DNA of 64,000 nucleotides from positions 4,608,001-4,672,000 of the forward strand of contig OY970325.1 in the NCBI GenBank assembly GCA_963717145.1. Direction: 5' to 3'. Below, one piece after another: positions 1-64,000 of the stretch. The notes under the pieces are model-generated. The model ran no database searches and was not told the DNA's origin. It was given only the letters and a program-made list of their open reading frames with translations. Positions within the stretch are counted from its first letter, which is position 1. The number at the start of each line of letters is the position of its first letter. Source of the stretch: an uncultured Armatimonadetes bacterium (GTDB taxonomy: Bacteria > Armatimonadota > UBA5829 > DTJY01). The translations under genes were made by a program, and so were the position numbers.

Positions 1-1
1 C

Positions 2-70
2 CTGATCGGGCATCACGAGATCATGGTTCCGCTGCTCGCCCACGCAGTGCTGGAGGAGATGAACAGCTGA
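2..70 (+). CDS. 3' end of conserved hypothetical protein (partial)
   Basis: Open frame LIGHHEIMVPLLAHAVLEEMNS* running off the window start. Confidence 0.6.
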   Translation: MIGHHEIMVPLLAHAVLEEMNS

Positions 71-110
71 GGGCGTAATGAGTGTTCAGTGGATTGGTTG
101 CGGGGAGTCC

Positions 111-229
111 CCACCGTCAGTCCTGAGTTCGCCGGTGAATGACGGCGTGTAACGAAGGACGGCTCGGTGCAGCAAGGCCGTCCTTCGTTACACGCCGTCA
201 TTCACCGGCGAACTCAGGACTGACGGTGG
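111..229. repeat. Long perfect palindrome (53-bp arms, 13-nt loop), REP/MITE-like, copy 1
   Basis: 111-163 is the reverse complement of 177-229; identical copy at 5914-6031. Confidence 0.95.
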
Positions 230-369
230 TTTCTGACGGAAGCCACTGCATGCAGTGCAGTCACTGCTCAGAATGACAGATTGCCCTGAGGTGTTTCGGG
301 ATTTCCGTTCGCAGACTCACTCAAATCCCGAAACACCGCGCTCGTTGTACCTGACCCGAGGAGTCAACC

Positions 370-1359
370 TTGCCAAACAGCCGCCTCGACAAGATTATGG
401 ATGGAATCGCCGGACGCCACGTGCTCGTGATCGGCGATGTGATGATGGACGAATACGTCTGGGGGAATGTCCGCCGGATATCCCCCGAGGCGCCGGTCAT
501 GGTCGTCGAAGTCGACCGCGAATCTTACATGCCCGGTGGCGCGGCGAACGTCGTCAATAACGTCCAGGCGCTCAAAGGGAAGACATCGATGATCGGGGTC
601 ATCGGCGACGATGAACACGGCCGCCGGCTTGCCGCGTGCCTTTCCGACACGGGAGTCGATGTCAGCGGGCTCGTGATAGATCACGCGCGGCCCACGACGC
701 GAAAGACCCGGATCATCGCCCACAGTCAACAGGTCGTCCGGGTCGATCGTGAGAGCCGCAGGAAACTGAGCGGATCGGTCATGAAGAAGGTGGCCGCGCT
801 CGTCGAGGAGCGCCTCCCCAGCGTGGACATCATCGTCTTCTCGGACTATGACAAAGGCATGGCATCCTCGGCGCTCGTGAACTCGGTCATAGAAGGCGCC
901 CGGAAGCATGGGAAGCGCGTGGTCGTGAATCCGAAGCCCAGGAATGCCAGGCAGTTCAAGACGGCTGCGATCATCTCGATCAACCAATCGGAGGCCGAGG
1001 GCGTCTCGGGGATCGGGATTACGGACCAGCGCGATCTCAGGCGCGTATCGGCGAGACTGCTCAGTCTGTTGAAGCCGGAAGCGCTGCTGATCACCCGTGG
1101 GCCGCAGGGCATGAGGGTACTCACCGCCGATGGAGATGCCGAGGACATCCCGGCGCACCTGGTCGAGGTCTACGATGTCGCGGGCGCGGGCGATACCGTC
1201 GTCAGCGTAATGGCGCTCTCGCTCGCAAGTGGCGCGGAGATCCGTGAGGCGGCCGTCCTCGCCAACTGCGCCGGTGGAGCGGTCGTGCGCAAAGTGGGCG
1301 TCGCGACGGTCACACTGGCCGAGATACGCGCCCTCCTGAACGAAGGTGATCCGAGATGA
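370..1359 (+). CDS. rfaE1: D-glycero-beta-D-manno-heptose-7-phosphate kinase (HldE/RfaE domain I, PfkB family)
   Basis: VLVIGDVMMDEY, RISPEAPV, GGAANV, SDYDKG, EVYDVAGAGDTV motifs. Confidence 0.93.
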   Translation: MPNSRLDKIMDGIAGRHVLVIGDVMMDEYVWGNVRRISPEAPVMVVEVDRESYMPGGAANVVNNVQALKGKTSMIGVIGDDEHGRRLAACLSDTGVDVSGLVIDHARPTTRKTRIIAHSQQVVRVDRESRRKLSGSVMKKVAALVEERLPSVDIIVFSDYDKGMASSALVNSVIEGARKHGKRVVVNPKPRNARQFKTAAIISINQSEAEGVSGIGITDQRDLRRVSARLLSLLKPEALLITRGPQGMRVLTADGDAEDIPAHLVEVYDVAGAGDTVVSVMALSLASGAEIREAAVLANCAGGAVVRKVGVATVTLAEIRALLNEGDPR

Positions 1360-2666
1360 CGGTCACCAAGATCGTTCGGCGGTCAGTCCTCAAGGGCATT
1401 CTCGACGAACTGCGTGGGAAGGGGAAGCGGATCGTCTTCACCAACGGCTGCTTCGACATCCTGCACATCGGCCATCTTCGATACCTCCAGGAAGCGAAAG
1501 CGCTCGGTGACTACCTGGTCGTCGGCGTCAACACCGACGAGTCCGTCCGCCAACTCAAGGGCCCGGACCGCCCGCTGGTGCCGCAGTTCGAGCGCGCCGA
1601 GATCCTCTCCGGCCTCGAATGTGTCGACTACGTCACTCTCTTCTCCGAGACGACGCCGGTCGCGCTGATCGGCGAGTTGAAGCCGGATATCCATGTCAAG
1701 GGCGGCGACTACACCGCCGATGAGCTTCCCGAGGCGGAGATCGTGAAGTCCTACGGCGGCGAGGTGCGCATCCTGCAGGAGGTCGAGGGCAAATCGACCA
1801 CGAGTCTTGTGAACCGTGTTATGGAATGCGACCCCCGGAAACCCTCACCCCCGACCCCTCTCCCTTCAGAAAGGGAGAGGGGAGGCGCAACCCCCCTCTC
1901 CCTTTCTGAAGGGAGAGGGGTCGGGGGTGAGGGTTTCCGCAGGACCGCAATCGGCATCATCCCCGCGAGATTGGCCGCGACTCGGCTGCCGAACAAGCCG
2001 CTGCTCGACATCGCGGGGAAGCCGATGATCCAGTGGGTCTACGAGCACGCGCGCGAGGCGAGTCTGCTGACCGACGTCCTGGTGGCGACCCCCGACGAGG
2101 AGATCTTCGAGGCCGTCGAGTCGTTCGGCGGGAAGGCGATCATGACATCAGAGGCACATCGGTCGGGCACTGACCGCCTCGCGGAGGCGGTGCAGTTCGA
2201 GGGGTGCCCGGACGCCGAGGTAATCATCAATATCCAGGGCGATGAGCCGCTCCTCGATCCAGCGGCGATCGACCTGCTCGCGGAGGCGATTCTCGCCGAT
2301 CCCGCGATCCCGATGGCCAGCTTGATGTGTCCCCTGCCCGAGGACGAGGAGAATGATCCCTCAGTCGTGAAAGTAGTGACGGACCTGCAGGGGTTCGCCC
2401 TGTACTTTTCGCGGGCCGGGATTCCGTATCCGAGGCATCCCGCCCAGGCATGGAAGCACATCGGACTCTATGCGTACACGCGCGAGTTCCTGCTCACGTT
2501 TCCGGCGCTCGCCCCGACTCCGCTCGAGCAGGCGGAGTCCCTGGAGCAGCTTCGTGCGCTGGAGAACGGCTACCGGATCAGAATGGTCGAGACTGATTTC
2601 GCGCCGACCAGCGTCGATACGCCCGATGACCTGGAGAGAGTAAGGCGAATACTGGAGCAAACATGA
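1356..2666 (+). CDS. kdsB: Fusion of heptose-1-phosphate adenylyltransferase (RfaE2) and CMP-Kdo synthetase (KdsB)
   Basis: N-term [21 protein letters not shown]-term [45 protein letters not shown]; the linker is an in-frame palindrome. Confidence 0.92.
1836..1939. repeat. REP-like palindrome (47-bp arms) in frame in the rfaE2-kdsB linker
   Basis: 1836-1882 is the reverse complement of 1893-1939; encodes [35 protein letters not shown]. Confidence 0.93.
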
Positions 2667-3487
2667 CACGAGAGATATCAATCGGGGATTTCACCATAGG
2701 CGGGAACAGCCCGATCGCGCTCATCGCCGGGCCCTGCGTTATCGAGAGCCGGGAGATCTGCTTCGAGATCGCCGAGCGCGTTAGGGCGGTCTGCGATGAA
2801 CTCGGCATCGGCTACGTTTTCAAGGCCTCGTTCGACAAGGCCAACCGCATGTCGATCGACTCGTTCCGTGGGCCTGGGATCGAGAAAGGCCTCGAGATTC
2901 TTGCCGAGATCAAGTCGACGCTCGGCCTCCCGGTGCTGACCGACGTGCATGAGGTATGGCAGGTCGAAAAGGTCGCCGAGGTCGTAGACATCCTGCAGGT
3001 CCCGGCGTTCCTCTGCCGGCAGACCGACCTCGTGATCGCCGCCGCGAAGGCGGGTAAGCCCGTTAACTTCAAGAAGGCGCAGTTCATGTCGCCCGCCGAG
3101 ATGAAGCCGGTCGCCGACAAGGCTGCGTCGAGCGGAAACAGCGACATCCTGCTCACCGAGCGCGGATCGAGCTTCGGATACGGCAACCTCGTCGTGGATA
3201 TGCGGGGCCTGGTAATAATGAGGGAACTCGGATACCCGGTGGTCTTCGATGCGACCCACAGCGTCCAGCGGCCGGGAGGGCTCGGGACGAAATCCGGCGG
3301 CGACCCGCAGTTCGTGCCGTACCTCGTGCGAGCGGCATGCGCGGTCGGCATCGACGCCCTGTTCATCGAGACTCACCCCAATCCATCGAAGGCGCTGTCC
3401 GACGCGGCGACGATGATTCCGCTCGACACGCTCAGGTCTGTGCTCGCACAGGCCAAGGCGGTGGACAGGGTAGTGAAGAATCTGTAG
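2663..3487 (+). CDS. kdsA: 3-deoxy-8-phosphooctulonate (KDO8P) synthase
   Basis: [48 protein letters not shown]. Confidence 0.97.
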
Positions 3488-3503
3488 GATAGTTTTCGCG
3501 CGT

Positions 3504-3654
3504 ACGTAGGGAACGGCCGCCGTCCCGTTCCGTGTGCGGCGGATCGGAACGGGACGGCGGCCGTTCCCTACGTGGGCGGGGCCCCTGTCGTTGCGGATGG
3601 AGTTGGACTCCATCCCCGATCACTGAGCCATGGGGGATGGAGTCCAACTCTATC
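3504..3654. repeat. Two adjacent REP-like hairpins
   Basis: ACGTAGGGAACGGCCGCCGTCCCGTTCCG and its reverse complement (3504-3573); GATGGAGTTGGACTCCATCCCC...GGGGATGGAGTCCAACTCTATC (3596-3654). Confidence 0.85.
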
Positions 3655-3681
3655 CCCAACGACGTAGGAGGAGACACAACA

Positions 3682-4668
3682 ATGGCAGACAAGATCAGAG
3701 TCGGTTTGATCGGATGCGGCGGCGTCATGCGAGGGCATGCGAAACGCCTGCTGACCATCCCTGAGGTCGAGATCGTCGCCCTCGATGACATCAGCGAGGA
3801 CCAGCTCGCCAAGTTCTACGAGGCGGTTCCCGAGGTCAAGGGCCTGCCGGTGTTCTACGACTACCGAGAGATGCTCGATAAGGTCGAGATGGACGCCGTA
3901 GAGATCGCGACGCCGCACACGCTGCATTTCCAGCAGACGATGGACTGCCTCGATGCGGGGAAGCACATCCTCCTCGAGAAGCCGATGGTCTGCACCGTCG
4001 ACCACGCGCACAAGCTGATCGACAGGGCCGAGAAGACGAAGCGCGTCGTCGTGATCTCATATCAGCGCCACTACCAGCCGGAATTCCGCTACATGCGGGA
4101 TGCAATCCAGCAGGGCAAGCTCGGGAATGTCACCTACATATCGGCCCTCCAGTGCCAGAATTGGAAGAAGGGCACCGTTGGTATGTGGCGACAGGACCCG
4201 GAACTCAGCGGAGGCGGGCAGCTCAACGACTCGGGCAGCCACCTGATCGACATCATCCTCTGGACGACCGGCCTCGCGGTCGATGAGCTGTTCGGCTACA
4301 TAGACAACCTGGATACTCCGGTGGACATCAACTCGGCGCTCTCGATGAAGTTCAAGAACGGCGCCCAGGCAACGGTCGCAGTCGTTGGAGACGCGCCGCC
4401 TTTCTATGAGGATTTCACCATCTGGGGCGATAAGGGGATGCTCTTCTATCGGAACGGACAACTCACTGAATGCGGAGAAGACGGGAAGATCTTTACGCCG
4501 GAGAACCTGCCTGAGGGAGGGAATCCGGATCAGAACCTCGTGGACGCGATCCTCGGCCGGGATATCGTCTGGTCGCCGCCGATCTGTGGCCTCCGGGTCA
4601 TCGAGCTTACCGAATCTGCCTGGAAATCCGCGGAGAAGGGCTGCACAGTCAAAGTCGAGAGCCTGTAA
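3682..4668 (+). CDS. Gfo/Idh/MocA family oxidoreductase
   Basis: RVGLIGCGG, IATPHTLH, LLEKPM, GGGQLNDSGSHLID; AGGAGG RBS before ATG 3682. Confidence 0.92.
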   Translation: MADKIRVGLIGCGGVMRGHAKRLLTIPEVEIVALDDISEDQLAKFYEAVPEVKGLPVFYDYREMLDKVEMDAVEIATPHTLHFQQTMDCLDAGKHILLEKPMVCTVDHAHKLIDRAEKTKRVVVISYQRHYQPEFRYMRDAIQQGKLGNVTYISALQCQNWKKGTVGMWRQDPELSGGGQLNDSGSHLIDIILWTTGLAVDELFGYIDNLDTPVDINSALSMKFKNGAQATVAVVGDAPPFYEDFTIWGDKGMLFYRNGQLTECGEDGKIFTPENLPEGGNPDQNLVDAILGRDIVWSPPICGLRVIELTESAWKSAEKGCTVKVESL

Positions 4669-4682
4669 CTGAAGCTCACTCA

Positions 4683-4760
4683 TGTCATTCTGAGCACGTT
4701 ACTGCGTCGGTCTCGCAGTTGTTTCCGTGAGAAACACCATCAGTCCTGACGGTGGGGGAC
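4683..4760 (-). repeat. Short variant of the 107-278 repeat element
   Basis: Reverse complement aligns with 107-278 but lacks the 97-bp internal hairpin segment. Confidence 0.7.
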
Positions 4761-4836
4761 TTTCTGATGACAGGCCCCAAAACGTGAACGAAGCGTGACG
4801 GGTCCTGGATATTACAGCCATATCTCCCGAAGTGGG

Positions 4837-4866
4837 TTGACACTGCAAACCCACTTCGGGTATCAT
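4837..4866 (+). promoter_or_regulatory. sigma70-type promoter for the NlpC/P60 gene
   Basis: TTGACA-N18-TATCAT. Confidence 0.55.
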
Positions 4867-5008
4867 ACCCGACGGTGCCGCATGGCTGGACAGCGGTCTG
4901 ATTGGGTTGTGCTTCCCCCGGAGCAATGCCCCGGCCGGGAAGAAGCCGTCCGATATGCTGCCGGCGCCATGAGTACACGGGCTGCAGGCCCGAAAGGGAG
5001 ATAGCGCC

Positions 5009-5833
5009 TTGTTATCAGACGCAAATCGCACCTTACGGTATACCTTGTCAGCAGTGACAGCACTGTTGTTCATATCGAATCTAGCCCTCGCGGACCAGTC
5101 CTACGTCGTCCGCAGAGGTGATACTCTCTGGTCCATCGCGAACAAGTACTCCACCACTATATCGGAGATCGCGCAGGCCAATGGGATCGATTCCTCAAAG
5201 CCGATCCGCGCCGATCAGAAGCTGACCATCCCCACGGACGTTCCCGTTTCGGGCACGATCGCCCGCGTTTCCAAGGATAAAGTCGAGCTTAGAGCAAATG
5301 GGAAGCCGGCCGGCACACTCGCCAAAGGCGCCGAGGTAACCTTCCTGGAGAAGAAGGACGGCGTGTTGGCCGTGAGGCTCTCCAACGGCCGGATGGGCTG
5401 CGTTCCGGCGGACTCGCTCGAGTTTCTCACCGATCGGCCCATTGTCGACCGCCATCAGTTCGGACGCGAGATCACGCGCACAGCGTATGCATATCGCGGA
5501 GCGCGATACCGCAGAGGCGGCACATCTTCCCGCGGGTTCGACTGCTCCGGGTTCGTGAAGTACGTGTATTCCACCAAGGGCATCAAGCTCCCTCACTCGT
5601 CCCGCGACATGTACCATTGCGGATCACCCGTCGCCAAGAACGACCTTCGTCAGGGCGACATCGTCTTCTTCGTCAATACCTACCGGCGCGGTATATCGCA
5701 CGTCGGGATGTACGTCGGCAACGGCGAGTTCATCCATGCCTCAACCTCGCGCGGCGGCGTCCGAGTTGATAGGTTGGACAGCGCATATTTCCGCAACAAG
5801 TACGCCGGCGCGCGCAGGATCAAGGACGGGTAG
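5009..5833 (+). CDS. LysM + SH3-like + NlpC/P60 peptidoglycan endopeptidase
   Basis: Signal peptide; YVVRRGDTLWSIA (LysM); GFDCSGFV and SHVGMYVGNGEFIHAS (NlpC/P60). Confidence 0.92.
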   Translation: MLSDANRTLRYTLSAVTALLFISNLALADQSYVVRRGDTLWSIANKYSTTISEIAQANGIDSSKPIRADQKLTIPTDVPVSGTIARVSKDKVELRANGKPAGTLAKGAEVTFLEKKDGVLAVRLSNGRMGCVPADSLEFLTDRPIVDRHQFGREITRTAYAYRGARYRRGGTSSRGFDCSGFVKYVYSTKGIKLPHSSRDMYHCGSPVAKNDLRQGDIVFFVNTYRRGISHVGMYVGNGEFIHASTSRGGVRVDRLDSAYFRNKYAGARRIKDG

Positions 5834-5913
5834 AATCTAGGTTCCAAGTTCAAGGTTCAGATCAGCGCTGTCGGATGGGGATTCCCTCCGGCAGCGTTTT
5901 GTTTCATAGACAC

Positions 5914-6031
5914 CCACCGTCAGTCCTGAGTTCGCCGGTGAATGACGGCGTGTAACGAAGGACGGCTCGGTGCAGCAAGGCCGTCCTTCGTTACACGCCG
6001 TCATTCACCGGCGAACTCAGGACTGACGGTG
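5914..6031. repeat. Long perfect palindrome, copy 2
   Basis: Identical to 111-228, including the loop TCGGTGCAGCAAG. Confidence 0.95.
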
Positions 6032-6109
6032 AGGCCTTTCCGGCGGAAATGTCAGAATGACAGCGAGGGACAACGCGCGTTGCGCCTCCTTGCCATCCCT
6101 CCGATTCGG

Positions 6110-6158
6110 TTGACATGGCTGCGCGCCTTGTCCTATAATGGCAACGAACATGTGTACC
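6110..6158 (+). promoter_or_regulatory. gyrA promoter with a putative LexA (Cheo-type) box
   Basis: TTGACA(6110)-N18-TATAAT(6134), then CGAACATGTGTACC (6145-6158). Confidence 0.65.
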
Positions 6159-6187
6159 GAGATTCGGGTAGATGAGGAGTAGATTTT

Positions 6188-8632
6188 GTGAGTGATATAG
6201 CGAGAGAAGTCGTACCCGTAAACATCGAAGAGGAGATGAAGCGATCGTACCTCGGCTATGCCGTGAGTATGATTATCGCAAGAGCCCTCCCGGACGTTCG
6301 AGACGGTCTGAAGCCCGTGCAGCGGCGGATACTTATGTCGATGCACGATCTTCATCTCACTCCGGGCAGCCACTATAGAAAATCCGCCAAGATTTCCGGT
6401 GACACCACCGCCAACTACCATCCCCACGGCGGTCAGGCCGTGTACCTCACTATGGTGCGCATGGCGCAGGATTTCAGCTTGAGATACCCGCTCGTTGACG
6501 GGCAGGGGAACATGGGGTCCATCGACGGAGACCCGCCGGCGGCCGAGCGGTATACCGAGGCCCGCATGTCGCCGTATGCAGTCGAGATGCTCGACGACCT
6601 CGACAAGGACACCGTCGACTGGCAGCCGAACTACGAGCAGACGCGGGACGAGCCGTTGATCCTTCCCGGCCGGTTCCCCAACCTTCTCTGTAACGGAGGA
6701 GAGGGAATAGCCGTAGGAATGGCGACGAAGATCCCGCCACACAACCTGGGCGAGGTTGTCGACGCCACGATCCATCTGATCGATAACCCGGATGCCACGC
6801 CGTCCGACCTGATGCAGTACGTCCAGGGCCCCGATTTCCCGACCGCCGGCCTGATTCTCGGCGTCAAGGGCATCCGCTCGGCCTACGAGACCGGGCGCGG
6901 CCAGGTAACCATGCAGGCGCAGTCGACCACCGAGACGATGGAGAACGGCAAGTCCGCCATCATCATCACGGAGCTGCCCTATCAGGTCAACAAAGCCCGC
7001 CTGATCGAGCAGATCGCCGATCTGGTCAAGAACAAGAAGATCGACGGCATTACAGACATCAACGACTTCAGCGATCGGACCGGCATGCGCGTGGTCATCG
7101 AGCTTCGGCGCGATTCCTACCCGAGGAAGGTCCTGAACTTCCTCTTGAAGCATACTCAGCTTCGCATGAACTTCAACGTCAACATGCTCGCGCTGGTAGA
7201 CGGCACGCCGAGGACATTGAACCTCGCGCAGATCATCTACTACTACATCGAGCACCGCAAGGAGATCATCACACGGCGCACCAAGTTCGAGCTGGAGAAG
7301 GCCAAGGCAAGGGCGCACATCCTCGAAGGCTTGAGGATTGCGCTCCAGTACCTCGACGAGATCATACGCATCATCCGCCAGTCGCGGACCACAGATATCG
7401 CGCGCTCTGAGATGATGTCCCGGTTCGGCCTCAGCCAGGTACAGGCTGAAGCGATCCTCAATATGCAGCTCAGACAGCTCACCGGACTCGAGCGCGAAGG
7501 CATCGAGAACGAGTACCGCGAGCTTCTGCGCCGGATCGCTCACCTGGAAGACATCCTGACCGACGCGCAGAAGGTCCTCGAGATCATCAAGGCGGAACTC
7601 CGGACGCTCAAGGAGAAGCTCGGCGACGACCGGCGCAGCCGCATCATCCCCGTCGAGGCCGAAGAGATCGGCGACGAGGACCTCATCCCCGATGAGGAGA
7701 TGATCGTGACCATCACCCGCGATGGTTACGTCAAGCGCGTGCCGATCGACACATATAAGACTCAGAGGCGCGGCGGACGGGGCGTCCTGGCGGCCAATTC
7801 CAAGGAAGAGGACAAGCTGGAGCACATCTTCGTGGCTACCACGCATCATTACATCCTCTTCTTCACGGACAAGGGCCGCGTCTACCGCCTCAAGGCATAC
7901 GAGATTCCGCAGGCGAGCCGCCAGGCGATGGGTACCGCGATCATCAACCTGATTCAGATCGAATCGGGCGAGACGATCACGGCGACAGTCCCCGTCAAGG
8001 TCCTCGAGGGCGAGGGATACCTCGTCATGGCGACCAGGATGGGCGAGGTCAAGCGCACGGCCATCCAGGAGTTCCATTACCTGCGAGCGAACGGCCTGCG
8101 CGCATTCGACCTCGAAGAGGGCGATGAGCTTCGATGGGTCCGCTTGACCAGCGGCGCCGACGACGCGGTCCTCGTTACCCGACACGGCATGTCGATTCGG
8201 TTCTCCGAAAAGAACCTCCGGATCGCCAGCCGCGCATCCGGCGGCGTCCGGGGAATCACGCTTCGTCCGGGTGACTACGTGGTCAGCATGGATATCGTCC
8301 GCCCGAAGTGCGAGTTGCTGGTCGTTTCGCAGAAGGGGCTCGGCAAGCGGACCGACCTCGACTCCTACCGCGCTCAGACCAGGGGCGGCAAGGGCATCAA
8401 AACGATGGCGATGACCGATCGCGGCGGCGAGATCGTCGGCGGGCGGGTAGTCTGCAACGAAGACAAGGCGATCGTGCTCACCTCGAACGGGATCGCGATC
8501 CGTATGAGGCTCAACGAAGTCCGAGCCTGCGGGCGCAGTACCATGGGCGTCAAGATGATCAACCTCGAGCCGGGCGACACCGTGGCATCGGTCGCGATCG
8601 TCCCGACCAAGGCGGACGAAGAAGAAGAGTAG
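6188..8632 (+). CDS. gyrA: DNA gyrase subunit A
   Basis: RALPDVRDGLKPVQRR, YHPHG, AAERYTE, GIAVGMAT; GyrA-box QRRGGRG; C-terminal pinwheel repeats. Confidence 0.97.
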   Translation: MSDIAREVVPVNIEEEMKRSYLGYAVSMIIARALPDVRDGLKPVQRRILMSMHDLHLTPGSHYRKSAKISGDTTANYHPHGGQAVYLTMVRMAQDFSLRYPLVDGQGNMGSIDGDPPAAERYTEARMSPYAVEMLDDLDKDTVDWQPNYEQTRDEPLILPGRFPNLLCNGGEGIAVGMATKIPPHNLGEVVDATIHLIDNPDATPSDLMQYVQGPDFPTAGLILGVKGIRSAYETGRGQVTMQAQSTTETMENGKSAIIITELPYQVNKARLIEQIADLVKNKKIDGITDINDFSDRTGMRVVIELRRDSYPRKVLNFLLKHTQLRMNFNVNMLALVDGTPRTLNLAQIIYYYIEHRKEIITRRTKFELEKAKARAHILEGLRIALQYLDEIIRIIRQSRTTDIARSEMMSRFGLSQVQAEAILNMQLRQLTGLEREGIENEYRELLRRIAHLEDILTDAQKVLEIIKAELRTLKEKLGDDRRSRIIPVEAEEIGDEDLIPDEEMIVTITRDGYVKRVPIDTYKTQRRGGRGVLAANSKEEDKLEHIFVATTHHYILFFTDKGRVYRLKAYEIPQASRQAMGTAIINLIQIESGETITATVPVKVLEGEGYLVMATRMGEVKRTAIQEFHYLRANGLRAFDLEEGDELRWVRLTSGADDAVLVTRHGMSIRFSEKNLRIASRASGGVRGITLRPGDYVVSMDIVRPKCELLVVSQKGLGKRTDLDSYRAQTRGGKGIKTMAMTDRGGEIVGGRVVCNEDKAIVLTSNGIAIRMRLNEVRACGRSTMGVKMINLEPGDTVASVAIVPTKADEEEE

Positions 8633-8642
8633 AACATACCAT

Positions 8643-8671
8643 GCAGGGGCAGGTCTCAGACCTGCCCCTGC
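8643..8671. repeat. REP-like hairpin after gyrA
   Basis: GCAGGGGCAGGTCTCAGACCTGCCCCTGC. Confidence 0.75.
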
Positions 8672-8699
8672 CGAAGCATTAGGGGGGAACATCCTTTCG

Positions 8700-9119
8700 A
8701 TGCCTGATCGTTTTGAACCGCTGGAACATACGGCGGACAAGGGTATAAAGGCATACGGGTTGCGCCCTGAGGAGCTTTTCGAGAATGCCGCATTCGGCAT
8801 GTTCTCGCTCATGGCGGACCTGGAGAAATACACGCCTGTCGAGAGCCGCGAGATCGAGGTCGAGGCGTCCGAAGTCGAGTCGCTGCTTCGGACCTGGCTC
8901 GCGGAATTGCTCTATCAGTTCGAAGTCGATAGAATGCTCTTCGTGGACTTTCATGTGGACTCTATCGAGGGCGGCAAAGTCCGGTCGACCGTAAGCGGCC
9001 TGCCGTTCAGCGATGATATCGAGTGGTTAGGCCCGTCGGTCAAAGCCGTGACGCTCTGCGATCTCTATGTGCGTCGAACGGATGACCGGTGGGAAGCGCA
9101 AGTGATATTCGACGTGTGA
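8700..9119 (+). CDS. Archease
   Basis: LEHTADKGI, LFENAAFGM, VKAVT, C-terminal VIFDV. Confidence 0.9.
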   Translation: MPDRFEPLEHTADKGIKAYGLRPEELFENAAFGMFSLMADLEKYTPVESREIEVEASEVESLLRTWLAELLYQFEVDRMLFVDFHVDSIEGGKVRSTVSGLPFSDDIEWLGPSVKAVTLCDLYVRRTDDRWEAQVIFDV

Positions 9120-9124
9120 GGGGC

Positions 9125-9251
9125 AAATTCGAAATTCGAATCTCGAAACTCGAAACAATGCTGAATAGCCCAAAAAGCAATCAGGCAAGCGGTTTTGGGA
9201 TTTCCGTATCTGGGATTTGTTTCGAATTTCGATATTCGTGCTTCGAATTTC
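9125..9251. repeat. Inverted heptamer-repeat element (AAATTCG)n...(CGAATTT)n, copy 1
   Basis: 9217-9251 matches 43451-43485 at 34/35. Confidence 0.85.
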
Positions 9252-9267
9252 TCCGAAGGAGAGCGGT

Positions 9268-9882
9268 ATGATGAAACAAGTGACACCCAGACAGAGGCAG
9301 ATCTTGCAGTGCATCCTGCAGCACATCGACCTCAAGGGCTATCCTCCGACGGTCCGGGAGATCGGCGAGGCGGTGAACCTCAGTTCGAGTTCGACCGTTC
9401 ACGCGCACCTCAAGAGCCTGGAGGACTCCGGCCTCATCAGGCGCGACGCGGTTCTCACCCGCGCCATCAAGCTGCTTCCCGGCACCGACACCAAGGCCAA
9501 GCCACGGCGCGTGGTCAATCTCCCGATAGTCGGTCGGGTCGCAGCCGGCAAGCCGTCCCTGGCCTCGGAAGACATCCAGGAAACCTATCCGCTCCCCGCC
9601 GACTTCCTCGCGGGCGGCGAAGGATTCATGCTCGAAGTCCACGGCGAGAGCATGATCGAGGACGGCATCCACGACGGCGATCTCGTCATTGTCCGCCGCC
9701 AGCCGATCGCCGAGAACGGCGATGTGATCGTGGCGCTGATCGAGAATGAAGCCACCGTCAAGCGCTTCTACCGCGAGGACGGCACGATTCGCCTTCAGCC
9801 GGCGAACTCGACGATGGCGCCGATCTTCGCCGATAATGTCTCCATCGTCGGCAAAGTCGTCGGCCTCGTAAGAAAAATGTAG
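9268..9882 (+). CDS. lexA: SOS repressor LexA
   Basis: GYPPTVREIG, SSSSTVHAHL, VAAG cleavage site, GESM, ATVKRF; GAAGGAG RBS. Confidence 0.96.
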   Translation: MMKQVTPRQRQILQCILQHIDLKGYPPTVREIGEAVNLSSSSTVHAHLKSLEDSGLIRRDAVLTRAIKLLPGTDTKAKPRRVVNLPIVGRVAAGKPSLASEDIQETYPLPADFLAGGEGFMLEVHGESMIEDGIHDGDLVIVRRQPIAENGDVIVALIENEATVKRFYREDGTIRLQPANSTMAPIFADNVSIVGKVVGLVRKM

Positions 9883-10004
9883 CGCTCGGTTGACGAACAC
9901 AAGAGGAATTCAGATACATAATGAGTAACGAGTAATGAGTAATCGGATAGGCCGCCGGCCATACTCATTACTCGTTACCCATTACGGTCCCAGGAGGAAA
10001 GCGC

Positions 10005-10454
10005 TTGCCAAGGATTGAGAGTTCGGTGCTGATCAACGGTGATCTGGAGAAGACATACACGCTGGCCAAGAACGTCGAGGCCTTCCCGGAGTTCATGCCG
10101 GACGTCAAGAGTGTTACCGTTTTGGAGCGCGACAAAGATGGCAATAGCGTGCTCACCGAGTTTGTCGGCATCGTCAGGGAGTTTCGGACCACCCTCAAGT
10201 GGGTCGAGGAGGATCAGTGGGACGACCAGGCCAAAACGTGCCGATTCACGCTCAGGAAGGGCGACTTCAAGAGCTACTCGGGACAGTGGGTTTTTGAAAC
10301 CGAGGACGGGGTCACCAAGTTCACCTCGGTCATCGACTTCGAGTACGATATCCCGATGCTCGGTCCGCTTCTGAAGGCCCTGGTCGCACGGAAGATGCAG
10401 CAGAACGTCGACGGGATGCTCCGGGCGATCAAAGAGCAAGTCGAGTGCGAGTAG
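10005..10454 (+). CDS. SRPBCC/polyketide cyclase (START-fold) protein
   Basis: VEAFPEFMPDVKSV, GDFKSYSGQW; TTG start after AGGAGG. Confidence 0.85.
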   Translation: MPRIESSVLINGDLEKTYTLAKNVEAFPEFMPDVKSVTVLERDKDGNSVLTEFVGIVREFRTTLKWVEEDQWDDQAKTCRFTLRKGDFKSYSGQWVFETEDGVTKFTSVIDFEYDIPMLGPLLKALVARKMQQNVDGMLRAIKEQVECE

Positions 10455-10482
10455 GTTGGGGACTCTTGGAGCGAAAGGGTCA

Positions 10483-11825
10483 ATGAAGAAATACGACGTC
10501 ATCATAATCGGGGCCGGGCCCGCAGGTATCTTCGCGGCCCTCGAACTCGCGAAGATCGACGGCCTCAAGGTCGCGATCATCGACAAGGGCTCCGACATCG
10601 AAGACCGTGTGAGCGCGCCTAAGCGCTCCCTCCTCTCGGGCTGGGGAGGCGCGGCGCATTCTCCGACGGGAAGCTCACCCTCTCCACCGAGGTCGGCGGC
10701 CAACTCAATGCCTACGTCTCCGACGAGGAACTCCTCCGCCTGATCAAGTACGTCGACCAGATCTACATCGATTTCGGCGCGCCGGACAGGGTCTACGGCA
10801 CCAACGAGGACGAGGTGGAGCAGCTCGCCCACCGTGCGATCCTTGCCGACCTGAAGCTGATCCCGAGCGCCATCCGCCACGTGGGAACGGACCAGTGGCC
10901 GACCCTCCTCCGCGCGATGCACGAGGTAATCGAGCAGCGGGTCGACATCATGATGGAGACGAACGTCGCTCGCCTGATCGTTCACAACAACCGCGTCGGT
11001 GGCGTGGAACTGACCTCGGGCGACGCGATCGAGGCCGACTATGTCATCGCCGCTCCCGGTCGCGAGGGCGCGGACTGGCTGCTCGAGGAAGCGCGCAGGC
11101 TCGGGCTCGAAGCGATCAACAACCCGGTCGATGTCGGCGTCCGAGTCGAGCTTCCCGCTCCGATCCTCGAGGAGATTACCAGCAAGGTCTACGAGCCGAA
11201 GCTGATCTTCTACTCGCGCCTCTTCGGTGATAAGGTGCGAACCTTCTGTGTCTGCCCCCATGGTGAAGTCGTGATCGAGCACAACGAGAGCGTCACGACG
11301 GTCAACGGCCACAGTTACGCGCATCAGAAGACCGCCAACACGAACTTTGCGCTGCTCGTCTCGACCATGTTCACCGAGCCGTTCCGCGAGCCGATCACCT
11401 ACGGCCGGTACATCGCGTCGCTCTCGAACCTGATCAGCGGAAGTGTGATCGTTCAGCGGCTCGGCGACCTGAAGATGGGCCGGCGCTCGACTTGGTCGCG
11501 CATCGAGAGCGGGCTGACAGCACCGACGCTCAAGACGGCGGTCCCCGGCGACCTGAGCTTCGTGCTGCCGTACCGCTATCTCTCGGGCATCATGGAGATA
11601 CTGGAGGCGATGGACAAGCTCGCGCCGGGAGTGGCGTCGAGGCACACGCTCCTCTACGGGGTCGAGGTGAAGTTCTACTCATCGAGGCTGAAGCTCACTC
11701 CATCGCTGGAGACGGACATCGAGAACCTCTTCACCATCGGCGACGGGGCGGGCGTCACACGCGGCCTCGTCCAGGCATCGGTCGCGGGCGTCATCGCGAC
11801 CCGCGAGATCGTGAAGAGGCGGTAG
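10483..11825 (+). pseudogene. FAD-dependent oxidoreductase, frameshifted near 10653
   Basis: YDVIIIGAGPAG; the GGAGAFSDGKL motif is split by one missing G; C-part FCVCPHGEV, GDGAGVTRGL; possibly a sequencing indel. Confidence 0.8.
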
Positions 11826-11944
11826 CTTTGGAGTGCGATGGCTCGACATCGCTTTGATCCGGGCGGCTTGACGCCCTCCGGAAGGCCGCCGTGTCCAGCC
11901 ACGGTTCGTGAAAGCGATGTCGAGCTATCGCACTCCAAAGCTAC
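11822..11944. repeat. Palindromic element between convergent genes; its arms contain both TAG stops
   Basis: GTAGCTTTGGAGTGCGATGGCTCGACATCGCTTT...AAAGCGATGTCGAGCTATCGCACTCCAAAGCTAC; sibling at 53185-53271. Confidence 0.9.
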
Positions 11945-13338
11945 GGTCGGGTGATCTCCACGCCGGTGTAGTAGTGCTTGAGGACGTCCACGTAGGTGAT
12001 TCCGTCGCGGGACTTCGCGAGGCCGTTCGCGCCCCATTGACAGAGCCCGACGCCGTGCCCGTAGCCTCTCCCCTCGATGACGTACTTGCCCTCGGGGGTC
12101 ACGGTGAGCGCCATCCGGGTGCTCATGATCGTGCTCAAGCCGAAGAGGTCCCTGAACCGCGAGCCGCTGATCCGCTTCTCGCCATCCTGACCTTTGATGA
12201 TGATCGTCCGGACGCGCCCCGAGCCGTCGTATTCCGCGAACTCCATCGAGATCAACTTCCCGACCTTTGTGCTCGATGAGCGCGAGAACACCTTCGCCAG
12301 GTCCTCGACGGAGTACGTCTTCGTCCAAGTGTGCGCGCGGCTTGATGCGCAGTAGTCACCATCCGTCGGCCTCTCGAACTCGGTCATCGCAGGCCTGGGG
12401 CAGGCTTCTGACTGGTCTGACCCGTCTGACCCGTCCGACTGTTCACCGATCACCGATGACTGATCACCGATCACCGGCCTCACGAGACACGGTTCCCCGC
12501 AGGCGTTGTCCACCACCGACTTCATGTAGGCGGTCTTCATCATCCCCGAGTCCTCGCTCGACTGGGTCATCCCGCCGCAATCGGCCGAATAGCACGCGAA
12601 GATCGGCTCGCCCTTGTAGGTGATGATCTCACCCCGCGTGGCATCCACGATCTTCCGCACCCAGTCCGCCTCCCGGTCCGCGCCTGCGAAACCCTGGCAG
12701 TGGACGCCGTCGCACACGTTGAAGCCCTCGGACTTGTGGCGATCGACACTTCGAATCGCATACGTCCGCGCCGCGACGACGAGCGCCTTCTGGGCCTCGG
12801 GATGGAAGCTCGCGGGGATCTCGGTCGGGGTCACGCCGTAGAGGTAGTGCTCGACGCTCAACTCGTTGATGACAGTGAGCCTCGATCCGCCGCGGATTTC
12901 GAGTGTCTCGCGGTAGTGCTTGTACCGGAGCTTCGGGTCGGTGATCTCCAGCATCCCCTCCGCGGTCTGCGTGGCGATCTTCAGCGGCCCCTTGAACGTC
13001 GGCGGCTCCTGAGCCGGTTCCGACACGTCCGACACGTCCGACACCTCCGGTGCTTCGGACGTTGTCTCCACCTCGAACAGCTTCTCCCTGAGCCGGATCG
13101 TGATCTCCTTGCCGGCCTCGATCTCTGCGATCACCGTCTTGGTATCCAGATCGGTGACCGTCATCGGCTCGTCGGCCTTGATCGTGAGCGAGGCGGGATG
13201 TCCCACGCACGACTGAAGCCCGACGCGGATGGTCTGCGGAATCGCGGGAACAGCGGATGAGGCGGAAACCGTCAAAACAAGTAAGAAGAGGGCGTGCATG
13301 AGTAGGGGAATGCGTGAGAGCAAGGCCTTTGCGGTCAA
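11941..13338 (-). CDS. SpoIID/LytB domain protein (peptidoglycan lytic transglycosylase family)
   Basis: EHYLYGVTPTE, EAQKALVVAARTYA, CDGVHCQ, GYGHGVGLCQWGA, LKHYY; TTG start with AGGAGG. Confidence 0.92.
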   Translation of the reverse strand: MTAKALLSRIPLLMHALFLLVLTVSASSAVPAIPQTIRVGLQSCVGHPASLTIKADEPMTVTDLDTKTVIAEIEAGKEITIRLREKLFEVETTSEAPEVSDVSDVSEPAQEPPTFKGPLKIATQTAEGMLEITDPKLRYKHYRETLEIRGGSRLTVINELSVEHYLYGVTPTEIPASFHPEAQKALVVAARTYAIRSVDRHKSEGFNVCDGVHCQGFAGADREADWVRKIVDATRGEIITYKGEPIFACYSADCGGMTQSSEDSGMMKTAYMKSVVDNACGEPCLVRPVIGDQSSVIGEQSDGSDGSDQSEACPRPAMTEFERPTDGDYCASSRAHTWTKTYSVEDLAKVFSRSSSTKVGKLISMEFAEYDGSGRVRTIIIKGQDGEKRISGSRFRDLFGLSTIMSTRMALTVTPEGKYVIEGRGYGHGVGLCQWGANGLAKSRDGITYVDVLKHYYTGVEITRP

Positions 13339-13360
13339 GTGAGAGACCTCCTTGCCTGAG

Positions 13361-13438
<78 letters not shown>

Positions 13439-13506
13439 ACTGCGCACAATAATACCACAAAAGCCGAGTTTGCGCAACTGGCCAAAAGAGTTCACGATCC
13501 ATGATG

Positions 13507-13587
13507 GCGGCTGTCATTCTGAACGTAGTGAAGAATCTGGCCGTGCAGCTAAGCCAGATTCTTCACTACGTTCAGAATGACAGCCGC
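13507..13587. repeat. Perfect palindrome (35-bp arms), GTCATTCTGAACGTAGTGAAGAATCT type
   Basis: 13507-13541 is the reverse complement of 13553-13587. Confidence 0.92.
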
Positions 13588-13678
13588 TGGGCTATACGAT
13601 CAACGAGCGTGAACTGTTGCGCAACTGGCCAAAATCCTGTAATGTTAAGGAGCGTAACTGCGTAATAAGTAACGAGTA

Positions 13679-15070
13679 ATGCTGAAACCAAGGCTTCACA
13701 TCATCATAGCCGCGCTTCTCGTCCTCGCGTTGGCATCCGTTCGCGCGGATGAAGTCTCGGCCACGACTCTCCCGAGCGGGCTGAAGGTCATCGTCAGTGA
13801 GGGGCACGCCGTGAACCTCGCGGCGATCGACATCTGGGTCCGGGCGGGGAGCATCAACGAGACGGCGGCGAACTGCGGCGTCTCCCACTTCATCGAGCAC
13901 ATGATCTTCAAGGCCACCGACAAGCACGGTCCCGGCGAGATCGACCGCGTGATCGAGAGTCTCGGCGCGGACCTGAACGGCGGCACGACGGAGGACTACA
14001 CGCACTACTACACGACAGTTCCGAGCGCGGATCTGCCCTCCGCCCTGAACGTCATCGCCGATGCGATCGTGCATCCGAAGTTCAGCGCGGAGGAGATGGA
14101 GAAGGAGCGCCGCGTCATCCTCGATGAACTCGCTCGCAGGGACAGCGACCCGGCACAGCGCGCGCTCGATGTGCTCGACAGCCTGATCTTTCCCACCCAT
14201 CCGTACGGTCGCTCGATGGCCGGGACCCGTGACACGATCGGCAAGCTGACCCGCGACGACCTGGCAGCCTACTACTCGGCGCATTTCACCCCGGCGACCA
14301 CGTCGGTCGTGATCGCCGGCGACGTCTCGAAGGCCGACACCCTCGCCCTCGTCGAGAAGGCGTTCCAGGGCTATGACCGCGCGGCTCCCGTGGACGCCGT
14401 AGTGGCCGTGCCTCCGCGCCGGCCTGATGCGGTGGATGGCCCACAAGATACGAACGAAGGCCGGCACGGAGGCACGGCCACTACGCTGACAGATGAGCCG
14501 TTCACCTCTCCGCGCACTCAGCGAGTGACAGGCAAGGTCTCCCAGGCATACGTGGCCGTCGGATTCCGCGCGCCGGGGGTCGCCGATTTCAAGGAGGCTT
14601 GCGCCCTCGATGCCATGCTGATCCTCTTCGGCGAAACGGCCCACGGACGCATCGCAGATGCGCTCACCGCAGCGGGCATTCCGTTCATTCGGATCAAGGC
14701 CGACTACATCACCCACCGCGAACCGAGCATCTTCTCGGTCATCGCGGCGGTCGATCCCGCGGATGCGGACCGAGTAGTATTGGCGATCGTCGGCGAGTTC
14801 GCCAAGCCGACGAAGTACGCGGTCTCCGAGGACGAGCTGTCGTATGCGAAGCGGGTGATCGTCGGGAGCGATCTCTTCGAGCAGGAGACGTTCGCCGGCC
14901 AGGCGCGGGCGCTCGGATTCTATGACTCGCTCCAGTCCTACGACCTCTCGCTGAAGTACATCGAGACGGTTCGGAGCATCACCCCCGCCGATATCACCGC
15001 CCTCGCGCGGAAGTACTTCACCACCGATCGTTACGCCGTCGCCATCCTCGAACCGGAGGCAGCGAAATGA
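13679..15070 (+). CDS. M16 (pitrilysin/insulinase) zinc peptidase, catalytic subunit, secreted
   Basis: Signal peptide; GVSHFIEHMIFK (HxxEH); EKERRVILDE; HPYGR. Confidence 0.93.
   Translation: MLKPRLHIIIAALLVLALASVRADEVSATTLPSGLKVIVSEGHAVNLAAIDIWVRAGSINETAANCGVSHFIEHMIFKATDKHGPGEIDRVIESLGADLNGGTTEDYTHYYTTVPSADLPSALNVIADAIVHPKFSAEEMEKERRVILDELARRDSDPAQRALDVLDSLIFPTHPYGRSMAGTRDTIGKLTRDDLAAYYSAHFTPATTSVVIAGDVSKADTLALVEKAFQGYDRAAPVDAVVAVPPRRPDAVDGPQDTNEGRHGGTATTLTDEPFTSPRTQRVTGKVSQAYVAVGFRAPGVADFKEACALDAMLILFGETAHGRIADALTAAGIPFIRIKADYITHREPSIFSVIAAVDPADADRVVLAIVGEFAKPTKYAVSEDELSYAKRVIVGSDLFEQETFAGQARALGFYDSLQSYDLSLKYIETVRSITPADITALARKYFTTDRYAVAILEPEAAK
14398..14485. repeat. In-frame GTAG-type palindrome inside the M16 peptidase
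   Basis: 28-bp arms GTAGTGGCCGTGCCTCCG.GCCGGCCT; sibling at 15079-15145. Confidence 0.9.
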
Positions 15071-16440
15071 GCGGATCGTGTAGTGGCCGTGCCTCCGTGC
15101 CGGCCTCCAACGTAGCAAGGCCGGCACGGAGGCACGGCCACTACATGATCTGCTTGTGCGCCCTGATGCTCCTCCTCCCGGCGATCGCACATGCCGCAGT
15201 CGAGAAGACCATCCTGAGCAACGGCCTCACCCTCATGGTCAAGCGCGAGCCCGAGTCCCGGACCGCCGCCATCGAGGTCTTCATCCGCGTCGGCGCGGCC
15301 CAGGAGAACAAACAGACCGCCGGGATCGGGCATCTCCTCGCCGGCACGCTGCTATCGGGCTCGGAAGGACGCACTCCCCGCAAGCTCTCGGAACTCGTGT
15401 CGGAGGTTGGCGGCAACTTCCACGCCGTCTGGCAGTGGGACTACATCGAGATCTACGCCGTGACGCTCCCGGGGATGTGCGACGAGGCGATCGGCCTGCT
15501 CGCGGAGTCGATCTCGCGGCCCTCTTTCGAGCCGGATGCCATCGAGAGCGCCAGGTCCGCGATCCTCAAGCAGATGAAGGCGCTCGAGGACAATCAGTAC
15601 AGCACCGGGTACAACATGCTCGCCGCGCAGGCCCACAAGGGCGATCCCTATGGCAGGCCCTACCTCGGCGATCCGGACGTCATCAGGGCGATCAACCGCC
15701 CGCAGTTGGAGGCATTCTACCGCAAGTACGTCGTCCCCAGCAGCATTGTGATCTCCGTCGTCGGCAACGTCGATCCCATGCGCATCTCGCGGCTCGTCGA
15801 GTTGCGGTTCGGCGGGATGGACTTCGCGCCCCAGAAGCCGACCGGCGTGCCATTCCGCTTCCGTCCCGAACCGCCCGAGGAGCCCGAGCCGCCCGCGCCC
15901 GAGCAAACCGCAGCCTCATACGTGATGCTCGGCTGGGTCGCGCCCGGAGCGGCGGACAAGGATTACCCCGCCGCGTGCATCGCGAACGTGCTCCTCGGCG
16001 GCAACAAGAGTTCGCTGATGTTCACGAAGCTGCGGGAAGGGCAGGGGATCGGGTATCAGGTCGGGAGCATCTACCCCCCGCTCAGGAAGTCCGGGCACAT
16101 CGCGGCGTATGTCGGGCTCGATTCCTCGCGCGGCGGCCCGGAGGTCACGCAGGCGGTCAAGACATCGGTGATGGGATTGGCCACGACCCTCGCGACCGGC
16201 GACTTCACGGATGAGGACATCGAGCGCGCCAAGAGCTACCTCATCGGATCGCACGCCCTGAAGCATGAGCGCGCCCGCGACCGGTCCTACTATCTGGGCC
16301 TCTACGAAGCGCTCGGCCTCGGCTTCCGGTACGACTCGACCTACGCGGCCTCGATCCGAGCGGTCACCCGCCCGGACCTCGAACGCGTCTGCGCCTTCAT
16401 CTTCATCGCCTCCCCGACCGTCGTCACCGTGGGGAGGTAG
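15067..16440 (+). CDS. M16 peptidase family, non-catalytic partner subunit
   Basis: HLLAG replaces HxxEH; SSLMFTKLREGQGIGY; ATG overlaps the upstream TGA (alternative ATG 15145). Confidence 0.88.
   Translation: MSGSCSGRASVPASNVARPARRHGHYMICLCALMLLLPAIAHAAVEKTILSNGLTLMVKREPESRTAAIEVFIRVGAAQENKQTAGIGHLLAGTLLSGSEGRTPRKLSELVSEVGGNFHAVWQWDYIEIYAVTLPGMCDEAIGLLAESISRPSFEPDAIESARSAILKQMKALEDNQYSTGYNMLAAQAHKGDPYGRPYLGDPDVIRAINRPQLEAFYRKYVVPSSIVISVVGNVDPMRISRLVELRFGGMDFAPQKPTGVPFRFRPEPPEEPEPPAPEQTAASYVMLGWVAPGAADKDYPAACIANVLLGGNKSSLMFTKLREGQGIGYQVGSIYPPLRKSGHIAAYVGLDSSRGGPEVTQAVKTSVMGLATTLATGDFTDEDIERAKSYLIGSHALKHERARDRSYYLGLYEALGLGFRYDSTYAASIRAVTRPDLERVCAFIFIASPTVVTVGR
15079..15145. repeat. GTAG-type palindrome at the 5' end of the second M16 gene
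   Basis: Perfect 28-bp arms. Confidence 0.9.
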
Positions 16441-16531
16441 CCTTCCTACTCATACTCCTAATCGTGATCGTACTCGTCCCCCGCCTCTCGTCTCTTCCGC
16501 TTGTTCTGTGGTATAATATCCGGGCGAGGAC

Positions 16532-16818
16532 ATGATGCATATCGGCCGCCTGGTTTTCAGAACGCACGAATCGAGCGAATGTTCAGACGATCCATCTCCG
16601 CCGACGACGTGCGGCGTGTGCTCTCATCCGGAGAGGTCATAGAGGACTATCCTCATGACACGCCATATCCCAGTCGGCTGATGCTTGGCTGGTGTGACAA
16701 TCGTGCGGTTCACGTCGTGGCCGCATGTAACCTCGATGCGAATGAGACCGTGGTCATCACGGTCTACGAGCCGGACCCCAAGCGGTGGTCGGTGGATTTC
16801 AGAAGGAGAAAGCAGTGA
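16532..16818 (+). pseudogene. DUF4258 family putative toxin, frameshifted near 16569
   Basis: GAGGA RBS + MMHIGRLVFRTH in one frame, IERMFRRSIS..IEDYP..PSRLMLG..HVV..ITVYEPD..W in another. Confidence 0.75.
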
Positions 16819-17042
16819 AGTGCGTCATCTGCAAGCATGGTGAGACAGAGCCTGGGACGACTACGGTCACCCTTGAGCGGGACGGCATGACTCTCGTCAT
16901 CAAGGGAGTGCCCGCGCAGCTATGTGCCAACTGCGGCGAGGCGTATGTCGATGAGGAAACCACCTCCGGCCTACTCGCGACTGCCGAACAGCTCGTGAAG
17001 TCCGGCACCGAGGTCGAGATCAGGGAATACATGGCGGCGTAG
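16815..17042 (+). CDS. YgiT-type zinc-finger / MqsA-like antitoxin
   Basis: MKCVICKHG...VPAQLCANCGEAY; GTG overlaps the toxin stop; GAAGGAG RBS. Confidence 0.88.
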   Translation: MKCVICKHGETEPGTTTVTLERDGMTLVIKGVPAQLCANCGEAYVDEETTSGLLATAEQLVKSGTEVEIREYMAA

Positions 17043-17180
17043 AAGCACCTCCTCCTCGGCTACCGGTACGACATCGCCTCCCCCCGCCGCCGTCGCGCCG
17101 CCATTGACCGCCTGCCTGAGACGTGATACCCTTATCACAAGCATGCAATCCGTCGCCGGGGGATTCCCAGGACATTCCGG

Positions 17181-19412
17181 ATGCCATACTCACTCCACCA
17201 GCAGCTCAAGCTGTTCAGTCGCGACCGCTTCGAGGAACTCTGCGGCCAACTCCTCAAGGCCGAGGACCCCTCGGTCGTCCCCGTCGAGGGCGCGGGCGGC
17301 GACGAGGGCGTCGACATATACAAGGGGCCGCTCGACACACCGAAGAACGAGCGCGCGGGCGAGAAGCTCCACGTCTGGCAGGTCAAGCACTTCCCCACGG
17401 GCCTAGGCGTGAGCCAGAAGAAACAGGCCAGAGAGTCCCTCAAGCGGGTGATCGCGACCCAGGACCCGGATAGCTGGACTCTCTGCGTCCCCTTCGAGTT
17501 CTCGCTCGGCGACCGCAGGTGGCTCGAAGACCTGCGGAAGGAATACCCCGGGCGCATCACTGAGCCGCTCGACGCCCCGGCGATCATGGCGCTCCTCGGC
17601 AAGCCGGAGAACCGGTCTCTTCTCGATGCGCACTTCCTCCTGCCGACCGATCAGCGGATCGCGAAGGAAGTGCTCGACCTCCTGACCGACTTCGACCTCG
17701 TGAGCGAGCGCCTGAGTGAGGAGAAGCTGCCCACGAAGACCGAGAGCGAGTTCTACAACGGCGCTGTCGCCGACTGGAAGGACATCTATGACGACCTGGA
17801 CGCCCGACGGGAGATCATCGGCGAGCTGTGGGACTTCGTGCTCGAGGCCGAGAAGAGCACCGGGGCGCTCGTGCCGTTCGCGGTGCTCACCGGGCTGAGC
17901 GGGGAGGGGAAGTCGACCGTCCTGCGTCGTCTCGCCGCCGAGTTGGTCCGCTCCGGGCGCAACGAGGTCTTCTGGCACAAGCCCGGCCGGAACGACCTGT
18001 CCGCCGAGCAGTTCTGCCATATGCCCAGAGGCGCGCTGGTCTATATCTTCATCGACAGCATCATGCTCTTTGGCCCGGACGCGATCGGGGGATTCCTCCA
18101 GCGGCTGAGGGACTTCCCGATCCGGCCGATCGTGATCTCAGCGGCGATCAACTCCCAATGGGACGGGTCAAGGCTGAATGTCGGCCAGTTCGCCGATGTC
18201 CGGGAGATCGAACTGGCGCACATGAGCCTGGCCGATGTGGAAACGCTTCTCGACAAGCTCTCCGAGGACGAAGAGCGTGCATCCGAGAACCTCGGCAAGC
18301 TGGCTAGGCTGAGCAGGGAGCAGCAGGTCAGCTGGTTCACGAAGGATGCCAAGCGGCAGCTCCTGGTTGCGCTGATCGAGGCCAAGGGCGGGCAGGGGTT
18401 CGAGCAGCACGTACTCGACGAGCTTCGGAAGCTCGACGGGGGTGAGGATGACCTCGTCCGTCAGGCCTGCATCTACGTCAGCGCCCTCCACCGCTTCGAC
18501 CTTCGCATGCCGAAGCGCCTCCTCCAGCGCCTCCTCGGGGAGGATGTCCTCCTCGAAGACCAGGTCCTCTCCAAGACCCACGGCCTCATCACCCTGATTT
18601 CCGACGAAGAGGAGTCGGTGATCACCCGCCATACTCTTGTCGCCCAGATCATCTACAAGTCCGAAGCCGGCGACAGCCCTGAGTGGTGCGAGCGGATTAT
18701 TGACGCGGGGGGGGAGGAAGATGACTTCCTGCTCTATTTCTGGTTGAGCGCAACGGTGGGTGCGAATCTCCGTCTGGCGATGCATCTGATAAGGCGTGAG
18801 AAGAAAGGCTCTTTCGGGGATGTCGGGATGGCTCCCACCTGGCCCTTATGGGATGAGCGTTGTGCCGAGCTCATGCGCAGCCGTGCATTCTACAGGAAGG
18901 CAACGCAAGAGGAGCCTGAGAATGCTAATCCCTGGTGCGAATGGGCGCATGTAGAGAACGCACTGGGGAACACCGGGGAGAAGGAAGACCCCGAGGCCTA
19001 CACCGCGAGGTGGCTGTTCATGAGGGCGACAGAGGCGGATCCGCACTACGCTTGGCTTTGGGAACAGTGGGCGGACATGGAGAAGGACGATGGAAACTGG
19101 GATGCTGCCGAGGGGTTGTACCGACGATCATTGAAGGAGACAGGCAAACCGCTATACCGCAGCCATGTGCATCACAAGTTGGGCGTCATGTTCTACTCGC
19201 TCGGTCGCATGGACGAAGCATGTGAGAACTTGGAACTGGCGGTCACCGAGATGTCTGGAGAATGGATGTCACACCACTGGCTCGCGCGTGCCTACCTGGA
19301 AAGACATCGTGTCGCGGACGCGGAGCGCCATTGCTGCATTGCGCTCAGACTCCAGCCAGACGACAGGGATACGCAGGAACTGCATGAGAAGATAAAGCGT
19401 GCCCGAGAGTAA
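17181..19412 (+). CDS. Restriction-endonuclease-like + P-loop NTPase + TPR protein (Avs/STAND-like defence candidate)
   Basis: FEELC..GGDEGVDI..QVK (Mrr-like PD-(D/E)XK); GLSGEGKST Walker A; YIFID Walker B; TPR-like C-term. Confidence 0.75.
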   Translation: MPYSLHQQLKLFSRDRFEELCGQLLKAEDPSVVPVEGAGGDEGVDIYKGPLDTPKNERAGEKLHVWQVKHFPTGLGVSQKKQARESLKRVIATQDPDSWTLCVPFEFSLGDRRWLEDLRKEYPGRITEPLDAPAIMALLGKPENRSLLDAHFLLPTDQRIAKEVLDLLTDFDLVSERLSEEKLPTKTESEFYNGAVADWKDIYDDLDARREIIGELWDFVLEAEKSTGALVPFAVLTGLSGEGKSTVLRRLAAELVRSGRNEVFWHKPGRNDLSAEQFCHMPRGALVYIFIDSIMLFGPDAIGGFLQRLRDFPIRPIVISAAINSQWDGSRLNVGQFADVREIELAHMSLADVETLLDKLSEDEERASENLGKLARLSREQQVSWFTKDAKRQLLVALIEAKGGQGFEQHVLDELRKLDGGEDDLVRQACIYVSALHRFDLRMPKRLLQRLLGEDVLLEDQVLSKTHGLITLISDEEESVITRHTLVAQIIYKSEAGDSPEWCERIIDAGGEEDDFLLYFWLSATVGANLRLAMHLIRREKKGSFGDVGMAPTWPLWDERCAELMRSRAFYRKATQEEPENANPWCEWAHVENALGNTGEKEDPEAYTARWLFMRATEADPHYAWLWEQWADMEKDDGNWDAAEGLYRRSLKETGKPLYRSHVHHKLGVMFYSLGRMDEACENLELAVTEMSGEWMSHHWLARAYLERHRVADAERHCCIALRLQPDDRDTQELHEKIKRARE

Positions 19413-19651
19413 GGGAAGCGCCGTCGGTGAGAATAGGTCGCACGTGCGGTTGAGACCGCGGGCGACGAAAGGCACGAAGTCCGCCTCCGCGGACTGGGGC
19501 TGTGCCTCGGCAGACCGCCGATCTCCCTCCGAGTCAACTGCTGTTGGTGCGAGGCCTCGGAGTGTGACATCTGATTGGCTGAGTCTCCCGTCCATGCTAT
19601 AATAAGGCGGCGCTAGGCCGTCGATTCTACTTGAATGAGGAGGTCATCTTC

Positions 19652-21025
19652 ATGGCACTGGTTCGTCCCCGGCTCAATGATCACTACGACCTTCCATTCA
19701 CGCAATCGGACGTAGACTTCGCCATTCCTCTGCTGGACGAGGACATCCCTCTGTATGCTGATCCATTCCTGCTGTGGAACTCCCCCTCACAGCAGGACAA
19801 CTCCCTCCATACTACTCTGATCAGCGCCTTCAATCATTTGGGACGCATGGCTCGGAAGGGCAAGGAGGATGAGGCAGCAGCGATACTCGTTGCCCTCTCT
19901 GAGTGCCGCGAGGTCGGACTGGGGAGCGCTCGCAACAAGCAGGGCCATAGGATAGGGAAGAAGACCGCTCTGGAGATTCTGTCGCTCTTCGGCAAGATTC
20001 CACAGGTGGCAGAGCAGGGATTTGAGCATATCGAGGAGGTCCAGCTTTTCGTGGACCAGATTGCGGCGGACCGCATAAGCGACATCACCTGCAGCGTGGT
20101 CAAGTCATTCCTGATCGACTTCACGATCGACCAGTGTGTGAAGTGGGGGATACCGAGGACAGCAGTAGTCGTGACGGAACTGCTTGACACTAAGCGCATG
20201 CGTCTGACCTCGGAGACTCTTGAACTGCCTGTGAACCCGAACAGTGGAAGTCCTGTGCTCCTAGTGCCAAAGCGATGGCTGCGATACCAGCCGTGGATCA
20301 ACTACGAGGACTATTTCGATGATGCGTACTGCAAAGCTGTTGCTCAGCCAGGCGATGGCAAGGTCGATAGGATAGCCGTACTGAACTACAACCGTCAGAA
20401 CTACGGCATGGTGCAGACCTACGTGCGCGAGAAAGAGCGTACGCAGGCCGACTGCAAGAACGATCCGCTGTTCAAGGCGATACCGATCATTTCGGCGAAG
20501 CGAAAGCTGGCGGAGATACGCAGACTGCCTACCGGTAAGACCGGCGACGCGGACAAACGATATGAGGATCTCGCGTGCCAGTTGATGGCGTCGATGCTTT
20601 ACCCTCAACTGGATTTCGCCGATGAGCAGAGCAGGACGGATTCCGGCGTCTTGATTCGTGACCTGATCTTCTACAACAACCGAGCAATGGACTTCCTGCG
20701 GGACATCCGCGAGGACTATGGAAGCCGTCAGATCGTCTTCGAACTCAAGAACGTAGCGAAGATCGAGCGAGAGCACATAAACCAGATCAACCGATACATG
20801 GCGGACCAATTCGGCAAGTTTGGCGTGATTCTTACGCGGAACCCCTTGCCCAAAGCCATGTTTCAGAGTACCATAGACCTATGGTCAGGTCAGCGAAGGT
20901 GCATTATCGCGCTCACTGACATTGATGTCGAGATGATGGTGACTCTGTTTGAGAGCAAGCAGCGGTTGCCAGCGGAAGTACTCAAGAAGGTATACTTAGA
21001 GTTCACTCGTGCTTGTCCAGCATGA
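19652..21025 (+). CDS. Hypothetical protein with a C-terminal PD-(D/E)XK nuclease-like region
   Basis: YEDL..IRDLIFYN..IVFELKN..HINQINRY; GAGGAGG RBS; TGCTATAAT at 19595. Confidence 0.65.
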   Translation: MALVRPRLNDHYDLPFTQSDVDFAIPLLDEDIPLYADPFLLWNSPSQQDNSLHTTLISAFNHLGRMARKGKEDEAAAILVALSECREVGLGSARNKQGHRIGKKTALEILSLFGKIPQVAEQGFEHIEEVQLFVDQIAADRISDITCSVVKSFLIDFTIDQCVKWGIPRTAVVVTELLDTKRMRLTSETLELPVNPNSGSPVLLVPKRWLRYQPWINYEDYFDDAYCKAVAQPGDGKVDRIAVLNYNRQNYGMVQTYVREKERTQADCKNDPLFKAIPIISAKRKLAEIRRLPTGKTGDADKRYEDLACQLMASMLYPQLDFADEQSRTDSGVLIRDLIFYNNRAMDFLRDIREDYGSRQIVFELKNVAKIEREHINQINRYMADQFGKFGVILTRNPLPKAMFQSTIDLWSGQRRCIIALTDIDVEMMVTLFESKQRLPAEVLKKVYLEFTRACPA

Positions 21026-21046
21026 CAGCGGAAAGGAGTATAGGCG

Positions 21047-21436
21047 ATGAAGGCTGAGGATGTCGATTTCTTTGAGAAGGTGCAGGCGCAGTTGGGACAG
21101 CTACACAAAGAGATGAGTGCTCTTGCCAAGAGCAAGGCCGACAACCCCGTCAACAAGTTCAAGCTGAAGCTAATGAACCAGAAGTTGGCGGAAGCCAACA
21201 CTATCCTCGTAGGTGGCTTCGCCCCGTTCGAGGACTTCGAGACTTTTCCCGAGGAGGACTTACCATCCAACAGTGACGTCGTGATGGTGCTATCCCAGTA
21301 TCTGGAGTGTCTTGAGGGATGGAGATCGGCCAACGTAGTATACAACCCCAGCGACTACGAATGGTATTGGAAGACTGATGATCGTAGCAGCATCAAGTCA
21401 CGACAACCGTCGAGGTTCCGAGTGAACGCAAAGTGA
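21047..21436 (+). CDS. Hypothetical protein, paralog A
   Basis: AAGGAG RBS; shares NKFKL, PF.DF, LPSNSDV, SQYL, WYW with the next gene. Confidence 0.85.
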   Translation: MKAEDVDFFEKVQAQLGQLHKEMSALAKSKADNPVNKFKLKLMNQKLAEANTILVGGFAPFEDFETFPEEDLPSNSDVVMVLSQYLECLEGWRSANVVYNPSDYEWYWKTDDRSSIKSRQPSRFRVNAK

Positions 21437-21462
21437 TGCAGAGAGGCGCAAAGCCAGGGACG

Positions 21463-21840
21463 ATGAAGAGGCAAGAAGTAGATGCGTTCGAGGCGCTCGA
21501 AGGACAGCTTGCCAGCTTGTACGACGAGATGCAGACCCTCGTAAAGAAGAGCCCGAATGACTTGATGAATAAGTTCAAGTTGCAGCTTGTAAACTCGATC
21601 CTGAAGCGGGTTAACGAGATGCTCGGTGATAAGCGCAAGCCGTTCCCCGATTTCTGCATGTTCGATCAGGACGTCTTACCTTCAAACAGCGATGTTCTCG
21701 TCATCGTCTCCCAGTATCTGAGTAGCATGGAGGAACTCAGAGTGGCCAACATCCACATGAGCGGGGGACGGTGGTACTGGACCATGACTGACGATTCCTC
21801 GACTAGGAGTGCCGCAACCCCGAGGAGGCTGCGCAAGTAG
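21463..21840 (+). CDS. Hypothetical protein, paralog B
   Basis: MKRQEVDAFE aligns with MKAEDVDFFE of paralog A. Confidence 0.85.
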   Translation: MKRQEVDAFEALEGQLASLYDEMQTLVKKSPNDLMNKFKLQLVNSILKRVNEMLGDKRKPFPDFCMFDQDVLPSNSDVLVIVSQYLSSMEELRVANIHMSGGRWYWTMTDDSSTRSAATPRRLRK

Positions 21841-22089
21841 TGGGATAGCCTGAGGTCGGCAGCTTGTGTTGAGCGAGATGCGGGACATCGATCAGCCTAT
21901 CAGATGTAAACAGCGCGGATTCGTTTCCTGTTTCATGGGGATCAGATCGGACGATCCCTAGTACCTTCTCGATTCCAGCTCTTCGCCACAGAAGTGCCCG
22001 CAAATGGAACCCCTATACCCCGTAGCCACCCCTAAAGATAGCACACTCCGATGCCGAAGATAGGGGTAGATCGCTCCATGCGCCGTTGC

Positions 22090-22290
22090 CCCTGATATCG
22101 AAACATCACAGGCGGCTATCCGGCGCGAAACGGTGCTTATCCCGGGCGAAGGGATACGTATCCCGGGCGAAAAGATAGCTATCCCGGGCGGCGGGATATG
22201 TATCTCGCCGGGAAGGATATGTATCTCGGCGCGGGGGATAGCGATCCCTCGCACCGGTATAGCTATCCCCGGCGGACCGATAGCGATCGG
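22090..22290. repeat. Phased array, 10 units, exact 21-bp period, palindromic core GATANNTATC
   Basis: (T/G)ATC at 22096, 22117, 22138, 22159, 22180, 22201, 22222, 22243, 22264, 22285. Confidence 0.9.
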
Positions 22291-22355
22291 ATTCGTAACG
22301 GGGGATGGGCGGGCGGATCGAGCGACCGTGCGACCCTCGGGAGGAGGAAATCATC

Positions 22356-23015
22356 GTGGCAAGAGATTACATCGTTCGGAAGGACCAGGAGTTCAATGCC
22401 TGGCTCGCGAACTTCATCACCAGTCTGAGTGCGCATTCGGCGGAATTCGGCCTTGTGCCGGAGGACCTGCTGCCCATCGAGGGCGAATCCACCGCCTTCG
22501 ATTCCGCGCTTACCTTACTGGAGCAGCGGCGAATCGCATTGAACTCGGCTTCGAAGAACAAGATGAGCAGGCGGGTCTCGACGGAGGCGGTCCTGCGCCC
22601 GCTCGTCCGCCGTATCACGGGCCATCCCGCGATGACCGACGGACTCCTGGGCCAACTGGGCCTGCCGGTTCGGAGAGTCCGCAAAGGAATCCTGCCGGTC
22701 GGACCAGAGGTCCCGGCGATACTCACCGAGGCCGCCCCGGGCCGGGTGATCATTCATTTTGGGACCGCGCCGGCGAACGAGCAGCGCAATGGAAAACCGG
22801 GATGGGCGAAGGGATGCAACATCTACCGCAGCAAGGCCGGCGAGTCTGACTTCCGGATGGTCGGCTTCGCGAGCGCATCTCCGTATGTCGATGAGGTGGT
22901 AGGAGCGGGATCGGATTACACGTACTACGTCCAGTATCGGGGAACGAAGGCCACCCAACTGGGTCAAGGCTCGCATCAGATGACCGTCGCGGCCCGTGGG
23001 TTGGAGGCGGCGTAG
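22356..23015 (+). CDS. Hypothetical protein (predicted helical N-term + FN3/Ig-like C-term), array-associated, copy 1
   Basis: GGAGGAGG RBS + GTG; homologous to 55786..56460. Confidence 0.85.
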   Translation: MARDYIVRKDQEFNAWLANFITSLSAHSAEFGLVPEDLLPIEGESTAFDSALTLLEQRRIALNSASKNKMSRRVSTEAVLRPLVRRITGHPAMTDGLLGQLGLPVRRVRKGILPVGPEVPAILTEAAPGRVIIHFGTAPANEQRNGKPGWAKGCNIYRSKAGESDFRMVGFASASPYVDEVVGAGSDYTYYVQYRGTKATQLGQGSHQMTVAARGLEAA

Positions 23016-23099
23016 GGGGAATGGTTGATGGGGGATGGTTCATGGTTGATGCCGGATCATTCCCCGTTTGCCATCGACCATCAGCCATCAACCATTCCC
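23007..23099. repeat. Heptamer (ATGGTTG)-based inverted repeat; first 51 bp shared with 55744-55794
   Basis: GGGAATGGTTGATGG...CCATCAACCATTCCC between convergent genes. Confidence 0.88.
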
Positions 23100-23653
23100 T
23101 ACATGTATTTCTCGCCGAGCCGGTCGAGGAGCGCGTGATATCGCTCGTGGACTCCCGGCCCGATGCGCTCCTGCTCGACCCGCTCGAATTCAGTCGTCAA
23201 CCTCGCATGCTCGTCCTCGCACAGATGCTGCTCGGCCATGCAGAAGAGGATGTTGTTCTCCTTCTCGATGTGCTCGGTGAGAAGCTGAACGTATCCATGG
23301 GCCGCCGATGCGAACGCCTTCCGCGCATCCGGATCGCCCTCACGGATGCCGGGCAGCGCATCGGCCATCCCTCGGACGAACTCCCGCCCACATTTGTGCT
23401 CGGTCAGCATCACGCCGATCGGCCCGCCCTCCCTCGGGATTCCGACCTTCTCGAGAGCGGGGAACAGCAGGTCCTCTTCCTTCCCATGGTGGCATCGGTC
23501 GGCAAATGTCTTGATGAAGTCCACCAGGCCGTCCAGATCGTCGGCCTCCACCGTGCGTCCGGCCTCGAGGTCGTCGGCCAGGCGGTCGAGGACGGCGATC
23601 GCGACCTTGATCCCCTCGTGTTCGTCTCGCAGTTCCTGGGTTGCGTATGTCAT
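23099..23653 (-). CDS. Hemerythrin domain protein, copy 1
   Basis: LRDEH, CHHGKEEDLLF, MLTEH, EHIEKENNILF. Confidence 0.92.
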   Translation of the reverse strand: MTYATQELRDEHEGIKVAIAVLDRLADDLEAGRTVEADDLDGLVDFIKTFADRCHHGKEEDLLFPALEKVGIPREGGPIGVMLTEHKCGREFVRGMADALPGIREGDPDARKAFASAAHGYVQLLTEHIEKENNILFCMAEQHLCEDEHARLTTEFERVEQERIGPGVHERYHALLDRLGEKYM

Positions 23654-23955
23654 GCATCATTGTTACCCGGAAGCGAGTGCAGCTACACGTCACGTGGTCC
23701 CCGGTGCTTCGGCAGCGCCGCCGGGCCTCTGCTACCGAAGCATCGGGGAATGGGGGGCGGCATTCTCCTTTGTCAGCAGGTCACTCTGACGGAGGGATGG
23801 AGCACAATATCTTTGTGAAGGAAGGAACAATCGCCGGCATGCCGAAGCATAGCGTAATGTAGTAAAATCAGAATGCACCTGCGGCGCTATCCGAGGGTAT
23901 CTCGGGCTGAGACAATGCCGCAGAGTCGCAGCAACATCGAGAGGAGTTTTCGCAA

Positions 23956-24243
23956 GTGCTTCACGAACCAGCATCACCTCAAGGGAAGGACTACGCGGCG
24001 GCGTTCAAGATGCGGTTGGGCGTCTGGATGTTCATCTGCTACTCACTGTTCTACGCCGGCTTCGTCGCCATCAACCTGTACAGCCCGGTGCTCATGGAGA
24101 AGATCGTGCTCTTCGGGCTGAACCTGGCCACGGTCTACGGGTTCGCGCTGATCATCGTGGCGCTGATCCAGGCCCTGGTCTACGACGGGCTCTGCCGCCG
24201 CCAGGAGCGTCTGCTCGGCGGGCGGTCGACCGAGGAGGAGTAA
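23956..24243 (+). CDS. DUF485/YjcH-like small membrane protein (ActP partner)
   Basis: Two TM segments, GLNLATVYGF; directly upstream of actP. Confidence 0.75.
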   Translation: MLHEPASPQGKDYAAAFKMRLGVWMFICYSLFYAGFVAINLYSPVLMEKIVLFGLNLATVYGFALIIVALIQALVYDGLCRRQERLLGGRSTEEE

Positions 24244-26156
24244 GTGACATGGTGCATCAGCATTTTCCTCGGATTCGTGCTCTTCGTCCTCGGCCTGTCG
24301 TTCTACCTCGGCAACAGAGACCGACGACCTCCAGCGGCTACTACGCCGCCGGCGGGCAGATCCACTGGGGCGTCAACGGCATCGCCTTCGCCGGCGACTA
24401 CCTTTCGGCCGCCTCGTTCCTGGGCATCTGCGGCATGATCGCCACCGTCGGCTACGACGGCTTCCTCTACTCCATCGGCTACCTGGCCGGCTGGATCGTC
24501 GCGCTCTTCGTCGTGGCCGAGCCGATGAAGCGGCTGGGCAAGTACACCTTCACCGACGCCGTGGACTCCAAGTTCAACTCGCGCGGCATCAAGCTGGCGG
24601 CCGCGATCAGCACGCTGGTCGTCTCCGTCTGCTACCTGATCCCGCAGATGGTCGGCGCCGGCGTGCTGGTGGAGCCGCTGCTGGGCCTGGCGCACCACTG
24701 GGGCGTGATCATGGTCGGCGCGATCGTCATCACCATCGTGGCCACGGCCGGCATGGCCTCCACGACCTACGTGCAGTTCCTCAAGGGCGCGCTGCTGATC
24801 GTCTTCTCGACGGTGCTGGTGATCGCGGTCTGCGTCCGCGGCTTCAACACCCAGCCCGACCAGGGCGGCAAGGTGCCGTTCCACGAGTACAAGACGCTGG
24901 CCGCGCAGAAGGTCGACGGACAGCTCGCGGTGACCGAGCCGGGCTGGCAGGTCGTCGAGGTGCAGGAAGTCAAGGCCGCCAAGGCGACGCTTCGCTCAAG
25001 CTGGCGAAGGACGGCAAGGAGACCTGGTGGCTGGTCGACGACAAGGACGGCGTGGTATCGCTGGAGGAGACGCAGTCCGTCGTGATCACCAAGGACGGCC
25101 GCAAGCTCATCAACGGCGCGCCGGCCTCGAAGGAGAACGCCCTGCGCCAGGTCGGCAACATCGAGCAGCTGCGCGGGCAAGAGGTAGCGCCGAAGGGCAG
25201 CGTCTCGCCGTTCGAGTTCCTCGCCGCCCTGTCCGACAAGGACACGGTCGTGCGCCGCTGGAAGGACGCGAAGTTCGCCGACAAGGACGGCGCCAAGGTG
25301 ACCGTCTACTTCCCGTGCGCACACCGAGGGCAACCAGCTGATGCGCCCGGGCCTGAAGTTCAAGGTGCAGGGCACGCCGCTGGAGAAGCTCGACTTCGTC
25401 TCGCTGATGCTGGCGCTCTTCCTCGGCACGGCCGCCCTGCCGCACATCCTGATCCGCTACTACACCGTGCCCAACCCGGCCAGCCGCGCGCAAGTCCACC
25501 ATCGTGGCCATCGCCGCCATCGGGTTCTTCTACATCCTGACGCTGTTCATGGGCCTGGGCGCGATGATCAACGGCGTGATGAACCCGGCCGACAGCAACA
25601 TGGCCGCGCCGCTGCTGGCCCGTTCCTTCGGCAACTTCCTGTTCGCCGTCATCTCGGCCATCGCGTTCGCCACCGTGCTGGGCACGGTCAGCGGCCTGAT
25701 CGTGGCCGCCTCCGGCGCGGTGGCCCACGACTTCATGCGACCGCTTCCTGAACCGTCAGATGGACGACCACCAGAAGATCCGAGCCGGCAAGATCTCGGC
25801 CTTCGTCGTCGGCGCCATCGCCATCGTCCTGGGCATCCTCTTCAAGGGCATGAACGTGACGTTCCTGGTCGGCCTGGCCTTCGCGGTGGCGGCGTCGGCC
25901 AACCTGCCCGCCGATCCTGATGCTGCTGTTCTGGAAGAGGACGACCGCCAAGGGCATCACGGCGTCCATCTTCGTGGGCATCGTCTCGTCGCTGGCGCTG
26001 ATCGCCTTCTCGCCGGACCTGTACAAGCTGTACGGCCTGGACCCGACCACGGCGCCCATCCCGTTCACCAACCCGGGCATCATCTCGATCCCGCTGAGCT
26101 TCCTCACGCTGATCGTGGTGTCGCTGGTCACGAAGCGGGTCGAGGCCGCGGCTTAG
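24244..26156 (+). pseudogene. actP: Cation/acetate symporter (SSS family) with about 6 frameshifts
   Basis: NGIAFAGDYLSAASFLG, GTAALPHILIRYYTVP, AFATVLGTVSGL, AASANLP, NPGIISIPL spread over several frames. Confidence 0.85.
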
Positions 26157-26167
26157 GAGATTAGTCC

Positions 26168-26278
26168 AACGGACGCCTTCCCGCGCGCTGTAGGGGCGTG
26201 CCTTGTGCCGCCCCCGGCGCGCGGTGAGACCAGGCGGCACAAGGCACGCCCCTACAGCGTTGCGGGGAGGCGTCCGTT
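26168..26278. repeat. Nested GTAG-type REP hairpin
   Basis: CGCTGTAGGGGCGTGCCTTGTGCCGCC...GGCGGCACAAGGCACGCCCCTACAGCG inside AACGGACGCCT...AGGCGTCCGTT. Confidence 0.85.
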
Positions 26279-26298
26279 CGAGGGCCGAGAGAGAGCGT

Positions 26299-29200
26299 AT
26301 GAAGGGTACCACGCGCGTCGATCTCCACTGTCACTCGATCTACAGCGACGGGACACTCGCGCCCCGCGACATTGCCGAACACCTCGCCGCGAACGGCGTG
26401 ACTGCGGCCGCCCTCACGGATCATGACAGCATCGACGGCCTCGCGGAGTTCTCGCGGACGTTGGCGCGTCGGGGAGTCGCACACATCACGGGCGTCGAGA
26501 TCACGGCCACGTGCCGGGGGAAAGAGGCGCACCTGCTCGGCTTCGGCTTCGATCCCGCGCACTCGGAACTCCGGACGGTCCTGCCGTCACTGCGTCAGGG
26601 CAGGACTCTCGACGTACATAGCATCGCCGGCTCCATCCGCAAGATGGGCTCGCCCCCTCAGACCGAGTCGGGCGCGGAGAGTGCCGGCTCTGACGGGCGG
26701 ATCGACATCTCCGAGGCGATCGCCCTCATCCACCGTGCGGGCGGATGCGCGGTCCTGGCGCATCCCTTGATCCTCGAACCGGACCTCGCCGAGCTGGAGA
26801 GTCTGCTGGCTGCTCTGAAGGACGACGGACTTGACGGCATTGAGGCGATCTACGAATCGTTCACCAACGATCAGCGCAAGCATCTGTGCGCGATGGCGAA
26901 GAGGCTCGACCTCATCGTGAGCGGGGGCACGGACGTTCACGACCGCAAGCCGCAGGACAGCTCAGAGGCGGGCATCCAGATGCCGACCGAGCTGTGGAAG
27001 GAGTTCCGCGACTCCGTCTGCTTCAACAATCCGCAGGCGCTGCAGGGCGTTCCCGCTTCGACCCCGCTGCACCCGCGGCGACGTCTGCAGTGGCGGCATT
27101 TCGCATTCCATTTCATGTTTCCCACCTTCCTGGCGATCGCGCTGTTCGTGACTGCCATCTATGCCGTCTTCCTCCCGACGTTCGAGAGGTCGCTCCTCGA
27201 CCGCAAGCGCGAGATGATACGGGAACTCACCAACTCGGCGTGGAGCATCCTGGCCGGGTATGAGCGAGATGAGCGAGCGGGCAGGCTGACTCGCGAACAG
27301 GCTCAGGAAATGGCTCGGTCGCGTGTCGAGTCGCTCCGCTATGGCCGCGAAGGCAAGGACTACTTCTGGCTGCAGGACATGCACCCGCGTATCATCATGC
27401 ATCCCTACCGGAAGGATCTGAACGGCAAGGATGTGTCGATCTTCCAGGATCCGCGCGGCGTTCGGATCTTCGTGAAGTTTGCCGACCTCGTCCGTCGCCA
27501 CGGGGAGGGCTACATCGAATACGTTTGGCAGTGGAAGGACGACCCGAGCCGCCTCGTCCCGAAGGAGTCGTACATCAAGGGATTCCAGCCGTGGGGATGG
27601 ATCATCGGGACAGGCATTTACATCGAGGATGTGAACGAGGAGATCGCGCGAGTCGAACGGCGTCTCGTTCATACATCGCTCGGCATCTCCTTGATCGTCG
27701 TCCTGCTTCTCCTCTACGTGATGCGTCAGAGTCTTTGGTTGGAACGCGAGCGCTCCGAGGCCGAAGAGAGCCTTCAGGAATCCACGGAACGGTATCGCTC
27801 GCTTGTCGAGGCCACCACCGAAGGCACGCTGCTGGTAATGCACGGCCGCCCTCGATATGCGAATCATATCTTCCTCAAGATGCTCGGATGCACGCAGCGC
27901 GAACTCGAGTTCCTCGATCTGTCGGACCTGTTCCCGGACATCAAGGACAACGAGCGCGCGAGGGCAAGTGTGAATCGCCTACTGCGCGGCGATGAGTCGG
28001 TGGAGGGCTTCGACGCCACAATGAAGCGACGGGACGGCACGCTCATCGAGTGCGTTCTGACCCCAAGCCGGATCTCGTTCGCGGGTGGAAGCGGCTTCAT
28101 CCTGCTGACTCGGGATGTCGGCATCACCCCCGAGGGCGGAGGAGTGCGGGACGGATTGGACAAGCGCTGGCATCGCCTTCAGCAGGTCGTGGACGGCCTC
28201 CCGGTCGGTCTCTTCCGTGCGCGGGCCAATTCACGGGGAGCACTGATCGACAGCAATCCGGCCGCTGTGAGGCTTCTGACCGTCGCGGATGCGCCCGATG
28301 ACGCGCCGATCACTCTGTCAGGTCTATTCGATGACGCCAGGCTTTACGACATGTTCCTGCAGGATCTCCGCAAGCAGGGAAGGGCCGAGCGCCGTTTCCA
28401 TGTCACCTCCAAAGACCCGGGCACGAAGATGGTGGCGATCGTCGCCGTTCTTGTGAGAGACAGTGGAGGGGGGGCCGACTACATCGACGGAATCGTACAG
28501 GACATCACCCTTCAGGATAAGCGCGCCACGGAGCTGAACGCGGTGGTGGATAAGCTCCAGGCCACCCTGCTCTTCCTCCACGAGCCGGTAAGCCACATCG
28601 GCCGCAGCATCGTCTTCTGCAAACTGGACACTCCCATCCGCTCCGTCGCGGCCCTCATGTCCGAGCAGGGGTCGAGCGCCGCCCTGATCCAATCGGATGA
28701 CGGCAGCACGGTGGGGATTGTGACCGACAGCGACTGTCGAGCGCGCGTCGTGGCCGCCGGACTCGATCGTCAAGAGCCCGTCTCGCGGATCATGAGTTCC
28801 CCTCTGGTGGTCATCCCCGAGAGCGCCGAGATCTACGAGGCTCTGCTGCTGATGGAACAGAAGGGTGTCCAGCACCTGGCGGTCGCCGATGAGGCGGGGC
28901 GGATAGTGGGGGTCGTCCGAAACCAGGAGCTTCTGCAGTTCGAGAGCTACGGCCCGATCGTGCTGACGCGGGAAGTGGAGCAAGCCGGTACGCCGGAGGA
29001 AGTAGTGGCGTGCTGTCGGCGCGCCCCGGGCCTGGCAAGATCGCTCCTGAACTGCGGGGCCCATCCGCGTCATGTGACCCGCATGATCTCGTCCGTCTGT
29101 GATGCCGCGACAGTGCGCCTGATCGCCCTTGCCGAAGCGGAACTCGGCCCATCGCCTCTACCATTCGTCTTCCTGGCACTCGGCAGTCACGGCCGGCAGG

Positions 29201-30000
29201 AGATGACGCTGTCTAGCGACCAGGACAACGCCATCGTATACGCTCCGCCGCCCGACGCCGGTGCTCAGCCGCAAGTGGATGAGTACCTGGGCAAGCTGAG
29301 CCGATTCGTGTGTGAGACTCTCGATCGGGCGGGATACCCCTTCTGCCGGGGGGATGTGATGGCGCAGAACCCCAAATGGTGCAAGTCGCTCTCCGTGTGG
29401 AAGCAGTATTTCAGCGACTGGATCGAACGTGCCGAGCCCCAGCAGTTGCTGGAGTTCGCAATCTTCTTTGACTTCCGGCCTGTGTCGGGTGCGATGGAAC
29501 TTGCCCACGAGCTGCGACGCCACGTGTACACGGCGCTACGTTCACGCGCGTTGTTCTTCCCTTACTTCGCTCAGAACTCTCTTCTGTTCAAGCCCCCGGT
29601 TCGGCTTTTTGGCCGGATCTTGGTGGGCGGGGCAGGCGGCGAGTCTCATGGGCTTCTCGATCTCAAGGATGCCATGATGCCGATCGTCAGCTTCGCCCGG
29701 CTCTACGCCCTTCGAGCGGAGTTGGACGACACGCATACGCTCGACCGGTTGAACGCACTGGTGGAGGCGAAGGTACTCCCGGAGTCGAGTCGTCAGGAGG
29801 TCACCACGGCTTACGAGTTTCTGATGCGCCTGCGCCTCCAGCATCAGGCGGGTGAGATCCCTTCGGGACAGGAACCGGATAACGTAATCAACTACCGCAG
29901 GTTGGGTCAACTCGAGGAAACGCTCCTGAACCAGTCCTTCGCAGAGATCGCGGCCGTCCAGAAGCGCATCAGCTACGACTTCCTGGGCGGCACGTCCTGA
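26299..30000 (+). CDS. PHP + TM-Cache_2-TM + PAS + PAS-like + CBS pair + DUF294 nucleotidyltransferase fusion
   Basis: DLHCHSIYSDG, LTDHD, LAHP, GGTDVH (PHP); LRYG..DYFW, YIEYVW, WGWIIGTGIY (Cache_2); VGIVTDSD (CBS); LGSHGRQEMTLSSDQDNAI, CRGDVMAQNPKW, IFFDFR, LDLK (DUF294). Confidence 0.88.
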   Translation: MKGTTRVDLHCHSIYSDGTLAPRDIAEHLAANGVTAAALTDHDSIDGLAEFSRTLARRGVAHITGVEITATCRGKEAHLLGFGFDPAHSELRTVLPSLRQGRTLDVHSIAGSIRKMGSPPQTESGAESAGSDGRIDISEAIALIHRAGGCAVLAHPLILEPDLAELESLLAALKDDGLDGIEAIYESFTNDQRKHLCAMAKRLDLIVSGGTDVHDRKPQDSSEAGIQMPTELWKEFRDSVCFNNPQALQGVPASTPLHPRRRLQWRHFAFHFMFPTFLAIALFVTAIYAVFLPTFERSLLDRKREMIRELTNSAWSILAGYERDERAGRLTREQAQEMARSRVESLRYGREGKDYFWLQDMHPRIIMHPYRKDLNGKDVSIFQDPRGVRIFVKFADLVRRHGEGYIEYVWQWKDDPSRLVPKESYIKGFQPWGWIIGTGIYIEDVNEEIARVERRLVHTSLGISLIVVLLLLYVMRQSLWLERERSEAEESLQESTERYRSLVEATTEGTLLVMHGRPRYANHIFLKMLGCTQRELEFLDLSDLFPDIKDNERARASVNRLLRGDESVEGFDATMKRRDGTLIECVLTPSRISFAGGSGFILLTRDVGITPEGGGVRDGLDKRWHRLQQVVDGLPVGLFRARANSRGALIDSNPAAVRLLTVADAPDDAPITLSGLFDDARLYDMFLQDLRKQGRAERRFHVTSKDPGTKMVAIVAVLVRDSGGGADYIDGIVQDITLQDKRATELNAVVDKLQATLLFLHEPVSHIGRSIVFCKLDTPIRSVAALMSEQGSSAALIQSDDGSTVGIVTDSDCRARVVAAGLDRQEPVSRIMSSPLVVIPESAEIYEALLLMEQKGVQHLAVADEAGRIVGVVRNQELLQFESYGPIVLTREVEQAGTPEEVVACCRRAPGLARSLLNCGAHPRHVTRMISSVCDAATVRLIALAEAELGPSPLPFVFLALGSHGRQEMTLSSDQDNAIVYAPPPDAGAQPQVDEYLGKLSRFVCETLDRAGYPFCRGDVMAQNPKWCKSLSVWKQYFSDWIERAEPQQLLEFAIFFDFRPVSGAMELAHELRRHVYTALRSRALFFPYFAQNSLLFKPPVRLFGRILVGGAGGESHGLLDLKDAMMPIVSFARLYALRAELDDTHTLDRLNALVEAKVLPESSRQEVTTAYEFLMRLRLQHQAGEIPSGQEPDNVINYRRLGQLEETLLNQSFAEIAAVQKRISYDFLGGTS

Positions 30001-30020
30001 GAGAGGGGACAGCGGGCTCG

Positions 30021-30157
30021 ACGAAGCGCTCGGCCTCGGCCACAGGTACGATATGACCTACGCTGACGCCATCCGTTCCGTCACCCGCCCGGACCTCGAA
30101 CGCGTCTGCGCCGACATCTTCACCTCGCCCCCGACCGTCGTCACCGTCGGGCGGTAG
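30021..30157 (+). repeat. Diverged duplicate of the last 137 bp of the M16 partner gene (16304-16440)
   Basis: Same length, no indels; EALGLGHRYDMTYADAIRSVTRPDLERVCADIFTSPPTVVTVGR*. Confidence 0.93.
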
Positions 30158-30264
30158 TCTTTCTTCAGTTTGTAGTATAATGGGTAGCGATATTCACTGA
30201 AAGGCTCTTGAGTCGCTGTACCAACGAACGCCCGCCAGTCAATTCAGCACAAGAGGTTACGGCA

Positions 30265-33200
30265 ATGCGTATCGGAGAGGTCGATCTTCCTTCCGAGATA
30301 TTGGAGGCACAGGACAGTGATAAGCTTGTTGTCTTCGCCGGTGCCGGTGTGTCTGTACCCAAGCCCTCCTCTTACCCGAGTTTCGTGCAACTAGTTGAGA
30401 AGATAGCAGGCCGTCGGCTCAGGAAGGGCGAGATGGGCCACCTCGACCGGGTCCTCAGTGAGCTTGAAGAGGGCGGGAGGAACGTGCGACGGGCAGCGAA
30501 GGACATGCTCACAAACCCGGCGTCCAAACCTAACAGCCTTCATCGTGACACGCTCCGCCTATTTCAGAGGCCGGAGAGCGTCCGCATCGTCACCACCAAC
30601 TTCGACAGGCACTTCACAAGCGCGGCTCGGGCTCAGTTCGGGAGCAAGACGGCCGTATTTGACGATGGGTGCGCGGTGTTCCGCGCGCCGGCACTGCCCT
30701 TGGGGCGCGACTTTCATGGGATAGTGTATCTGCATGGCAGCGTGGAGCAGGACGATCGAAGGCTCGTCCTGACTGATCGAGACTACGGCCGCGCTTACGT
30801 TACCGAAGGTTGGGCCGCTCAGTTTCTACGCGAGCTATACAACGAGTTCACAGTGCTGTTCATCGGCTACGGCCACAAAGATCCTATCACGGACTATCTT
30901 GCCCGGGGTCTGCCCCCCAGCGGCAAGAACCAGCGCTATGCACTGACAGTACCCAGGGAGGCGGCGCATTGGGAGAAACTGGACATAAGGCCCGTGCCTT
31001 ATCCAGCCAAAGGCAACCATATCGCTCTGGTGAAGATGCTTGGGAGGTGGGCAGACCGCACGGAGTGGGGATCGCTGGAACATGAGCATCGGATAAGAGA
31101 GATCGTCGGTGGCTCCACGGTGCTCGATCCCGAGACCGAAGACTACCTTGTTGGAGCGCTTAAGCATCCGCAACGCGTCCAGTTCTTTACCCGCCATGCC
31201 ACGGCCCCGGATTGGCTCAAGTGGGCGGATGAGAAGGGAGCCTGGAAACCTCTGTTCACGTATGGCCACGAATGCGACGACGTGGCCAAGGAGCTGGCTC
31301 ACTGGTTTGCCACGAAGTTTGTGAAGCAGCACGCCAATGATGCTCTTGCCTTGATCGCCCGTCAAGATGCGCAAGTCAACTTCAGGTTGTGGATTGCCAT
31401 CGCTGAAGCCGTGGCTAACGAGCGAGGCGGTTTCCAAGACGGCGAACGGTCAAACTGGATAAACCTTCTAGTTGCTGCTGCATATCCCGGAATCGAGTCC
31501 TGGTACCTAGAGTGGATCCTATACAACTGTGACCCCGCCAAGGATATTGGTGCTGCAGTGCTCTTGTTCTCGTACCTGACAAGACCTCGCCTGAAGCTCA
31601 GAGAGTCTTGGATGTCGCACGTCCCGGGATACGAGAGTCACTCGGTGTACTGGGAAGAACGCCATCACAACGTTGGCACAAACTGGCTGGCCAGAGCTTG
31701 GTCTGACTTGCTTAAGCCAAACATGGCCTGTTGCGCGGAAGAGATCGCTGCTGTCGTGACCGGTCACTTGAGCTTGGCGCATATCATGTTTCAGAGTGTG
31801 GGGCAAGCGGATATTGCGCGAGACGGATTCGCATTCGCCGGAGAACCGATCGAGGAAGCTGACATTGACTACCCACGGCGACCTCTCGAGCTTACGGCCG
31901 TTGCCGCAAAGGATACTATCGCCTGGCTGTTGGAACATCAGGAAGATCGAGGAGTGGCTCTCCTGAATGCCTGGTTTGCGTCAGAAGCACCAATCCTACG
32001 GCGTCTGGCCGTCCACGGCGTGAGCTGCAGGACTGATATGGACGCCGATAGCAAGATCAACTGGCTGTTGGAGAATCGCCTGTTGTACGAGCACTATGCG
32101 AAGCCGGAGGTTTTCCATGTGCTCAGCGAAGCTTATCTCAGCGCCGGCACAACGTCACGGCTCAGGCTGCTGGATGCAGTGGAAAGAGGCCCAGACCGTG
32201 AGACGGCCCTCGGCGAGAGCTGAGACCGACAGCTATGAAGTCTACAATCTGCTTTATTGGCTTAAGCGTTCCGACCCCAGTTGCCATCATGCGAACAGCA
32301 GGTTTGACGCCTTTCAGGAGAAGGTTGACTTCGAGCCACGGGAGTACCCTGATCGCGACTTCTGGACAGGGAGTTGGGTTGGCGGGGGTGAAAGCCCTGT
32401 ATCAGCCGAGGAGTTGCTGCAGAAGGAGCCGGACAAGGCGGCTGCTCTCCTTCTGAAGTATGAAGGCACCGGATATCGAGGACCAAGCCGTGAGGGCCTG
32501 ATGTCTGAACTCACCCGAGCCGTCACCATGTCACATAAGTGGGCGCAGAGGTTAGCCGAGTTCTTGGCGGAGGTGGATCCATGGCGGGAGGACGTCTGGC
32601 GGTCTATCCTACTTGGTTGGGAGGGATCGGTGCTCAAGCCTCGACAGTGGAGCAAAGTCCTCACTCTCATCGATAAGCACCCCCAGGTGATGGCATTCCC
32701 TTATGGCCCCGCACATCTCCTCTACACATTGGTTTCGCGTCCGGAAAAGGGATTTGGTGTCTCTAGTCTGCCTCTAGCGGAACGGATAGCCCGAAGGCTT
32801 TGGGAAACATGCACAGCATCGGCCGAGGACATCCCAGAGAGCAGCGACGACTGGATGGCATCGGCAATCAACCATCCGGCCGGCAATACGACGCTATTCT
32901 GGATGAATGCTCTTCTGATGCGTCGTAACCGGAAAGGCGCAGACTGGAGGAGCATACCGCGTGAGTATCAGTGCATCTTCGGAGAAGCAGTGCATGGCGA
33001 TTCTCTAGCGGCAGGGATGGCTCGGACGCTACTTGCCAGCCATACCACCGTCCTCTATGCGCTCGATCGTGAGTGGACGCGCCAAAACATCATACCACTC
33101 TACGATTGGAGAAACAGCACTCTGCGCGCTCAGCAAGCGTGGCAAGGGTTTCTGTACTGGGGCCGGCTGAACGACACTCTGGTCGTTGAGCTAATGCCGC

Positions 33201-33841
33201 ACTACCTCAGGTCTTTTTCAAGGGTTTCAGCATACCTTGGCGAATCTCGGGATAGGTTCAGCGAACATCTGGCTCACATCGCCGTCTATCACTCCGCCAA
33301 CCCTGTCAAAGAGGGGTACCTGGGACCATTCCTCAGCCAGGTAGAATCGCATGACAGGGCGGAGTGGGCTTCCTCCATGGCGGGCATCCTGCGCGAACTG
33401 GATGAAGCTGGCACTTCTGGGCTGTGGGATCGATGGCTGAGGGAGTACTGGAAGGCAAGGCTCAAAGGCACCCTGTGGGGACTGGATGCAGAGGAATGGG
33501 TCCCGATGCTTCGCTGGCTTACCTCTCTGGGACCAGCATTCCCGGATGCCGTGAGAGCCATGGATGGCTGTGTGCTGCCGGTCATTCACGATATCCCCCT
33601 CTACTACCTAGTGCACAATTCTGATTACCACGAAAGATACCCAGATGAGTTGGCGCTGCTATTGAAGCATTTGCTGGACAGCACCACACCACCGTTCAAT
33701 GAGTGTGAAGCAGTTGGCGAACTCGTTTCTCGCTTGATAGCCACCGGCGCACCGAGGGACACCCTAAGGGCCGTCTGCGACAGATTGGCGGACCTGGGTT
33801 GCGCAAACGCGAGCGGCTTGGCGAAGCGGTTGAACGAGTAA
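30265..33841 (+). pseudogene. SIR2-domain defence protein (Dsr1-like), frameshifted near 32215
   Basis: LVVFAGAGVS, IVTTNFD, YLHGS, VLFIGYG; long helical C-term with AINHPAG in the second frame; lower GC than flanks. Confidence 0.8.
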
Positions 33842-33937
33842 CGCCAGTCCGCCGACTTCATGTGAGAGCAGGATCCGCCTGCAGACCCCCTGGGCACGGA
33901 GGCCGGTCACCCCTATCAAGGGGACAGCATCGGAGGT

Positions 33938-34504
33938 TCAGGCGGCGGGTGTGAGATACTTGGCGCGCAGGCGGTCGAGGAGCGCGTGATACCGCTCGTG
34001 GACTCCCGGCCCGATGCGCTCCTGCTCGATGCGCTCGAAGCCTTCCGCCAGTTTCGTGTGTTCATCCTCAGAGAGGTGTTGCTCGGCCATGCAGAAGAGG
34101 ATGTTGTTCTCCTTCTCGATGTGCTCTGTGAGAAGTTGAGCGTATCCGTGCGCCGCCGATGCGAACGCCTGCCGAGCACTCTCATCACCCTCGCGAAGCC
34201 CTGGAAGCGCATCGCTCATCCGTCGGACGAACTCCCGCCCGTGTGTGTGCTCGGTCAGCATGACGCCGATCGGCCCGCCCTCCCGTGGGATTCCGACCTT
34301 TTCCAGAGCGGGGAAGAGCAGGTCCTCTTCCTTCCCGTGGTGGCATCGGTCCGCGAAAGTCTTGATGAAATCCACCAGGTTGTCGAGATCATCGACCTCC
34401 ACCGCCCGGCCCGCCTCGAGATCCCCGGCCAGACGGTCGAGAACGGCGATCGCGACCTTGATTCCTTCGTGTTCGTCTCGTAGATCCTGGGTTGCGTATG
34501 TCAT
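33938..34504 (-). CDS. Hemerythrin domain protein, copy 2
   Basis: Near-identical to 23099..23653. Confidence 0.92.
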   Translation of the reverse strand: MTYATQDLRDEHEGIKVAIAVLDRLAGDLEAGRAVEVDDLDNLVDFIKTFADRCHHGKEEDLLFPALEKVGIPREGGPIGVMLTEHTHGREFVRRMSDALPGLREGDESARQAFASAAHGYAQLLTEHIEKENNILFCMAEQHLSEDEHTKLAEGFERIEQERIGPGVHERYHALLDRLRAKYLTPAA

Positions 34505-34631
34505 GCTCAGTTGTTACCCGGAAGAGACAGGAGCCACACTCGGAATGCGGAATTGCGAATGCGAAATGCGGATTCCCGGATGCTCTGGAGCTTCCGCTTT
34601 GGCACTCCAAAACACTCCACAACAGCGGATA

Positions 34632-34660
34632 TTGCTTTTCGGATTGCCCTATGCTATAAT
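34632..34660 (+). promoter_or_regulatory. sigma70-type promoter of the FtsX operon
   Basis: TTGCTT-N17-TATAAT with extended TG. Confidence 0.6.
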
Positions 34661-34715
34661 CGCAGGCGTGCTCCGGCCTTGTCGGATAACCAGTAGCCTA
34701 GAGAGTTAAGCTCAA

Positions 34716-37700
34716 ATGACCAACCGTAGGGTTACCACACTCGTCTTCCTTCTGTGTTCGCTGCTGTCGTGCGCCTGTTTTGCGGCGCCCAAAACGAAGA
34801 TCGATCCCAAGCTTGCCAAGGTCTACCAGAGCCTCGCCGGGGACGTGAGGACCTCGAACCTCGCGAGCACAGTCGAACTGCTCGCCTCGAAGGGATCGCG
34901 CATCGCTGGCTATCCCGGATGCGAATCCGCCGGCGACTACATCCATCAGCAGTTCAAGAACATCGGCCTCAAGGACATCAAGCGCGAGCCGTTCTTCGCG
35001 ACGGTGCCGGTCGATGTCAGCGCGTCCCTCAAAGTGAACGGCAAGTCGTACAAGCTTCATTCCGTCTGGCCCAATCTGGTGCGGACCTCCCAGCTCCCGA
35101 AGGCTGGCATGAGCGGCCCGCTCATGTACGCCGGCTCAGGGAAGCTCTCCGCGTTCGACGGCTATCCAGTCGACGGCAGCATCGTTCTGATGGATTTCAA
35201 CTCCGGCTCGGAGTGGCTCAATGCACCGAGGCTCGGCGCGAAGGCGGTTGTATTCGTCGAGCCGGACACGACGATGCGCGGTGAGGCCGAAGCGAAGTTC
35301 ATCTCGATCCCGATCTCGATCCCCCGCTACTGGATCTCGAAAGCCGACGCGGCATCTCTCCAGGCGCTCTGTGCGAAGGGGATGCCCAAGGTCACGCTCG
35401 CCTGCGAGTCCAAGTGGGAGCGCCTCCCGACCAGCAACATCACAGGGGTCATCCCCGGCAGCGATCCCAAGTTGCGCGATCAGATAATCGTCATCCAGGC
35501 ATACTACGACGCGACCTCCGTCGTGCCGAGCCTCGCTCCCGGCGCAGAGAGCGCGTGCGGAATCGCCTCGCTGCTCGAACTGGCACGTGTGTACAAGAAT
35601 CATCCGCCCGCCCGAACGATCTGGTTCATTGCGACGAGCGGGCACTTCCAGAGCCTCCAGGGGATGCGCGAGTACCTGGAGAAGCACCTTCCCGAGTTGC
35701 AGTCGCCCGGAGCAGGCGCGAGGATGGGCGCATGGTTCAGCCGATGGGTCCCCGGCATGAAGCATCGCACGGTTCACAAGCCGCCGCAGATCTACCTCAT
35801 GGCCGGCCTCGACCTCTCGAGCCAGACGAAGGGCGTCGGCATCTTCTACAAGGGCTACTTCTACGATTTTCGAGAGGACATCCAGAACAAGTTTTCCGAC
35901 ATAGCGCGTGTCTGCCGCGAGAACTCCGAGAAGGTCGGCGCTGTCCTCGGCTTCGACTCGGCCAAGGCATTCGCGGACGGTGTGAACCCGATCGCGGGGA
36001 AGAACTGGCGGAACTTCATCCCCGGCAAGATCGCATGCGACGCGGAGGCATGGACACTCGCCGGCGCGCGCGGCATCTCGTTCATCAGCACCGATGACTC
36101 CCGCGCGATGGTGGACACCCCATTCGACACAGCGGACAAGGTCAACTTCGCGAACCTCGCCCAACAGACGAAGCTGCTCGCATGCCTGTTCAGCCACATT
36201 CTGAACGACACCAACGCTCCCGAGGCGGTCGATGTCTCCAAGTTCCCGATCACCGAGCCCTCGATCTTCTCCAGGATGACCCTCCAGGGCGGATTCGCGC
36301 GGATCGAGGGGCAGACGCTCATCCTGAACCTGAAGAAGGGCTTCATCCCGAACGATCCGGTGCTCGGCACGCTGGTCGTGATCCGGCACGTGTCCCTCAA
36401 CAAGACGCTGATGGGCGTTCGCGGCAATATGATCGGGATGGTCGACGACGAGGCGCGGTTCGCCTTCCCCGGCGCGGCCCCTCTGACGGCCTACCAGGGC
36501 GCGGCTCGGATGACGAACGTCGCGGCGTATAAGCTCGACCCGGCGGACGGCGAGATCATCTACTCGCCGGACATGGGGATCTTCGGCGCGGACTACTATC
36601 CGACCGCCGTCACTGTGGCTTCGGGGATCAAGAATATCCCGATCGTGCTCTTCAAGTGCAAGGCGACTTCCGTCTTCGATCTGATCGACCCGCAGGCGCT
36701 CCGGACACTCCCGGCGATCGAGATCTACGACGGCGACACGAACGGGCGGCCGAGGATGTACGGCTTCTCGCTCGCGGTCCCGGAATGGCAGGTATCGCAC
36801 GTCGAGGACGTGGCGGTCATCTTCACCATGCCGGAGACGCGCCTGAAGATCGTGATGGCGGCGGGACCGGCGGCGGTCAGGCTCGTGCTGATCAACTCGA
36901 CCGAGAAGGAGCCCGAGGGCAACGGGTACCTCGTCGGCAATGGGAAGGCGATCACGAACACATCGCTCAAGGTCGCCAAGGACATGTGGAACCTCGATGA
37001 GTTCCGCATCAGCCGCTTGCGAAAGTACCGGATCATCAACGAGGGAATCGACCAACTTCATTCCCTCGCGAAGAGCGAGATCGGTATGGCCGAGAGAGAC
37101 CTCGCGGCCATGCAGTACTCGACGTTCGATTCGCATTCGAGAGCCGCGTGGGGATATGAGGCACGAGCGTATCCTGACGTCCAGAAGACGGCGAAAGACG
37201 TAGTCAACGGAGTTCTATTCTACCTGGCGCTCCTCCTGCCGTTTTCGTACTTCTGCGAGAGGCTTTTCTTCGGATTCCCGGACCTGAAGCGCCAGATCGT
37301 CGGCGTGTTCATCGTCTTCGTGGCAATATTCATGCTGTTCAGGTACTTCCATCCGGCGTTCGACATCACGATGAATCCCGCGATTGTATTCATCGCGTTC
37401 ATCATGCTGGCGCTCAGCGTGCTGGTCACGGTACTCGTTACCAACAAATTCGAGGAGCAGCTCAAGGCGCTCAACCGGAGCATGTCCGGCGTACACAAGG
37501 TGGACATCGGCCGCATGAGCATCGCGGCGGCGGCGTTCTCGCTCGGCGTGTCGAACATGAGACGCCGAAAAGCGAGGACGGTCCTCACGTGTATCACCCT
37601 CGTCCTGCTGACTTTCACGGTCCTGTCGTTCACCTCGATCGTGCAGACGATGCGCTTCAACAAGGTGCCCGCTCCCGGCAAGCCGGGGTACAACGGCCTG

Positions 37701-39284
37701 ATGCTTCGGACCGCCATGTGGGAGCCGCTTCAGGAGCCGGCTGTCCGTCTGCTGAAGGACGAGTTCGGCGAGAGCAGGGCCGTCGCTCCGAGGGCATGGT
37801 TCTTCGGCGCGTTTCTCGGCGAGCAGACGTTCCTCACGCTCAAGCGCAATGACAAGACTTACGATGCCAAAGGCGCCGTCGGCCTCTCTCCGGACGAGGA
37901 TCGAGTCACCGGCGTCAGCAGGGCGCTCATCGCCGGACGATGGTTCAACGATCAAGACACTTATTCCGTAGTCATTCCCGGCGCGATAGCGACTGCACTC
38001 GAGATCACCAAGGGCGATATCGGGAAAGCCAAGCTGACCTTCAGCGGCGTCGATTACACAGTCATCGGCATCATGGACAATGCCAAGGTCAAGGCAATCA
38101 CGGATCTCGACAACGAGACGCTCACGCCGGTCGACTTCATCCTGATGAACAAGCTCACCTCACAGGGCAAGTCGATGGGCGAGGCGGGATTCCGCGAATA
38201 CACGCACCTCGAGCCGGACACCACCTTCTTCGTCCCGTACCAGACGCTGATCAACCTCGGCGGCGAGATCCGCTCCATTGCGATCGACTTCGTGACCCCC
38301 ACCGAGGTCAAGTCGGTGCTCGAGAAGCTGATGCCGAGACTCGGCCTCAACCTGTATGCGGGTCTGGATGAGCAAACATTCCGATTCAGCTCGATCGCCA
38401 CTCAGTCCGGCAAAGGATTCGGCGCAGTGTTCATCCCGATCCTGATCGCGGCATTGATTGTTCTGAACACGATGCTCGGATCGGTCTACGAGCGCATAAA
38501 GGAGATACACATCTTCAGCTCGCTAGGCCTGGCGCCGAATCACATCGCCATGCTCTTCATCGCAGAGGCGTTGGTCTATGCGATCCTCGGCGCGGTCGCC
38601 GGATACCTGATCGGGCAGATAGCATCAAAGATAATATATACGTTCGGCTTGCTCCCGGGGCTCTATCTCAACTTCAGCTCGCTCTCGGCGGTGCTCTCGA
38701 CGCTGATCGTCGTCGCCGTAGTGCTTCTCTCAACGATCTACCCGGCGAGGAAAGCATCCGAGGTCGCGACCCCCGCCATCGAGCGCAGTTGGAAGGTGCC
38801 GGACCCCGTGGGCGACATCTGGCAGATCAAGCTGCCGTTCGCGGTCACCGGCGAGCAGGCCATGGGCGTCACGAGCTTCATATCCGAGTGGTTTGGGGCG
38901 TATGAGGAGTACTCAGTCGGCGATTTCGTGACGCAGGATGTCAAGACCTCACTGCGTGAAACGGACTTCGGGGACGCGCATCGCGTCCAGTGCCGAGCGT
39001 GGCTGGCCCCGTTCGATCTCGGAGTCAGCCAGTATGTCACGCTGGAGACGGTGCCGACCGTGATGGAAGATGTCTACGAGGTTCAACTGATCATCAACCG
39101 CGAGAGCGGTGACATATCGAACTGGAAACGAGTGAACCGCAGGTTCCTCAACACTCTTCGGAAGCAGTTCCTGATCTGGCGGACGTTGAGGGCCGAGGAG
39201 CGCGACAAGTATCTGGCAGGCGGTCAGGCCGGTTCACCATCAGCCGGCGCGAGTGTCGCCGTAGAGCCGGGCCCGGCAGGATAG
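34716..39284 (+). CDS. Large membrane protein: PA/M28 peptidase-like extracytoplasmic region + FtsX-like permease
   Basis: Signal peptide; NITGVIPGSDP..IVIQAYYD..APGAE (M28-like); NMRRRKART and SVYERIKEIHIFSSLGL (FtsX/MacB). Confidence 0.8.
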   Translation: MTNRRVTTLVFLLCSLLSCACFAAPKTKIDPKLAKVYQSLAGDVRTSNLASTVELLASKGSRIAGYPGCESAGDYIHQQFKNIGLKDIKREPFFATVPVDVSASLKVNGKSYKLHSVWPNLVRTSQLPKAGMSGPLMYAGSGKLSAFDGYPVDGSIVLMDFNSGSEWLNAPRLGAKAVVFVEPDTTMRGEAEAKFISIPISIPRYWISKADAASLQALCAKGMPKVTLACESKWERLPTSNITGVIPGSDPKLRDQIIVIQAYYDATSVVPSLAPGAESACGIASLLELARVYKNHPPARTIWFIATSGHFQSLQGMREYLEKHLPELQSPGAGARMGAWFSRWVPGMKHRTVHKPPQIYLMAGLDLSSQTKGVGIFYKGYFYDFREDIQNKFSDIARVCRENSEKVGAVLGFDSAKAFADGVNPIAGKNWRNFIPGKIACDAEAWTLAGARGISFISTDDSRAMVDTPFDTADKVNFANLAQQTKLLACLFSHILNDTNAPEAVDVSKFPITEPSIFSRMTLQGGFARIEGQTLILNLKKGFIPNDPVLGTLVVIRHVSLNKTLMGVRGNMIGMVDDEARFAFPGAAPLTAYQGAARMTNVAAYKLDPADGEIIYSPDMGIFGADYYPTAVTVASGIKNIPIVLFKCKATSVFDLIDPQALRTLPAIEIYDGDTNGRPRMYGFSLAVPEWQVSHVEDVAVIFTMPETRLKIVMAAGPAAVRLVLINSTEKEPEGNGYLVGNGKAITNTSLKVAKDMWNLDEFRISRLRKYRIINEGIDQLHSLAKSEIGMAERDLAAMQYSTFDSHSRAAWGYEARAYPDVQKTAKDVVNGVLFYLALLLPFSYFCERLFFGFPDLKRQIVGVFIVFVAIFMLFRYFHPAFDITMNPAIVFIAFIMLALSVLVTVLVTNKFEEQLKALNRSMSGVHKVDIGRMSIAAAAFSLGVSNMRRRKARTVLTCITLVLLTFTVLSFTSIVQTMRFNKVPAPGKPGYNGLMLRTAMWEPLQEPAVRLLKDEFGESRAVAPRAWFFGAFLGEQTFLTLKRNDKTYDAKGAVGLSPDEDRVTGVSRALIAGRWFNDQDTYSVVIPGAIATALEITKGDIGKAKLTFSGVDYTVIGIMDNAKVKAITDLDNETLTPVDFILMNKLTSQGKSMGEAGFREYTHLEPDTTFFVPYQTLINLGGEIRSIAIDFVTPTEVKSVLEKLMPRLGLNLYAGLDEQTFRFSSIATQSGKGFGAVFIPILIAALIVLNTMLGSVYERIKEIHIFSSLGLAPNHIAMLFIAEALVYAILGAVAGYLIGQIASKIIYTFGLLPGLYLNFSSLSAVLSTLIVVAVVLLSTIYPARKASEVATPAIERSWKVPDPVGDIWQIKLPFAVTGEQAMGVTSFISEWFGAYEEYSVGDFVTQDVKTSLRETDFGDAHRVQCRAWLAPFDLGVSQYVTLETVPTVMEDVYEVQLIINRESGDISNWKRVNRRFLNTLRKQFLIWRTLRAEERDKYLAGGQAGSPSAGASVAVEPGPAG

Positions 39285-39300
39285 GGGGGAAGACGCAGAT

Positions 39301-41298
39301 TTGGCTACTGAAACAGATGCCATGGAAAACGTCAGGGAACGCATAGAGGAGGGGACGGACACCGGCGAACCGACAAAGTTCGAAGACGGGTTCACTATCA
39401 AGACCGTCATCGGTGCGCTCTTCGTCGTCCTCTTCATGCTGCCCGGAGCGCTCTACCTGGGACTGGTCGCGGGTCAGGACCTTGGCCCGGCGGCGCAGTG
39501 GGTCACCATCGTGCTATTCGCCGAGGTCGCCCGGCGATCTTTCGTGCCTCTCAAGCGACAGGAGATCTACATCCTCTGGTACGTCGCAGGCGCGCTGGCG
39601 CACCTCACGTTGGCCGATAGGGGACTCTCCGGCGGAGCATTCAGCGGCCTGATATGGAACCAATACTTTGTCCAATCCCCTCAGGCCCAGTCGCTCGTGA
39701 ACGAGATTCCTCGATGGGTCGTCCCCGCTCCCGGCAGCCGCGCGCTCATCGAGCGGACGTTCTTGGACTCCGCGTGGGTGGTCCCCATCCTGCTCCTGGT
39801 GGTCTACGAGATTCTCGGGCGACTGAACTGGATCGGTCTGGGATACGTCCTATTCCGCATCACGTCGGACACGGAGCGACTGCCCTTCCCGATGGCGCCC
39901 GTCGCGGCGTCCGGGGCGACCGCCCTGGCGGAGGCGTCATCCAAGGAGGAGTCGTGGAGGTGGCAGGTCTTCTCCATCGGCACGATGGTCGGTCTGGTCT
40001 TCGGGTTCTTCTATCTCGCTGTGCCGATCTTCACGGGGGTGGTCCTCAGTAAACCGCTGATGATCATACCGATTCCGTTCATAGATTTCACGCGCAACAC
40101 CGAGACTATCCTGCCGGGCGCGCCAACGGGAATCAGCGGCGACCTCGGCAACATACTGATCGGCTTCGTGATTCCATTCGAGATCATGGCCGGGCAGGTG
40201 ATTACGTCGATAGCCTGTCAGGTCATCGGAAACCCGATACTCCAGAAACAGGGCTTGCTGCCCACGTGGCGGTACGGCATGGGCACGATCGAGACCAACC
40301 TCTCGACCAGCATCGACTTCTGGTTGAGTGTCGGCATCGGCGTTGGCGTTGCTGTCGGGATCATCGGCATCGTCAGCGTGGTAGTCGGCGCCAGAAAGGC
40401 TCAACGGGCGATGAGGGAGCGACGGACGGCGGCGTATACCATCCCCGCAGGGCGCGGTGATTTCCCAATCCAGCTCGCGATCGGCGCATGGCTCTTTGCG
40501 ACGGTTTCGTACATCGTGATCGCACATAGACTGGTGCCGGCATTCCCGCTGATATTCCTCATCGGCTTCGGCCTCTTCTACTCGCCGCTGATGTCCTACA
40601 TATCGGCGAGAATGATCGGTCTGACCGGCGGCGGTGTCGGCTTCCCGTTTGTGAAGGAGGCCGTTGTCATCAAGAGCGGCTACCAGAAGGCGGATATCTG
40701 GTTCGCCCCGATCCCGATGTACGATATGGGTGGGGCCGCCCAGAGGTTCCGCGAGATCGAGCTGACCGGCACCAAATTCACGAGCATTCTCAAGGCGGAA
40801 CTCTTCATGGTCCCGGTCATGCTGATATCGAGTTTCCTGTACTGGGCGTTCTTCTGGCACACAAGCCCGGTCCCGTCGCCGCAGTTCCCATTCGCGCAGA
40901 AGTTCTGGCCTCTGCACGCGACGATGCAGAGCATCTGGATGACGGCGAACAAGCCTGGAGGAAGTAACTTCTTTATGCAGGCGCTGAAGCCCAACATAGC
41001 CGTATATGGAGGCCTGGCGACTTTCGGACTGCTCGGAGCGACAGCGGCGCTCAAACTGCCGATTCTGTACTTCTATGGAATGGCGAGCGGTGTCGGAGCA
41101 ATCCCACACGGCGTCATCCCGAGGTTCGCCGGAGCGCTCCTCGGGCGTTACTACTTCGCGAGGCGGTTCGGCCTGGAGAACTGGCAGAAATACACCCCGG
41201 TGCTGCTCGCCGGGTTCTTCTGTGGGATGGGCCTGATGGGGATGAGTTCCATCGCACTCGCGCTCATATCGAAGTCGGTATCGTACCTGCCCTACTAG
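39301..41298 (+). CDS. OPT-like multi-pass membrane protein (putative peptide transporter)
   Basis: Many TM helices; FEDGFTIKT, ERLPFPMAPV. Confidence 0.7.
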   Translation: MATETDAMENVRERIEEGTDTGEPTKFEDGFTIKTVIGALFVVLFMLPGALYLGLVAGQDLGPAAQWVTIVLFAEVARRSFVPLKRQEIYILWYVAGALAHLTLADRGLSGGAFSGLIWNQYFVQSPQAQSLVNEIPRWVVPAPGSRALIERTFLDSAWVVPILLLVVYEILGRLNWIGLGYVLFRITSDTERLPFPMAPVAASGATALAEASSKEESWRWQVFSIGTMVGLVFGFFYLAVPIFTGVVLSKPLMIIPIPFIDFTRNTETILPGAPTGISGDLGNILIGFVIPFEIMAGQVITSIACQVIGNPILQKQGLLPTWRYGMGTIETNLSTSIDFWLSVGIGVGVAVGIIGIVSVVVGARKAQRAMRERRTAAYTIPAGRGDFPIQLAIGAWLFATVSYIVIAHRLVPAFPLIFLIGFGLFYSPLMSYISARMIGLTGGGVGFPFVKEAVVIKSGYQKADIWFAPIPMYDMGGAAQRFREIELTGTKFTSILKAELFMVPVMLISSFLYWAFFWHTSPVPSPQFPFAQKFWPLHATMQSIWMTANKPGGSNFFMQALKPNIAVYGGLATFGLLGATAALKLPILYFYGMASGVGAIPHGVIPRFAGALLGRYYFARRFGLENWQKYTPVLLAGFFCGMGLMGMSSIALALISKSVSYLPY

Positions 41299-41302
41299 CA
41301 CT

Positions 41303-41331
41303 TTGACATCGGGCCTTGAAGCCTATAAAAT
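41303..41331 (+). promoter_or_regulatory. Internal promoter, possibly producing a leaderless mRNA
   Basis: TTGACA-N17-TAAAAT ending 6 nt before ATG 41338; no SD sequence. Confidence 0.55.
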
Positions 41332-41337
41332 ACAAGT

Positions 41338-42240
41338 ATGAGCAAAAACAACCCGCACGCCCTGGTAGCATGGCAGGGGGTCACCATCGAGGCCCCGGCT
41401 GATTGGAGCCTCGCATCGATCAGTGGTGACGAGAAGTCCGGCTACTACCGGGTCTCCAGTCCCGGCACGGCGGCCGTCGAGGTTCGGTGGTCCGAGGCAT
41501 CAGAGAAGGTCGACCTCGCCTCCAAGCTGGACACCTACCTGAGAGACCTCGAGCGCAAGTCTCGCAAGCAGCGGCTCGACTTCCAGAGCAAGGTTCGAGA
41601 GAAGGACGGGGACCTGCTCTTCACCTGGCGCGCCGACCGCAAGGCCGAGGGACGCCTCTATCGGTGTTCCGAGTGCAAGCGCGCGGTGATTGTGCAGGTC
41701 AGCGGAGTGCCGGGCGATCCGGTCTCGGCAGTCGCATCATTCGTGCTGCCCTCCGTAAGGGACCATGCCGAGGGCGGGTGGCGCACCTGGGCGATGTACG
41801 ACCTGCAGGCGGATGTGCCTCAGGGGTACAGGCTCGAGAAGCACAAGTTGATGTCGGGGTACCTACAGCTTCAGTTTCGAAAGGGAAGCTGCCAGCTCAT
41901 CATCGAGCGCTGGGGTCTTGCCAATATCGCTCTGAAGAAGGCGACCTTGGCCGAGTGGTTCCGCCAGCGGATGCGCACCGACCTGACCGGTTTTGCGTAT
42001 AAAGTAGAGGACCTGACCGACGAGCCGGAGCCCGCGGTTCAGGCGATCGGGCGAAGGTCGGGAATCCTGGGGATCTACCGGACCATCGGGGATCTGACCA
42101 AGCTCCGCGTGCCGGCGATGAGGCTCGATACATACGCCTGGGTGTGCGAGGAATCGAACAAGATCTACGCCGCGCAGAGCATGCATACGGCGAAGGAACG
42201 CATCCTGGAAGACGTGATAGCAAGAGTAGAGTGCCACTGA
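41338..42240 (+). CDS. Hypothetical protein (internal two-fold repeat: P.DW.L / P.GY.L)
   Basis: 300-aa ORF with host-like codon usage within the operon. Confidence 0.8.
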   Translation: MSKNNPHALVAWQGVTIEAPADWSLASISGDEKSGYYRVSSPGTAAVEVRWSEASEKVDLASKLDTYLRDLERKSRKQRLDFQSKVREKDGDLLFTWRADRKAEGRLYRCSECKRAVIVQVSGVPGDPVSAVASFVLPSVRDHAEGGWRTWAMYDLQADVPQGYRLEKHKLMSGYLQLQFRKGSCQLIIERWGLANIALKKATLAEWFRQRMRTDLTGFAYKVEDLTDEPEPAVQAIGRRSGILGIYRTIGDLTKLRVPAMRLDTYAWVCEESNKIYAAQSMHTAKERILEDVIARVECH

Positions 42241-42241
42241 C

Positions 42242-42709
42242 ATGGGTGCGGTTTACAATATAGTCTCGCAGTACGTGCCGTTCATACGAAAGAAGCCGGT
42301 CGTCGACCGGGAGAAGGCGCTGAGGGCGATTCCTATTCGCCATCCGCAGGTGCGGTTCGAGCGCAACGAGGAGGGCGACATCTGCCTGTACCTCCCCCGG
42401 CGCAAGGATCGGTTCGCCCGGGCACTGATGTTCATATTTCGAGCCCCGCCCGAGAAGGAGATCGTGCTTGACGAGGTCGGCTCGGATGTCTGGGATCTGT
42501 GCGACGGTGAAAACACTGTCGAGGCGATCGTAAGTGCTGTCGCGAAGAAGTACAAGATCACACGGAGGGAATGCGAAACCTCCATCGGCGTATACCTGAA
42601 GACTCTCGGCGAGCGCCACCTCGTCGGATTGCGGATGGCCAGTCGTCCCGAGGCTCGGAAGCCCGAAGCGTCGCCGATTCGGCCGCGAAAGATACGAAGA
42701 AGACAATGA
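42242..42709 (+). CDS. PqqD family / RiPP recognition element-like protein
   Basis: IVLDEVGSDVWDLCDGENTVEAIV..YLKTLGERHLV. Confidence 0.82.
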   Translation: MGAVYNIVSQYVPFIRKKPVVDREKALRAIPIRHPQVRFERNEEGDICLYLPRRKDRFARALMFIFRAPPEKEIVLDEVGSDVWDLCDGENTVEAIVSAVAKKYKITRRECETSIGVYLKTLGERHLVGLRMASRPEARKPEASPIRPRKIRRRQ

Positions 42710-43338
42710 ACAATACCAATGGAAGTGAAGCTGTCGGCCGGCAGGTCCAACTGCCGCTGAAGAAGGCTTTCGAGATCAGCCTGAGGAGCATCAAGATCAG
42801 GTTCTGGCGGTCGATGATCACGGCCGGGGGGATCATGCTCGGGATCGCGTTCCTCACATCGGTGCTGACGACGACGCTGATCCAGTCGCATTTGCCGGAT
42901 GCCGCGATGGATGCGAAAGCGCTCCAGGCCGCACAGAACCGTCAGATTTGGCTTGTCATCATGTCGCTGCTCGTGTGTACCGTCGGCATCACCAATTCGA
43001 TGCTGATGTCGGTAACCGAGCGCTACAAGGAGATCGGGACGATGAAGTGCCTCGGAGCGCTCGACAGCTTTGTCGTGGAGCTGTTCATTCTGGAATCCGG
43101 CATGCTGGGAGTCATCTCATCGTTCATCGGGTGGTCCATCGGCGCCGGGGGCATCCTGCTGCTGGCGATCGGCGGCCATGGGGTGGCGATCGTTGGCAAG
43201 ATCGGGATCCTTCCGATCCTCGGCACGCTTGGAATTGCGATGCTCGTTGGGGTCAGTCTCACGATGATCGCGACGATTGCGCCCGCCGTCCGAGCGGCCA
43301 AGATGCCACCCGCCATGGCACTCAGGGCGGAGATCTAG
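42706..43338 (+). CDS. Small FtsX-like ABC permease
   Basis: GITNSMLMSVTERYKEIGTMKCLGA; PAVRAAKMPPAMALR. Confidence 0.88.
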   Translation: MNNTNGSEAVGRQVQLPLKKAFEISLRSIKIRFWRSMITAGGIMLGIAFLTSVLTTTLIQSHLPDAAMDAKALQAAQNRQIWLVIMSLLVCTVGITNSMLMSVTERYKEIGTMKCLGALDSFVVELFILESGMLGVISSFIGWSIGAGGILLLAIGGHGVAIVGKIGILPILGTLGIAMLVGVSLTMIATIAPAVRAAKMPPAMALRAEI

Positions 43339-43342
43339 AGAC

Positions 43343-43485
43343 AAATCAGAAATTCGAAGCTCGAAATTCGAAACAAACCGCAAATCAGGAGAACTGCGAA
43401 AGAAGCAAACGGTTGTTTTCCCGCATTTTCGGATTCCGGTGATTGCTTCTTTGTTTCGAGTTTCGATATTCGTGCTTCGAATTTC
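43343..43485. repeat. Inverted heptamer-repeat element, copy 2
   Basis: AAATCAG AAATTCG AAGCTCG AAATTCG...CGAGTTT CGATATT CGTGCTT CGAATTT. Confidence 0.85.
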
Positions 43486-43501
43486 CAGAGGGTGAAAAAC
43501 A

Positions 43502-44242
43502 ATGTCGGCAAACGAATATGTAGTCAGAACGAAGGACGTTGCCAAGGAATTCACCATGGGCGACCAAGTCCTGCGCGCGCTCGATGGAGTGCATCTGGAC
43601 ATCCGCCGAGGTGAATACATATCCATCATGGGCCCGTCCGGCTCCGGGAAGTCCACGCTCTTCAATATGATCGGTGGGCTGGACAAGCCGAGCGAGGGCT
43701 CGGTCTTCATCAACGATGTCGACATGGCACAGCTCGACGCGCAGGAACTTGCGTACCTGCGCTGCCGCACCATCGGCTACATATTCCAGTCGTTCAACCT
43801 GATCCCCGTCATGACCGCGCTGGAGAACGTCACCCTCCCGATGATCTTTGCCGGCACACCCACCGAGGAGGCCAGCGAGAAAGGCATGGGACTCCTGAAG
43901 TTGGTCGGTCTCGGCGATCGGTTGTTCCACAAGCCGACCGAGCTTTCCGGCGGGCAGCAGCAGCGTGTGGCCATCGCCCGGTCGTTCGCCAACGACCCCG
44001 CGATCATCCTTGCCGACGAGCCCACGGGTAACCTCGACCTCAAGACCGGCAAGGACATCATCCTGCTGCTGAAAGAACTCAACAAGATTCGCGGCGTCAC
44101 AATCATTTCCGCGACCCACGACCTGAAAATGGTTGATGTCTCTGACCGCGTCGTATGGATTCGCGATGGTAAGATCGAGCGAATCGAAGAGCGCTCTGAC
44201 CTCGACCTGAAGGTCGGCGAGATGGAAGGCGTCGACGAGTAG
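43502..44242 (+). CDS. ABC transporter ATPase (LolD/MacB-like)
   Basis: GPSGSGKST, LSGGQQQRVAIAR, LADEPTGNLD, THD. Confidence 0.95.
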   Translation: MSANEYVVRTKDVAKEFTMGDQVLRALDGVHLDIRRGEYISIMGPSGSGKSTLFNMIGGLDKPSEGSVFINDVDMAQLDAQELAYLRCRTIGYIFQSFNLIPVMTALENVTLPMIFAGTPTEEASEKGMGLLKLVGLGDRLFHKPTELSGGQQQRVAIARSFANDPAIILADEPTGNLDLKTGKDIILLLKELNKIRGVTIISATHDLKMVDVSDRVVWIRDGKIERIEERSDLDLKVGEMEGVDE

Positions 44243-44502
44243 CCGAGTAAAATCCTGCAGTGGCGGTGCCCGTGCCGGCCTGCATCCGCCGTTTACCGAC
44301 ACATCATGCAGAACGCAAGGGCGATGGAGACATTCTCCGTCGCCCTATTGTTATTCTGCCAACCTGGTATTTGTACCTGATTGTTGCCCAGAGTCTTGAC
44401 GGGAGGCGAAACTTAACGTAGAATCGAAGCAGGAGATCAGGCGATCAGCGATTCTACGGGATCGCCGTCTGACTCCGAATACTACGCGAAGGGCCGGAAG
44501 TA

Positions 44503-47500
44503 ATGACTAAGAACCAATCGCTGATGCGGCTTTCCATAGCTCTCATGATCGCGGTACTTGCCGTGTGTTGCATGGGTACTGCCAGGGCCGATGAATACCG
44601 AGCTTTGTGGGTTGACGCGTGGGGAAACGGTTTCCTCAGCCAGTCGCAGGTCGACGCTCTCCTCGGCGTCGTTGGTAGTGCGACGAACAGGGGGACCATT
44701 CGAGACGCGAACTGCAACATGGTGATCGTGCAGGTACGGCGGCGCGCCGATGTCTGCTACCCCTCCGGCATGGGCGAGCCATATTTCTCCGGCCTGAGTC
44801 CCTCCAACTTCAATGCACTGCAGGCGATGATCAACGCCGCGCACGACACCACCGGCGGCAAGCAGCGGATCGAGGTCCACTGCTGGATGATCCCCTTCCG
44901 GAACGGCGGGAATTCTGTATATCAGGCCCACAACGACACACCAACCGGGAGCCTTACCAATCTCGATAACTATTGGCCCACGCGCAACTCGTCCGGCGCA
45001 GAGGTTGATGGGGGCGCATTCGACCCGGGCCATCCCAAGTGCGAGGAGTACCTGACTGACGTTTTTCTGGACGTGGCCACCAACTTCGACGTTGACGGAA
45101 TACATTACGACTACATCCGCTTCACGGGGAGCACCGAGGGATATAACCCCACGAGCGTAGCCAGGTACAACGCGCGCTATGGCCTCACCGGGCAGCCGGC
45201 GTCGACAAACGAGCAGTGGAAGCAGTGGCGCCGCGATCAGGTGACTGCGTTCGTTCGCAGAGTCTACGCCAAAGTGCAGGCCGTCGCGCCGAACGTGAGG
45301 GTATCGGGCTCGTTCGTCACATGGAATCCCTCACCGGCAGCTTCGACCAGGGCTGCCTTCCAGGGCACTCGGCCTTACTATGACGTCTTCTCCGATTGGG
45401 ACGCCTGGATGGAAGAAGGCATCGTGGACATGGCCGTCCCGATGACGTACTACGACCTGGCGCTTCTGCCGAACGACTACGTAAGATGGATCAACTTCGA
45501 GAAGGACCGCAAGTTCAACCGGCACATGATCATAGGCCCGGGGATCTACCATAACGTCGCCATGCAGGATGCGCTGACGGAGCTTCTGATGACGCGCACG
45601 CCCTCACCCGCCGGCAACTACGCGCAGGGATGGGCCGGTTACTCGTACCGCGTTCCCTGGACCGGCGGTACGTGGCCGGAGTTTGCTCCGTATCTGGTAG
45701 CGCAAGTGACCCCGACGCCGGACAACATCCCGACTATGCCATGGAAGACAAGTCCCACCAAGGGACACATGAGCGGAACGGTGACGTACACGAACGGCGC
45801 ATGGGCGGACGGCGCGACGGCGAGCATCACGGGCACTGAGAGCCGGACGATGACCTGCGACGGCACAGGGTTCTTCGCATTCATCGATGTCACCCCGGGT
45901 CCGTACACCCTGACGATCAGCAAGGCAGGGTATCCGAATATTCAGGTACCGGTGACCGTAGCGATTGGCGCAGTGACGGGGAACATGTATGTTACCGACG
46001 TGGTGATGTCCGAGTCCGATCCCACTCCGGTCATATCGAACGTTGGGGCAACGGGTGTGACAAACGGCTCCGCAACGATCAACTGGACGACCGACTTGGC
46101 CTCATCGAGCCAAGTCGAGTATGGGACGACTACCGCCTACGGAATGCTGACTACGCTCGACAGCACACCGGTGACATCCCATTCGGTGGGGCTCTCCGGG
46201 CTGGCTCAGAATCAGACCCATCACTACCGGGTCCTCTCCGCCAACGCGAACGGCACATCGACGTCCAACGACTACACATTCACGACCCTCGGCCCTCCGA
46301 CCATTACCAGCGGGCCCCTGGTCATTCCTACTCAGACGACGGCGACGATCACGTGGACCACGAACTCCGCGGCGAGTGGGCTGGTCAACTACGGGGCGAC
46401 ATCGTCATACGGAAGCCAGGTTGTCGATCCCAACTCGAGCACGACATCACACTCCGTGACGATCACAGGACTGACGGCCTCGACGCCGTACCACTATCAG
46501 TGTGTTAGCGCGAACGCCTACGGAAGCGTCCAGACGACGGACAACACGTTCACGACCTCGTCCACAACGCCTGATGTCATCGTGGATAACACCGATCCGG
46601 GGTGGACCAATACATCTCCGGGCGGCAACACCTGGTCCGCCGGGTCGGCTGCCGGCGTGCCTAAGATCGGGAGCAACTACCTGTACCGCGCTGGAGATGC
46701 ATCGCTTACCGAGTCGAGCATTACCAGGAAGTGCCGTTGGACACCGAGCTTGCCCACAGCAGGCACCTATGATGTCTATGCGTATTACCAGAAGGGCACA
46801 AACCGGAATACCGCCGCGCCCTACAAGGTGTACTACAACGGCGGCAACGCCACCAGTGTTCAGAACCAGTACCAGACGGAACCGAACGGGGGCGCATGGT
46901 TCCTGATCGGGCAGGATCTTCCGTTCGCGGCGGGAAGCGCAGGGTACGTCGAACTGACGACTTGTTCGATGGACACCAGGTATGTCAGCGCCGATGCCGC
47001 CAAGTGGGTATACAAGGCCGCTGCCGATTCGACCGCTCCTGTCATGATCTCGGTCACCGACGACATGTACACTACGTCTGCGACGAGCCTGCAGGCATCG
47101 TGGAGTGCGTCCGATCCCGAGAGTGCTATCACCCGCTACGATTATGCGGTTGGATCATCGGCCGGGTTGATCGATGTCAAGGGCTGGACGAACGCCGGCA
47201 CTTCGACTTCCGCCACGATCACGGGCCCGAGTTTCGCGGTGGGGTCCACCTACTACATCTCGGTACGCGCCGTGAACACCTGGGGACTCGTCTCCCTGCC
47301 CATGGCCTCCACAGGAGTCACAGTGGCACGGACCGTGGCGAACATCGCAGATGCAAAGGGCTTCGCGAATACCACGCCGGTCTGCATTCCGCTTACCGTC
47401 GTGAGCGCCAAGTTCCCGACGGCGTTCTACATGCAGGACGCCGAGCCGCGCATCGGGCATCCGAGTGGAGTCGGCTTCCGGCCTCTCGCAGGACGATACC

Positions 47501-47926
47501 GTCCTGGTGTACGGACGACTCGGCCTCGTAAACGGATGCGAGAGAGCCCTGCTGAACTGCAAGATCATACCGGGCGCGCCTGGAGATCCCGTTGAGCCGT
47601 TCCTGATCAATGCGAGGGCGGCCGGCGGCGAGCCGTTTGGAGGCTACACACCCGGAATCACCGGCGGGAACGGCCTGAACAATGTCGGAATGCTGGTCGT
47701 GATGGCGGGTTCGGTGACCGCGCTGACCTCCGATGGGTTCTACCTGCAGGACGGATCCGGCTTGCAGGATGATTCCGCCAACGCCGGTATCAAGGTCTGG
47801 ACCGGCGCACCCGACTCCGCATCCCAGAACGACATTGTGATCGTCACGGGTATTGTCTCCTGCAGGGTCGGCACGGGTGGCGTGATCTACCCGATGATCC
47901 TTGCCAGGGACATCCTGCCCCGGTAG
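44503..47926 (+). CDS. Secreted GHL10/DUF187 glycoside hydrolase-like protein with FN3 and other accessory domains; frameshift near 47445
   Basis: EYRALWVDAW, IEVHCW, DGIHYDYIRF, WRRDQVT, PMTY; FN3-type ATI.WTT; the C-tail continues in the frame of 47465..47926. Confidence 0.8.
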
Positions 47927-47956
47927 CCCGTTCCTATCAGCCCTGAAACCAAGATG

Positions 47957-47994
47957 CCAGGCATCGCATTCGCGATGCCTGGCGTTTTGCTTTT
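47957..47994 (+). terminator. Rho-independent terminator
   Basis: GCCAGGCATCGC-ATTC-GCGATGCCTGGC followed by GTTTTGCTTTT. Confidence 0.8.
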
Positions 47995-48054
47995 GTACCC
48001 CAAACAGCTGCACAGGTCAAAGGAATTCCAACTCCAACGTCGAACAGGCTGACT

Positions 48055-48558
48055 ATGAACGCAACTGTGCAGCCGTTCACTCAGGGACAATACTGCGTCA
48101 TCGATCCCGGTGTCACCATCGGTGAGGGCACACGTCTGGGGAACTTCGTCCTCATCCGGGCCGACACGTCGATAGGGCAGGGATGCACGATCGGGTCCTA
48201 CGTGGACATCGAAGGCGAAGTCTCCATCGGCAGTCTCGTCTCCCTGCAGAGCGCCGGTTATATCACGCGTGGGGTGATCATCGAGGATGAGGTATTCTGC
48301 GGCCCGCGCGTCATTACCATGAACGACAAGCGCATGACGTACCGACGCGCGAACCTCACTTTCGAGCGCAACGCGCCCCGCATTCTGCGCGCGGCAAGAG
48401 TGGGCGGCGGCAGTGTGCTCCTGCCTGGAGTCACCATCGGCGAGAATGCACTGGTGGGCGCCGGCTCAGTCGTCACCAAAGACGTGCCGGACTATGCCAT
48501 TGTCTTCGGCAATCCGGCGCGGATAGTCGGAACCGTGCGGACGGAGGATCGGCTGTGA
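48055..48558 (+). CDS. Hexapeptide-repeat acyltransferase
   Basis: Hexapeptide repeats; [25 protein letters not shown]. Confidence 0.9.
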
Positions 48559-49436
48559 TTGATACAGACAAGCTCATCATAAACGCGGCCATCACAGGTT
48601 GCGTACTCGGCAAACACCACACTCCCCATCTGCCGATCACTGTATCGGAGATCGTCGAATGCGCCCAGCGCGTACAGGATGCCGGAGCGTCCATCGTGCA
48701 CCTGCACGCGCGGACCGCGGATGGGTCGCCGTCTTATGACGAGGACGCATACTGCGAACTCGTGGACCGCGTGCGGCGGGCATGCGATGATATGATCGTC
48801 TGCGTTTCCCTGAGCGGACGGCACGTCGAGGACCTCGACAGGCGGGCGGCGGCGTTGGCGTCGCGGCCCGATATGGCGAGTCTCACGATTGGGTCACTGA
48901 ACTTTGCCACCCAGCCCAGTGTCAACTCACCCGACACGATCCGTGGGCTGGCCGAGCGCACTCTCGCAGCGGGAGCAGTACCGGAACTCGAGGTGTTCGA
49001 GGCCGGGTTTATCAACTACGCCTCTTTCCTGATCAAGAAATCGGTGCTGCGCCCTCCCTACTACTTCAACATCATCCTGGGCTCGCTGGGCGCGGCCCCG
49101 CTTGATCTGTTAGGTCTGGGGCACATGGTCAGTCTTCTGCCGACCGGCTCGACGTGGGCGGTCGGCGGCCTGGGCCAGTATCAGTTGGACGCTAACGTGA
49201 TGTCCATCTCGGCAGGAGGCCACGTTCGCGTCGGGCTCGAGGACTGCATACACTACGACAGGGAGCGCACTCAACTCGCCGATAATGTTCAGCTTATCAG
49301 TCGGATCGCGCGGATCGCCCGTGAAATGGGCAGAGAGCCGGCCACTCCCGCCGAGGCCAGGAGGATCATCGGGCTCGATACGTCAGTTCCGCCGGACGCC
49401 GAAAGAAGGTTGGAGTTTGCGCGTCCTGATCACTAA
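48555..49436 (+). CDS. 3-keto-5-aminohexanoate cleavage enzyme family (BKACE/DUF849)
   Basis: [48 protein letters not shown]. Confidence 0.92.
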
Positions 49437-50538
49437 CTACTGCCTGATTTCGCGCACCGGCACCGAACTGTACGTCCGCGACCTCGCGCTGGAACTTCGA
49501 CGCCAGGGACACACGCCGGCCGTGTATTCATCGTGGTTGGGGGAAACTGCTGAGGAATTGCTGGCGGCGGGCATTCCCGTGACGGATTCGCTCGATCGGC
49601 TCGATTTCGAGCCTGATGTCATCCACGGCCACCACCGGCATGAGACGCTGTCGGCCGTCCTCCGTTTTCCATCCGCTCCGGCGCTGTTCATCTGCCACTC
49701 TCATACGCGGTGGACCGACAAGCCGCCGTTTCACTCGCGCATTCTCCGATACTTCGGGGTCAGCGGGATGTACATCGAGCGACTCCGCGCTCTGGGGGTT
49801 CCGAGCGACAAGATCGGTCGGTTGTACAACTTCGTCGATCTGGAGCGATTCCGTCCTCGCCCGCCCCTGCCCGCAACTCCTCGCCGCGCGCTCATCTTCA
49901 GCAACTATGCCACCAATGAGACCTATGTGCCTGCCGTTGCCGAAGCATGCAGGCGAGCGGGGATCGAGCTATCGGTGGCCGGAAGTGGCGTAGGGAACCC
50001 GGTTGAGCGGCCTGAGGAGATCCTGGGGCAGTATGACATGGTTTTCGCCAAAGCCAAGGCGGCAATCGAAGCCATGGCCGTCGGAAACGCCGTGATACTC
50101 TGCGACCTTGGCGGTGTGGGGCCGATGGTTACATCGTCGAACTTCGAGCGCTTGCGGCCATTGAACTTCGGCTTCCAGGCGCTCACCGAGACGCACACGC
50201 CGGAAAACGTATTGCATCAGATCGAGCACTATGATGCAGAGGACGCGGCGAAGGTCAGCGAGCAACTCCGGTCATGCGCGGGGTTGAGCCATGCAGTCGC
50301 GGAACTCACCGGCATCTATCAGCAGATGATTGACGAATACCAGGCGCAAGGTCCTCTTCCCGGTCGCCTTCGAGACATCGGAGCGTCGGCTCTGGAAGCG
50401 CGATTCCGCCTCACCTACGGCGCGCTGCGATTGTGGCGATCCATCCCGCAGGAGAAGCGCCAGGCCATGCAGAATCACTGGGGGATTGGTGCGGTAAAGC
50501 GCGGAATCCAACTCATGCTTTGCGGCCGTGCAAGATAG
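49417..50538 (+). CDS. Glycosyltransferase (GT-B, family 4-like)
   Basis: MRVLITN..GTELYVRDLA, PDVIHGHH, NFVDLERF, AIEAMAVG. Confidence 0.85.
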   Translation: MRVLITNYCLISRTGTELYVRDLALELRRQGHTPAVYSSWLGETAEELLAAGIPVTDSLDRLDFEPDVIHGHHRHETLSAVLRFPSAPALFICHSHTRWTDKPPFHSRILRYFGVSGMYIERLRALGVPSDKIGRLYNFVDLERFRPRPPLPATPRRALIFSNYATNETYVPAVAEACRRAGIELSVAGSGVGNPVERPEEILGQYDMVFAKAKAAIEAMAVGNAVILCDLGGVGPMVTSSNFERLRPLNFGFQALTETHTPENVLHQIEHYDAEDAAKVSEQLRSCAGLSHAVAELTGIYQQMIDEYQAQGPLPGRLRDIGASALEARFRLTYGALRLWRSIPQEKRQAMQNHWGIGAVKRGIQLMLCGRAR

Positions 50539-50714
50539 CAGCGACACACTTTCTTGTGCAGTTGTTTCCGACAGTGGCCTCTTGGGGAGCGGAGCGCAGC
50601 ACGGCCAGATTCTTCGCGCCGCTCCTTCGAAAATAGCCGACCATCGGCTGTTTTCATCTATAGTGGTGTCCCGAGGGGACATGCCGGATTCCTAAGAAAA
50701 CACCGATCCCCTGG

Positions 50715-50778
50715 CCGATCTCCAGACGACTCCGTCGTCGACCGCCGCAGATCGACGACGGAGTCGTCTGGAGATCGG
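50715..50778. repeat. Intergenic palindrome
   Basis: CCGATCTCCAGACGACTCCGTCGTCGA...TCGACGACGGAGTCGTCTGGAGATCGG. Confidence 0.85.
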
Positions 50779-50856
50779 TATTCTCTTTCTGAAACAACCG
50801 CGTTCCGCGCGGTAACCTGCTCAGAAGGACATTCGCTGAGCTGTTCCGGCGCGGAT

Positions 50857-50885
50857 TTGACACTCCGTTAACGGAGGTGTATAAT
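50857..50885 (+). promoter_or_regulatory. Consensus sigma70 promoter with a palindromic spacer
   Basis: TTGACA-CTCCGTTAACGGAG-GTG-TATAAT. Confidence 0.8.
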
Positions 50886-51005
50886 TCCAGTGGCCCTGCC
50901 GGCGGATACGCCGGTCCTTCCGTTTTCCATGCTTGCTTCACAGGGCCGGCGCCTTCGGAAAATGATCTCTTCTCCGGCGAGCAACTCGTCGGAGTGATAT
51001 ATTGA

Positions 51006-52979
51006 ATGTTCGACGAACTTGATAAGATACTTCCGCGCGTCACCAAGCCCGCGCGGTACACAGGTGGCGAATATAACGCTGTGGTGAAAGACCATGCCTC
51101 AGTGCAGGTCAAATTCGCCCTGGCGTTCCCCGATACCTACGAGATCGGCATGTCGAATCTCGGAGTCCGCATCCTCTACCACACGCTCAACAAGCGAGAC
51201 GACACCGCCGCCGAGCGAGTCTTCGCCCCATGGACTGACATGGAGGACGAGATGCGGCGGAACGAGATCCCGCTTTTCAGCATCGAAACCCGCACGCCGC
51301 TCCGCGAGTTCGACATCATCGGCTTCTCCCTCGGCTATGAGATGGCGTACACCACGATGGTGAATATGCTCGATCTCGCCGGGTTGCCGGTCCGCTCATC
51401 CGAGCGCGATGACCAGTTGCCGCTCGTGATCGCCGGTGGATGCTGCACCGTCAACCCCGAGCCGATCGCGGAGTTCATCGACGCGTTCGTCATTGGCGAG
51501 GGCGAGGAGATCGTCCACGAGATCATCGACCTCGTGAAGGAGCACAAGTCCGAGGGCAAGGCGTCCCTGCTGCGGCGACTGTCACAGGTCCAAGGCGTAT
51601 ACGTTCCCAGCTTCTACGATGTCTCCTACAACGACGACGGCACGATCCGCGAAGTCACCCCGCGCGACGCCGATGTCCCGAAGGTCGTCACGCGTCGCCT
51701 CATCTGGGACTTCGAACACGCGGATTTCCCGGACAGGCCCGTGATGCCGTTCATCGAGACGGTGCATGACCGCATCGCCCTGGAGATCATGCGCGGGTGC
51801 TCTCGTGGATGTCGGTTCTGTCAGGCAGGCACAGTCTACCGCCCGGTCCGCGAGCGCTCGAAACAGAAGCTGATGGAAACCGCGGAGGCGCTCGTCGAGA
51901 ACACAGGCTACGACGAGATTGCGCTCATGTCCCTCTCCGCCACCGATCACAGCGAGATCAGCGGTCTTGTGGCCGACATCATCAAGACATACGAGCCCCA
52001 AAGGATCGGGGTGTCGCTCCCGTCGATCCGAGTCGATGCGCCGTGCGTCGACCTCGCCGCCGAGATACAGAAGGTGCGGAAGAGCGGGCTGACACTCGCG
52101 CCGGAAGCCGGCACTCAGCGGATGCGCGATGTGATCAACAAGAACGTGACCGAGGAGGATCTCTTCAGCGCGGTCAGTGAGGCGTTCAAGTGCGGTTGGC
52201 AGACCGTCAAGCTCTACTTCATGATCGGCCTCCCGACCGAGACCGAGGAGGACCTGCGCGGGATCGCCCGGCTCGCGATGAAGGTCACTCAGATCGGGCG
52301 TCAAGTCATGGGCCGGAAGCCGACTGTGAACGTCAGCGTCGCCTCGTTCGTCCCGAAGCCGCATACGCCGTTTCAGTGGCGTGCACAGGATACTGTCGAG
52401 GAACTCGAGAGAAAGCAGACGCTCGTCCGATACGCGATCACCGATCGTGCCGTCAAGGTTAGCTGGCACGATTCGAAGACCAGCATGCTCGAGGGAGTCC
52501 TCGCTCGAGGTGACCGCAGGGTGGGGGATGTCATCTATCGCGCCTGGCAGAACGGCAGCCGGTTCGATGCATGGCACGAGCATTTCAACTACCAGGCGTG
52601 GCTCGACGCCTTCCGGGAGGCCGGAATCGATCCGTCCTTCTATGCGAGCCGCACGAGAAGCTACGATGAGGTCCTCCCGTGGGATCATATCGACTGCGGC
52701 GTGACAAAGGCGTTCCTCCGGGCCGAGAATGAGCGCGCCGAGAAGGGCGATACAACCGCCGACTGCCGGCTGGATAGATGTTCCGGCTGTGGACTGACAA
52801 GGCTTCTGCCGCCGTCACCGGAGTACAACTCCGGTGACAACATGTCAGGATGCGGTGACAACACCTTAGGTACCGGTGACAACATTCTCAAAGACCGTTG
52901 TCACCGGAGTTGTACTCCGGTGACCAAGACTCCTCGTTGTCACCGGAGTTGTACTCCGGTGACGGTCACGGGGGAATGA
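51006..52979 (+). CDS. TIGR03960-type B12-binding radical SAM protein
   Basis: KPARYTGGE, FPDTYEIGMSNLG, RGCSRGCRFCQAG, APEAG, KLYFMIGLPTE, FVPKPHTPFQW. Confidence 0.92.
   Translation: MFDELDKILPRVTKPARYTGGEYNAVVKDHASVQVKFALAFPDTYEIGMSNLGVRILYHTLNKRDDTAAERVFAPWTDMEDEMRRNEIPLFSIETRTPLREFDIIGFSLGYEMAYTTMVNMLDLAGLPVRSSERDDQLPLVIAGGCCTVNPEPIAEFIDAFVIGEGEEIVHEIIDLVKEHKSEGKASLLRRLSQVQGVYVPSFYDVSYNDDGTIREVTPRDADVPKVVTRRLIWDFEHADFPDRPVMPFIETVHDRIALEIMRGCSRGCRFCQAGTVYRPVRERSKQKLMETAEALVENTGYDEIALMSLSATDHSEISGLVADIIKTYEPQRIGVSLPSIRVDAPCVDLAAEIQKVRKSGLTLAPEAGTQRMRDVINKNVTEEDLFSAVSEAFKCGWQTVKLYFMIGLPTETEEDLRGIARLAMKVTQIGRQVMGRKPTVNVSVASFVPKPHTPFQWRAQDTVEELERKQTLVRYAITDRAVKVSWHDSKTSMLEGVLARGDRRVGDVIYRAWQNGSRFDAWHEHFNYQAWLDAFREAGIDPSFYASRTRSYDEVLPWDHIDCGVTKAFLRAENERAEKGDTTADCRLDRCSGCGLTRLLPPSPEYNSGDNMSGCGDNTLGTGDNILKDRCHRSCTPVTKTPRCHRSCTPVTVTGE
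52814..52963. repeat. Cluster of GTCACCGGAG-N5-CTCCGGTGAC hairpins forming the radical SAM C-terminal tail
   Basis: Copies at 52814, 52900, 52939; CGGTGACAACA at 21-bp spacing (52832, 52853, 52874). Confidence 0.85.
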
Positions 52980-53686
52980 TGTTCCGTGTCCTGCTGCGGC
53001 TTAAGAAAGGTGAGCAGATCAAGTACATCGCTCATCTTGATCTCATGCGCGCGTTCGAGCATGCTCTTCGGCGGGCGCGCATACCGGTGCTCTACTCGTC
53101 GGGGTTCAACCCGAGGCCGAAGATGCACTTCGGCGGGGCGATCGGCGTCGGGGTTACCAGCGATGACGAGCGGATCGTGCTCGATTTGGAGTGCGATGGC
53201 TCGACATCGCTTTCGGCGAACGGCGTCGAGCCGCCCGAGACCAAAGCGATGTCAAGCCATCGCACTCCAAAGGAGATCATGGCCCGGCTGAACCGTGTGA
53301 TGCCCGTGGGGATGGAGATCCTCGAGGCGGCGGACGTGCCGGAGGGGACGAAACCACTCGGCGCTCTCAATGCGGCGGAGTACCGGATCGGACTGCGCTG
53401 TCCGGCGGATCCGCAGACGGTCCGGTCCGCAGTGGACGAACTGATGGCTGCGGATGAGATCAAAGTCGTCCGGAAGCGCGACGAGTCGAAAGAGATAGAT
53501 ATCCGCCGCCATATCCTGGGGATCGAAGTCGACGAATGCGCAATGGGTAAGCTGGTGCTGACTGCCCGACTCATGGCAGGCAGTTCCGGTGGCGCGAGGC
53601 CTCAGGACCTCGTCCAGGCGCTCGCAGACCGCCTTCCCGGTTTGGAAGTGGACACTGTTCACAAGGTCAGACAGTACGCAGTCTGA
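52976..53686 (+). CDS. TIGR03936-type radical SAM-associated protein (DUF2344)
   Basis: KYIAHLDLMR..ALRRA..SSGFNPRPK; ATG overlaps the upstream TGA. Confidence 0.9.
   Translation: MMFRVLLRLKKGEQIKYIAHLDLMRAFEHALRRARIPVLYSSGFNPRPKMHFGGAIGVGVTSDDERIVLDLECDGSTSLSANGVEPPETKAMSSHRTPKEIMARLNRVMPVGMEILEAADVPEGTKPLGALNAAEYRIGLRCPADPQTVRSAVDELMAADEIKVVRKRDESKEIDIRRHILGIEVDECAMGKLVLTARLMAGSSGGARPQDLVQALADRLPGLEVDTVHKVRQYAV
53185..53271. repeat. 87-bp in-frame palindromic insertion in the TIGR03936 gene
   Basis: Same family as 11822-11944; encodes LECDGSTSLSANGVEPPETKAMSSHRTPK. Confidence 0.9.
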
Positions 53687-53749
53687 CCAGGAGTGCGGGA
53701 TTCCGCATTCCGCATTCGCAATACCGCATTCGAGAAAGGAGGTGAAACA

Positions 53750-55555
53750 ATGTCAAAAGAAATCGTAGTAAACGTCGGTACCCGCGAAACGAGAATGGCG
53801 CTCATCGACGCCGGGAAGCTCGTCGAGCTTCACGTCGAGCGCGAGGAGCGGGTCGCCGGCAGTGTATACAAGTGCAGAGTCGCGAACGTGCTTCCCGGAA
53901 TGGATGCCGCGTTCGTCGATATCGGGCTGGAGCGCAATGCCTTCCTGTATGCGGGCGACGTCCTTCCCGAAGCCGGCGAGGAGTTCCCCGCCACGAAGAA
54001 GGAACCTCAGAGGTCCGTGAACATCAAGGACCTGCTCAAGGTCGGTCAGGAGTTGGTCGTCCAGGTAGTCAAAGGCCCGCGCGGAACCAAAGGCGCGCGC
54101 GTATCAACGAGGATATCGCTCCCCGGCAGGTACCTGGTCCTCATGCCCGATGCCGACAACATCGGAATCTCGCGCAAGATAGATGACCCCGCGGAGCGCG
54201 ACCGCCTGAAGAAGATCGCCGACAAGATCAAGCCGCCGAACTGCGGCATGATTGTTCGGACCGAGGCTGAGGGCAGGGGCGACCGCGAACTCCGCGCGGA
54301 TGTGGAGTTCCTCACGCGCATGATGTCGCAGATCCAGGAGAAGGCCAAGGTTACCTCGGCCCCTGGAGTCGTCCATCAGGACCTCAGCCTGGTATTCAAG
54401 ACCATACGCGACGTGTTCGGCGCGAACATCCAGCGGATGTTCATAGACTCGCCGACCGAGTATGACAAGGCCATGGATGTGGTCCATCTCATGTCGCCGA
54501 AGCTCAAATCGCGACTGCTGCTGTATGATGATTCCGAACCGATCTTCGAGCACTTCAGCATCGAGACAGAGATCGACCGGTTGCTCAAACGCAAAGTTTG
54601 GCTCAAGTCCGGTGGCCACCTCACCATTGATGAGACCGAAGCACTGACCACCATTGACGTAAACACCGGTAAGTTCATCGGCAGCACGAGTCTGTCCGAT
54701 ACGATCCTGAAGACGAACCTCGATGCCGCCGGGGAGATCGCACGGCAGCTAAGGCTGCGCGATATCGGCGGGATCATCATCATCGACTTCATCGATATGT
54801 CGAGCGCGAGAGACCGCTCGCACGTCGTGAACGCGCTCGATCGCGCCCTCAAGAAGGACCGCACGCGGACCAAGATCTCGAATATCAGCCCGCTCGGACT
54901 GATCGAGATGACCCGCAAACGGACCGGAGAGACCATCTCCGAGTTGATCAGCGAGGCGTGTCCGTACTGCCAGGGACGAGGAAGCATCCTGTCCCCGGAG
55001 TCGGTGAGCATCAATGTCGAGCGCGAGCTGATGCAGAAGTCCGCTGAGGTCGACGATGAGGCGTTCCTCATCACAGTCAACCCCGAGGTCGCGGAGTTCC
55101 TGATCGGCCCTCGCGGAGAGACGGTCAAGCTGATCGAGGAGCAGATCAGGCGCGCCGTCTACGTGCGGAGCAGCCACGATCAGCACATCGAGAAGTACGA
55201 GATACAGCCCGGCGACCTTCAGGAGATCGAGAAGCAGATGCTTCCGTTCCAGAGGTCGCAGATCGTGGAGTGCGAGGTCGTGCGCAACCCGTTCGTCAGC
55301 CTGCCGAGGGCGGCGGCGTGGGCGGACGGCTACATGGTGGACCTCGCAAACGGCGGGAAGTTCATCGGCCAGAAGGTCAAGGCCCGGCTGATAAGCGTCT
55401 CCCGCTCATACGCGGAGGGCGACGTCCTCAACCCGGTCAAAGCGCCCGGCGAGCGACCGCCCGCCCCGCGCGAGAAAGCCGAGCCGCGTCCGAGAGGCGA
55501 TCGCCGCCCGAGAGGCGACGACCGCCCGAGACGCGACGAACGCTCCGCCGGCTGA
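53750..55555 (+). CDS. Rne/Rng family ribonuclease with a C-terminal TRAM-like domain
   Basis: VLPGMDAAFVDIG, KGARVS, LPGRYLV, IDVNTG, LRLRDIGGIIIIDFIDM, CPYCQGRG; AAGGAGG RBS. Confidence 0.95.
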   Translation: MSKEIVVNVGTRETRMALIDAGKLVELHVEREERVAGSVYKCRVANVLPGMDAAFVDIGLERNAFLYAGDVLPEAGEEFPATKKEPQRSVNIKDLLKVGQELVVQVVKGPRGTKGARVSTRISLPGRYLVLMPDADNIGISRKIDDPAERDRLKKIADKIKPPNCGMIVRTEAEGRGDRELRADVEFLTRMMSQIQEKAKVTSAPGVVHQDLSLVFKTIRDVFGANIQRMFIDSPTEYDKAMDVVHLMSPKLKSRLLLYDDSEPIFEHFSIETEIDRLLKRKVWLKSGGHLTIDETEALTTIDVNTGKFIGSTSLSDTILKTNLDAAGEIARQLRLRDIGGIIIIDFIDMSSARDRSHVVNALDRALKKDRTRTKISNISPLGLIEMTRKRTGETISELISEACPYCQGRGSILSPESVSINVERELMQKSAEVDDEAFLITVNPEVAEFLIGPRGETVKLIEEQIRRAVYVRSSHDQHIEKYEIQPGDLQEIEKQMLPFQRSQIVECEVVRNPFVSLPRAAAWADGYMVDLANGGKFIGQKVKARLISVSRSYAEGDVLNPVKAPGERPPAPREKAEPRPRGDRRPRGDDRPRRDERSAG

Positions 55556-55557
55556 TA

Positions 55558-55635
55558 GATGTCCCCCTTACGAAGGGGGACCGGCCTCCGGGCACTCACG
55601 ATGTCCCCCTTACGAAGGGGGACCGGCCTCCGGGC
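55558..55635. repeat. Tandem 36-bp direct repeat containing the hairpin TCCCCCTTACGAAGGGGGA
   Basis: 55558-55593 is identical to 55600-55635. Confidence 0.88.
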
Positions 55636-55785
55636 CGAGGGGGTTTCGTCCCCGACGTGTCCGACCAGAACCAACAAGGCCCGTGGATCACCCGATCCGC
55701 GGGCCTTCTCAACTCGGCTGGTTGGTGCGGACCTGAACTCAGAATCCGGCATCAACCATCAACCATCCCCCATCAACCATTCCCC

Positions 55786-56460
55786 CTACGCCGCAATCGT
55801 CGCGCTCTGGAGATCGGACCAGCCGCCCTTCTTGCCGTCCTTGTAGACCCAGCGCATCTTATAGTGCGCCTGCTTGTTTCCATCGCCGGGCGGGAACGGC
55901 ACAGCAAGCGTATTCCGGGTCGACATATTGACATACCGCATATCGGCCTCGGGGTCCGCCGGTGGGTCCCCGACCTTCACCCAGACCTCGACCGCCCTGA
56001 CGCCTTCGGGCTTGCCCTTTGTGATGTCGTTCGCGTTCTGGTTCCGGATGCGGAGAGTATGCCTCAGGAGGGCGCTGATGTTGATACCTGCGACCGGCTT
56101 ATCCCGTGACCCCTCCGGACCCGGCGGGGGTGAAGACATGCCGCGTTTCGGCAGCCCGAGCGAGGCGCGCTGCTGGTTTGTCATATTCGGATGCCCCTGG
56201 ATGCGCGCCGCCATCGACCTGATCTGCTTCGCGAGGGTAGCCCTCTTGGCCTTCTTAGCCGAACACAAGCCTCTGGCAGTGGTCCGCGCCCTATCATGAT
56301 CGGCCCTGGCCTGAGCGAACTCCGGCGTTGTGGCGACCAGTTCGGCCAGGTCCGCCTCCGTCAGTCCGAACTGCTCCGGATTGGCGGTGAGGTAAGCTAC
56401 ATAGCGGTTCGCCCACTCCTGTAGTTTCAGATCGCTCTCCGGCAAATAGTCTCTTCCCAC
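55786..56460 (-). CDS. Hypothetical protein, array-associated, copy 2 (homolog of 22356..23015)
   Basis: GGAGG RBS + GTG; shared RDY, FGL..DL, HP.MT, LGLP, GKP motifs. Confidence 0.85.
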   Translation of the reverse strand: MGRDYLPESDLKLQEWANRYVAYLTANPEQFGLTEADLAELVATTPEFAQARADHDRARTTARGLCSAKKAKRATLAKQIRSMAARIQGHPNMTNQQRASLGLPKRGMSSPPPGPEGSRDKPVAGINISALLRHTLRIRNQNANDITKGKPEGVRAVEVWVKVGDPPADPEADMRYVNMSTRNTLAVPFPPGDGNKQAHYKMRWVYKDGKKGGWSDLQSATIAA

Positions 56461-56572
56461 GATGATGATACCTCCAGGCTGGCGTGACCGACGGGAGTCG
56501 GTCCATGATCTCGCGGCCGGCCTCTGATGCCGGCCACCCGGTATAATCATCGGGTATCGATGGCAGTATCTT

Positions 56573-56770
56573 TAGGGGAGAACTCCCGGCTCTACCTCCG
56601 GGAGTTCTTGTCACCATACCCGAGTACTCTCGGCAGCATGCCCAAGAGTTCTTGCCACTAGCCCCAAGAGCTGACGGCAACACACCCGAGAACTCCGGGC
56701 ACTGCACCCAGGAGTTCTCGGCACTACACCCGGAAGCTCACGCCACTATACCCGAGAGCCCTCGGCAAAG
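56573..56770. repeat. Phased array, 9 units, exact 22-bp period, palindromic core ~CCGAGAGCTCTCGG
   Basis: Units start at 56573, 56595, 56617, 56639, 56661, 56683, 56705, 56727, 56749. Confidence 0.85.
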
Positions 56771-56860
56771 CGGCGTAGAACCCAGGAATGACACGCTAGG
56801 GAGCCGACATCGTCATGCTGAACTCGATTCAGCACCCACGGTGGAGGCTCCCTGTGTGGA

Positions 56861-57970
56861 CTACTTCGACTTGGCCGGGGGCGGTGGCGCTTTCTTCGGG
56901 GCGGGCGCGCTCTTCAGGACATCGAGGAGGCCGGAGGGGACCATGAGGCGTCCGTTCACGACCTTCATCTTCTGAGCGAGCTTGATCGTCCCGCCGGTCC
57001 ACTCGATGGTGTCTTTCCCCGGCACGAGCGTGTACCGGTTCTTGCCGACGAAGAGCTTCGCCTCTTTCCCGAGCCATTCCACCTTCGCGCCGGGGATCTT
57101 GGCCGCGAGATCGCGGGTCGAGATAGGCTTGCCTGCCACCACGGATGGCTTAGTGGGCGAGGGAACCTGTGAGCCACCCATCGGTTCGTCGGCATAAAGG
57201 ATCTCACCCGTGATCGCATCTACCCCCGCGGCATAGGTCAGGTGCTCCCCCTGGGCATTGTCGCCAAGCACATCGAAGGCCCACATGGTGTTATCCGGGT
57301 CTTGAGAGAGCTCCGGATCGTAGTTTGCGCCTCCCGTTACCAGCCCTTTCGCGGTTTTCACTATCTCTATCGCCTGCTCTGCGGTGATCTGCGGCGCTTG
57401 AGGAGGCGGCATCGGAACTGCAAGACGGGAGCAGCCGTAATACTGAATACGACCGTCTGCGGGGCTCACCCTCACGCTGATGCTATTGGGAATCCACGCT
57501 CCGTAAGTATTCTTCCGTCGCCAGGAAAACCACCATCCATCGCCTTTCCACTTCGGTTCCTTCAATTGGAACCCCATGGTATCAAACTCGGCGTACTTTG
57601 CTCGGGCAAAGTTTTCCGCGATCTGCCGGCACTGCTCCTGCGTGAGTGGACCCGTAGGTTCCTCCGTTCGCACCTCCGAACGGGCTTCGTAGTAACTGGC
57701 CCTCGTCACCTCACCTGTGACGGCGTCGACGGTCCACCTATGGTCCTCATTCTGGGAGTCATAGATACGATAGGTTCTCTCATGCTCCCATTCGACACCT
57801 TCCAGGTCCTCCTCGATGGGATGGCAGGTAAGCTGGAGCGTGCTATTCCCCTCGAACGCTCGGACCGCATCCATAGCCTGCCCCCGACTGATCACCGACT
57901 GGCCCCTGCATCCGGCGGCCATGGTTACCAGCGCATAGCATATCAAAGCAAGCATTCGCAAACGTTTCAT
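56861..57970 (-). CDS. Secreted/lipoprotein with PepSY-like repeats and a conserved C-terminal module
   Basis: Signal with AAGC; ISRGQA, VDAVTGEV, ITAEQAIEI, VDAITGEI; C-term NGRLMVP. Confidence 0.7.
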   Translation of the reverse strand: MKRLRMLALICYALVTMAAGCRGQSVISRGQAMDAVRAFEGNSTLQLTCHPIEEDLEGVEWEHERTYRIYDSQNEDHRWTVDAVTGEVTRASYYEARSEVRTEEPTGPLTQEQCRQIAENFARAKYAEFDTMGFQLKEPKWKGDGWWFSWRRKNTYGAWIPNSISVRVSPADGRIQYYGCSRLAVPMPPPQAPQITAEQAIEIVKTAKGLVTGGANYDPELSQDPDNTMWAFDVLGDNAQGEHLTYAAGVDAITGEILYADEPMGGSQVPSPTKPSVVAGKPISTRDLAAKIPGAKVEWLGKEAKLFVGKNRYTLVPGKDTIEWTGGTIKLAQKMKVVNGRLMVPSGLLDVLKSAPAPKKAPPPPAKSK

Positions 57971-58104
57971 ATCGACAATCCATCCTTTCTACTCAGGGGC
58001 GGGAAACGGGGACAGGCACAGTATTTACAGTACGATCAAGACGCTGACTCGGCATCGTCACATCTACCTCGCGAGTGATCCGTTCCCCCATGTTTCCGCA
58101 AGGA

Positions 58105-58124
58105 GGGAGCCGCTTGCGGCTCCC
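58105..58124. terminator. Intergenic stem-loop
   Basis: GGGAGCCGC-TT-GCGGCTCCC. Confidence 0.5.
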
Positions 58125-58138
58125 TCCGGTAATACGAC

Positions 58139-59236
58139 CTACTTCGACTTAGCTGGGGTCGATGGAGCTTTCTTCGAGGCGGGCGGGCTCTTCAGGACAT
58201 CGAGGAGGCCGGAGGGGACCATGAGGCGTCCGTTCACGAGCTTCATCTTCTGGGAGAGCTTGATCGTGCCGCCGGTCCACTCGATGGTGTCCTTCCCCGG
58301 CACGAGCGTGTACCGGTTCCTGCCGACGAAGAGCTTTGCTTCCTTCCCCAGCCAGTGGACCCGCGCGCCCGGTACCTTGGCCGCGAGGTCGCGGATGGAG
58401 ATGGGATTGCCGGTACGCCCATCTCTTGGCGGGCTGGACGGGAGACGTGCCCTTGATACGGAGAGGACTTCCCCCGTTTCCGCGTCAATGGCTACTGAAT
58501 TGCTGACATACCGGTCTTCCGCATCCAGCCCGCCGATCTCAGTGTTCCACGACACGTTCCCGTCCGGGTCCGCGACCAGGAGCGGCCCTTGCACGTCCAC
58601 AACTTCCACGATCCCCGCGGCTTGGGCAGCAAGGTCGAGCGCCTCAGCGGAGGTCACCTGGGGTGGAGGGGGATTCGGTGTTGGAACGCGAATGGAAGTA
58701 TACTCCAGTATGTAACCGGTTTCAGGTGCAACCACTACAGCAACCATATTGATGGTCAACGCGTCGTATGTGACCCTCTGCTGCCAACCGTAGAGCCAGC
58801 CGGTGCCTATCCATCTCTCCATCGTCAAGACGAATCCCATGGTATCGAATCCATTGTACTTCGACTGAGCGAAGTCCTCCGCAGTTGGCCGATATGCTTC
58901 CTTGGTAAATGGCTCGCCGGGCTCGCCATATGGCACTGACTCACCTAGATCGGCATATGAGGCGTGATTCACCTCTGCACTATGTCCATCCACCGTCCAC
59001 AGGCGACGGGACGCCGGATAGTCCGCAGTCCTCAATGTGTACCAAGAGCGGTGACTCCATGCCGGTCCGCTGTCATCCTCTTGCAGTTCTACGCACGTAA
59101 GCGCCAGAGAAGGTTCGTTCTCGAAGTCACGGACAGCCTGCTTAGCAGCCTCTTCCGTAATCAGCCCCTGTGCGAGGACAAGTGCACACTGGAGCACGAG
59201 CCAAGCGGCAATGGCAACGCGAATGATGAGTTTCAT
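58139..59236 (-). CDS. Secreted PepSY-like repeat protein, paralog of 56861..57970
   Basis: ITEEAAKQAV, VTSAEALDLA, IDAETGEV; last ~85 aa nearly identical to the paralog. Confidence 0.7.
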   Translation of the reverse strand: MKLIIRVAIAAWLVLQCALVLAQGLITEEAAKQAVRDFENEPSLALTCVELQEDDSGPAWSHRSWYTLRTADYPASRRLWTVDGHSAEVNHASYADLGESVPYGEPGEPFTKEAYRPTAEDFAQSKYNGFDTMGFVLTMERWIGTGWLYGWQQRVTYDALTINMVAVVVAPETGYILEYTSIRVPTPNPPPPQVTSAEALDLAAQAAGIVEVVDVQGPLLVADPDGNVSWNTEIGGLDAEDRYVSNSVAIDAETGEVLSVSRARLPSSPPRDGRTGNPISIRDLAAKVPGARVHWLGKEAKLFVGRNRYTLVPGKDTIEWTGGTIKLSQKMKLVNGRLMVPSGLLDVLKSPPASKKAPSTPAKSK

Positions 59237-59279
59237 TGCAGTATCTCCTAGTGTTGATTTCTGTGCTTTCCGATGCAGC

Positions 59280-60398
59280 CTACTTCGGTGGTGCCGGCGC
59301 TGACGGCGCCTTCCATAGCCGGGATACTAAGCTCTCTGCTGTATCGAGCAGAGATCGCCGTTCCGGTGGGTAGGAGACTCGCCACACGTACACCATGCCG
59401 TTGCTGAATCCGGCGGCGAGCATCTTCCCGTCCGGTGAGAATGCAACGGACACCGATGCGCCGGTTTCAAGCGCCAGTTCACTCACGTTGCCTGACTCGA
59501 GGCTCCAGACCGAAACCGATGACTCGTAGCCTTCAATGTTTGGTATATCCCTTGTCACGCCGTAAGCCAGCAGCATACCCTTCGGCGACGGATCCACTGA
59601 TATCAAGCGGACAAGGGATGATACCCACAGTGTATGATCCCTATTGCTTGCACTGGTACTGCGTACCTCGAGTCTGCGGTTGGAGTGACCGAATGTCCAG
59701 ACCACCAGGGACTTACCATCAGGTCCCCACCCCAGTAACTGTCCCCTGCGATGATCGGAATCAGGGACGATGGTCCGCATCAAGCGCCAGTACCGAGTAT
59801 CCCAGAGGCGGATGGCACGATTGTAATCCTGTGTTGCCAGCGTCGCGCCATCCGCAGAGAAGGTCGCCATATACACCGGATATCCCCGGCGCGGTTGATC
59901 ATGCTTGAGAATCTTGACGGTTCTGCTCCGCCTTACGTCCCATATCAGTGCGTCTCCATCATAGCAGGCGACAGCAAGATACCGACCATCTGGGGAGAAG
60001 TCCAGAGACATCGCGCTGGCCGTAGTGGGAACAGACGTGCGAACTCCACTCCGAACACCCCGCAATTCCAGCTGATGGCCTTCACAGGCTAGGTAGTCTG
60101 CGCCAGGAGAAAACTCGGCGCGGAACAGCTTCGCAGGCGGACCCTGGGCAACCTCCTGTATCTCGCCACAGTCGGGACGAAGTAGTCGCACCCGGGCGAC
60201 TTTATCTGCCACAGCCAAAGTACGTCCATCCTTCGAGAACCCGAGACACAAGATGTCTGTCTGGACAAAGCCTTTCCAGACCAGATCGGCATATGTCACG
60301 GGGACTTGGGTGATCTTCCTGTAGAGATCAACACCAGTGACACCGCCCATCACGAGAAGCACGACGACAACCAGATAGAGACGAATTCTGCGCCTCAT
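59280..60398 (-). CDS. WD40 repeat protein with an N-terminal membrane anchor
   Basis: Repeated FSPDG..LA....D..I.IWD. Confidence 0.88.
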   Translation of the reverse strand: MRRRIRLYLVVVVLLVMGGVTGVDLYRKITQVPVTYADLVWKGFVQTDILCLGFSKDGRTLAVADKVARVRLLRPDCGEIQEVAQGPPAKLFRAEFSPGADYLACEGHQLELRGVRSGVRTSVPTTASAMSLDFSPDGRYLAVACYDGDALIWDVRRSRTVKILKHDQPRRGYPVYMATFSADGATLATQDYNRAIRLWDTRYWRLMRTIVPDSDHRRGQLLGWGPDGKSLVVWTFGHSNRRLEVRSTSASNRDHTLWVSSLVRLISVDPSPKGMLLAYGVTRDIPNIEGYESSVSVWSLESGNVSELALETGASVSVAFSPDGKMLAAGFSNGMVYVWRVSYPPERRSLLDTAESLVSRLWKAPSAPAPPK

Positions 60399-60452
60399 GC
60401 TTGTTTCCTTTCCGGATTAGTCGCCCGGTCATCTATCCCGACGCTGCTCTGC

Positions 60453-63092
60453 CTAGTAGCCATCCTGAAGCCTATGATCCCACAGATAGTACTCCCCGCC
60501 CCAGATAACGGTCTTGGCGCCAAGCTTGAGGTCACACCACTGAGGGTAATTCAGTGCTGCGCCGAGTGGCAGACTCAGGCGCGCCCTCTCCACCGCCTCA
60601 TACACGGTCAGGCCTTTCCTGCACAAGCCTTCCCAGAAGAGCTGGTTGAAGGAGACGAAATCGTTGGTAGTCCAAAGTCCGTCGCGGAACCCCACAACAG
60701 AGTCGGCGCCTTCGTCCCAGAAGGCCGCAGCCACGGAATCAGCCGGGTTGGGGCAATCGTATAGCGTGCCGCCGATCCAAGGTCCCCATCCGTTCACCCT
60801 GACTTTTCCTCCCGCAGTGCCGCAGCCAGCCAGGTATGCTAGGTGAACATAATCCACCCCAGGCGTATACCAGACACTATACGCATCACCCGGTTCCTCG
60901 TATTCCTTAGTCAGCCCGCCGGATGAAAACTCCACATAATCGGGTGAAGAGTGGCCGAAGAAGGCCCAGACAGCGCTCGGCGCAGGCTTATAAGAATACT
61001 CCGGGTGCTGTGGGAGGTTACGCAACTCGGCGGAGTTCAGCCGATCAAGCGTATGCACCATGTCGTCAGCAGGCTTCTGCGAACATAAGCCGCTCCCTCC
61101 GATCGAAGGATAGCCTAGCTGCCACCGTCCGTGATAGCCTGGTTCCATTTGTTGGTCGTTTGGGTCGTATATGCTTGCCAACATGTTGTAAGCATACTGA
61201 CCGTTGGGCGTGTCATCAATCTCCTCATCTGCGCATACATAGACTGTGGCTGAACGCTGGTCCCAGGCATAGCTCAGATCAACCGCCCATCTGTTGCCGG
61301 TCCTCCTGTACAAGTCGCCATGGGCATCTTTGACGTGCAGCACGAATCGGTATATGCCTCCGTACGGGATGTCACTTGGCGAGAGCTTTAGCAGTAGGCC
61401 ATGGCGACCGGGCTCGAGGCCGTCTTTCACCTCATTGGTAACCGTTGAGTGTTCGGTGCATCGCAGGTCCGAGATGTTCCAGGATCTGGCCAGCGCAAGG
61501 TCCGGGCCATACAGGAGCAAATTTCCCCAGCTGGGAATGATCATATCCGTACTGCTCATCACGTAGCGGCGAAGAAGGAATACGTATTCGTCGTCGAAGG
61601 TCCACGGCGTACCGTTGTTGTCGGTTCCGACGTATTCGACCCTGAAGATCGGCTCGTCATAGTCATCCAGGCCACGCCTGATGTTGACATGCTCGCTCCG
61701 ATACCTGGCGTGGTCTTCGATCCGCGATTCGGGGTCGCGGTTGGTGGCGCAGGAGTCATCACGATTGATGTCAGTCTGCGAAGCCTCCACGCTATACGTG
61801 TACAGCCCCCGTGGGGCAGCAAACGTCTCACTGTTCAGGGGCAAGGTATAGCTCGATCCCCCTAGACCCTGTGGCAGATCGATTGGGGGGACGACCGGAT
61901 AAGCGTCCGGTGTACTGTGGCTGTTGTCCATGGATGTCGGGTAGAACCTGAAGGTTAGGGTCATCGGATCGGTTAGATCGTTGTCTTCCATGTTCACTGT
62001 TAGGGTTTTCGGCTCTCCGTCATCCTTCCACACCACAACTCCCTCCGGGTCCGCCGAGGTGAACGAGAGGTTCCTGACCTCGACGCTCTGTGTCACTGTC
62101 ACCGGGATCATCTGAGAGCCTACATCGAAGTTCGCGGATGCCCTGAGAGAGATCGGGCCGTTCTTGAGGGGTGTGGTGTCCCAGTCATAGAGCAATCTGT
62201 AGATTTCCGTATCTATCCCATTTTCCGACGATGACGTGCCCGCTTCGTGCATCGTGATGAACGAGTGCCATCCTGTCGGTTCAGTGGGATCCTCCGCCTG
62301 GATCAGAAGGCCGGACTCTCCCCCGTGGAGTGTTGCGCACCCGGTGGTGGTCCTGACCTGGATCCTGATCGGAGTCATGCCACCGATCGTCCCGGTCGGG
62401 CCGAGGAACGTCATTTCGCAGATGGGATCCTGCACCACCACCTGCACAGACTTGCCCACCTCCGTGCCGCATAGCTTTGCTGTAACCTCATAGACGCCGG
62501 GCGCGCTGAACACCGCACTGTACTTGAGACCGTTCAACGGCCATACCGTTCCATTCTCTCCGCCGGTCCAGGTCAAGAACTGCGCCCCGCGTCCACCCGT
62601 GGTGGTCGCCTCAAAATCGATGTACGCCGGGCTTGGACAGACCACTACTGGGTCCGACGGCCCGGTGACATTGATCAGTTCAATGGGCGTGATCTTGACC
62701 GTCTGCGTGCCGGGGAAATCGTTTTCCGCGGGAGGGCAGTGTGCCTGGTCATCTGCCGAGAAGCTGAACGTTCTCTCACCTGACCAATCGCAGGTGATGA
62801 TGCTCTCCATACGATACGAGCCGTTCGGTTGCCTGGTGGGCGCCGGCAATTCAGGTGGCCAGGTGAACGTCAAGTCGTCCCAACAGCAACCGCAGTCGCC
62901 CTGTTGGTCGCAGTCACTTGCTGTGGCGATGATCCTCACGGTGCTTCCCTTGCATACTTCAAGGCCCTCAGAGCAAGTCCCCGTTCCTTCAACGTCGACA
63001 TTCAGGGCGACCCAGCCCGCCTGGGCGGAGAGATTCGCGGCGAGCAGGAGGGCTATCAGGGCTACCCAATAGATACTAGATCGCAGTCTCAT
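60453..63092 (-). CDS. Large secreted protein: Ig-like N-term + C-terminal caspase/CHAT/gingipain-like (clan CD) domain
   Basis: Signal MRLRSSIYWVALIALLLAANLSAQA; VWAFFGHSS...HLAYLAGCGTA...GADSVVGF. Confidence 0.65.
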   Translation of the reverse strand: MRLRSSIYWVALIALLLAANLSAQAGWVALNVDVEGTGTCSEGLEVCKGSTVRIIATASDCDQQGDCGCCWDDLTFTWPPELPAPTRQPNGSYRMESIITCDWSGERTFSFSADDQAHCPPAENDFPGTQTVKITPIELINVTGPSDPVVVCPSPAYIDFEATTTGGRGAQFLTWTGGENGTVWPLNGLKYSAVFSAPGVYEVTAKLCGTEVGKSVQVVVQDPICEMTFLGPTGTIGGMTPIRIQVRTTTGCATLHGGESGLLIQAEDPTEPTGWHSFITMHEAGTSSSENGIDTEIYRLLYDWDTTPLKNGPISLRASANFDVGSQMIPVTVTQSVEVRNLSFTSADPEGVVVWKDDGEPKTLTVNMEDNDLTDPMTLTFRFYPTSMDNSHSTPDAYPVVPPIDLPQGLGGSSYTLPLNSETFAAPRGLYTYSVEASQTDINRDDSCATNRDPESRIEDHARYRSEHVNIRRGLDDYDEPIFRVEYVGTDNNGTPWTFDDEYVFLLRRYVMSSTDMIIPSWGNLLLYGPDLALARSWNISDLRCTEHSTVTNEVKDGLEPGRHGLLLKLSPSDIPYGGIYRFVLHVKDAHGDLYRRTGNRWAVDLSYAWDQRSATVYVCADEEIDDTPNGQYAYNMLASIYDPNDQQMEPGYHGRWQLGYPSIGGSGLCSQKPADDMVHTLDRLNSAELRNLPQHPEYSYKPAPSAVWAFFGHSSPDYVEFSSGGLTKEYEEPGDAYSVWYTPGVDYVHLAYLAGCGTAGGKVRVNGWGPWIGGTLYDCPNPADSVAAAFWDEGADSVVGFRDGLWTTNDFVSFNQLFWEGLCRKGLTVYEAVERARLSLPLGAALNYPQWCDLKLGAKTVIWGGEYYLWDHRLQDGY

Positions 63093-64000
63093 TGGACTCC
63101 TCCTTCCTGCATCCATGCCATCGGCGCGGTCGATGTCTGATCCTTGAACGATGATGACTTTACGTCTGAGAGCTTTGCGGTATCGGCGCTGGTGGAGTTC
63201 GGGCCAAGGTAGTGGTAGCTGTAGAGTACGACTCCCTCCGCGCCCACGGCTCGGCAGTCGGCGATATGCTTCGATGCGAGCGCTCCGGGTATCCGCCACG
63301 CGCCGATCCCGACGTAGATGTGTCTGTCGTGCGATGCGTCCAGCGACTTGACGGCCGCAGCGGGCATCGAGTCGGTTTGGAGGTAGACCATCGGCACGAG
63401 GAAATCGACCAGGCCGTCACGCGTCCACCCATCCCAGTCCTGCATGAACTGCATGGCGGCGAGTTTCGGATCGGAAAGCATGACGGACGCAGAGAGCTTG
63501 ACCATCCGCTTTCCCTCCGAGAGGGCGGTATGGATCCTTGCCACCAGACCTGTCACCTGCTGAGTCCGCCACTTGCGCCAGTCGGGGTCGTTCGGATTGG
63601 GACTCCCCGACTTGCCGGTTTCTGTGTTGAACCGTGCGACGCTCAGGGCATTGTAGCCGCTCCCGACATCCGGGTAGCGGACGTTATCGAGGTGGATGCC
63701 GTCTACGCTGTAGTTGGCGACTACCTCGCTGACGACGGACACCATGCGGTCCTGCACGGCGGTAACTCCGGGGTCGAGGTAGACCTTGCCGTGGTCGAGG
63801 GCGGTCCTGCCCTGCTGGTCGGCCATCAGCCAGTCGGGGTGGGTCAGATGGACTGAGTTCGCGGCGGGCTTGAACCACTTGGAGTCGAGCGCGACCTCAT
63901 AAAGTGAGAGCCAGGCGTGTACCTCGATGCCCTGAGCATGAGCCTGGGTGATAACGTCTGCGAGCGGATCGTAGTCCGCGGAGATATCGGATGCCTTCGG
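63089..64000 (-). CDS. GHL10/DUF187 glycoside hydrolase-like protein (5' partial)
   Basis: Frame open to the window end: YDPLADVITQAHAQGIEVHAW, HPDWL, YLDPG, DGIHLDNVRYP, QDWDGW, PMVY. Confidence 0.9.
   Translation of the reverse strand, partial: PKASDISADYDPLADVITQAHAQGIEVHAWLSLYEVALDSKWFKPAANSVHLTHPDWLMADQQGRTALDHGKVYLDPGVTAVQDRMVSVVSEVVANYSVDGIHLDNVRYPDVGSGYNALSVARFNTETGKSGSPNPNDPDWRKWRTQQVTGLVARIHTALSEGKRMVKLSASVMLSDPKLAAMQFMQDWDGWTRDGLVDFLVPMVYLQTDSMPAAAVKSLDASHDRHIYVGIGAWRIPGALASKHIADCRAVGAEGVVLYSYHYLGPNSTSADTAKLSDVKSSSFKDQTSTAPMAWMQEGGVQ

Follow-up and report, generated by a model that had tools for sequence, protein, structure and literature searches.

Tandem repeats placed beside a single gene occur in iteron/initiator systems, among them plasmid Rep_3 replicons and the lambda ori iterons with the O protein. 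Iterons are direct repeats of ~17–22 bp, set about two helical turns apart at or upstream of one gene; their sequence is lineage-specific, and secondary repeat clusters are found elsewhere. The F sopC centromere comprises twelve 43-bp repeats, each of which contains a dyad and is bound by SopB. In type III toxin–antitoxin systems (ToxIN, CptIN, TenpIN), as described in PMC3401426, the array lies between the promoter and the protein gene, repeats and protein are cognate, the loci reside in defence contexts, and a palindromic terminator between repeats and gene serves as a criterion.

The protein family described here resembles the iteron systems in that phased repeats with a period of 21–22 (or 41–43) bp are located next to the gene at 22 of 25 copies in one genome. 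In contrast to those systems, its protein is not of the Rep_3 or winged-helix type (no Pfam match; AF2 predicts a helical hairpin plus Fn3 domain), all 25 copies are chromosomal, and homologues were not found in the plasmid and phage records searched. Units of 43 bp (or 21 bp) with short dyads beside a small-protein gene recall sopC, but the family loci lack a ParA/ParB-type partner and exist in many copies on one chromosome. Our literature search found nothing on the family or on 21-bp arrays beside its genes, and the layout matches no described system.

The window, i.e., the entire stretch of 64,000 nucleotides analysed here, spans positions 4,608,001–4,672,000 in a genome made up of one contig (5.37 Mb; 60.6% G+C) and contains two family genes (Table 1). 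The focal and the second protein share 27% identity over 184 residues (E = 4e-16) and are thus diverged homologues, as proposed by the first-pass annotation. Direct reading of both genes likewise bears out its description of their ends: GTG follows GGAGG in the common context ATCATCGTGG.AAGAGA.TA, the proteins terminate in AA, and neither has a hydrophobic N-terminus or signal peptide.

Table 1. Features of the two family loci in the window (focal locus, 22031..23100, +; second locus, 55744..56774, −)
Locus	Feature	Position	Strand	Description
Focal	Promoter-like bipartite motif	22031..22061	+	CCTAAAGA, 17 nt, GAAGAT; upstream of the array; from sequence reading and the multi-locus motif; match at −325 in the multi-locus motif scan
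Focal	Tandem array, period 21 bp	22090..22290	.	Between promoter-like motif and ribosome-binding site
Focal	GGAGG ribosome-binding site and family gene	22340..23015	+	GTG at 22356, stop at 23013–23015; 219 aa; subfamily A
Focal	Long heptamer-repeat hairpin (GGTTGAT/GGTTCAT)	23016..23100	+	Directly 3′ of the stop codon; dispersed genomic repeat
Second	Heptamer-repeat element	55744..55785	−	3′ of the family gene
Second	Family gene	55786..56460	−	224 aa; subfamily B; C-terminus SATIAA
Second	Promoter-like motif	56546..56576	−	CCTAAAGA, 17 nt, GATGAT; between array and gene; match at −116
Second	Tandem array	56586..56774 (approx.)	. (gene on −)	Period ~22 bp, 8–9 units; upstream of the promoter-like motif

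At the focal locus, seven GATANNTATC cores with at most one mismatch follow each other at an exact spacing of 21 bp (22153..22279). An eighth core with two mismatches is located at 22132, while the phased units at 22111 and 22090 retain the TATC half alone, as judged by direct reading. The earlier count of 10 units at exactly 21 bp is therefore correct if the degenerate units are included, but only seven cores stay within one mismatch; TRF assigns 7.2 copies of period 21 to 22138..22288. With up to one mismatch, the core occurs at 20 sites in the 64-kb window, seven of which are within the focal array. Its dyad core GGGATAGCTATCCC is more symmetric than that of shuffled units (p = 0.013), and the variable positions cluster in the linker (p = 0.037). 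The second array also contains a dyad core (CCGAGAGCTCTCGG, p = 0.003 versus shuffled units). Strict periodicity had been claimed for both genes; an array is indeed present upstream of each, but the second is less regular, with an autocorrelation fraction of 0.68 and only 2.5 copies detected by TRF.

The layout, previously noted as present twice, exists in 25 genomic copies. A whole-genome search retrieved 25 family members, and an iterative profile search over every genome ORF with a length of 90 aa or more converged to the identical set. All 25 paralogues are intact and encode 215–227 aa, with start codons assigned from the ribosome-binding site and the alignment. They fall into two subfamilies, A (n = 10, including the focal gene) and B (n = 15, including the second window gene), the latter with the C-terminus SATIAA. 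Beyond this genome, when 1.84 billion cluster representatives were searched with a profile, 489 matched at E ≤ 1e-30 and 3373 did so at the looser cut-off of E ≤ 1e-10, where some of the weaker matches may reflect Fn3 alone; the source names seen for homologues all read “hypothetical protein”. Within the phylum, 37 of 401 searched genomes, our own counted, have a match at E ≤ 1e-15 when up to seven candidates per genome are scored. Four of ten other genomes of the same taxonomic family have matches, 2–13 each, and a search of 30 genomes that belong to other families within the class found none.

We defined a strong array by a match fraction of at least 0.6 in a sliding autocorrelation (lags 10–49, 84-bp window). 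Within 800 bp upstream, such an array with a period of 20–22 or 41–43 bp is found at 22 of the 25 paralogues; of the other three, #9 stays at 0.57 (lag 42), #12 has lag 24, and #24 shows, by eye, a two-copy repeat of ~85 bp. At the same lags, strong arrays occur in 6 of 788 control gene upstreams and in 4 of 600 random windows, corresponding to an occupancy of 88% for family upstreams versus 0.8% for controls, with control and neighbour genes called by crude ORF and GC3 rules. Fisher's test of family upstreams against control genes gives p of about 1e-34, whereby the paralogues are not independent of each other. The pattern is retained in other genomes: a strong array is present at 17 of the 19 loci from four genomes within the same taxonomic family and, across the phylum, at 11 of 19 distant loci (20 were obtained, one of which was dropped for too little upstream sequence). 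At 16 of these 19 distant loci, the best lag is 21 or 42, compared to 12–13% in controls. Since most homologues have upstream periodic arrays, as revealed by the autocorrelation check that the first-pass annotation had suggested, the gene–array association survives; it is conserved and real. One distant homologue, L066 (G361:C42), contains an in-frame TAG 14 codons into the gene and is possibly a pseudogene; despite this, a 42-bp-period array still lies upstream.

Conversely, arrays independent of the family had been named as a potential objection. TRF analysis of the whole genome displays period peaks at 7, 8, 21, and 42. After merging (period 20–24 or 41–44, at least 63 bp, heptamer-derived repeats excluded), 21 of 63 arrays lie upstream of a family gene, within 800 bp of its start codon, and 42 elsewhere, the latter comprising 41- to 44-bp REP-like hairpin repeats, coding repeats, and about a dozen family-like arrays by other genes. 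Thus, such arrays show strong enrichment at family genes, yet they are not confined to them. Coding repeats were ruled out for the family arrays, as periods of 22, 41, and 43 are incompatible with a reading frame.

Besides the array, the family upstreams share a bipartite motif. When 7-mers are counted without bias across 60 family upstreams drawn from over 20 genomes, CTAAAGA ranks first (13 loci, 32× background), followed by CGATAAT (17 loci, 24×), GATAATG, and CCGATAA, all of which are placed above the ribosome-binding-site word. The combined motif CCT[AG][AC]AGA-N17-GAYAAT reaches a stringent score at 20 of the 60 loci. In our genome, CCGAYAAT is found upstream of 15 of the 25 family genes, with 257 genome-wide occurrences, close to the 232 expected from base composition, and 6 of the 12 best matches to the bipartite motif are family upstreams. 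One of the non-family genes behind a match is, to judge from its N-terminal sequence, presumably topoisomerase I. Given such non-family genes among the best matches, the motif may represent a strong general promoter type of this organism. As a generic sigma-70 scan finds no promoter at either window locus, we infer promoter function from the motif and refer to it as promoter-like throughout. Its position relative to the array differs between the subfamilies. In subfamily A, the motif is located upstream of the array, which would place the array within a leader of about 200–500 nt; in subfamily B, the array ends 0–106 bp upstream of the motif. A leader hairpin, GGCGGC-TAATCTGTAACACAA-GCCGCC, is conserved 3′ of GAYAAT in #17, #20, #23, and #25 of subfamily B and has no Rfam match.

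Downstream of the family stop codons, heptamer repeats are usually followed by a typical intrinsic terminator; runs of GGTTGAT, GCGGAAT, and GTCAGAA fill the space between the stop codon and this ordinary terminator. The focal 3′ hairpin is predicted to be very stable (MFE −70 kcal/mol for the first 130 nt). However, the heptamer element is not specific to the system, of which it had been proposed to form a conserved part: it is a dispersed repeat with matches in 64 genomic 200-bp bins, and genome TRF lists 272 rows of period 7 and 189 rows of period 8. Abundant intergenic heptamer direct repeats have reportedly been described in Beggiatoaceae (PMC4679880).

Based on this anatomy, we tentatively favour a reading in which the array is a cis-regulatory DNA element that acts on transcription of its gene and is bound by a putative factor, and we put its chances somewhat short of even. 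Each gene would constitute a stand-alone unit, composed of promoter-like motif, strong ribosome-binding site, gene, heptamer hairpin plus terminator, and a private array. The array, with its units of ~21 or 42 bp placed against the promoter-like motif, would form a stack of sites that recur every two helical turns and hence all lie on the same helix face. On this stack, a multimeric DNA-binding factor could assemble and thereby set transcription of that single paralogue. In subfamily A, the array would be part of the transcribed leader and might act as a roadblock or silencer, while in subfamily B, 0–106 bp upstream of the −35-like element, it might serve as an upstream site. That it works at the DNA level is suggested by the location of the array on either side of the motif, by the absence of a strand bias in folding, and by the unit of about two helical turns. 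As unit length may be inherited under concerted evolution, the argument from one face of the helix is suggestive only.

Within 450 bp upstream of the 25 copies, nearly each gene has a distinct tandem repeat, and BLAST of each array against the genome finds few relatives. The statement that arrays differ between copies thus holds across the family, with each array being sequence-unique. Relatives do exist for some types: the #17 type recurs at 546 kb and 1805 kb, the #16 type at 4716 kb, a piece of the #23 array at 546 kb, and a #3-like array at 895 kb, whereas the arrays of #21 and #22 match one another. The 43-bp array of #17 (459.6 kb) is nearly unchanged at 546.4 kb and 1805.4 kb (L058 2875..3498; L059 2884..3173). 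At 546 kb, it is situated upstream of a GHL10 glycosidase-like gene and fused to #23-type units; at 1805 kb, it lies between convergent genes for an Mrr-type endonuclease and a KdpD-like protein. An array between convergent genes cannot regulate a promoter there, which counts against the cis-regulatory reading. On the other hand, the conserved cores of some arrays together with the recurrence of array types elsewhere fit sequence-specific recognition in at least some arrays.

Both window arrays are palindromic, as the first-pass annotation had it, but this does not extend to the family: dyad symmetry exceeds that of shuffled units in only 4 of 24 arrays (#1, #4, #17, and #19). The two window arrays are among these four, which accounts for the initial impression of palindromes. 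The arrays have no motif in common, and an AT-rich core or curvature signal across them does not rise above random 21-mers, which weighs against the cis-regulatory reading. In 6 of 32 arrays, with the focal one among them, the positions that vary are clustered within the unit (combined p = 0.024), which at the sequence level is modest evidence of a core-and-linker constraint. Several dyads have centres of 0–2 nt and thus suit double-stranded DNA rather than hairpins. RNA folding reveals no consistent strand bias, neither for the 24 own-genome arrays (14 sense versus 9 antisense) nor for subfamily A loci of relatives, where the sense strand has no advantage (5 sense versus 9 antisense); the first-pass proposal of an array transcribed as a string of hairpins gains no support from this comparison. 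An Rfam search at E ≤ 1 over 19 loci gave just sub-threshold matches of miRNA hairpins to long hairpins, and a known RNA family was rejected on this basis.

These properties bear on a system that would operate at the RNA level, like type III toxin–antitoxin loci, with transcribed repeat units binding the protein, sequestering it, or controlling its translation. The order motif–array–gene of subfamily A equals the ToxIN layout, several copies reside in defence-rich neighbourhoods, and PMC3401426, from which this layout is taken, expects further type III families. Yet the likeness covers subfamily A only, and there it depends on the putative promoter; in subfamily B, the array precedes the promoter-like motif and is hence outside the presumed transcript. 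The family units (21–22 or 41–43 nt) are degenerate, they fold without strand bias, and some of their dyads cannot form hairpins because of the 0- to 2-nt centres. A terminator-like hairpin with a T-run between array and gene, one of the criteria given in PMC3401426, is present at only 1 of 25 loci. Moreover, the protein is not ToxN-like: neither Pfam (two window proteins) nor PADLOC (25 members) returned a match of the ToxN, CptN, or TenpN type, and the predicted fold is not that of an endoribonuclease. Compared with type III loci as portrayed in PMC3401426, a type III toxin–antitoxin assignment fails on the terminator and on the protein and, with the promoter being putative, does not fit the subfamily B layout; we regard an RNA-level mechanism of this kind as improbable. 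Repeat-based type III toxin–antitoxin screens would catch these family loci.

Comparison of orthologous loci illustrates how fast the arrays change. In two congeneric genomes, array cores are held in common, while the arrays are ~80% identical versus ~92% for flanks and genes, as estimated from the alignment. In one orthologue, a homogenised change destroys the palindrome in most units, and another orthologous pair from two congeneric genomes differs by one unit-sized indel. Further, higher-order periods of 42/43 bp and 63 bp occur within arrays. From the sequences, this turnover is concerted evolution, and its rapid, homogenised character fits a function independent of sequence. Accordingly, the array might serve as a tuning knob or contingency element in which repetitiveness itself matters: unequal recombination would alter the number of units and shift expression of the paralogue heritably and reversibly, while the sequence drifts and homogenises and the 21-bp unit length is merely inherited. 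Fast turnover with homogenised substitutions, the one-unit indel between orthologues, higher-order periods typical of satellite evolution, arrays without common motif or composition, and a protein without DNA-binding features are all in line with this explanation. It sits less well with persistence across phylum-level divergence, for which selection is needed, or with the conserved dyad cores and clustered variable positions of some arrays, and we consider it unlikely.

In the recently duplicated pair #21/#22, the likeness extends from −298 to +243, with 91% identity over 1212 bp. As it covers the whole unit, array, gene, and 3′ region move as one module. Duplication as a unit, together with array copies away from any promoter and a genome rich in other tandem repeats, would also be expected if the arrays were satellite DNA without function, carried along by a gene cassette that is mobile or duplicates rapidly. 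Against this speak the 88% occupancy at family upstreams versus 0.8% in controls and the retention of arrays in distant genomes despite the deletion bias of bacterial genomes, so that we rate the satellite explanation as very improbable. A conserved neighbour gene was not found, the largest neighbour cluster comprising 4 of 25 loci. A phage or plasmid origin was likewise unsupported: tblastn gave no match in 72,556 plasmid and 50,697 phage records, viral contigs gave none either, in scans sensitive to close relatives only, and the 25 copies are chromosomal.

The factor that would bind the array in the cis-regulatory reading could be the product of the adjacent gene. Being the sole thing that travels with the array, this protein is the most economical candidate, although we give it only a low probability of being the array-binding factor. 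Its predicted fold combines an N-terminal helical hairpin with a C-terminal Fn3 domain. For the focal protein, the AF2 model (pLDDT 90.7) places helices at residues 10–26, 35–88, and 95–101 and an Fn3 sandwich at 113–218; the latter is a seven-stranded β-sandwich, as in the Fn3 domain superfamily. The family differs from Fn3 domain proteins in that the Pfam fn3 model remains unmatched, a signal peptide is absent, and the N-terminal helical hairpin has no assigned family. For the focal protein, Pfam finds no family at E ≤ 1, fn3 included, and searches of Pfam, PHROG, NCBIfam, and PADLOC gave no meaningful family match; among the 25 members, PADLOC reports solely weak unrelated matches (Rod_CreS, TmtA, and Cas7d, one protein each). 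The N-domain profile has no significant match in PDB sequences (best E 0.15). Its fold was compared solely via the Atlas model of one homologue, for which hypothetical proteins of several phyla were the only look-alikes apart from a weak similarity to generic long helical hairpins. The predicted fold contains no HTH, RHH, or winged helix, and a helical hairpin plus Fn3 is, as modelled, no known DNA-binding fold. Distant members retain the two-domain plan with an Fn3-like sequence type that differs. Loci L076 and L078–L082 of distant genomes, for instance, code for this N-terminal helical domain fused to another Fn3-like sequence type, and Atlas clusters of 143–145 aa suggest versions without the Fn3 domain.

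In the family alignment, the N-domain is the best-conserved part of the protein and contains the conserved basic residues K69, R81, R86, and R98. The median pI is 6.0 for the whole protein and 5.3 for the N-domain, and the majority of members are acidic. Analogous to iteron/Rep or lambda ori/O, each protein might bind its own array DNA and autoregulate, which would amount to 25 orthogonal pairs. Such cognate self-recognition could explain why the adjacent gene alone co-segregates with each unique array and why a conserved neighbour gene is absent; array types #17, #16, and #23 recur at other loci in the manner of secondary sites, and the N-domain offers the basic set of K69, R81, R86, and R98. 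The mostly acidic proteins and the lack of a known DNA-binding fold, with neither HTH, RHH, nor winged helix next to the helical hairpin and Fn3, weaken self-binding. Moreover, the N-domain is best conserved, yet the arrays are wholly different. We therefore regard recognition and autoregulation at the DNA level as rather unlikely, and even the broader proposal that the protein of each paralogue recognises its own array, be it as DNA or as leader RNA, carries a low probability.

The defence context noted for the focal copy is confirmed. Two defence candidates are located directly upstream of the focal module (17181..21840): a 743-aa protein whose N-terminus is LmuA-like and which also has TPR repeats and an NTPase domain of the nSTAND5 type, and PDC-M36, a candidate system in PADLOC, represented by a single A gene (E = 7e-229) and two B genes in tandem. 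From their sequences, many family neighbours look defence-related.

The family is thus widespread and unannotated, includes look-alike clusters of a homologue from several phyla, and now has a conserved, testable signature. A fixed unit length with free sequence beside one family across a phylum is unexplained by known bacterial regulation, and the answer would be either a novel cis-regulatory architecture or a novel class of cognate protein–nucleic-acid pairs. In the case of cognate pairs, the family would provide a ready-made set of orthogonal parts. If self-recognition applied, a single genome would hold ~25 naturally diversified orthogonal protein–nucleic-acid pairs, built on a helical hairpin plus Fn3 scaffold that is no known nucleic-acid-binding fold, and these pairs may act as private switches in defence-rich regions.

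Two further repeat types occur in the window. A small 21-bp-phased array of GGTGACAAC units (52831..52960; TRF 2.8 copies), with no relation to the family, occupies the junction between a 657-aa ORF and the one after it; inverted copies come next, within GTTGTCACCGGAGTTGTACTCCGGTGAC. REP-like repeats of 41–44 bp, which form GC-rich hairpins of the GGCCGGTCCCCCTTCGTAAGGGGGAC and GCCCCTACGG types, are present at 55560..55640 as well as at about a dozen genomic sites and explain many of the TRF arrays with periods of 41–44.

Follow-up and report, generated by a model that had tools for sequence, protein, structure and literature searches.

The array 2 locus

The window analysed here is a stretch of 64,000 nucleotides from an uncultured Armatimonadetes bacterium, whose genome is one 5.37-Mb contig with 60.6% GC. 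Two genes of the same protein family lie in it, each preceded by a tandem array of short units. The second of these arrays (array 2) and its gene show the following features, given in the direction of transcription:

56571..56768, minus strand: array 2, nine units of 22 bp set head to tail, with the dyad CCGAGAGCTCTCGG at the centre of each
56570..56575, minus strand: CTAAAG, the -35-like hexamer of the family's promoter-like motif, overlapping the final 5 nt of unit 9 (motif match, putative function)
56546..56551, minus strand: GATGAT, the -10-like hexamer, 18 nt past the -35-like hexamer (motif match, putative function)
56515..56535, minus strand: inverted repeat rich in GC, within the presumed 5' leader, GGCCGGCC.. 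/ ..GCCGGCC
56471..56475, minus strand: GGAGG ribosome-binding site, 10 nt ahead of the GTG start
55786..56460, minus strand: gene for a 224-aa coiled-coil-like plus Fn3 protein of sub-family A, GTG start, stop included
55744..55785, minus strand: heptad-repeat element of GGTTGAT units, immediately past the stop codon

The units of array 2 follow one another without gaps, with zero indels over 9 x 22 bp, on the strand of the downstream gene. Their consensus is GTGCCGAGAGCTCTCGGGTnTA, inside which CCGAGAGCTCTCGG forms a perfect, loop-less 14-bp dyad. A previous examination of this DNA by its letters alone (the sequence-only reading) had counted nine 22-bp units, and this is borne out by the periodicity: the 198 nt of the array give a top autocorrelation of 0.643, at lag 44, far above that of 300 dinucleotide shuffles (mean 0.349, sd 0.016, maximum 0.405). 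Across the region 56560-56790, lags 44, 22 and 66 reach 0.59, 0.56 and 0.55, and the best other lag 0.35. TRF picks up only 56700-56754 (2.5 copies, score 61), because the units are degenerate (mean column identity of 76%). With all units set in the dyad register, complementary bases fill 74.6% of the 63 unit-by-pair cells; sliding the partner column by 1-3 positions lowers this to 29-59%. Every one of the inverted arms listed in the sequence-only reading is likewise found in the array. No second array with this dyad exists elsewhere in the genome, which holds 39 isolated near-matches only.

The whole stretch is intergenic, and TAG occurs on the sense strand at several unit junctions. Together with the 22-bp period, these TAGs rule out a coding peptide repeat. 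The earlier argument, from 22 not being divisible by 3, is correct as arithmetic but moot for an intergenic stretch of this kind.

The 224-aa gene has no companions: it is followed by a convergent 620-aa ORF, whose N-terminal sequence suggests an RNase E/G-like protein, and the upstream gene is unrelated. There is no partner filament or ATPase gene in its operon. The GGTTGAT element past its stop codon is found genome-wide and is not specific to the family, while hairpins analogous to the inverted repeat of the leader follow the -10-like box in paralogues too.

The promoter-like motif, CTnnAG-N17-19-GAYRAT, was found once in 12 of the 25 paralogue loci of this genome, against a genome background of 0.028 per kb per strand, and its core CC[GA]AYRAT in 13 of the 15 sub-family A loci. 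It is unlike the canonical TTGACA-N17-TGGTATAAT seen ahead of tRNA genes, and a sigma-70 consensus scan gave no promoter-like site at the array 1 or array 2 locus. At array 2 the motif is the putative promoter of the gene. Its place relative to the array depends on the sub-family. In the seven sub-family A loci that have the full motif, array 2's included, it always lies between array and gene. It lies upstream of the array in all five sub-family B loci that have it, and also in the relatives L043, L052 and L034/35, so that the array would sit in the leader. The first locus of the window is an example of this second arrangement:

22032..22061, plus strand: promoter-like motif CTAAAG-N18-GAAGAT, upstream of array 1 (motif match, putative function)
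22117..22290, plus strand: array 1, some eight units of 21 bp, TATCCC-N7-GGGATA-NN, ahead of the window's other paralogue
22356..23015, plus strand: gene for a 219-aa paralogue of sub-family B, GTG start, stop included

Here the motif precedes the array, and array 1 would therefore be part of the leader. The two forms that the sequence-only reading had distinguished in array 1, GGGAT/ATCCC and CCGAT/ATCGG, are both present. The order of array and motif is thus opposite in the two sub-families, and no single simple scheme of activation or repression covers both.

A gene family with private arrays

The 219-aa and 224-aa proteins are 27% identical (E 4e-16) and belong to a set of 25 paralogues of 215-227 aa scattered along the one chromosome, 15 in sub-family A (including the 224-aa locus) and 10 in sub-family B (including the locus at 22 kb). 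A profile search of all ORFs in the genome gave no further paralogues. The neighbouring genes change from locus to locus, with none recurrent by size or order around the 25 loci, so each family gene stands alone. To count arrays, we took TRF repeats other than heptads with a period of 17-26 or 36-50, located in the 750 nt ahead of the start codon. The named metagenome-assembled genomes (MAGs) below come from a scan of a genome collection with an 8-row alignment.

Paralogues of this genome: array at 23 of 25 loci, period 21-24 or 41-44
Four related genomes: 16 of 19 loci
Named MAGs (Pyrinomonadaceae/Blastocatellia, Phycisphaerae, Hormoscilla and Fimbriimonadaceae, four phyla): 8 of 16 loci
Remote homologues elsewhere in the phylum: 12 of 20 loci
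All family loci: 59 of 80
Control, 750-nt windows drawn at random from this genome: 54 of 2000 (2.7%)

The gene-plus-array cassette is therefore genome-wide and multi-phylum, well beyond what could be seen in the window alone. Arrays of up to 18 units occur among these loci. As for their periods, 48 of the 59 arrays have 21 or 42 bp, six have 22, 43 or 44, and the remaining five have 17, 18 (two arrays), 24 and 41; periods of 22, 24 and 43-44 bp all occur in the genome studied here. The sequences of the units, on the other hand, are unrelated between most loci. The proposal of the sequence-only reading that spacing matters more than exact sequence fits what is seen at the scale of the family: the period is conserved, unit sequence differs among the 59 arrays, and within units the dyad arms are better conserved than the spacers.

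This last observation comes from several comparisons. In 12 of 16 arrays the units agree better at the arm positions than elsewhere (mean difference 0.076, Wilcoxon p 0.018), and in two pairs of orthologues the arms are kept while the spacers drift. A whole-unit dyad test at p<=0.05 was passed by 14 of 44 array consensus units, where about 2 were expected. As the other 30 fail it, the universal feature of the arrays is the period and not the dyad. Where dyads exist they are mostly contiguous and leave no room for a loop. We observed no consistent strand composition bias in the arrays, nor any clear placement with regard to replication, taking the GC-skew extremes (4.75 and 1.09 Mb) as reference.

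Arrays of this kind could be functionless, that is, neutral products of replication slippage seeded by a palindrome. The degeneracy of the units of array 2 fits this idea, as do the concerted evolution of the arrays and the slight differences in unit number between orthologues. It would nonetheless have to account for an array at roughly three quarters of the family loci and in four phyla, compared to the 2.7% of random windows, for a period that is kept across unrelated unit sequences, and for arms that exceed spacers in conservation. We give this explanation next to no credence.

From the fixed period and free sequence, one could also think of phased curved or superhelical DNA without any sequence-specific binder, in which small bends add up in phase every two turns and the DNA is wrapped by a general nucleoid protein or RNA polymerase. 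The predominance of periods of 21 or 42 bp (48 of 59 arrays) and the 30 of 44 arrays that lack a significant dyad speak for it. Yet dyads are far more frequent than chance allows (14 against about 2), their arms are the best conserved positions, and related unit sequences recur at distant loci. The periods of 22, 24 and 43-44 bp in this genome also count against it, and the leader position of the sub-family B arrays is odd for an upstream curvature element. Overall, we consider curvature alone quite improbable.

Compensatory change and RNA folding

The sequence-only reading had claimed that the arms of array 2 vary together, and took this as a sign of selection on symmetry or hairpin formation. 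We therefore placed all units in a common register and counted changes. Only one of the 63 unit-by-pair cells is changed on both sides (unit 6, from G-C to A-T), fewer than the shuffle mean of 2.5, and 487 of 500 shuffles have at least as many. Neither the percentage of paired cells (74.6 against 77.0 in shuffles) nor the covariation score (0.187 against 0.224) is raised, so the covariation check proposed in that reading, once run against shuffles, leaves array 2 no higher than its controls. Two of the examples it had given, GGGAG/CTCCC and CCCG/CGGG, turn out to be dyads whose axis is shifted from the consensus axis by 1 and 0.5 bp respectively, and not compensated pairs. Since compensatory change does not exceed that of shuffles, the basis offered for its two readings, a structured RNA or ssDNA and a dimer-binding array, falls. 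Of the readings themselves, the dimer-binding array with conserved spacing fits the other evidence given here, while a structured RNA or ssDNA finds little support at array 2.

We also pooled 35 arrays. Compensated double changes were then in excess (31, against 23.4 in shuffles, with 7 of 500 shuffles reaching 31), but uncompensated double changes were raised equally (35 against 24.9), which fits unequal divergence of the units better than selection for pairing. Broken pairs do not favour G.T over A.C: the two were found 66 and 64 times in the pool, and in sub-family A arrays G.T is not in excess (27 against 35 A.C). Outside sub-family A there is a slight lean to G.T (33 against 18 A.C), among loci that are related to one another.

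The predicted fold of the sense-strand RNA of array 2 has an energy of -108.8 kcal/mol, below that of shuffles (-86.0 +/- 4.6; z -4.9). In this fold adjacent units pair together and do not form nine hairpins. Array 2 has no match in Rfam, and the whole window yields a single tRNA at gathering score. With no curated match and covariation not above controls, a structured RNA family of the Rfam type was rejected for array 2.

These results bear on a third explanation, namely that the array functions in single-stranded form, as a series of RNA (or ssDNA) hairpins, each made by one unit, that would be bound or processed. The dyad symmetry of the units, the low fold energy at array 2, the arrays of sub-family B and of several relatives, which come after the promoter-like motif, the G.T lean outside sub-family A and the pooled excess of compensated doubles can all be cited for it. 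Against it, array 2 shows no covariation and has no Rfam match, its dyad is loop-less and its fold joins neighbouring units, its promoter-like motif lies downstream of the array, and the uncompensated doubles rise along with the compensated ones. Moreover, symmetric changes can arise without selection through quasi-palindrome correction by template switching. We deem hairpins very unlikely as the general explanation; this reading remains mainly for the sub-family B arrays, in their presumed leader.

Candidate binders and known tandem-site systems

For array 2, we are left with sites on double-stranded DNA as the best reading, because of the two-turn period, the contiguous dyads, the conserved arms, the position of the promoter-like motif and the lack of an RNA signal. 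Specifically, we propose that a dimeric protein binds array 2 at sites phased with the helix in the way of operators or iterons, and that this binder is, most simply, the cassette's own protein; we regard this full proposal as close to evenly balanced between right and wrong. The array would be a row of nine dyad-symmetric dsDNA sites that recur every 22 bp, or about two helical turns, the last of them reaching the -35-like element in the putative promoter of the downstream gene. A dimeric, sequence-specific protein would bind cooperatively at adjacent sites, along almost the same face of the helix, and its occupancy would set or limit the transcription of the gene, or else build a larger nucleoprotein complex. 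Array and gene would belong together as a single cassette that spread in many copies; these have diverged, with the period kept at each paralogue but a unit sequence of its own. That a protein binds, which protein it is and what regulatory outcome follows are all inferred from these patterns.

The identity of the binder is less certain than the protein-bound dsDNA array. The one-gene cassette, its spread across phyla and the private unit sequences point to the cassette's own protein; since the unit sequence differs from paralogue to paralogue, the product of the same cassette, with its helical N-domain and its Fn3 domain, is the simplest candidate for the binder. Searches with the 224-aa protein in Pfam, PHROGs, NCBIfam, PADLOC and PDB sequences gave no match at the curated cut-off, only weak rows at chance level (for example, Pfam Rod_CreS with 16 bits against a cut-off of 100). 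An AlphaFold2 monomer model built on the 25-paralogue alignment (pLDDT 91.6) predicts an N-terminal coil, with helices at 10-26, 35-88 and 95-101, followed by a poorly ordered linker and a C-terminal beta-sandwich. With this model Foldseek retrieved only fibronectin type III domains, in PDB and in BFVD, and an N-domain profile of 58 sequences gave only weak coiled-coil-like matches. No DNA-binding fold is recognisable in the model, the Foldseek results or the N-domain profile. The ribbon-helix-helix (RHH) family is absent from the Pfam matches of the 58 N-domains, and the model has no N-terminal strand. The long helix does carry near-invariant K69, R73, R81 and R98. The missing DNA-binding fold, the net acidity of 18 of the 25 paralogues and the unmatched orphan arrays described below count against the cassette's protein as the binder.

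The family is large and patchy: a profile search gathered 3400 cluster representatives at E<=1e-10, and of 201 genomes sampled in the phylum 19 have it. Neither the family nor its arrays are represented in Pfam, NCBIfam, PHROGs, PADLOC or Rfam. No relatives were found in the viral, phage and plasmid collections searched, and a phage or plasmid origin of the cassette is accordingly not supported. A literature search over titles and abstract openings, which does not prove that the cassette is unpublished, gave no description of it.

Arrays also exist away from the family. The genome has about 13 further arrays of the 21-bp type with no family gene and without the family's promoter-like motif, several of them 10-300 nt ahead of carbohydrate-related genes (GH99-like, beta-helix, NanM-Kelch plus SSF transporter, MFS, LarA, GHL10 and GH43-like). 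Six of the 13 match a family-linked array at 13-14 of 14 bases (null: 10-12), and some of these precede carbohydrate-use genes. As an example, the 43-bp units ahead of paralogue 460070 recur at 546484 and 1805383. The other seven match no family-linked array, which means that in this genome the binder of a 21-bp array is not always encoded next to it.

It is from these orphan arrays that the strongest competing idea draws: all arrays would be tandem operators of other regulators encoded elsewhere, and the Fn3 family would simply be a class of regulated targets, beside the carbohydrate-use genes. The dyad arrays ahead of unrelated genes (GH99-like, LarA, MFS and so forth), the seven unmatched ones, and a mostly acidic family protein without a recognisable DNA-binding fold all agree with it. 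This idea is harder to reconcile with a one-gene cassette whose neighbours vary and whose link to an array nevertheless holds across four phyla, since each of the 25 unit sequences would need a separate regulator to be transferred along with it; the orphan arrays, moreover, do not have the promoter-like motif of the family. A small regulator gene between array and family gene was looked for in the seven loci with a long gap, where we found no recurrent ORF but only MITE-like and heptad elements. We consider regulation from elsewhere unlikely.

Phased dsDNA sites, as proposed for array 2, have precedents among known systems, none of which accommodates the cassette. Plasmid iterons (R6K, pPS10, RK2, P1) are 4-12 direct repeats of about 17-22 bp, phased at about 22 bp, located beside the gene of their binder, the Rep initiator, and private to the replicon. 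Array 2 resembles them in its nine gap-free direct 22-bp units, private to the locus and adjacent to a gene. It differs in that this gene encodes neither a Rep nor a winged-helix protein (Pfam, NCBIfam and the AlphaFold2 model), in the dyad symmetry of its units, in having no AT-rich unwinding region (GC 0.56-0.69 throughout 56000-57200) and no DnaA box (the nearest TTATCCACA-like site, with 1 mismatch, is about 10 kb off), and in being one of 25 cassettes on a single chromosome with no match in plasmid or phage collections. Lacking a Rep, an unwinding element, DnaA boxes and a plasmid or phage replicon, an iteron-type replication origin was discarded.

RHH proteins bind short repeats at their own promoter as cooperative dimers on contiguous dyads, with autoregulation as the result (ParR/parC of R1 and pSK41, the heptads of the omega repressor, Arc, MetJ). 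Array 2 likewise has contiguous dyads. It abuts the promoter-like motif of the adjacent gene, and would lie at its binder's own promoter if motif and binder are as proposed. Its unit is longer (21-22 bp compared to 7-11 bp), and the family protein, which carries an Fn3 domain, shows neither an RHH signature nor an N-terminal strand. Membership of the ParR/parC type was rejected on account of the missing RHH fold and of the missing partner gene, the filament or ATPase that would act as motor. Another parallel is found in the oligomeric sugar repressors of the GlpR/DeoR family, whose dyads of about 20 bp are set end to end in helical phase, 2-4 at a time. The likeness lies in this phasing and in the carbohydrate-use genes that follow orphan arrays here, the difference in a linked protein without a DeoR or HTH domain and in up to 18 units. 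CRISPR and REP/BIME elements are also short, dyad-symmetric intergenic repeats in series. CRISPR was rejected because the units stand head to tail without spacers and have no Rfam CRISPR match, and REP/BIME because the unit is private to its locus and not genome-wide; the REP-like 40-45-mers of this genome cluster separately.

If the proposal for array 2 extended to the whole family, these coiled-coil-like plus Fn3 proteins would be sequence-specific DNA binders of bacteria, forming a very large family that has gone unrecognised, and every member would have a private tandem array, phased with the helix, as its address: a self-contained cassette of site plus binder, with at least 25 distinct pairs in one genome, in which matching arrays elsewhere could tie paralogues to carbohydrate-use genes. 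We hold this generalisation to be rather doubtful, yet its consequences would be considerable. A protein that reads its own array would represent a new DNA-binding architecture with many natural specificities, and the 3400 representatives would supply orthogonal protein-site pairs ready for use, from which a recognition code might be worked out. Should the protein turn out not to bind, a two-turn period that is conserved while the sequence is free would still point to an unstudied form of gene control in Armatimonadota-like, Acidobacteriota, Planctomycetota and cyanobacterial genomes.

The arrays also have a practical effect on annotation. Among six longer metagenome homologues that we fetched, three start with translated repeats of 7 or 14 residues. 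These N-terminal repeats are arrays translated by gene callers, which in this way mis-annotate them as heptapeptide repeats of the protein.

Leaders and protein ends of the family

Several leaders of sub-family A, one of two sub-families of coiled-coil-like plus Fn3 proteins, carry a conserved stem-loop, GGCGGC-TAATCTGnAmCnCAA-GCCGCC, 3' of the -10-like CCGAYAAT box. Across these leaders the stem changes while its pairing is kept. At the window locus, the equivalent position is occupied by a GC-rich hairpin.

Source genome 460070, 2876900, 5282019, 1436737: paralogues with the stem-loop in their leaders
Window 56515-56535: GC-rich hairpin

Nearly all family proteins, counting the 25 paralogues of this genome and 20 remote homologues (L085-L104), terminate in Ala-Ala (variants: ATIAA, KAA, MAA and IAA), an ending reminiscent of C-terminal degradation tags.

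Upstream of array 2, the nine 22-bp units preceding the 224-aa family gene, lie two tandem genes that are paralogous to each other. Their products have signal-peptide-like N-termini and are near-identical over the last 80 residues.

Window 56861-57970, minus strand: gene of the tandem pair, 369 aa
Window 58139-59236, minus strand: gene of the tandem pair, 365 aa

Arrays lacking a family gene, and MITE-like elements

Dyad-symmetric tandem arrays with 21-bp units also occur without a family gene (loci L075-L082), and some of these orphan arrays have units in common with the family-linked ones.

Source genome 1161107-1161280, 1189080-1189244, 4826975-4827139, 571408-571566, 2306615-2306721, 546374-546997, 1285229-1285358: orphan arrays

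Just downstream of them we observed carbohydrate-related genes (GH99-like, beta-helix, NanM-Kelch+SSF, MFS, LarA, GHL10 and GH43-like). Several paralogue leaders contain inserted MITE-like elements, which are bounded by GGATGTCATTC...GAATGACATCC and carry long inverted repeats internally; such elements are also inserted next to orphan arrays.

Source genome ~2877170-2877340, ~1437540-1437610, ~1805680-1805800 (approximate): MITE-like elements

Other repeats of the window

The 620-aa ORF convergent with the 224-aa family gene, which we take to be RNase E/G-like, ends in an Arg/Pro/Asp-rich tail containing an 18-bp repeat, and is followed 3' by a hairpin element belonging to a REP-like family (40-45-bp units) present elsewhere in the genome.

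Window 55490-55543: 18-bp tandem repeat, three copies
Window 55559-55640: 36-nt hairpin element (GATGTCCCCCTTACGAAGGGGGACCGGCCTCCGGGC), two direct copies

Heptad (7-bp) tandem repeats were found immediately 3' of stop codons and between tRNA genes, frequently followed downstream by a GC hairpin with a T-run. The sequence ATGGTTGATGG was counted 341 times genome-wide, against 1.6 expected. The repeats often come as inverted pairs, which would form long hairpins.

Window 9125-9156, 9919-9985, 12443-12476, 23016-23098, 34541-34572, 43349-43485, 53700-53731, 55750-55785: heptad repeats
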